From an uncultured cyanobacterium (GTDB lineage: Bacteria; Cyanobacteriota; Cyanobacteriia; Cyanobacteriales; Cyanobacteriaceae): a DNA stretch of 14,465 nucleotides. The number at the start of each line of letters is the position of its first letter. The first letter of the stretch is position 1. Made by a program: the position numbers and the translations under genes. The stretch spans positions 1-14,465 of the forward strand of contig CAVVOP010000024.1 of the NCBI GenBank assembly GCA_963749915.1, in the 5' to 3' direction. The notes below the pieces were generated by a model. It searched no databases, had not been told where the DNA came from, and saw only the letters and a list, made by a program, of their open reading frames with translations. Below are positions 1 to 14,465 of the stretch, one piece after another.

Positions 1-2
1 AA

Positions 3-16
3 GTGCGGAATGTGGG
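3..16. mobile_element. Terminal inverted repeat of an IS1634-like element lying left of the window
   Basis: gtgcggaatgtggg is the exact reverse complement of cccacattccgcac at 13644-13657, the end of the IS1634-family element. It abuts the IS4 transposase frame at ...NKLTFY. Confidence 0.75.
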
Positions 17-1138
17 ATAAAACGTTAACTTGTTACTATTTAAACTTATTATTTTATTAATTTCCTCTTGATATTTTTCATATTTATTTGCCCAACTTTC
101 ACCATATAAACCAATCCAAAATTCACTGTTTCTTTTTGTTTTTCTTCTTTTTTCTTGTGGCCTTCCTATATATTTTTGCTGTCCTTTATTTTTAATTATT
201 CTTCCCTTCAATGTTTGATTTGTATAGGCCATAGCAATCAATAAAATTAGATTAGTTAGTCTTTGTATATTTGCTTTACTTCCTTCTAAATTATAACCTC
301 CTGTTTTATAATCTTTGAACATCATTTCAATACCCATTCTTTGCTCATAAATCTTGATTACTTCTATTTCATTCTCTAATGATGTTAAGATATACCATGG
401 TTCTTCACTACTTTTATTTTTTCTTTTTCTTTGATGATATATTGCTAAATTATGTCGGCTAAAACCAGTCTTTTTTGTAACTTTTATCCCCATCTTTATC
501 TGCTTTACTCCCCTTTCAATCTCTATATCTAATAGTTTTTCATACTTTTTACCCCCTCGATAATAAAAAGTACCCTGTTTTTGTCTGAGGGCAAAATCGA
601 TTTTATTTTTCCTTTTTTGTTTCTCTTTTTTCAACCATGTAGCTAACTCAATGGAATGAAATTCTCTATCTCCTATGATCATAATATGATATTTATTTAA
701 CAATTTGATTACTGGTCGAATTAATGCTTTTTGTTCTTGAAGATTACTCGCCCCTTTTTTGTTCAAAATAGTCCAATAAATTGGCAATGCACGACGAGAA
801 TAAATTAAACTAATCATAAAGACATTATTCTCTTGCCATTGAGTTCGATCTAAAGCGATTATCAAGGGAAAATTACAGGGAATTTGTTGATGAATAATTG
901 TGAGAATAATAGGAAACCAAATTAAACTAATACTTAAACCCGTAAGCACTAAAAATCTTTGAATGTGTCTTCGGCGACTTTCAAACAAAATTGGCAAGGG
1001 AAAATAAGTGGCTAAGGTTTCTATTTTAACTTGTTTATACTGATTTAATAAACCAATTAAAATTGATAATGTTTGAAATTGTGTTGGTTTTAAATATCGA
1101 TTTAAATGTGTTTCAAAATCTTTTAACAAACTAATCAT
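17..1138 (-). pseudogene. IS4-family DDE transposase, interrupted near its C-terminus by an IS1634-type end
   Basis: Hand translation gives one open frame from ATG 1138 (MISLLKDFETHLNRYL...) to the window edge, so it is absent from the ORF track. Motifs: IALDRTQW, IIGDREF, EPWYILTSL, and YEQRMGIEMMFKDYK (IS4 YREK signature). Confidence 0.88.
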
Positions 1139-1335
1139 TATTAGTAAGAAATATAATTACAAGTACTAATTGTGCCAGATTTTGTCTGTTATTTAACCAG
1201 CATTGAAAGAACACTTAATATTTCTGGTGTCGCTATATTCTCAATAAGAAATTAGATTTGAGTTAATTTAAAAGTCAACTTAGCTCTTGAAATGTTTACA
1301 GTTTAATCGTTTCAGAGGTGTCGTCACCCCTTCAG
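17..1335 (-). mobile_element. IS4-family insertion sequence (partial); 5' terminus near 1335
   Basis: Transposase plus an upstream end reading CTGAAGGGGTGACG on the minus strand from 1335, which resembles cyanobacterial IS4-family termini. The other end is not in the window. Confidence 0.65.
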
Positions 1336-1450
1336 GACTATATATCAACGATCGCCTACGGTGCCAAGCTTCCCTTGATCGCACAAACTAGATAATTACT
1401 TCTGCCATAAAACTGGCAACTATCGCATTGAGCAATTTTTCGCATTTTTT

Positions 1451-1496
1451 TAATACAATAAAATACTACTTTATACAGTACAACGCAATACATTAA
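1451..1496. repeat. 10-bp-phased ATAC repeats upstream of parA (parS/operator-like)
   Basis: ATAC at 1453, 1463, 1473 and 1488. Shares gcaatacatta and ttataca(g/c)tacaa with 2081-2116. Confidence 0.5.
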
Positions 1497-1516
1497 AAGA
1501 AAAAAATTAGAATTCA

Positions 1517-2122
1517 ATGGAAGAAAAATTAATTGCCATTACAGGGGATAAGGGTGGTGTCGGGAAGTCAACGATCGCCGCTCTTACTGCTGAATGGCTA
1601 TTACATAAAAATCATCCAGTCACAATTATTGACGCAGATCCTAATCAAACAACTCAAACTTGGATTGACAAATGCGCGGAAAAAGGACGCAATATCAATA
1701 CAGGGAAAATGATAACGATTGTTGATACTGCTGGTACTAGTGGCTCAAGTCTTAGTAAATATATTCGTAATGCAGATTTAATATTAGTACCATTTAAACC
1801 TCATGTAGCTGATTTAGAAGTGATTGTAGCTTGGTTTTTGTCTCTCAAGGAATCATTACAAGAGCGTATCTTTTTTATCCCTAATATGTTGTCCAATACT
1901 AAAGAACAACGTCAAGGAGTCAATGAGTTAGAAACTTTAATTGAAGAGGAAGGAAGAGGGAAAATATTACCTGGTTTAATTGAACGAAAAAAAGTAGAAG
2001 ATAAAAAAATAGAAAAAAAAGTTGAGCAAAAAGTAAGTCAATCTGAAGAAGTACAACCTAATTACACACAATCCCTTTCAATACGATGCAATACATTATT
2101 ATACACTACAATACAAATTTGA
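1517..2122 (+). CDS. parA: ParA/CbiA-family partition ATPase, C-terminus probably truncated or chimeric
   Basis: Deviant Walker A GDKGGVGKST, IIDADP, IVDTAG, LILVP. After LPGLIER the sequence becomes K/E-rich, runs into the ATAC repeats and overlaps the hsdR end. Confidence 0.8.
   Translation: MEEKLIAITGDKGGVGKSTIAALTAEWLLHKNHPVTIIDADPNQTTQTWIDKCAEKGRNINTGKMITIVDTAGTSGSSLSKYIRNADLILVPFKPHVADLEVIVAWFLSLKESLQERIFFIPNMLSNTKEQRQGVNELETLIEEEGRGKILPGLIERKKVEDKKIEKKVEQKVSQSEEVQPNYTQSLSIRCNTLLYTTIQI
2081..2116. repeat. 10-bp-phased ATAC repeats at the parA/hsdR convergence
   Basis: atacgatgca atacattatt atacactaca atacaa: ATAC at 2081, 2091, 2101 and 2111. Confidence 0.55.
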
Positions 2123-5100
2123 TTTCTACAGTATCATTGAAAGAACGGACGATCGCAATAATATTATCAGCATCATCATCATTAAATACCCCATCGAGTC
2201 CTTCTGTATGAATATCTGTAAAAGGAGGCTCATAGAGAAGATAGGGATTCATGACACCATGTTGAGTTAACCAATCAATAATTTGCTCTATGAAACGAAT
2301 TTGGTTAGCTGTTAAGTTAGTGTTTTGTAGATAGATGGCAAAGGCTTTTTTTGCTGCATTACGATCGAGTCCGACTAATTGGCGGATAAAACTTTTAAGA
2401 CTAATGTTTTTACCAAATACTTCTTCAAATTTATCTCTATTTTCAATCTCTTGAGAAGAAAATAGCATCTGTTCGAGTTGGGTTAAATCACTTTCAGTTA
2501 AGGCTAAGTTTCGTTTGAGTTTGGCGATCGCTACATGGTCTTGATTGGCTCGGATATAGGCTTCTACCTTTTTACGATATTGATAAGGGCTAAATCCTGT
2601 TTGAGGTGTGGGAACACTTACTACATCTATATCTTCTAATTCGTCCTGAAAGTCGGTATAAATAATGGTTTCGTCTTGCTTTTCGATAAAAACCATCAAT
2701 TCCCGAAGATTTTTTCTTACTTGTTCCACAAGATGAGGAGTGACATCTTGCCACCAACTCTCTTGTTGTACTTCTTCAATTAAGTTCAGCTTGTCTTTTA
2801 CTGCGGGGATGGTTCTTTTTTCTTCCAGACGAGCAAGTAAATCCCTAATTTTATCTCTGAGCTTCTCGAAGTCAGGGGTATTGTTTAAGATAGCTAACTG
2901 TACCTTTAGGCAAAGTAAATCAAAGTTTTTGATGCGAGGATTTTCCGGAGGTAGGCTATTAGGTAGAGGAATTAAGGTATTAATGATAATTTCTTTGTCT
3001 TGAGGGCTTAAATTATTCCATCTCTCTCGACTGCTAAAGGTTTCTACTTGTTGCAGATGTTTACGAACCAAAAAGTTATTTTCTTCCATACTGGCAACGT
3101 GTTGATGTAATTCATCTAACAGTTGTTTGGTTAAATTATCATCCTTGGTAACAGAATAAGAAGTATTTTGCGGTTCTTTAAGAGAATATCTTTTATTTTG
3201 AGACTGATAAGAGGAAGATGATTTATTTGTCCCCGTCTGATTCGGATTACTTAAACATTCTTGTAACTCTAATTTCGCTGTTAACAGACGACTAGTTAAA
3301 GTTTCGGCTTGCTTACTCTCTTTTTCTGTGACTTCCTGTTCAAAGTAGGCAAAATTATCACAGAGGTCAAAAATTAAAAATTCTGTCTTATCTCTATCGA
3401 CTCCAAATAAATTAGGACATAAACGAGTCCCTCTACCAATCATCTGATTGAATTTTACTTCTGAATAGACTGGTTTAAAAAAGACAAGGTTAAGGACTTC
3501 GGGTACATCTACACCCGTATCTAACATATCTACAGAAACGGCTATAGTAGGCTCTTTATTTAGCTCAGAAAAGTCATCGAGGATAGTTTGGGCATAACGA
3601 TCGTGACTATCAATGACACGGGCAAATGCACCTTTATAGTGAGGGTAGTTATAGTCAAATCTGGCGACAATAAATTCAGCGTGTTTGTGATTACGAGCGA
3701 AGATGATAGTTTTCCCGAGACGATCGCCTCCATCAATCTTTAAACCCCATTCCATCAAGATTTCTAGGGCTTGATCTACTGTATTTTCATTAAATAACCA
3801 ACGATTAAGAGCGGCAGAGTTAACTTCGTCTGGTATCTCCCCTGTTTCTTCATCAAAAAACTTTTCTTCATATTCTTGTTGTTCTTCAAGGCTAAGTTCA
3901 TTATATTTAACTCCTCGGCGAAGAAATTTAAAAGGGACATCAAGACCAGTGGGAGATACTAAATAACCATCAGCGATCGCATCATTTAATTCATAGGCAA
4001 AGGTGGGATTACCAGCTTCGAGGTCAAATATGCGGTAAGTATCTCGATTAATTTCATCTCTGGGGGTAGCTGTTAAGCCAATAAGGAGAGAATCAAAATA
4101 GCTAAATAAGGCTTGATATTTTTTATAGATACTGCGGTGGGCTTCATCCACAATCACAAGGTCAAAATAACCAACACCAAAGAGGCGATTTTCCCCATCT
4201 ATGCGATTGATACGGTTCATGATGGTGGGGTAGGTAGAGAGGATTATATTCGCTCCTTGAATATCTTTTTCTTTGGTTAAGTCGATCGCTGTGGCATTAG
4301 GTAAAAGGTTGGTTATGGCTCGTTTTGCTTGAGTTAGCAAAGATGTTCTATCAGCTAAAAACAAAACTCGTTTAATCCAGTTAGCTCTAATTAATAAATC
4401 AATCAGGGCGATCGCAGTTCTGGTTTTACCTGTTCCTGTTGCCATTACTAACAGGGCTTTACGAGCCAATTGTTGATCAAAGGTTTCTGTTACTCTTCTA
4501 ATGGCTTCAGTTTGATAGCTTCTTCCTGCGATATCTTGATTTGCTTGAACTAGATCAAGGGATTTACGTTGGCTACGGCGGAAGATAATTCGTTGTAGTT
4601 CATCTTTACGAAAAAAGCCTTCTACTAGGCGAGGGGGATAATTAAGGTCATCCCAAAAATAGGTTTGATAACCGTTACTATAGAAAATTAGGGGTCGTTG
4701 GTTAAATTCTTGTTCTAAACACTCAGCGTATAATTTGGCTTGTTGTTTACCAAGATTAACATCTATACGGGTGCGTTTAGCTTCAATAACCGCCAGGGGT
4801 AAACCGTTATCATCCCACAAGACATAATCGATCGCACCTTTGCCTGTTGGATTAACAGATTTAGGCATATTTCTGACTTCATATTCTATGGTATTAGGTT
4901 GAGTTAAATCCCAACCCATTTCTTTGAGTAAAACATCGATTAAATATTTACGGGTTTCAGCTTCCTTCCAATCGTGGTCATCTTTTACAGCAGTATTTGT
5001 CTGTATGAGTTGGTCAATTTTCGCTTTGAGTTGAGCTAATTCTGCTTCTGTTTTTTGTTGTCTTTCCTGGGCAATTCTCTTCATTTCTTGAGCTTGAGAG

Positions 5101-5591
5101 AGTTTGCTTTCAAGGTTTTGGAGTTGGACAAGAGTTAATTCTTCTTTGCCTGTTTCTTCTGGCTTAATGAGGAGATTAGGGTCAAATTTCAGTTTAGGTA
5201 AATTGCGACCATTGGGAGAATAATAACGACACAGCCAATAGAGAAAGTGAAATAATTCATTGATGAGGTGAAGAGAATCTTGTTCACTAATTTTTACTGA
5301 GTCATGAACTGCTATATTTCCTATTTTAAGAATGATACGAATCTTGGGAAAAAGGTTAGGACTGAGGTTATCTTTAAAGGTTTGTTCGTGAATTAATGCC
5401 CCTAAACTATTATCGTAGGGAAGGTTTAAATAAGGATCATTGCCATAAAGCCAGTGAACTGATTGTTCGAGGGTATAACGGGCATAGAAACAACTGGCAC
5501 GGCTATCACCAAAAACTAATTTCTCGGCACTGGTAGCACTTTCATAAATCTCAGGGAAGTCGGTTTGTAAAAAGTCAAAATTTGACGGCAT
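2106..5591 (-). CDS. hsdR: Type I restriction enzyme R subunit
   Basis: 1161 aa. Nuclease motif IDYVL...VIEAK, Walker A MATGTGKT, VIVDEAH, GLTATP, DMLDTGVD, QMIGRGTR. DUF4145-like N-terminus and EcoEI-R-like C-terminus. Confidence 0.96.
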   Translation of the reverse strand: MPSNFDFLQTDFPEIYESATSAEKLVFGDSRASCFYARYTLEQSVHWLYGNDPYLNLPYDNSLGALIHEQTFKDNLSPNLFPKIRIILKIGNIAVHDSVKISEQDSLHLINELFHFLYWLCRYYSPNGRNLPKLKFDPNLLIKPEETGKEELTLVQLQNLESKLSQAQEMKRIAQERQQKTEAELAQLKAKIDQLIQTNTAVKDDHDWKEAETRKYLIDVLLKEMGWDLTQPNTIEYEVRNMPKSVNPTGKGAIDYVLWDDNGLPLAVIEAKRTRIDVNLGKQQAKLYAECLEQEFNQRPLIFYSNGYQTYFWDDLNYPPRLVEGFFRKDELQRIIFRRSQRKSLDLVQANQDIAGRSYQTEAIRRVTETFDQQLARKALLVMATGTGKTRTAIALIDLLIRANWIKRVLFLADRTSLLTQAKRAITNLLPNATAIDLTKEKDIQGANIILSTYPTIMNRINRIDGENRLFGVGYFDLVIVDEAHRSIYKKYQALFSYFDSLLIGLTATPRDEINRDTYRIFDLEAGNPTFAYELNDAIADGYLVSPTGLDVPFKFLRRGVKYNELSLEEQQEYEEKFFDEETGEIPDEVNSAALNRWLFNENTVDQALEILMEWGLKIDGGDRLGKTIIFARNHKHAEFIVARFDYNYPHYKGAFARVIDSHDRYAQTILDDFSELNKEPTIAVSVDMLDTGVDVPEVLNLVFFKPVYSEVKFNQMIGRGTRLCPNLFGVDRDKTEFLIFDLCDNFAYFEQEVTEKESKQAETLTSRLLTAKLELQECLSNPNQTGTNKSSSSYQSQNKRYSLKEPQNTSYSVTKDDNLTKQLLDELHQHVASMEENNFLVRKHLQQVETFSSRERWNNLSPQDKEIIINTLIPLPNSLPPENPRIKNFDLLCLKVQLAILNNTPDFEKLRDKIRDLLARLEEKRTIPAVKDKLNLIEEVQQESWWQDVTPHLVEQVRKNLRELMVFIEKQDETIIYTDFQDELEDIDVVSVPTPQTGFSPYQYRKKVEAYIRANQDHVAIAKLKRNLALTESDLTQLEQMLFSSQEIENRDKFEEVFGKNISLKSFIRQLVGLDRNAAKKAFAIYLQNTNLTANQIRFIEQIIDWLTQHGVMNPYLLYEPPFTDIHTEGLDGVFNDDDADNIIAIVRSFNDTVEIKFVL

Positions 5592-5599
5592 AATATTTA

Positions 5600-5998
5600 T
5601 TTTTAATTCTGATTTTTCATAACTGAAATGTGATTTTCAAACATTAATTTAATTTGGCTAAATAAGTAACTCCTAAATGCCCTAATCTTCGGATTAAATT
5701 AAGTTACCTTAATGGTTACTAATTTAGAGACTGTTATCTTTGGGATTGCAATTTTTAATGCTTCTGTCATGTTTAAACTACAGGGTTATTCTCAAATTCT
5801 TGTAAAAATTCTTCACGTTCATTTTTACTAATGTATTATCAAGATTTGGACGATTTGAGACATTTTCTAATTCGAAATACACTTTTACTCATCAAATCTG
5901 ATGAGTTTTCTAGTAAATCTAGGGTGAATTTTGTTGCACTTACTGTTGAGAAAAGGTAATGCACTAACAATAACGTTAACATCAACTTCAATCTTCAT
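5600..5998 (-). pseudogene. PIN-domain toxin, heavily frameshifted
   Basis: Starts MKIEVDVNVIVSAL (PIN D-x-N motif). Later fragments in shifting frames include YISKNEREEFLQEF and a PKDN-like motif. Many indels and stops; the 3' boundary is approximate. Confidence 0.65.
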
Positions 5999-6002
5999 TT
6001 TT

Positions 6003-6201
6003 TCATTCTTCGTTTAAAATTTCTTCCAATATTTCAGGAGTTAAGCCTCTAGCTTGGGCTTTTTCGCTAATTTCATCCATTAATTTACTTAGTTTATCAC
6101 TGGATTTTTGTCTAATGTTTTTGGGCTAAAATTAGCATCTCACTGAGTTGTTTTTCTGACATTAATTCTATTTCTTGTAAGAGTAATTCTTTGGTTGTCA
6201 T
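6003..6201 (-). pseudogene. Small putative antitoxin upstream of the PIN gene, one frameshift
   Basis: MTTKELLLQEIELMSEKQLSEMLILAQ continues as NIRQKSSDKLSKLMDEISEKAQARGLTPEILEEILNEE* if one base is removed from the homopolymer at 6118-6122. Confidence 0.6.
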
Positions 6202-6222
6202 TGTTTTAATTGATCTTCTAAT

Positions 6223-6402
6223 TTAATTAATTATTGTATAAATTCTTTGAAGTCTTGGTTGAGCATTATTGTATTTATATTGGTGGTATTGTTGGCGGAT
6301 TTCTTCTAGGGCTTCTAGTCTTTTTGTATAAGGTTGTTGTTGCCAGTAATTAAAGTCGCTTTTTTGTTCTTTAATATTTATTTTTTGAATTACTTTTTTC
6401 AT
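6223..6402 (-). CDS. 59-aa hypothetical TA-associated protein
   Basis: MKKVIQKINIKEQKSDFNYWQQQPYTKRLEALEEIRQQYHQYKYNNAQPRLQRIYTIIN*. Below the ORF-track cutoff; co-oriented just after mazF. Confidence 0.7.
   Translation of the reverse strand: MKKVIQKINIKEQKSDFNYWQQQPYTKRLEALEEIRQQYHQYKYNNAQPRLQRIYTIIN
6231..6266 (-). pseudogene. Stub of a putative nucleotidyltransferase (DUF6036-like) gene
   Basis: Overlapping frame MLNQDFKEFIQ* resembles the N-terminus of the nucleotidyltransferase that usually follows this small gene. It stops after 11 codons and no remainder is present. Confidence 0.45.
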
Positions 6403-6416
6403 CTTTTATCTTCTTT

Positions 6417-6734
6417 TTAAGGGGCAAACATTTCGGCGAGGGTTGATAAAATTTGTTCTTGTTCAGATGTTGTTAATGTTCCCAATTTTTTGACTAACCG
6501 AGTCTTATCAACAGTTCTAATTTGATCTAGGACAACTTTTCCTTCTTTACCTTGAAATTCACAAGGAATACGAGTGGGGTATAGATTGCCCTTGGTTGTC
6601 ATGGGTGCAATGATAACTGTGTTGATATTGTCATTCATTTCATCGGGGGAAATAATGACGCAGGGACGAGTCTTCTGGATTTCACTGCCAACAGTAGGAT
6701 TGAGTTGAACTAAATAGACATCAAAACGTTTCAT
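6417..6734 (-). CDS. mazF: PemK/MazF-family endoribonuclease toxin
   Basis: DVYLVQLNPTVGSEIQKTRPCVIISP...VVLDQIRTVDKTRL. Confidence 0.93.
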   Translation of the reverse strand: MKRFDVYLVQLNPTVGSEIQKTRPCVIISPDEMNDNINTVIIAPMTTKGNLYPTRIPCEFQGKEGKVVLDQIRTVDKTRLVKKLGTLTTSEQEQILSTLAEMFAP

Positions 6735-7001
6735 TTACCACTCCCATTCTTGGTTATCCCAATCAGTTGCGGTTTGTTCATCCAAGAGTCTATCGTCTTG
6801 ATTATTTGCCATTTCTTGGAATGATTCTGCCCAACCTTGACGGCTTATTTCTGGCACTGGGCGGATAATAATTTGTCCTTTCTCTAATTGTATTTCGATC
6901 GCCCCTGTGATGCCTGATGCTTCTAACCAAGTCTTGGGTAGCCTTACTCCTTGGGAGTTACCTATTTTGATTAGGCGAGATAAGATAGCGTTTTTCGTCA
7001 T
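6735..7001 (-). CDS. mazE: AbrB/MazE/SpoVT-family antitoxin
   Basis: LIKIGNSQGVRLPK swapped-hairpin motif, acidic W-rich tail, directly abutting mazF. Confidence 0.92.
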   Translation of the reverse strand: MTKNAILSRLIKIGNSQGVRLPKTWLEASGITGAIEIQLEKGQIIIRPVPEISRQGWAESFQEMANNQDDRLLDEQTATDWDNQEWEW

Positions 7002-7036
7002 TTATATTACTTTTATTTCCCCAGAAATTTTCCTTA

Positions 7037-7057
7037 AGTAATTACATTATAATTACT
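7037..7057 (-). promoter_or_regulatory. Putative mazEF operator palindrome overlapping a -10 box
   Basis: AGTAATTA-catta-TAATTACT is a perfect 8-5-8 inverted repeat. Minus-strand TATAAT at 7051-7046, about 45 nt before the mazE start. Confidence 0.6.
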
Positions 7058-7126
7058 AAGTTTAAAGTTTGGTTAGTTTGCTTTACTCCCCTTAGCCCTC
7101 TGTTGAAAAGCAAGGAGGGAATTTTA

Positions 7127-7351
7127 TTAGGCGACGAAGTCGTAAACAGGGGTTTGAATAAAGTGATCTGGTTTTTTTTGCTGTTTAATAATTTCTTGAA
7201 TTCGTTCTACTGTTTCAGGGGAAAAATATTGTTCTCCTGTTTCGGTGTTAACTCTTGCGGGTACATTTTCAATTAGGTAAAATTGACCGTTAATTTCTAA
7301 AGAATAGGTTACTTGAGTCTCAATTAGGTTTTCGTTATGTTCTGTATTCAT
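7127..7351 (-). CDS. YgiT-type/MqsA-like antitoxin domain, cysteine-less variant, orphan
   Basis: VTYSLEINGQFYLIENVPARVNTETGEQYFSPET matches the YgiT-type fold pattern. No DUF4258-like toxin is adjacent. Confidence 0.75.
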   Translation of the reverse strand: MNTEHNENLIETQVTYSLEINGQFYLIENVPARVNTETGEQYFSPETVERIQEIIKQQKKPDHFIQTPVYDFVA

Positions 7352-7357
7352 GCTTAT

Positions 7358-7597
7358 TTATGCACTCACTGTTACGGGAGTTAAATGGTAAATAGTAGCA
7401 AGTTGAGTTGCGGTTTTTAAGTCATTATTTTGTAATGCAAGGCGGAGGTTATCAAGTTTTTCGGCTTCCTCAAGAGATAGATAAGGTGACCAATCTTCAT
7501 CTGTGTAGGTGAGGGTAATTTCAATTTCAGCGAGATATTCTCCTTCACGAATTATTTTGGTTTGGGTTTTAGTATATAGTTCAATGTTCATAATCAT
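7358..7597 (-). CDS. Small hypothetical protein, putative antitoxin
   Basis: KIIREGEYLAEIEITL...WSPYLSLEEAEKLDNLRLAL; resembles a TA-neighbourhood family. Function is inferred from context. Confidence 0.65.
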   Translation of the reverse strand: MIMNIELYTKTQTKIIREGEYLAEIEITLTYTDEDWSPYLSLEEAEKLDNLRLALQNNDLKTATQLATIYHLTPVTVSA

Positions 7598-7607
7598 TAT
7601 TTTGGTA

Positions 7608-7985
7608 CTAATGATTTAGAGGATAGGGTTGAATTAAAACTTCTAGGGGAATGTTTAGCCCTTCGTGTAAAGAGCGAATCATCTGTTTACTCAATGCTCG
7701 TTTACCTGATAATATTTCAGACACTTTAGATTTATTACCAATATAAGGAATTAAGTCCTTTTGTTTAAGTCCAAGTTGTTCGATACGAAATTTTATGGCA
7801 TCGATTGGATGTGCTAAAGCAATAGAATAATGTTTTTCTTCGTAAGCTTCTACTAAAGTTGTGAGTATATCCAATTCGTCAAATTCTGGGGTATTTGGAA
7901 TCGCTTCCATTAGCTGTTCAATTCGATCGAGTGTTGCTTGGTAATCTTGCTCGTTTGCGATCGGTTTAATTGTTGCTGTATTCAT
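7608..7985 (-). CDS. higA: HigA-family HTH antitoxin, orphan
   Basis: IKPIANEQDYQATL...LVEAYEEKHY...PIDAIKFRIEQLGLKQKDL...KSKVSEILSGKR. No higB upstream. Confidence 0.85.
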   Translation of the reverse strand: MNTATIKPIANEQDYQATLDRIEQLMEAIPNTPEFDELDILTTLVEAYEEKHYSIALAHPIDAIKFRIEQLGLKQKDLIPYIGNKSKVSEILSGKRALSKQMIRSLHEGLNIPLEVLIQPYPLNH

Positions 7986-8344
7986 AAAAGGATTTCTTGT
8001 TTACGACTGGTTAAAATATCCTCAGCAGTCAAGGGTTTAACGGCAGAAATGGGTACAGTTAAAATATTAATAGATTCTCCTACGGCATTAAATATCTCTA
8101 AAATACATCCTGTTTCTCCTCCTGTAGGATGTTCGACAAAATCAATCAAGGTCGCTATATCTCCTTGTTTTAAGTTATGTTGGGAAAGGTTACGTGTTAA
8201 AGCTATTTCTTTGTATAATTCAATCTTCATAATTTTATTTCCTACTTTTGCTAAATATTTTGATTTATCATTTCTCTGTTTAAAAACTAATAGATATTTA
8301 GTAAATTTTGGCTCTGGTATGATGGCTTTTTCTGGTATTTTCAC
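7982..8344 (-). CDS. DUF4926-like protein (ATG 8230) with an in-frame fused N-terminal stub of a DUF6883-like protein
   Basis: The first ~35 aa (IIPEPKFTKYLL...NDKSKYLAKVG) look DUF6883-like. From MKIELYKEIALTRNL...GDIATLID...GCILEIFNAVGESI it looks DUF4926-like. The GTG start overlaps the hsdS TGA. Confidence 0.7.
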   Translation of the reverse strand: MKIPEKAIIPEPKFTKYLLVFKQRNDKSKYLAKVGNKIMKIELYKEIALTRNLSQHNLKQGDIATLIDFVEHPTGGETGCILEIFNAVGESINILTVPISAVKPLTAEDILTSRKQEILL

Positions 8345-9540
8345 AGTTCTCCTTTAAAGGCTCTTTGTAATAGGGAGTTGAAGAGATTTTCTGATTCTTG
8401 ACAGATGTCTTTTGATTGGTTTTGCATTCGTAATTCTATATTTCTGCGAACATAAACATATTTTTTCTGTAAATCAATAGGAGGACTAAATACTTGAAAA
8501 CTTTTAATGTCTTTAAATTTAAAGTCTTTTGAGCCACACCTTTACTTGTTGATCTGCTTGTCTTTGATTAGCATCCGATTGCATGTAAGCCAAGAAATAA
8601 ATCAGGATATATTTTAGATTAATCAGGTTTAATATTCGCTATATGCACTTTGAAATACAAAATTTTTTATCAGTTCTCGACTAATGACCTGCAATACCAT
8701 AGAATTCCTACTGTTGTATAAGAGAATATCATTAATTTCAATTGGAACATCTTTAGTTCAGTTTCTGCCAGAATCTTCACTTATAATTTACTGACTTTGA
8801 AATCTATTTCTCCATTACAATATTGCTAACAAATAAGAAAGGAATACCATTTCTTGACTATTCAGGACATTTGATGAGTTCCGTCTGTAAACTGATTGCA
8901 AATTTCACTAAGTTTCTTGATTTCCCATCCTTTAGGATTAGTAACAGGATCGCCGAACATATCGAGGAAAAGCGATCGTCCTAATTCTTCGGTTAATTTA
9001 ATTGCCTCTTGTCGTTTCCTTCTGATCTCATCCGCCTTGTCTAATATACTCGCTATTCTGCGTTGCAGGGCGATCGGGGGTAATGGGATTTTTAATTTTT
9101 AAAACTATCTTTTATTAACTCTATATAGTGTACTGTCTAGAACCTATATGATTCTAAGTTGAGCTATTGACGAATACAGCCAATATATAAGTATTATGAG
9201 AAATCTATCTTGAATTCATGGAGAATTAAACATTTATCTGTTGCTTAAATGATAATCTCTTTCTAGCTATAGCTACTTTACCAATAGTAGCCTATAAACT
9301 ACAACTAATATGAATCTTTTGGTAGTAAGTTCACCCTATCTTAAACATATTGTTAATCTTTTCTGTATACTTGTAATGTTGACTGAATTAATTATACTTC
9401 ATGATATCTAATTCTGATGTCACAGATGGAATTACCTTCTCATAATCCAGAATGTTCACTTATGGTTTGGACCAGTTACACTTCTGTATACATACAGCAA
9501 TTTTTGATACTTCTACGATTTCATCCATTAGTATTTTCAT
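8341..9540 (-). pseudogene. hsdS: Type I restriction specificity subunit, frameshifted in both TRDs as assembled
   Basis: 1200 nt. Open central region 9095-8871 (LKIPLPPIALQRRIASILDKADEIRRKRQEAIKLTEELGRSLFLDMFGDPVTNPKGWEIKKL) and open tail 8511-8341 (PPIDLQKK...ENLFNSLLQRAFKGEL*). TRD fragments such as ATIGKVAIA, GIPFLFVSNI and GVAQKTLNL lie in shifting frames. Confidence 0.92.
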
Positions 9541-9584
9541 CCCAACATCCCCTCCAACTCCTTCAAATCAGCCATAATTTTATC
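9537..9584 (-). repeat. Duplicate of the hsdM 3' end (mini-ORF MADLKELEGMLG*, 9575-9537) coupled to the hsdS start
   Basis: 9544-9584 matches 11844-11884 at 36/41 nt with no gaps. It contains the SD-like GGAGGGG, and its TGA overlaps the hsdS ATG (ATGA). Confidence 0.9.
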
Positions 9585-9651
9585 CTTAATAACGTTTTCA
9601 AAAACTAATTAGACAACAAACAAATATCTTTAATAAATCTTATTATGATCT

Positions 9652-9876
9652 CTATAATAGAGCTAAAAATTCATCAATAGTTAAATCACAATCTCTTAAA
9701 ATTTGAGCAAATAAACCTTTTCCTATCGTCTCATTAGAGTGAACAGGTACAACAGTCCTTCTACCATCAGGATGAGCTAAAAAGTGATGACTTCCCTTAA
9801 TTCTAATTACCGAAAAATTAGCTTTTTTTAAAGCCTTAATCATCTTTTTTCCACTTAAAGCGGGAATATTACTCAT
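9652..9876 (-). CDS. hicA: HicA-family toxin
   Basis: IRIKGSHHFLAHPDGRRTVVPVH...IGKGLFAQIL. Confidence 0.9.
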   Translation of the reverse strand: MSNIPALSGKKMIKALKKANFSVIRIKGSHHFLAHPDGRRTVVPVHSNETIGKGLFAQILRDCDLTIDEFLALL

Positions 9877-9877
9877 T

Positions 9878-10093
9878 TTATTTGTTAATGGCTACTCTTT
9901 GAACCCCAATAAATTCTAAAGGTTTAAAATCTTCTTTTTCTACTTCCAGACAAAGTTCGATCGCTTCTGTTATTCTCTCTAATAATTCGTCCATCGTTTT
10001 CCCTTGTGTATGACATCCTTTCAAAGAAGGTACTGAAGCAACTAAATAGCCATCTTCGTCTTTTTCAATAACTACATTAAAATATTCACTCAT
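9878..10093 (-). CDS. hicB: HicB-family antitoxin (short)
   Basis: VVIEKDEDGYLVASVPSLKGCHTQGKTMDELLERITEAI. Confidence 0.9.
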   Translation of the reverse strand: MSEYFNVVIEKDEDGYLVASVPSLKGCHTQGKTMDELLERITEAIELCLEVEKEDFKPLEFIGVQRVAINK

Positions 10094-10194
10094 AATTTTC
10101 TCCTGTGTACATTTTCTATCAATTGATAAAACTTTTCTAAATCTTCCTCAGATAAATAATCTAATTCTGCCTTAATTAACTCTTTAATACTCAT
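10090..10194 (-). pseudogene. Truncated small antitoxin-like gene (34 aa)
   Basis: AGGTGA SD, then MSIKELIKAELDYLSEEDLEKFYQLIENVHRRKL*. Stop overlaps the hicB ATG. N-terminus resembles that of 6003-6201. Confidence 0.5.
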
Positions 10195-10233
10195 AAATCA
10201 CCTATTTATTTTATTTGATTTAATTATAAAAAC

Positions 10234-10554
10234 TTAAGCAATTTGTAGCTCAGATTGTTTCCTAAACTCGTCCAACAGCAAGAAAAACTTATCAAACCCT
10301 GCTTTTTCATCATGACAAGAAAGCATAATTAACTTAGCCCAACTAGTAACACTTTTAACCCCTAAACGTTGCTGTAACCAAGGCTGAAAACTATCATAAA
10401 ACAACTCCTCCTCTTCATCCAACTCTTCCCCCATTTCCGTTCGAGCAAACTCATAACCCACTAAAAACATAAATAAATCACTCACCGAAGGGCGACCTAA
10501 ATACATTCCCGGTGTTTCTTTAATTTGTTGTAGAGTTTCATATAAATTAGTCAT
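10234..10554 (-). CDS. Hypothetical protein (106 aa)
   Basis: Strong SD (AGGAGG) upstream; IKETPGMYLG motif; function unknown. Confidence 0.8.
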   Translation of the reverse strand: MTNLYETLQQIKETPGMYLGRPSVSDLFMFLVGYEFARTEMGEELDEEEELFYDSFQPWLQQRLGVKSVTSWAKLIMLSCHDEKAGFDKFFLLLDEFRKQSELQIA

Positions 10555-10614
10555 AACTTTAACCTCCTAGAGAATCTAACTCTTGTATGATCAAGAACTT
10601 TTATCATCAAAATC

Positions 10615-10857
10615 TCAAGAAAAAAGTCTAGTCAATAAATCATCTTTTGTCAGATTAAAATGATTAGCAACATCTCTCAGGATAGCGTTTAAAGTTCCTA
10701 TTTTAAGAGGTTTATGAGCAGGAATAGTCACATGATGCTCACCATTTTCTTGAGTAGTTAAGCGAATATGACTACCAGTTTGATGACTAACCTCATAATC
10801 TAATTTTTTTAGAGCTTTAACTAAGTCATAACTCGATAAATCTCTGGGTAACTTCAT
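10615..10857 (-). CDS. hicA: HicA-family toxin
   Basis: HQTGSHIRL...HHVTIPAHKPLKIGTLNAIL. Confidence 0.9.
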   Translation of the reverse strand: MKLPRDLSSYDLVKALKKLDYEVSHQTGSHIRLTTQENGEHHVTIPAHKPLKIGTLNAILRDVANHFNLTKDDLLTRLFS

Positions 10858-11090
10858 AAAGCAATAACCTCATCTCTGACAATGTGTAAACGAATGATTT
10901 GAGGACGATTATTTTGATCAGGAAAATGACAATGTACAGCGTCTTTAATTTCCCTTTTTAACTCTTCCAAAGTATCAGCTTGAGTAAAAATTGATTCTCC
11001 TAAAGCCTGAGCAACATAACCCCCCTCGGTATCGTCTTCCACTAAAAAAATAATTTCTGTTAAAGGAGAGAAATTCGCTTCAATGGTCAT
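10854..11090 (-). CDS. HicB-like antitoxin
   Basis: EIIFLVEDDTEGGYVAQALGESIFTQADTLEELK; 4-nt overlap with the downstream hicA. Confidence 0.8.
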   Translation of the reverse strand: MTIEANFSPLTEIIFLVEDDTEGGYVAQALGESIFTQADTLEELKREIKDAVHCHFPDQNNRPQIIRLHIVRDEVIAL

Positions 11091-11152
11091 ATTAATACCT
11101 CAATGAATTCTGAAAAATTAATTAGTTTATAGTTTTTGATTTTAACTTGAGA

Positions 11153-11365
11153 TTATTTAATCGCGAAAGATAAAACCGCTAAAATATCATCTAATTCTAA
11201 ATCTTCATAATCCATTAAAATTTCTTCAGTAGTCATACCTGAGCTTAGTAACTCTAAAACAAACTCCACAGGATACCTTAAACCTCGGATACAAGGTTTT
11301 CCATGACATATATTAGGATTGATCGTAATACGTTTTATAAGTTCCATAAATACCTCTTTTGACAT
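11153..11365 (-). CDS. DUF433-family putative antitoxin, orphan (second Met is the likely start)
   Basis: RITINPNICHGKPCIRGLRYPVEFVLELLSSGMTTEEIL.DY.DL. No DUF5615/PIN partner follows. Confidence 0.88.
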   Translation of the reverse strand: MSKEVFMELIKRITINPNICHGKPCIRGLRYPVEFVLELLSSGMTTEEILMDYEDLELDDILAVLSFAIK

Positions 11366-11375
11366 TTAAGATAGA

Positions 11376-11588
11376 TTAAGCGTACATTAACTTGCCTTTA
11401 GGTTGAGGAATATCTCGCCCCAACTCCTGAGCTATTTCTAGCCATTCTTTAATGATAACCTCAGCATTACTAACAGCCTCCTGATAAGTCTTACCATCTG
11501 CCATACAACCTGATAATTCTGGCACTTCCACAATAAAACAATCATCTACTTCACTCCAATAAATAATTAATTCATATTTAATTGACAT
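11376..11588 (-). CDS. hicB: HicB-family antitoxin (short)
   Basis: YELIIYWSEVDDCFIVEVPELSGCMADGKTYQEAV...GRDIPQP. Confidence 0.9.
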   Translation of the reverse strand: MSIKYELIIYWSEVDDCFIVEVPELSGCMADGKTYQEAVSNAEVIIKEWLEIAQELGRDIPQPKGKLMYA

Positions 11589-11838
11589 CGCTATCTCCTA
11601 ATTTGTATTTAATGATTAAATTTCTAAGCTGTTTAACCTGATAGGCTTTTGCTTTTGAGCCATTAGGTTGTATGTTGATAATTTCACTCACTCCCTCTTT
11701 CCAAAAAATGTGATGACTACCTTTAACTCTCTGACTAAAACCCAACTTAATTAGTAACAAACAAAAATCGGCAAAATCAATATTACGATCAGATGTCCCT
11801 CTGAGTATTTTATCTAAGAGTTTTTCATATTTACCCAT
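11578..11838 (-). CDS. hicA: HicA-family toxin
   Basis: LGFSQRVKGSHHIF...INIQP...KAKAYQVKQ; overlaps the hsdM end by 8 nt. Confidence 0.88.
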   Translation of the reverse strand: MGKYEKLLDKILRGTSDRNIDFADFCLLLIKLGFSQRVKGSHHIFWKEGVSEIINIQPNGSKAKAYQVKQLRNLIIKYKLGDSDVN

Positions 11839-13306
11839 TAGTTAACATTCCCTCTAACTCCTGCAAATCAGCCATAATCTCATCTTCAAGAGCCTTTAAT
11901 TTACCTAAAATAACCTTTGGTGGATCATAACTAACCTCCTCATATTCAATCTCTTTGTAACGATTAATAGAAAGGTCATAACCATTTTCTGCTATCTCCT
12001 CCTTGGGTACAAAAAAAGCTTTAGCCTTACGATCAGTATCTTTGGCTAGATCTCGACTATGCCACTTCTCAATAATGTCAGGAATATCATTGGCTTCCAC
12101 AGGTTGCCGTTTATCATCCAACGATAACCCATCAGCTTCCATATCATAGAACCAAACTGAATCCGTTCCCCCTGCTCCTGTCTTAGTAAACATTAATACC
12201 GCTGTAGATACACCAGCATAAGGCTTAAATACCCCTGAAGGCATGGAGATAATACCATCTAACTTATGGTCTTCTACCAAGGTCTGACGTAGGCTTTTAT
12301 GAGCTTTAGACGAGCCAAATAAAACACCATCAGGAACAATTACCGCCGCTCTACCTCCTTTCTTTAACAACCGTAGAAATAAAGCCCCAAAGAGTAATTC
12401 TGTTTTCTTGGTTTTAATTACCTTACTTAAATCTTTGGCAATGGTACTCGCTTCTACCGAACCCTTAAAAGGAGGATTAGCCAGTATTAGGGTAAAAGCT
12501 TCTTCCACTCCTGAATGTTCTTCTGCTAGAGAATCTCTGGCTTCAATTTTAGGGTTGGCTATGCCGTGTAACATCATATTCATGCTACCAATACGAAGCA
12601 TAGTGGCATCAAAGTCAAACCCGTGAAACATATCATTATTAAAATGTTCTCGATTACCTTGAGCATTTAATACTAAATTACCATCACTATCCTTTTTATG
12701 CTGTAAATATTCCGCAACTCCTACCAAAAAGCCACCAGTACCGCAAGCAGGATCACAGACTATTTCTCTGGGAATGGGAGCCATCAATTCCACCATCATT
12801 TTAATAATATGACGAGGGGTACGAAACTGCCCGTTAGTTCCTGCGGTGGTTAGTTTAGAGAGCATATATTCATATAAATCCCCTTTAGTATCCCTGTCTT
12901 CCATAGGAATCTGATCAATTTGCTCTACCACGTTGGCAAGAAGGGCTGGAGAGGCAATTAAAAAGACTGCATCCTTCATATGTTGAGTATAAGCACCACC
13001 TTGTTTTCCTAAAGTTTTGATAAAGGGAAAAGCATGATCTCTGACACTAACTAACATATCTTCAGAGTTTTCATGCTTGAAATTTGACCAGCGACAATTT
13101 TGATGCTCAGGGTCAAATGTAGGGTTTTTGATTTTTCCCCCTAATCGTTTAACCTTTTTTTCTTTAGCTAACTCGAGATCATCTAATCGCTTAATAAATA
13201 AAAGATAGGATATTTGCTCGATCACAGACAGAGGGTTACTAATGCCGTTATTCCAGAATGTTGTCCAAAGTTTATCGACCTTCGATTTTAATTCACCTGT
13301 GATCAT
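11831..13306 (-). CDS. hsdM: Type I R-M N6-adenine methyltransferase subunit
   Basis: GDLYEYML, GQFRTP, DPACGTGGF (motif I), LANPPF (motif IV), VPDGVLF. Confidence 0.97.
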   Translation of the reverse strand: MITGELKSKVDKLWTTFWNNGISNPLSVIEQISYLLFIKRLDDLELAKEKKVKRLGGKIKNPTFDPEHQNCRWSNFKHENSEDMLVSVRDHAFPFIKTLGKQGGAYTQHMKDAVFLIASPALLANVVEQIDQIPMEDRDTKGDLYEYMLSKLTTAGTNGQFRTPRHIIKMMVELMAPIPREIVCDPACGTGGFLVGVAEYLQHKKDSDGNLVLNAQGNREHFNNDMFHGFDFDATMLRIGSMNMMLHGIANPKIEARDSLAEEHSGVEEAFTLILANPPFKGSVEASTIAKDLSKVIKTKKTELLFGALFLRLLKKGGRAAVIVPDGVLFGSSKAHKSLRQTLVEDHKLDGIISMPSGVFKPYAGVSTAVLMFTKTGAGGTDSVWFYDMEADGLSLDDKRQPVEANDIPDIIEKWHSRDLAKDTDRKAKAFFVPKEEIAENGYDLSINRYKEIEYEEVSYDPPKVILGKLKALEDEIMADLQELEGMLTNG

Positions 13307-13418
13307 ATATATTTCAATTCTTAAACTATAGTTAATTAAATTATTATTATTGATTTGAAAAGATATAACAATCTATATCAATAATTATCAACTTAACTTT
13401 TTCAGTTTAATCACTTTC

Positions 13419-13446
13419 TTCATAATTCATAATTCATAATTCATAA
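13419..13446. repeat. Heptamer tandem repeat (TTCATAA)x4
   Basis: Four exact copies in the hsdM/recombinase intergenic region; resembles cyanobacterial short tandem repeats. Confidence 0.85.
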
Positions 13447-13454
13447 TTTCTAGA

Positions 13455-13462
13455 GCGATCGC
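13455..13462. repeat. HIP1 octamer GCGATCGC (also at 2524, 3973, 4408)
   Basis: Exact matches read from the sequence; many additional CGATCG cores. Confidence 0.85.
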
Positions 13463-13492
13463 CTCTGCCTGTATAATTATAAAATTAACTGA

Positions 13493-13521
13493 GTGCCACA
13501 TAAGACTGCGTTATGTCTAAC
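13493..13521. promoter_or_regulatory. dif-like tyrosine recombinase core site
   Basis: GTGCCACATAA-gactgcg-TTATGTCTAAC: inverted ACATAA/TTATGT arms with a 7-nt spacer, similar to E. coli dif GGTGCGCATAA-N6-TTATGTTAAAT. Overlaps the recombinase ATG. Confidence 0.6.
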
Positions 13522-13643
13522 TCGACAGCTAAGAATGAAATAACTAGGGAAGAGTTGATTATTCAATGGTTACATGGGCTTTCTCCGAATACGCAAAGAA
13601 CTTATCGTCTCTATTTGAATCGGTTTTTGGCTCATGTTAATAA
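13513..13643 (+). pseudogene. N-terminal fragment of a tyrosine recombinase/integrase, cut by IS insertion
   Basis: MSNSTAKNEITREELIIQWLHGLSPNTQRTYRLYLNRFLAHVN shows the S-x-x-T-x-x-x-Y-x6-F core-binding-domain pattern. It ends exactly at the IS terminus; catalytic residues are not in the window. Confidence 0.7.
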
Positions 13644-14465
13644 CCCACATTCCGCACGTCACTTTGTAAGATGATAAAAGTATTAAAACCAAGCAACTTA
13701 TTTTGGACAAAATATAAGTAATAATACTCAATATCTTCTTTATTCGCGTTTTGTATTCGCGAACTTTGCTCAAATTAAAATCTCATTGTCAATAACTTCA
13801 CCTTTAATGAGAATAAATAAACAGAGCAAATCTATCAGTTTTCTATTCTTTATTTATGATATTATAATTGAGAATGTTTAGACTCTTAAATCCCATAAGT
13901 TATCCAGATAAAATATAATAATTATGACAAGAAATCGGGAAAAAACTTAAAATTAGTTTTCGTTCATTTGTTAGATTTACTATCTGTTCTTTTCCTCTAT
14001 TTATTACTAAATGAATTCCTTGAAAACTTTGAAATATCCATCTTAACGTCGGACGTTTCGTTAGTTTTCCTAATTGATTTTTTATTCCGATTTTTTTCTC
14101 TTTTAATAAGCGACGTATTTCTCTTTGCCCTAAAGAATATACTAACAGGCATAATCCCAACAACATTGACATTGTTTCGATTCTTTTTGGGGTTTTTAAA
14201 AACACACTATCGGCAAAAAATAATGGCTCTTTCAGAAAACTAAAACCTCTTTCTGCGGTTTGTTGCTCTTTATACTTAATTAAAATTTCATCCGAATTAA
14301 ATTTACTTTTATCTAATCTATTTGTCGCTAACACAAATCTTCCTGCTCTTTTTTTTGATTCGTTTATTTTAGTTAAACCTGATTTCAAAATAGCCGTAAC
14401 TTGATAAGTTTTTCCCGATTTTTCTTCCTTCTTTTTCGATTTTTTCTGGTGATTATTTAATTCAC
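13644..14465 (-). mobile_element. IS1634-family element (3' part), terminus cccacattccgcac at 13644
   Basis: Transposase C-terminus, a ~255-nt downstream region, and a terminus that matches 3-16. Confidence 0.8.
13900..14465 (-). CDS. IS1634-family transposase, C-terminal part (frame open to the window edge)
   Basis: GRFVLATN, YKEQQTAERGFSFLK.PLFFADSVFLK.P.RIE, PTLRWIFQ. Confidence 0.88.
   Translation of the reverse strand, partial: ELNNHQKKSKKKEEKSGKTYQVTAILKSGLTKINESKKRAGRFVLATNRLDKSKFNSDEILIKYKEQQTAERGFSFLKEPLFFADSVFLKTPKRIETMSMLLGLCLLVYSLGQREIRRLLKEKKIGIKNQLGKLTKRPTLRWIFQSFQGIHLVINRGKEQIVNLTNERKLILSFFPISCHNYYILSG

Follow-up and report, generated by a model that had tools for sequence, protein, structure and literature searches.

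A type I restriction-modification operon of an uncultured cyanobacterium carrying small toxin-antitoxin-type genes at both core-gene junctions, with a copied hsdM tail ahead of hsdS

In the orphan toxin-immunity arrays of Rhs/CDI loci, a new module arrives beside a conserved gene and pushes the older ones away, with a stranded piece of that gene left in front of them. The loci reported here are similar in their probable module displacement and in one cargo pair of relatives, a papain-fold toxin-2 gene with its neighbour; however, the stranded piece here consists of the stop and the ribosome site of the anchor gene, and the cargo is free-standing rather than made of fused tips. Integrons with toxin-antitoxin or defence cassettes, as far as the accessible accounts of them go, also stockpile small co-oriented genes from a common pool, with the newest probably next to the anchor, whereas here there are no attC and no IntI, the joins are ragged and the spacers are too short for attC. 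Genes embedded in type I R-M, BREX, DISARM and Hma systems have been described by Payne et al. (bioRxiv 10.1101/2024.01.29.577857). In the accessible part of that preprint the embedded genes are, as here, variable and co-oriented between type I core genes (96.7% there; 193 of 219 cargo ORFs co-oriented with hsd here), although the Hma search there allowed three genes per junction against about nine here, and our cargo consists of minimal toxin-antitoxin genes. Its main text contains neither "recombination" nor "cyanobac" and gives no entry mechanism. A further relative is homology-facilitated illegitimate recombination, described for three competent species (PMC2884548): in the accessible text, foreign DNA is likewise captured by one long homologous anchor and one low-homology join, while here the anchor end is duplicated and repeated into a stack, by a route that we infer from sequence. 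The accessible parts of PMC13385816, PMC12829572 and 10.1101/2023.12.08.570793 have no bearing on the entry mechanism. Embedding in type I operons is already published and the cargo is mostly familiar. No account of hsdM-tail copies or of such cyanobacterial arrays turned up in a search of literature outside subscription journals and the supplements of bioRxiv papers; loci of this type may be among those in the supplement of Payne et al.

The window is the whole stretch of 14,465 nt analysed here. Homologues of hsdM, hsdS and hsdR occur together at one locus, as in type I R-M operons, and these three genes and all the cargo lie on the minus strand, in the following order of reading.

11831..13306, minus: hsdM, intact, 491 aa; Pfam N6_Mtase and HsdM_N; PADLOC MTase_I, 3e-191
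11578..11838, minus: hicA-1, 86 aa; PF07927; start overlaps hsdM stop
11376..11588, minus: hicB-1, 70 aa; PF15919; complete pair 1 with hicA-1
11153..11365, minus: DUF433 gene; PF04255; orphan, PIN-type partner absent
10854..11090, minus: HicB-like gene, 78 aa; without Pfam match; partner of hicA-2 by position; 83% to the L083 gene in the same pair
10615..10857, minus: hicA-2, 80 aa; PF07927; complete pair 2
10234..10554, minus: 106-aa gene; no known family; stands alone here
10090..10194, minus: 34-aa remnant of an antitoxin-like gene; in L085 and L090 that gene stands ahead of a PIN gene
9878..10093, minus: hicB-3, 71 aa; PF15919
9652..9876, minus: hicA-3, 74 aa; PF07927; complete pair 3 with hicB-3
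9537-9597, minus: stranded hsdM tail (M'), 81% copy of 11844-11897; GGAGG motif; overlaps hsdS start
8341..9540, minus: hsdS, frameshifted many times in the assembly, chiefly within its two variable domains
7982..8344, minus: deletion fusion, DUF6883 gene start joined to a whole DUF4926 gene; two separate genes in L083
7608..7985, minus: higA-type antitoxin; HTH_3; lacks the higB found ahead of higA in L082, L119 and L139
7358..7597, minus: 79-aa gene; no known family; alone here, next after a DUF4258 gene in L081
7127..7351, minus: YgiT-type zinc-finger-family gene; orphan; TIGR03831 just above cut-off
6735..7001, minus: mazE, 88 aa; PF04014
6417..6734, minus: mazF/pemK, 105 aa; PF02452; complete pair 4 with mazE
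6223..6402, minus: 59-aa gene; no known family; L083 and L024 carry it between hsdS and hsdR as well
6003..6201, minus: antitoxin-like gene in two frames; X1 and X2 run contigs one base shorter at 6123
5885..5998, minus: PIN toxin gene start, remnant; 5958-6080 is a 73% DNA match to the antitoxin-PIN junction of L083
2106..5591, minus: hsdR, intact, 1161 aa; EcoEI_R_C type

On the whole, about 18 small toxin-antitoxin-type genes and remnants stand between the three core genes: the M-S interval has 8 ORFs of 70-106 aa and one 34-aa remnant, and the S-R interval has 7 ORFs, the frameshifted antitoxin-like gene and the PIN-gene start. The original prediction of a single-strand order hsdM-small genes-hsdS-small genes-hsdR is borne out, with nine and then about nine genes or remnants, and all six stop/start overlaps that it claimed are present. 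The spacers are tiny as it had said, with 14 of 20 junctions at 21 nt or less, 5 at 39-125 nt and one at 293 nt. A scan for promoters finds 31 sites where chance would give 31.6, and one for terminators finds 6 where chance would give 4.4. The cargo would likely share the hsd transcript.

The further claim that these are toxin-antitoxin cassette arrays was overstated. It holds for only 4 complete pairs, three having Pfam matches on both genes and the fourth being a HicA gene with a partner by position; the other modules do not have the adjacent toxin and antitoxin genes of known families that mark a type II system and are orphans or remnants, 8 of them without an intact toxin-type partner. The locus holds 3 of the 6 HicA matches of the genome within 2.2 kb, and 2 of the 4 HicB matches, while contig C9, with a second copy of the hsdM-hicAB junction, has one more of each; this clustering exceeds chance. 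The usual partner of a DUF433 gene is PIN-type. In all 8 incomplete modules with an assignable partner, the missing or cut gene is of toxin type, taking the DUF families of the cargo in their usual toxin or antitoxin roles. This pattern, together with the co-orientation with hsd, would fit an array selected as an antitoxin library or a back-up defence tied to the restriction system, rather than neutral debris; toxin-first loss, however, is also an ordinary route of decay. Embedded genes did prove to be defences in the accessible part of 10.1101/2024.01.29.577857. In our cargo the remnants are numerous and no PADLOC system is detected, except for a partial match of the HigA-type gene to PD-Lambda-2_B, and we regard selection of this kind as a tentative idea, unlikely to be right. 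Any benefit of the cargo is likely limited to back-up defence or to shielding the cell against addiction modules that enter it. In addition, no positional gradient of decay is seen along the array by a test that was powerless, all 52 ORFs having passed it.

We then compared a near set of 55 cyanobacterial loci, with HsdM at least 66.5% identical, and a distant set of 97 homologues, taking an M-S gap of at least 200 nt as cargo; the loci are mutually related and the counts are not independent. M-S cargo is present in 41 of the 55 near loci against 13 of the 97 distant ones. Among 40 complete loci, the present one has the longest hsdM-hsdR interval, and no two share an identical non-empty gene set. 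The relatives carry different, reshuffled sets drawn from a common pool at the same two junctions, where the survey of relatives finds 118 families among 256 ORFs. The order of modules differs between the present locus and L083, and contigs from public sediment runs show further orders; in run X6, one contig skips 1264 nt and has the hsdM tail joined to position 10579. The proposal of variable cargo at fixed junctions, with the hsd ends as anchors, is thus upheld. Two other hsd loci of the same genome, C25 and C19, have arrays and no tail copy.

The stranded tail ahead of hsdS, which the original prediction had not mentioned, contains a short frame of 12 codons (9575-9537), ending in a stop that overlaps the start of hsdS. 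Such a copy occurs in 24 of the 41 cargo-bearing loci, directly before hsdS in 21 of these 24, and in two or three copies in 6; 17 of the 41, including the nearest three (L081-L083), have none. The tail profile has 0 matches in 292,260 shuffled positions, and 31 of its 33 matches were kept, the two dropped as false being in an acidic stretch of the 106-aa gene family (the window and L083). Before the other cassettes of the window, tail remnants score at background, the candidate at the 106-aa gene reaching 26 against a 95th percentile of 29. Among the inner copies, 7 of 10 tested precede a gene of the family that stands directly behind the real hsdM in the best-matching other locus. The open frame of the tail copies reads to a stop at the hsdS start in 18 of 20; given how short and how related the copies are, this is no demonstration of selection. 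In the HsdM tree, tail-bearing and empty loci are interleaved. The clearest case is a trio with hsdM 97-98% identical: L114 is M-S, L117 is M-higA-S, and L115 is M-(MNT, HepT)-hsdS start fragment-M'-higA-S. Here the M' of 175-181 nt is 97% identical to the end of L114 and L117 and 89% to its own hsdM, whose last ~65 nt diverge. As for the S-R interval, none of the 40 has an hsdM-tail copy; the present one has no hsdS-tail copy, a relic at 5660-5700 being rejected (score 32, within shuffles of 28-46), and an hsdR-start copy is found in one of 40 loci (L103).

We consider it fairly probable that the operon gathered its cargo in repeated rounds of recombination, anchored by homology at the conserved core-gene ends and needing no integrase. 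Two steps are directly visible: the same two junctions hold cargo that varies and is reshuffled from relative to relative, and a duplicate of the hsdM 3' tail stands ahead of hsdS here and ahead of hsdS or inner cassettes in relatives. Incoming DNA with its own hsdM tail and cassette would pair with the resident hsdM, the other side joining by short or no homology, and the last ~60 nt of hsdM would be the entry point. The new cassette would land beside hsdM and push the old tail and its gene downstream, as seen in the one trio. Retention of the old tail may be explained by the ribosome-binding site and the stop-start overlap that it supplies to hsdS, which insertions would then not silence. 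DNA may have arrived by natural transformation, and comEC and dprA families are present in the genome. Later deletions would have fused and trimmed modules and taken the toxin-type partner first. Homology-facilitated illegitimate recombination normally replaces resident DNA, while the route proposed here must duplicate it, which we count against it. The window has only one recognisable tail copy, and this, the cargo-bearing loci without any copy, the S-R array without supporting copies and the C25 and C19 arrays also speak against the route, as would the lack of a decay gradient had that test had power.

Alternatively, the locus may be a genomic sink; the sink idea is put forward in 10.1101/2024.01.29.577857. 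Small mobile toxin-antitoxin genes would then insert singly, through illegitimate recombination at any harmless site, with no directional stacking, and the tail copy would be just the piece of hsdM needed to keep the hsdS ribosome site. The position of most copies directly before hsdS, the arrays with no copy, C25 and C19 included, and the freely varying module order agree with such a sink. Most of the inner copies tested (7 of 10), however, front cassettes that are hsdM-proximal elsewhere, and together with the allele swap in L115 they call for an hsdM-linked donor; moreover, the HicA genes are concentrated at the locus and not spread over the genome. A sink is in our judgement unlikely.

Returning to homology-anchored entry, in its fullest version cyanobacteria would have a platform that takes up cassettes without an integrase. 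The 60 nt at the end of hsdM would serve as a recombination arm (often with HIP1), a ribosome site and a 12-20-codon translation relay, each cassette would carry the next handle, competence and RecA would stack and shuffle the modules in order of arrival, and orphan antitoxins would form an immunity library against addiction modules. We find this distinctly doubtful as a whole. For gene gain at defence hotspots without a mobile element, the lineage-wide scar and the trio of near-identical alleles suggest one particular route, which could be rebuilt in a transformable laboratory cyanobacterium, and the junctions are a compact source of candidate small toxin-antitoxin families.

The very long array might also be partly an assembly mosaic of alleles from several strains. 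hsdS has no open frame in the assembly, on which the original prediction was silent; the alignment of its second variable domain, 470 columns with 11.9% substitutions, contains 14 indels, whereas that of hsdM, 1476 columns with 13.1%, contains 0. This excess resembles unpolished consensus, and the frameshifts are probably assembly or sequencing errors. A variant copy of the hsdM-hicAB junction lies at the start of contig C9, and none of the public-run contigs compared spans the whole stretch. Nevertheless, such contigs bridge hsdM-hicA1 (runs X1 and X2; this junction recurs in L081), hicA1-hicB1-DUF433, hicBA2-106aa gene and 106aa gene-hicB3-hicA3 with 0-13 differences, and L083, from another genome, has an array of equal size, making a mosaic very unlikely. 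Shufflons and invertons of hsdS have several hsdS copies, inverted repeats and a linked invertase as hallmark; here there are one hsdS and no inverted repeats of that kind.

The term integron-like fails in its strict sense. The absence of attC-like repeats already noted is confirmed by a search for core pairs, with 0 pairs on either strand against a shuffle mean of 0.69; no repeat family is found at the cassette junctions; the best integron-integrase match in the genome (TIGR02249) has 62 bits against a cut-off of 265, which no control genome passed either; and the upstream neighbours of hsdM differ among the 27 relatives listed, compared by eye and by tblastn with the integrase fragment of the window. 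The tail copies have ragged left edges (-120 to -5) with no fixed crossover point, not as a site-specific recombinase would give. However, 13 of the 31 copies start between -31 and -25, a position at which the HIP1 GATC is found in many hsdM tails, and in Synechococcus PCC 7002 integration is increased by homologous HIP1 sites (10.1101/2024.09.10.611283); we regard HIP1 as a crossover site as suggestive only. A cut-off integrase N-terminal fragment (13513-13674, a weak match) upstream of hsdM also speaks for a recombinase. A true site-specific system, with a trans-acting recombinase integrating circular cassettes at an hsdM-tail site (perhaps HIP1), is highly improbable, since besides the above several of these 13 copies share a flank and are not independent, the hsdM tail of the window has no HIP1, and the integrase fragment matches no related locus.

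In addition, the family of the 106-aa gene, for which the Atlas returns unnamed cyanobacterial clusters only, stands behind a papain-fold toxin-2 gene in 4 of the 6 relatives having it, and the copy in the window may be an orphan immunity gene.

Every cargo gene of the window, that is, the small toxin-antitoxin-type genes and remnants between hsdM, hsdS and hsdR, lies on the minus strand together with the three hsd genes, and the six stop-start overlaps named in the original prediction are all borne out. The cargo is ordered as follows:

hsdM-hsdS (M-S) interval, minus strand: hicA1-hicB1, DUF433 gene, hicB2-hicA2, 106-aa gene, 34-aa remnant, hicB3-hicA3
hsdS-hsdR (S-R) interval, minus strand: DUF6883/DUF4926 deletion fusion, higA, 79-aa gene, YgiT-type gene
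S-R interval, continued, minus strand: mazE-mazF, 59-aa gene, frameshifted antitoxin-like gene, start of a PIN gene

The array holds four complete toxin-antitoxin pairs and half of the HicA (3 of 6) and HicB (2 of 4) matches of the genome. In all eight incomplete modules with an assignable partner, assigned via relatives or customary pairings, the missing or cut partner is the toxin-type gene. In the M-S interval of four relatives' loci (L064, L091, L101 and L102), a stand-alone papain-fold toxin-2 gene is followed by a gene of the 106-aa family, and the two are a candidate for a new toxin-immunity pair.

Of 401 genomes of the order, 41 contain an HsdM match, and genome and metagenome collections supplied 80 loci each. 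Nine duplicates, picked out manually, and a further locus of borderline status were left out; some near-duplicates persist. Taking HsdM identity of at least 66.5% as a proxy for cyanobacterial origin, we classed 77 loci as cyanobacterial. An hsdM-hsdS gap of at least 200 nt is present in 41 of 55 such loci with placeable hsdS, versus 13 of 97 more distant homologues. The 40 complete cyanobacterial loci have a median of 3141 nt between hsdM stop and hsdR, versus 1534 nt in 68 others. With 6240 nt the window is the longest of the 40, and its 15 ORFs are second among complete loci to the 16 of L083, with which it has modules in common, arranged in a different order. Among the 256 cargo ORFs there are 118 families (43 with more than one occurrence, many favouring one junction), including nucleotidyltransferase-HEPN/HepT, DUF4258-DUF2283, HicAB, papain-fold toxin 2, HigBA, Uma2, XisHI and PIN, and no non-empty gene set is common to two complete loci. 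Embedded cargo is the rule in the cyanobacterial lineage, and the window is a real, unusually large example. One relative (L084, genome G018) has the order hsdM, inverted 607-aa gene, hsdR, hsdS, with hsdS thus downstream of hsdR. Genes embedded in type I operons have already been published, with a sink hypothesis (10.1101/2024.01.29.577857), and the main text of that paper gives no recombination route; in open-access full-text literature we found no paper on hsdM-tail copies or such cyanobacterial arrays.

The operon had been likened to an integron-like accretion platform with hsd gene ends as anchors. Since cargo varies at fixed junctions when the relatives' M-S and S-R intervals are compared, this part of the proposal stands, while the integron features (attC, integrase, fixed join) do not. 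As the proposal had itself reported of attC-like repeats, no attC core is found in the window; nor is there a repeat family at its cassette junctions, an integron integrase over the cut-off in the genome, or a common upstream neighbour among the 27 loci listed.

What is found instead is a duplicated hsdM end. Window 9544-9597 duplicates the end of hsdM (11844-11897) with 81% identity. The copy contains a GGAGG motif and a frame of 12 codons, and its stop overlaps the hsdS start, as the real hsdM stop does in loci with nothing between hsdM and hsdS. A profile built on the final 90 nt of hsdM detects such tail copies in 24 of 41 cargo-bearing loci; in 21 of these a copy lies directly against hsdS, and six have two or three. 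It detects none in 40 S-R intervals. A weight matrix gave 33 matches, two discarded as in-gene false positives, and none in 292,260 shuffled positions. A similar match occurs in two of 13 gap-bearing distant loci (L038, L185). In an HsdM tree of 70 rows copy-bearing and empty loci intermingle, showing that the event recurred or that alleles recombine. The joins are ragged. Thirteen of 31 copies begin at -31 to -25, over the HIP1 position, but several of them share a flank and the window's hsdM tail is without HIP1; a role of HIP1 in joining (cf. 10.1101/2024.09.10.611283) is only a lead. In L104, L105 and L119, short palindromic repeat elements lie at the left edge of the copy, at a GATC.

For seven of ten inner tail copies tested, the gene behind is from the family that comes immediately after the real hsdM of the other locus that matches best; of the remaining three, two have no match and one runs off the contig end. 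The clearest series is L114, L117 and L115, with hsdM 97-98% identical. L114 is empty and L117 carries higA. In L115, four elements follow hsdM: a nucleotidyltransferase-HepT pair, the opening ~50 codons of an hsdS of foreign origin, a piece of 175-181 nt from an hsdM end, and higA. This stranded end has 97% identity to L114/L117 and 89% to L115's own hsdM, whose last ~65 nt are divergent. The pattern points to a donor supplying tail, cassette and hsdS start, joined without homology inside the resident hsdM. In a second, more distant series (L103, L105, L152) a short tail copy seems to have acted as second arm, joined at the HIP1 position. Transforming DNA would enter by homology-anchored recombination, as known from other competent species (PMC2884548); comEC and dprA families are present in the genome. 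Overlapping stop-start pairs couple translation (PMC6728339, PMC10666635), and such coupling would account for the retention of the tail in front of hsdS. On this comparative evidence, integrase-free stacking at the hsdM tail is moderately likely.

Against it stand 17 of the 41 cargo-bearing loci, the three nearest among them, which have no tail copy. The window itself has a single one, its other cassette starts being at background score, and no corresponding scar is seen in its S-R array. Two other hsd loci in the genome, of another subfamily with hsdM broken (C25:40800-48100 and C19:110590-114810), carry about 8+8 and 4+2 small toxin-antitoxin-type genes without a tail copy; in a fourth (contig C22) hsdM adjoins hsdS. 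Scars may have been erased by deletion, or other entry routes may be at work. A 55-codon hsdR-start copy precedes further cargo in the S-R interval of L103, mirroring the hsdM-tail copies, in this one of 40 loci only. The C25 and C19 loci have a 1253-nt block in common at 96% identity.

As for the assembly, most M-S junctions are bridged by contigs of four public sediment or salt-marsh runs with 0-13 differences; among the contig pieces listed, none covers the whole stretch, and the DUF433-hicB2 and hicA3-hsdS joints are unbridged. Alternative joints also occur in these runs: the hsdM tail joined to 10579, YgiT ahead of higA, and different hsdS domains. A 97% identical variant of the hsdM tail-hicAB-DUF433 stretch starts contig C9 (1-629, L089), with a 104-nt deletion fusing hsdM tail to hicA and several stops, and is cut by an insertion sequence. 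No open hsdS frame exists in the assembly, and single-base indels are dense at 8420-9540, mostly within hsdS variable domains. Compared with L081, the second variable domain shows 9 insertions and 5 deletions over 470 columns with 11.9% substitutions, and hsdM none over 1476 columns with 13.1%. Neutral decay is expected to add substitutions too, so that an unpolished consensus is the rather more probable cause of the frameshifts; the indels may also reflect a mixture of alleles in the sample that was sequenced.

The window makes up all of contig C24 in a 34-contig genome of 4.69 Mb, whose density of the HIP1 octamer supports a cyanobacterial origin. Both ends of the contig are insertion sequences (16-1336 and 13624-14465) that recur many times in the rest of the genome, with a common 17-nt terminal inverted match (3-19, 13641-13657), placing the hsd block between two such ends. 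Two further features flank the operon:

1517-2122: ParA-like gene, its end running into the hsdR end
13513-13674: integrase N-terminal fragment, cut by an insertion sequence

With these flanks, the operon may lie on a plasmid or island. The integrase fragment has a 92% twin on contig C15, beside another parA. Upstream of hsdM, a short run of 7-nt tandem repeats (13419-13452) has many copies elsewhere in the genome.

Follow-up and report, generated by a model that had tools for sequence, protein, structure and literature searches.

The end of hsdM, the methyltransferase subunit gene of a type I restriction-modification (R-M) operon from an uncultured cyanobacterium, is present twice in the stretch of DNA analysed here (14,465 nucleotides, hereafter the window): once within the gene itself, and once directly before hsdS, behind a 2.3-kb array of small genes. 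The downstream repeat is probably an earlier hsdM end, displaced by an integrase-free insertion that was anchored by homology, and later reused as short homology. Tail copies are found in many relatives, where they divide small genes of toxin-antitoxin type into blocks and are likely to be both the scars and the reusable landing sites of gene stacking.

The hsdM end is repeated in front of hsdS

All genes of the operon are on the - strand. The intact hsdM (11831..13306, 491 aa; N6_Mtase and HsdM_N, MTase_I 3e-191) contains the upstream copy of the repeat (11844..11897), and its last ~45-60 bases recur directly before hsdS (9537..9597). Positions 9544-9584 and 11844-11884 form an ungapped direct repeat, 36/41 identical at an offset of 2300 bp; in a longer form (9544-9597 versus 11844-11897) the identity is 44/54, with no perfect run longer than 15 bp. 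The upstream copy, at the hsdM end, translates as ...DEIMADLQELEGMLTNG* and the downstream copy as ...DKIMADLKELEGMLG*. The latter carries the hsdS SD motif and an ATG at 9575-9573, with AGGA 7 nt ahead, and encodes a 12-codon ORF (9575-9537; MADLKELEGMLG*), the TGA of which (9539-9537) overlaps the hsdS ATG (9540-9538) as ATGA. Repeat, spacing, translations, ATG, SD and overlap had all been described in the original prediction, and recomputation confirms each of them.

No repeat family in the window ranks above the hsdM-tail pair. When both strands of the 4.7-Mb genome were scored with a profile built from 63 hsdM tails, hsdM reached 58.9, the downstream copy 51.7 and the next best site 26.3. 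This profile detects no further tail copy within the window's array: a candidate eroded copy before a 106-aa ORF, plausible by eye, was not recovered, and a match of 23.1 at 10425 falls inside that ORF.

The downstream copy ends in the common form, LG*/ATGA, and the present hsdM ends in LTNG* inside hicA, the start of which it overlaps. The junction by which hsdS coupling was predicted to be restored is present, but coupling retained from an earlier hsdM end fits better than restoration. The 12-codon ORF was rejected as a conserved leader: it starts at a Met codon that is ordinary in hsdM, and only 15/33 copies have, by a loose test, any in-frame start preceded by an SD. The SD motif is kept in 28/33 copies and an ATGA/GTGA overlap in 26/33. 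Copies (0.17/0.10/0.24) and real tails (0.15/0.09/0.23) show the same third-position bias.

The array between the copies is a mosaic

The array begins with a HicA-family ORF (11578-11838) and a HicB-like ORF (11376-11588). This first module (11376..11838) lies directly behind hsdM in the window and in the closest relative, L031, and behind a tail copy in L173. It is followed by a DUF433 ORF (11153..11365, 70 aa), by a module (10615..11090) that associates a 78-aa ORF without Pfam match and a HicA-family ORF (10615-10857), and by the 106-aa ORF (10234..10554), which belongs to no family in Pfam, PADLOC or NCBIfam. From its pairing with the HicA-family ORF, the 78-aa ORF is likely an antitoxin partner. 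The family of the 106-aa ORF sits in the hsdM-hsdS slot only (6/6 members). The last module (9652..10093) is composed of a HicB-like ORF (9878-10093) and a HicA-family ORF (9652-9876). PADLOC gives no match for any of the 11 cargo ORFs tested. The modules have other neighbours in relatives, and L031 has the first and last of them in common with the window, with an intact hsdS and no recognisable tail copy. Judged from these sequence comparisons, the array is a mosaic, not a single element.

Beyond the full-length hsdS (8341..9540), a second cargo array occupies the hsdS-hsdR slot (5592..8344: DUF4926, HTH_3, YgiT-finger, MazE, PemK/MazF and unknown ORFs), in which no hsdM- or hsdS-tail copy was detected. 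It is followed by hsdR (2106..5591, 1161 aa, EcoEI_R_C type).

Copies of the hsdM end recur in cyanobacterial R-M loci

Counting copies at a profile score of at least 15 (shuffle maximum 11.4 over 53 gaps), we find 43 hsdM-tail copies across 33 cyanobacterial type I R-M loci, with at most three copies per locus (L156, L263). Among cyanobacterial loci that have cargo and whose hsdS was located, 20/38 carry copies, the window being one of them; where hsdS was not located, the figure is 4/15. A fresh set gives 8/14 (cargo-bearing loci) and 1/2. These counts leave out alignment matches failing the anchored scan (L086, L154, L160), scores of 12-15 (L033, L076, L084-internal, L039-internal) and alignment matches that are truncated or without core (L053, L060, L111). 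Cargo-bearing loci without a copy above threshold amount to 18/38 and 6/14, the nearest relatives L031-L033 among them, and empty hsdM-hsdS junctions to 17/72 and 5/28 cyanobacterial loci. The original prediction had proposed to search other genomes for such duplicates in cargo-bearing loci, and they are indeed found; the outcome that would have refuted it, a one-off remnant with no empty sites, does not hold, because copies recur in these 33 loci and empty junctions exist.

Outside cyanobacteria tail copies are rare, with one in 1/24 gaps (by alignment) and a short gut-metagenome case. Equivalent scars of hsdS ends occur in 4/33 hsdS-hsdR gaps. The distribution of cargo families by slot (23 only in hsdM-hsdS, 15 only in hsdS-hsdR, 4 in both) is as expected if flanking homology routes cargo. 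No report of an hsdM-end duplication was found in the literature, mainly open-access main texts without supplements.

Junctions are shared between loci

Several copies have their closest counterpart in the hsdM of another locus. Among internal copies, 8/14 precede DNA that elsewhere follows a real hsdM (scores 46-220); the L128 copy matches the L068 hsdM end at 84/87 positions, and the DNA behind both matches too. A better match to another locus's hsdM than to their own is found for 21/33 copies; own hsdM is the best match for 12/33, to which local duplication or circular intermediates (see below) fit as well. In the filled gut-metagenome loci L203/L210/L217, the ~20 nt before hsdS match the hsdM end of the empty loci L196/L204/L215/L216, and differ from their own hsdM end. 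Both copies of L035 carry one derived change absent from L035 hsdM. Cassettes change position between loci, so that one which comes first in one member of a pair stands behind a tail in the other (L156/L157, L173/window), and two such loci can be found within one genome (L062/L066; L258/L263).

In pairs of loci with an identical cargo end (8 clusters), the DNA behind the tail is unrelated in 21/21 cases, the pairs not being independent, and at tail-less junctions the downstream DNA differs in 48/92 pairs. The former result partly reflects the variability of hsdS 5' ends, which are shared in 0/136 pairs of empty loci. As about half of the tail-less junctions differ too, and as many loci have no copy, tails are not required for shuffling. 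Any age polarity of the copies is weak: the hsdM-proximal copy is closest to its own hsdM in 5/9 multi-copy loci, with 1 tie and 3 reversed.

The window's hicA-plus-tail join is also present in metagenome contigs (X2 record 10 and X11 record 4), and in X2 it continues into a different, open hsdS-like start. Worked out on paper, a crossover between the window's copies gives a normal hsdM-hsdS junction, as had been predicted. Such an excision is possible but likely rare, because the perfect match is only 15 bp long and the cargo is addictive; the contigs of seven metagenome runs, four over both copies, contain no skip joint, and the empty junctions counted above belong to more distant loci. Neither a 2300-nt skip nor a back-joint is seen in X1, X3, X5 and X10, whose contigs over both copies would drop rare variants; in a second comparison (X2, X3, X5, X11), only the downstream copy is covered.

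Origin of the copies

That recombination took place at the hsdM tail, as originally predicted, is supported, by evidence that is comparative throughout. The more specific proposal of attL/attR-like scars flanking one 2.3-kb element is not, and we favour displaced ends over att sites, because the 5' ends vary and neither a linked integrase nor a hairpin was found. Measured upstream from the anchor, the 5' boundaries of 30 contexts range from 3 to 145 nt, and the content of the window's array is mosaic. Searching with 8 G000 integrase domains (tblastn) gives matches in 6/72 loci, none beside the hsdM start, with at least 2 kb upstream present in 45/72 loci and distant integrases liable to escape; no IntI linked to an array was found by tblastn in the 72 loci, nor any PF00589 match on the window's contig. 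The folding z of the window's copy is -0.2/0.4 and only 1/32 copies falls below -3. With folding near 0 and no integrase beside the hsdM start, an attC-like site with a linked integrase is rejected.

A displaced end would arise as follows. A donor with its own hsdM end and cargo would pair via the long hsdM homology and, through microhomology or short homeology, its other end would be joined within the final 40-150 nt of the hsdM already in place. The old end would stay and keep both the ribosome-binding site and the ATGA overlap, so that translation of the downstream gene continues; joins losing this end would face negative selection. The shared junctions suggest that the cargo-plus-tail unit could then serve as a ready-made short homology, able to stack ahead of another strain's first cassette or, like a real hsdM-hsdS junction, to accept a new hsdS 5' half. 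Later, copies may erode or be deleted, cargo being shuffled at tail-less junctions too, which would result in a mosaic array with one surviving copy, like that of the window. On genome comparison, variable boundaries and displaced ends fit homology-facilitated illegitimate recombination. DprA and ComEC are present in G000, a weak support since control genomes match them too (11/14 and 10/14).

Alternatively, cassettes could move as small circles of cargo and one tail, leaving and re-entering the hsdM end by a single RecA-type crossover, without integrase. This would yield identical layouts, and both the cassettes changing position and the paired loci within one genome, which allow exchange, speak for it; it is nevertheless unlikely, as the first copy is left unexplained, the homology is short and divergent (the perfect run in the window being that of 15 bp), the four runs over both copies have neither skip nor back-joint, with the reserve made above for contigs, and the window's modules have no internal tails. 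Quite unlikely as well is a purely passive role, in which the copies would be one-time scars of illegitimate insertion, kept for the hsdS ribosome-binding site and never acting as recombination sites. The conservation of SD-like motif and overlap, an erosion that proceeds from the 5' side and the nearest relative managing without a recognisable copy are in its favour; however, an identical cargo end and copy boundary followed by unrelated DNA in all 21 pairs implies that the sequence changes over inside the copy or immediately after it, and the derived change common to the two L035 copies also argues against it.

Integration of the cassettes by a site-specific recombinase, which might act in trans on HIP1 within the hsdM tail, is very improbable. 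A 53-codon ORF at 13513-13674 presumably resembles an integrase N-terminus, but this stub has no family match and is found in no other locus. A link between HIP1 and site-specific recombination has been made in Synechococcus 7002 (summarised in PMC4390886). Boundaries fall on the HIP1 position modestly more often than expected (6/30 independent contexts, p 0.0008-0.044 with simulated nulls), in a bin picked after inspection of the data and with the window's copy, which is without HIP1, as one of the six; HIP1-like octamers are found at 7/33 boundaries versus 4.4% of random positions. The other 24/30 boundaries lie elsewhere, and the results for integrases and folding described above also speak against this reading; a link with HIP1 is suggestive only.

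It is conceivable, albeit doubtful, that these loci form an integrase-free, integron-like cassette system, in which the hsdM tail would be a self-propagating portable site supplying translation starts, with toxin-antitoxin-type cassettes and hsdS specificities stacked by DNA uptake and HIP1 seeding a share of the new cassettes. If true, HIP1 would have a natural part in gene capture, and there would be a locus for testing it.

Comparison with known systems

In integron arrays, small toxin-antitoxin-rich cassettes lie between repeats, new ones likely entering at one end. Repeat-delimited cassettes with changing position are found here too, whereas there is no IntI found, no attC-like hairpin and no fixed crossover, and the repeat is coding-derived. 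In attL/attR integrative elements, the incoming copy replaces the target 3' end and the old end is displaced downstream; the present loci differ by the lack of integrase, the variable repeat length, the several nested copies and the mosaic content.

CDI (cdiA-CT/cdiI) and Rhs orphan arrays consist of serial modules, each led by a conserved upstream-gene part of variable length (Poole et al., 2011, PMC3150448). Here also, variable-length copies of an upstream gene end precede modules, with divergence right after the conserved motif; a module that leads the series in one strain can lie further downstream in a second, and an integrase is invoked neither here nor in that account. By comparison with what is described there, the repeat is not an internal motif (VENN, DPxGL) but the extreme end of the gene, including stop, SD and ATGA; modules consist of complete genes instead of toxin fragments mostly without start signals, and hsdS, which is essential, takes the place of the last "module". 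The scaffold being hsdM and the cargo whole small genes, these loci are not CDI/Rhs arrays, which have a polymorphic toxin scaffold, silent C-terminal fragments and immunity genes.

For Vibrio cholerae T6SS immunity arrays, homology-facilitated illegitimate recombination has been proposed (Kirchberger et al., 2017, PMC5361080), in a paper that also draws the comparison with integron arrays. According to that proposal, upstream homology anchors the donor and what lies downstream in the resident is displaced, at times leaving a remnant 3' end, as would be the case here; in Vibrio, the effectors move and the immunity genes stay, whereas here a 40-150-nt housekeeping-gene end is kept, with phylum-wide recurrence and apparent reuse of junctions. 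Accessory genes inside or beside hsd operons are known, such as prrC in EcoprrI and the variable region of the E. coli ICR, the variable locus content being contrasted with an integrase-bearing hotspot (PMC12707154); the passages of that report dealing with R-M cargo operons describe neither hsdM-end repeats nor serial stacking.

Displaced hsdM ends offer an explanation, open to testing, of the way in which defence hotspots without integrase are filled inside R-M operons, and carry the logic of CDI/Rhs orphan arrays over to a restriction operon. Tail scars would record insertion order, and a retained tail would let cargo accumulate, with hsdS staying translated and open to specificity swapping. 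The hsdM tail also (i) gives a means of searching for cargo genes, many of which belong to no known family, and (ii) is a natural test site for HIP1 function.

hsdS as assembled

In the type I R-M set of the window, hsdM and hsdR are intact and hsdS (9540-8341) has many stops and frameshifts as assembled, which the original prediction did not mention; their pattern is error-like. Its last 740 nt contain 18 short indels (12 insertions, 6 deletions), and its substitution rate is 0.118 versus 0.131 for hsdM (0.231 versus 0.229 against a third locus). The frameshifts are probably sequencing or assembly errors, because indels abound without excess substitutions; natural decay is disfavoured, substitutions being at background level. 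As a separate observation, the G/C skew flips at hsdS in the window.

Duplication of the hsdM 3' end

In the window, which is contig C24 of the genome, the type I restriction-modification operon lies on the reverse strand, starting with hsdM (13306-11831), which is followed by eight small ORFs, a displaced duplicate of the hsdM 3' end (tail copy, 9537-9597), hsdS directly after it (9540-8341), and then a second cargo array and hsdR. The direct repeat of the original prediction, 36/41 identical at an offset of 2300, was recovered and extends to 44/54, its longest uninterrupted match being 15 bp. The 12-codon ORF, the AGGA ahead of it and the ATGA overlap are likewise present. Scored with a profile built from 63 genuine hsdM tails, the copy reaches 51.7 against 26.3 for the best other site of the AT-rich genome (G000). 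It ends in LG* and carries ATGA, the most frequent class of terminus (29/64 real tails); the present hsdM ends in LTNG* inside the hicA start.

hsdM relatives were gathered from genomes and metagenomes and 210 loci were analysed, 207 with a readable hsdM end; 189 were left after dropping 18 duplicates. Seventy loci labelled cyanobacterial, plus two added by sequence likeness (L161, L173), comprise 17 with hsdM and hsdS adjacent, 38 with cargo and a located hsdS, 15 with cargo but no located hsdS, and 2 too short. An anchored tail scan (cut-off 15; shuffle maximum 11.4 over 53 gaps) detected copies in 20/38 cargo loci with hsdS, window included, and in 4/15 without. A new set of 28 loci, drawn from an order-level search (5 duplicates, 5 adjacent, 2 short) gave copies in 8/14 gaps with hsdS and 1/2 without. 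Tail duplication recurs elsewhere, with 43 copies across 33 loci in all, these counts being descriptive and related loci not independent. Of the 117 other loci, 85 have hsdM next to hsdS, and alignment to each locus's own tail revealed a copy in 1/24 gaps with hsdS (L078) and 0/7 without.

hsdM-tail duplication is real, recurrent and apparently undescribed for restriction-modification operons; its proposed mechanism belongs to a kind already known. No description was found in a literature search, which most subscription papers and supplements lay outside, and the portion of PMC12707154 available describes no hsdM-end repeats.

Origin of the copies

The tail copies are most likely displaced hsdM ends. 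The best match is the hsdM of another locus for 21/33 copies and the locus's own for 12/33; the L128 copy matches the L068 hsdM end at 84/87. For 8/14 internal copies, the next DNA elsewhere stands directly behind a real hsdM, and 7/19 copies before hsdS lead into an hsdS start of the kind found directly behind real hsdM elsewhere (scores at least 46 in both cases). The first window module, hicA-hicB, sits behind a tail copy in L173. Outside cyanobacteria, the cleanest filled/empty match, judged by eye and below the alignment threshold, comes from gut metagenomes: L203, L210 and L217, filled with a gene of about 300 aa behind hsdM, retain ahead of hsdS a stretch of about 20 nt matching the hsdM end of the empty loci L196, L204, L215 and L216 and differing from their own hsdM ends. 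Scars of the hsdS end occur in 4/33 hsdS-hsdR gaps and of the hsdR head in 1/33. The hsdS-tail copies (L133, L153, L155, L156) measure 26-102 nt, and L153 also carries 120 nt copied from the beginning of hsdR.

Start codons occupy the hsdS position in 27 of the 33 copies, ATGA/GTGA overlaps occur in 26 and SD-like motifs in 28, good support for retention of the SD and the overlap. No such support exists for a conserved leader peptide, as just 15/33 have their own in-frame SD-led start; two have an internal stop.

Proposed mechanism of insertion and reuse

A homology-anchored insertion would push the resident hsdM end downstream, and the displaced end would then be reused as short homology; this combination accounts for every observed feature, and we favour it with moderate confidence. 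CDI/Rhs orphan arrays, as described in PMC3150448, and the Vibrio T6SS immunity arrays of PMC5361080 work in a similar way, but the hsdM-tail architecture is a member of neither, nor is it an integron.

The attL/attR reading proposed for the repeats does not fit left boundaries that vary between 3 and 145 nt across 30 independent contexts, and the array is a mosaic rather than a single element, its modules having other neighbours and orders in L031 (the nearest relative) and L033. No integrase was found next to the hsdM start, integrase matches occur in 6/72 loci, and no folding of tail copies was found. HIP1, an octamer weighed as a possible recombination site, occurs perfectly at one fixed place in 12/64 real tails; 6/30 contexts, one of them the window copy, itself without HIP1, start in the HIP1 bin, which was chosen post hoc (p 0.0008-0.044 across nine simulated nulls). 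HIP1-like octamers lie at 7/33 boundaries, versus 4.4% of random positions and 13/208 tail-less gene ends; in L156, two copies carry HIP1 slightly further upstream. This link to boundaries is suggestive only (leads, from the parts available, in PMC4390886 and 10.1101/2024.09.10.611283), and the action of a site-specific recombinase seems very improbable. No 2300-nt joint was found in four metagenome runs covering both copies, where contigs cannot show absence; we hold it unlikely that cassettes move as circles.

That the copies are passive scars appears quite improbable. In 21/21 pairs (8 clusters) sharing a cargo end ahead of a copy, what follows the copy shows no relationship (scores 14-28, against an all-pair median of 16). 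For many of these pairs it is hsdS that follows, and its 5' part differs in 136/136 pairs of empty loci, so that the copy behaves like a real hsdM-hsdS junction. At tail-less junctions, the next gene is common in 44/92 such pairs and different in 48/92: clearly, cargo is reshuffled in the absence of tails as well. The window's hicA-to-tail junction is spanned by metagenome contigs (X2 record 10, X11 record 4), the loose end of the former reading as a different hsdS-like start. Homology-anchored insertion remains our preferred reading, and the copies appear to be reused as junctions.

Integrity of hsdS

The window hsdS frame is broken as assembled. Relative to L031, 18 short indels (12 insertions, 6 deletions) fall in its final 740 nt, with substitutions no higher than in hsdM (0.118 vs 0.131); in hsdS, L034 is equally far from the window and from L031 (0.231 vs 0.229). 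Indels without excess substitutions point to consensus error rather than decay, and the gene is probably intact in vivo. L031, whose first and last modules are common to the window, has no recognisable tail copy and an intact hsdS. A second indel-rich stretch lies at 5837-6061; this and 8341-9540 sit only in strain-variable parts of the contig, hsdM being clean, and are probably poorly polished assembly. Elsewhere in G000, another hsdS (C25:43367-44463) is split over two frames (open frames 168 and 222 aa), and the hsdS genes of C13, C19 and C22 have open frames.

Other features

A 53-codon ORF (13513-13674, forward strand), divergent from hsdM, is cut by an IS1634-family element and has a second copy on C15; it has no family match and presumably resembles an integrase N-terminus. 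A second, degraded copy of the locus ends another contig (G000:C9:1-629): 43 nt of the hsdM 3' region run through a deletion join into mid-hicA, then hicB, part of DUF433 and the same IS as window 13644-14465. With a ParA-like ORF (1517-2122, forward) and a DDE transposase (2-1138, reverse), the contig could be part of a plasmid; relatives of hsdM are present in 22 plasmid-collection records.

Several cargo ORFs are partial or without partner, and that at 7982-8344 appears to be a fusion of the start and end regions of two genes separate in L033. The 106-aa ORF at 10234-10554, of no known family and limited to the hsdM-hsdS slot, often stands behind another unknown ORF family (F17), with which it forms a candidate new two-gene module. 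Cargo families are slot-specific, 23 occurring only between hsdM and hsdS, 15 only between hsdS and hsdR, and 4 in both. Across window 2106-13306 and the 72 cyanobacterial loci, the coding-strand G/C skew reverses at hsdS, cargo included (third positions G 5968 vs C 3056 before it, G 2330 vs C 3794 after it), which could be a trace of hsdS-centred recombination.
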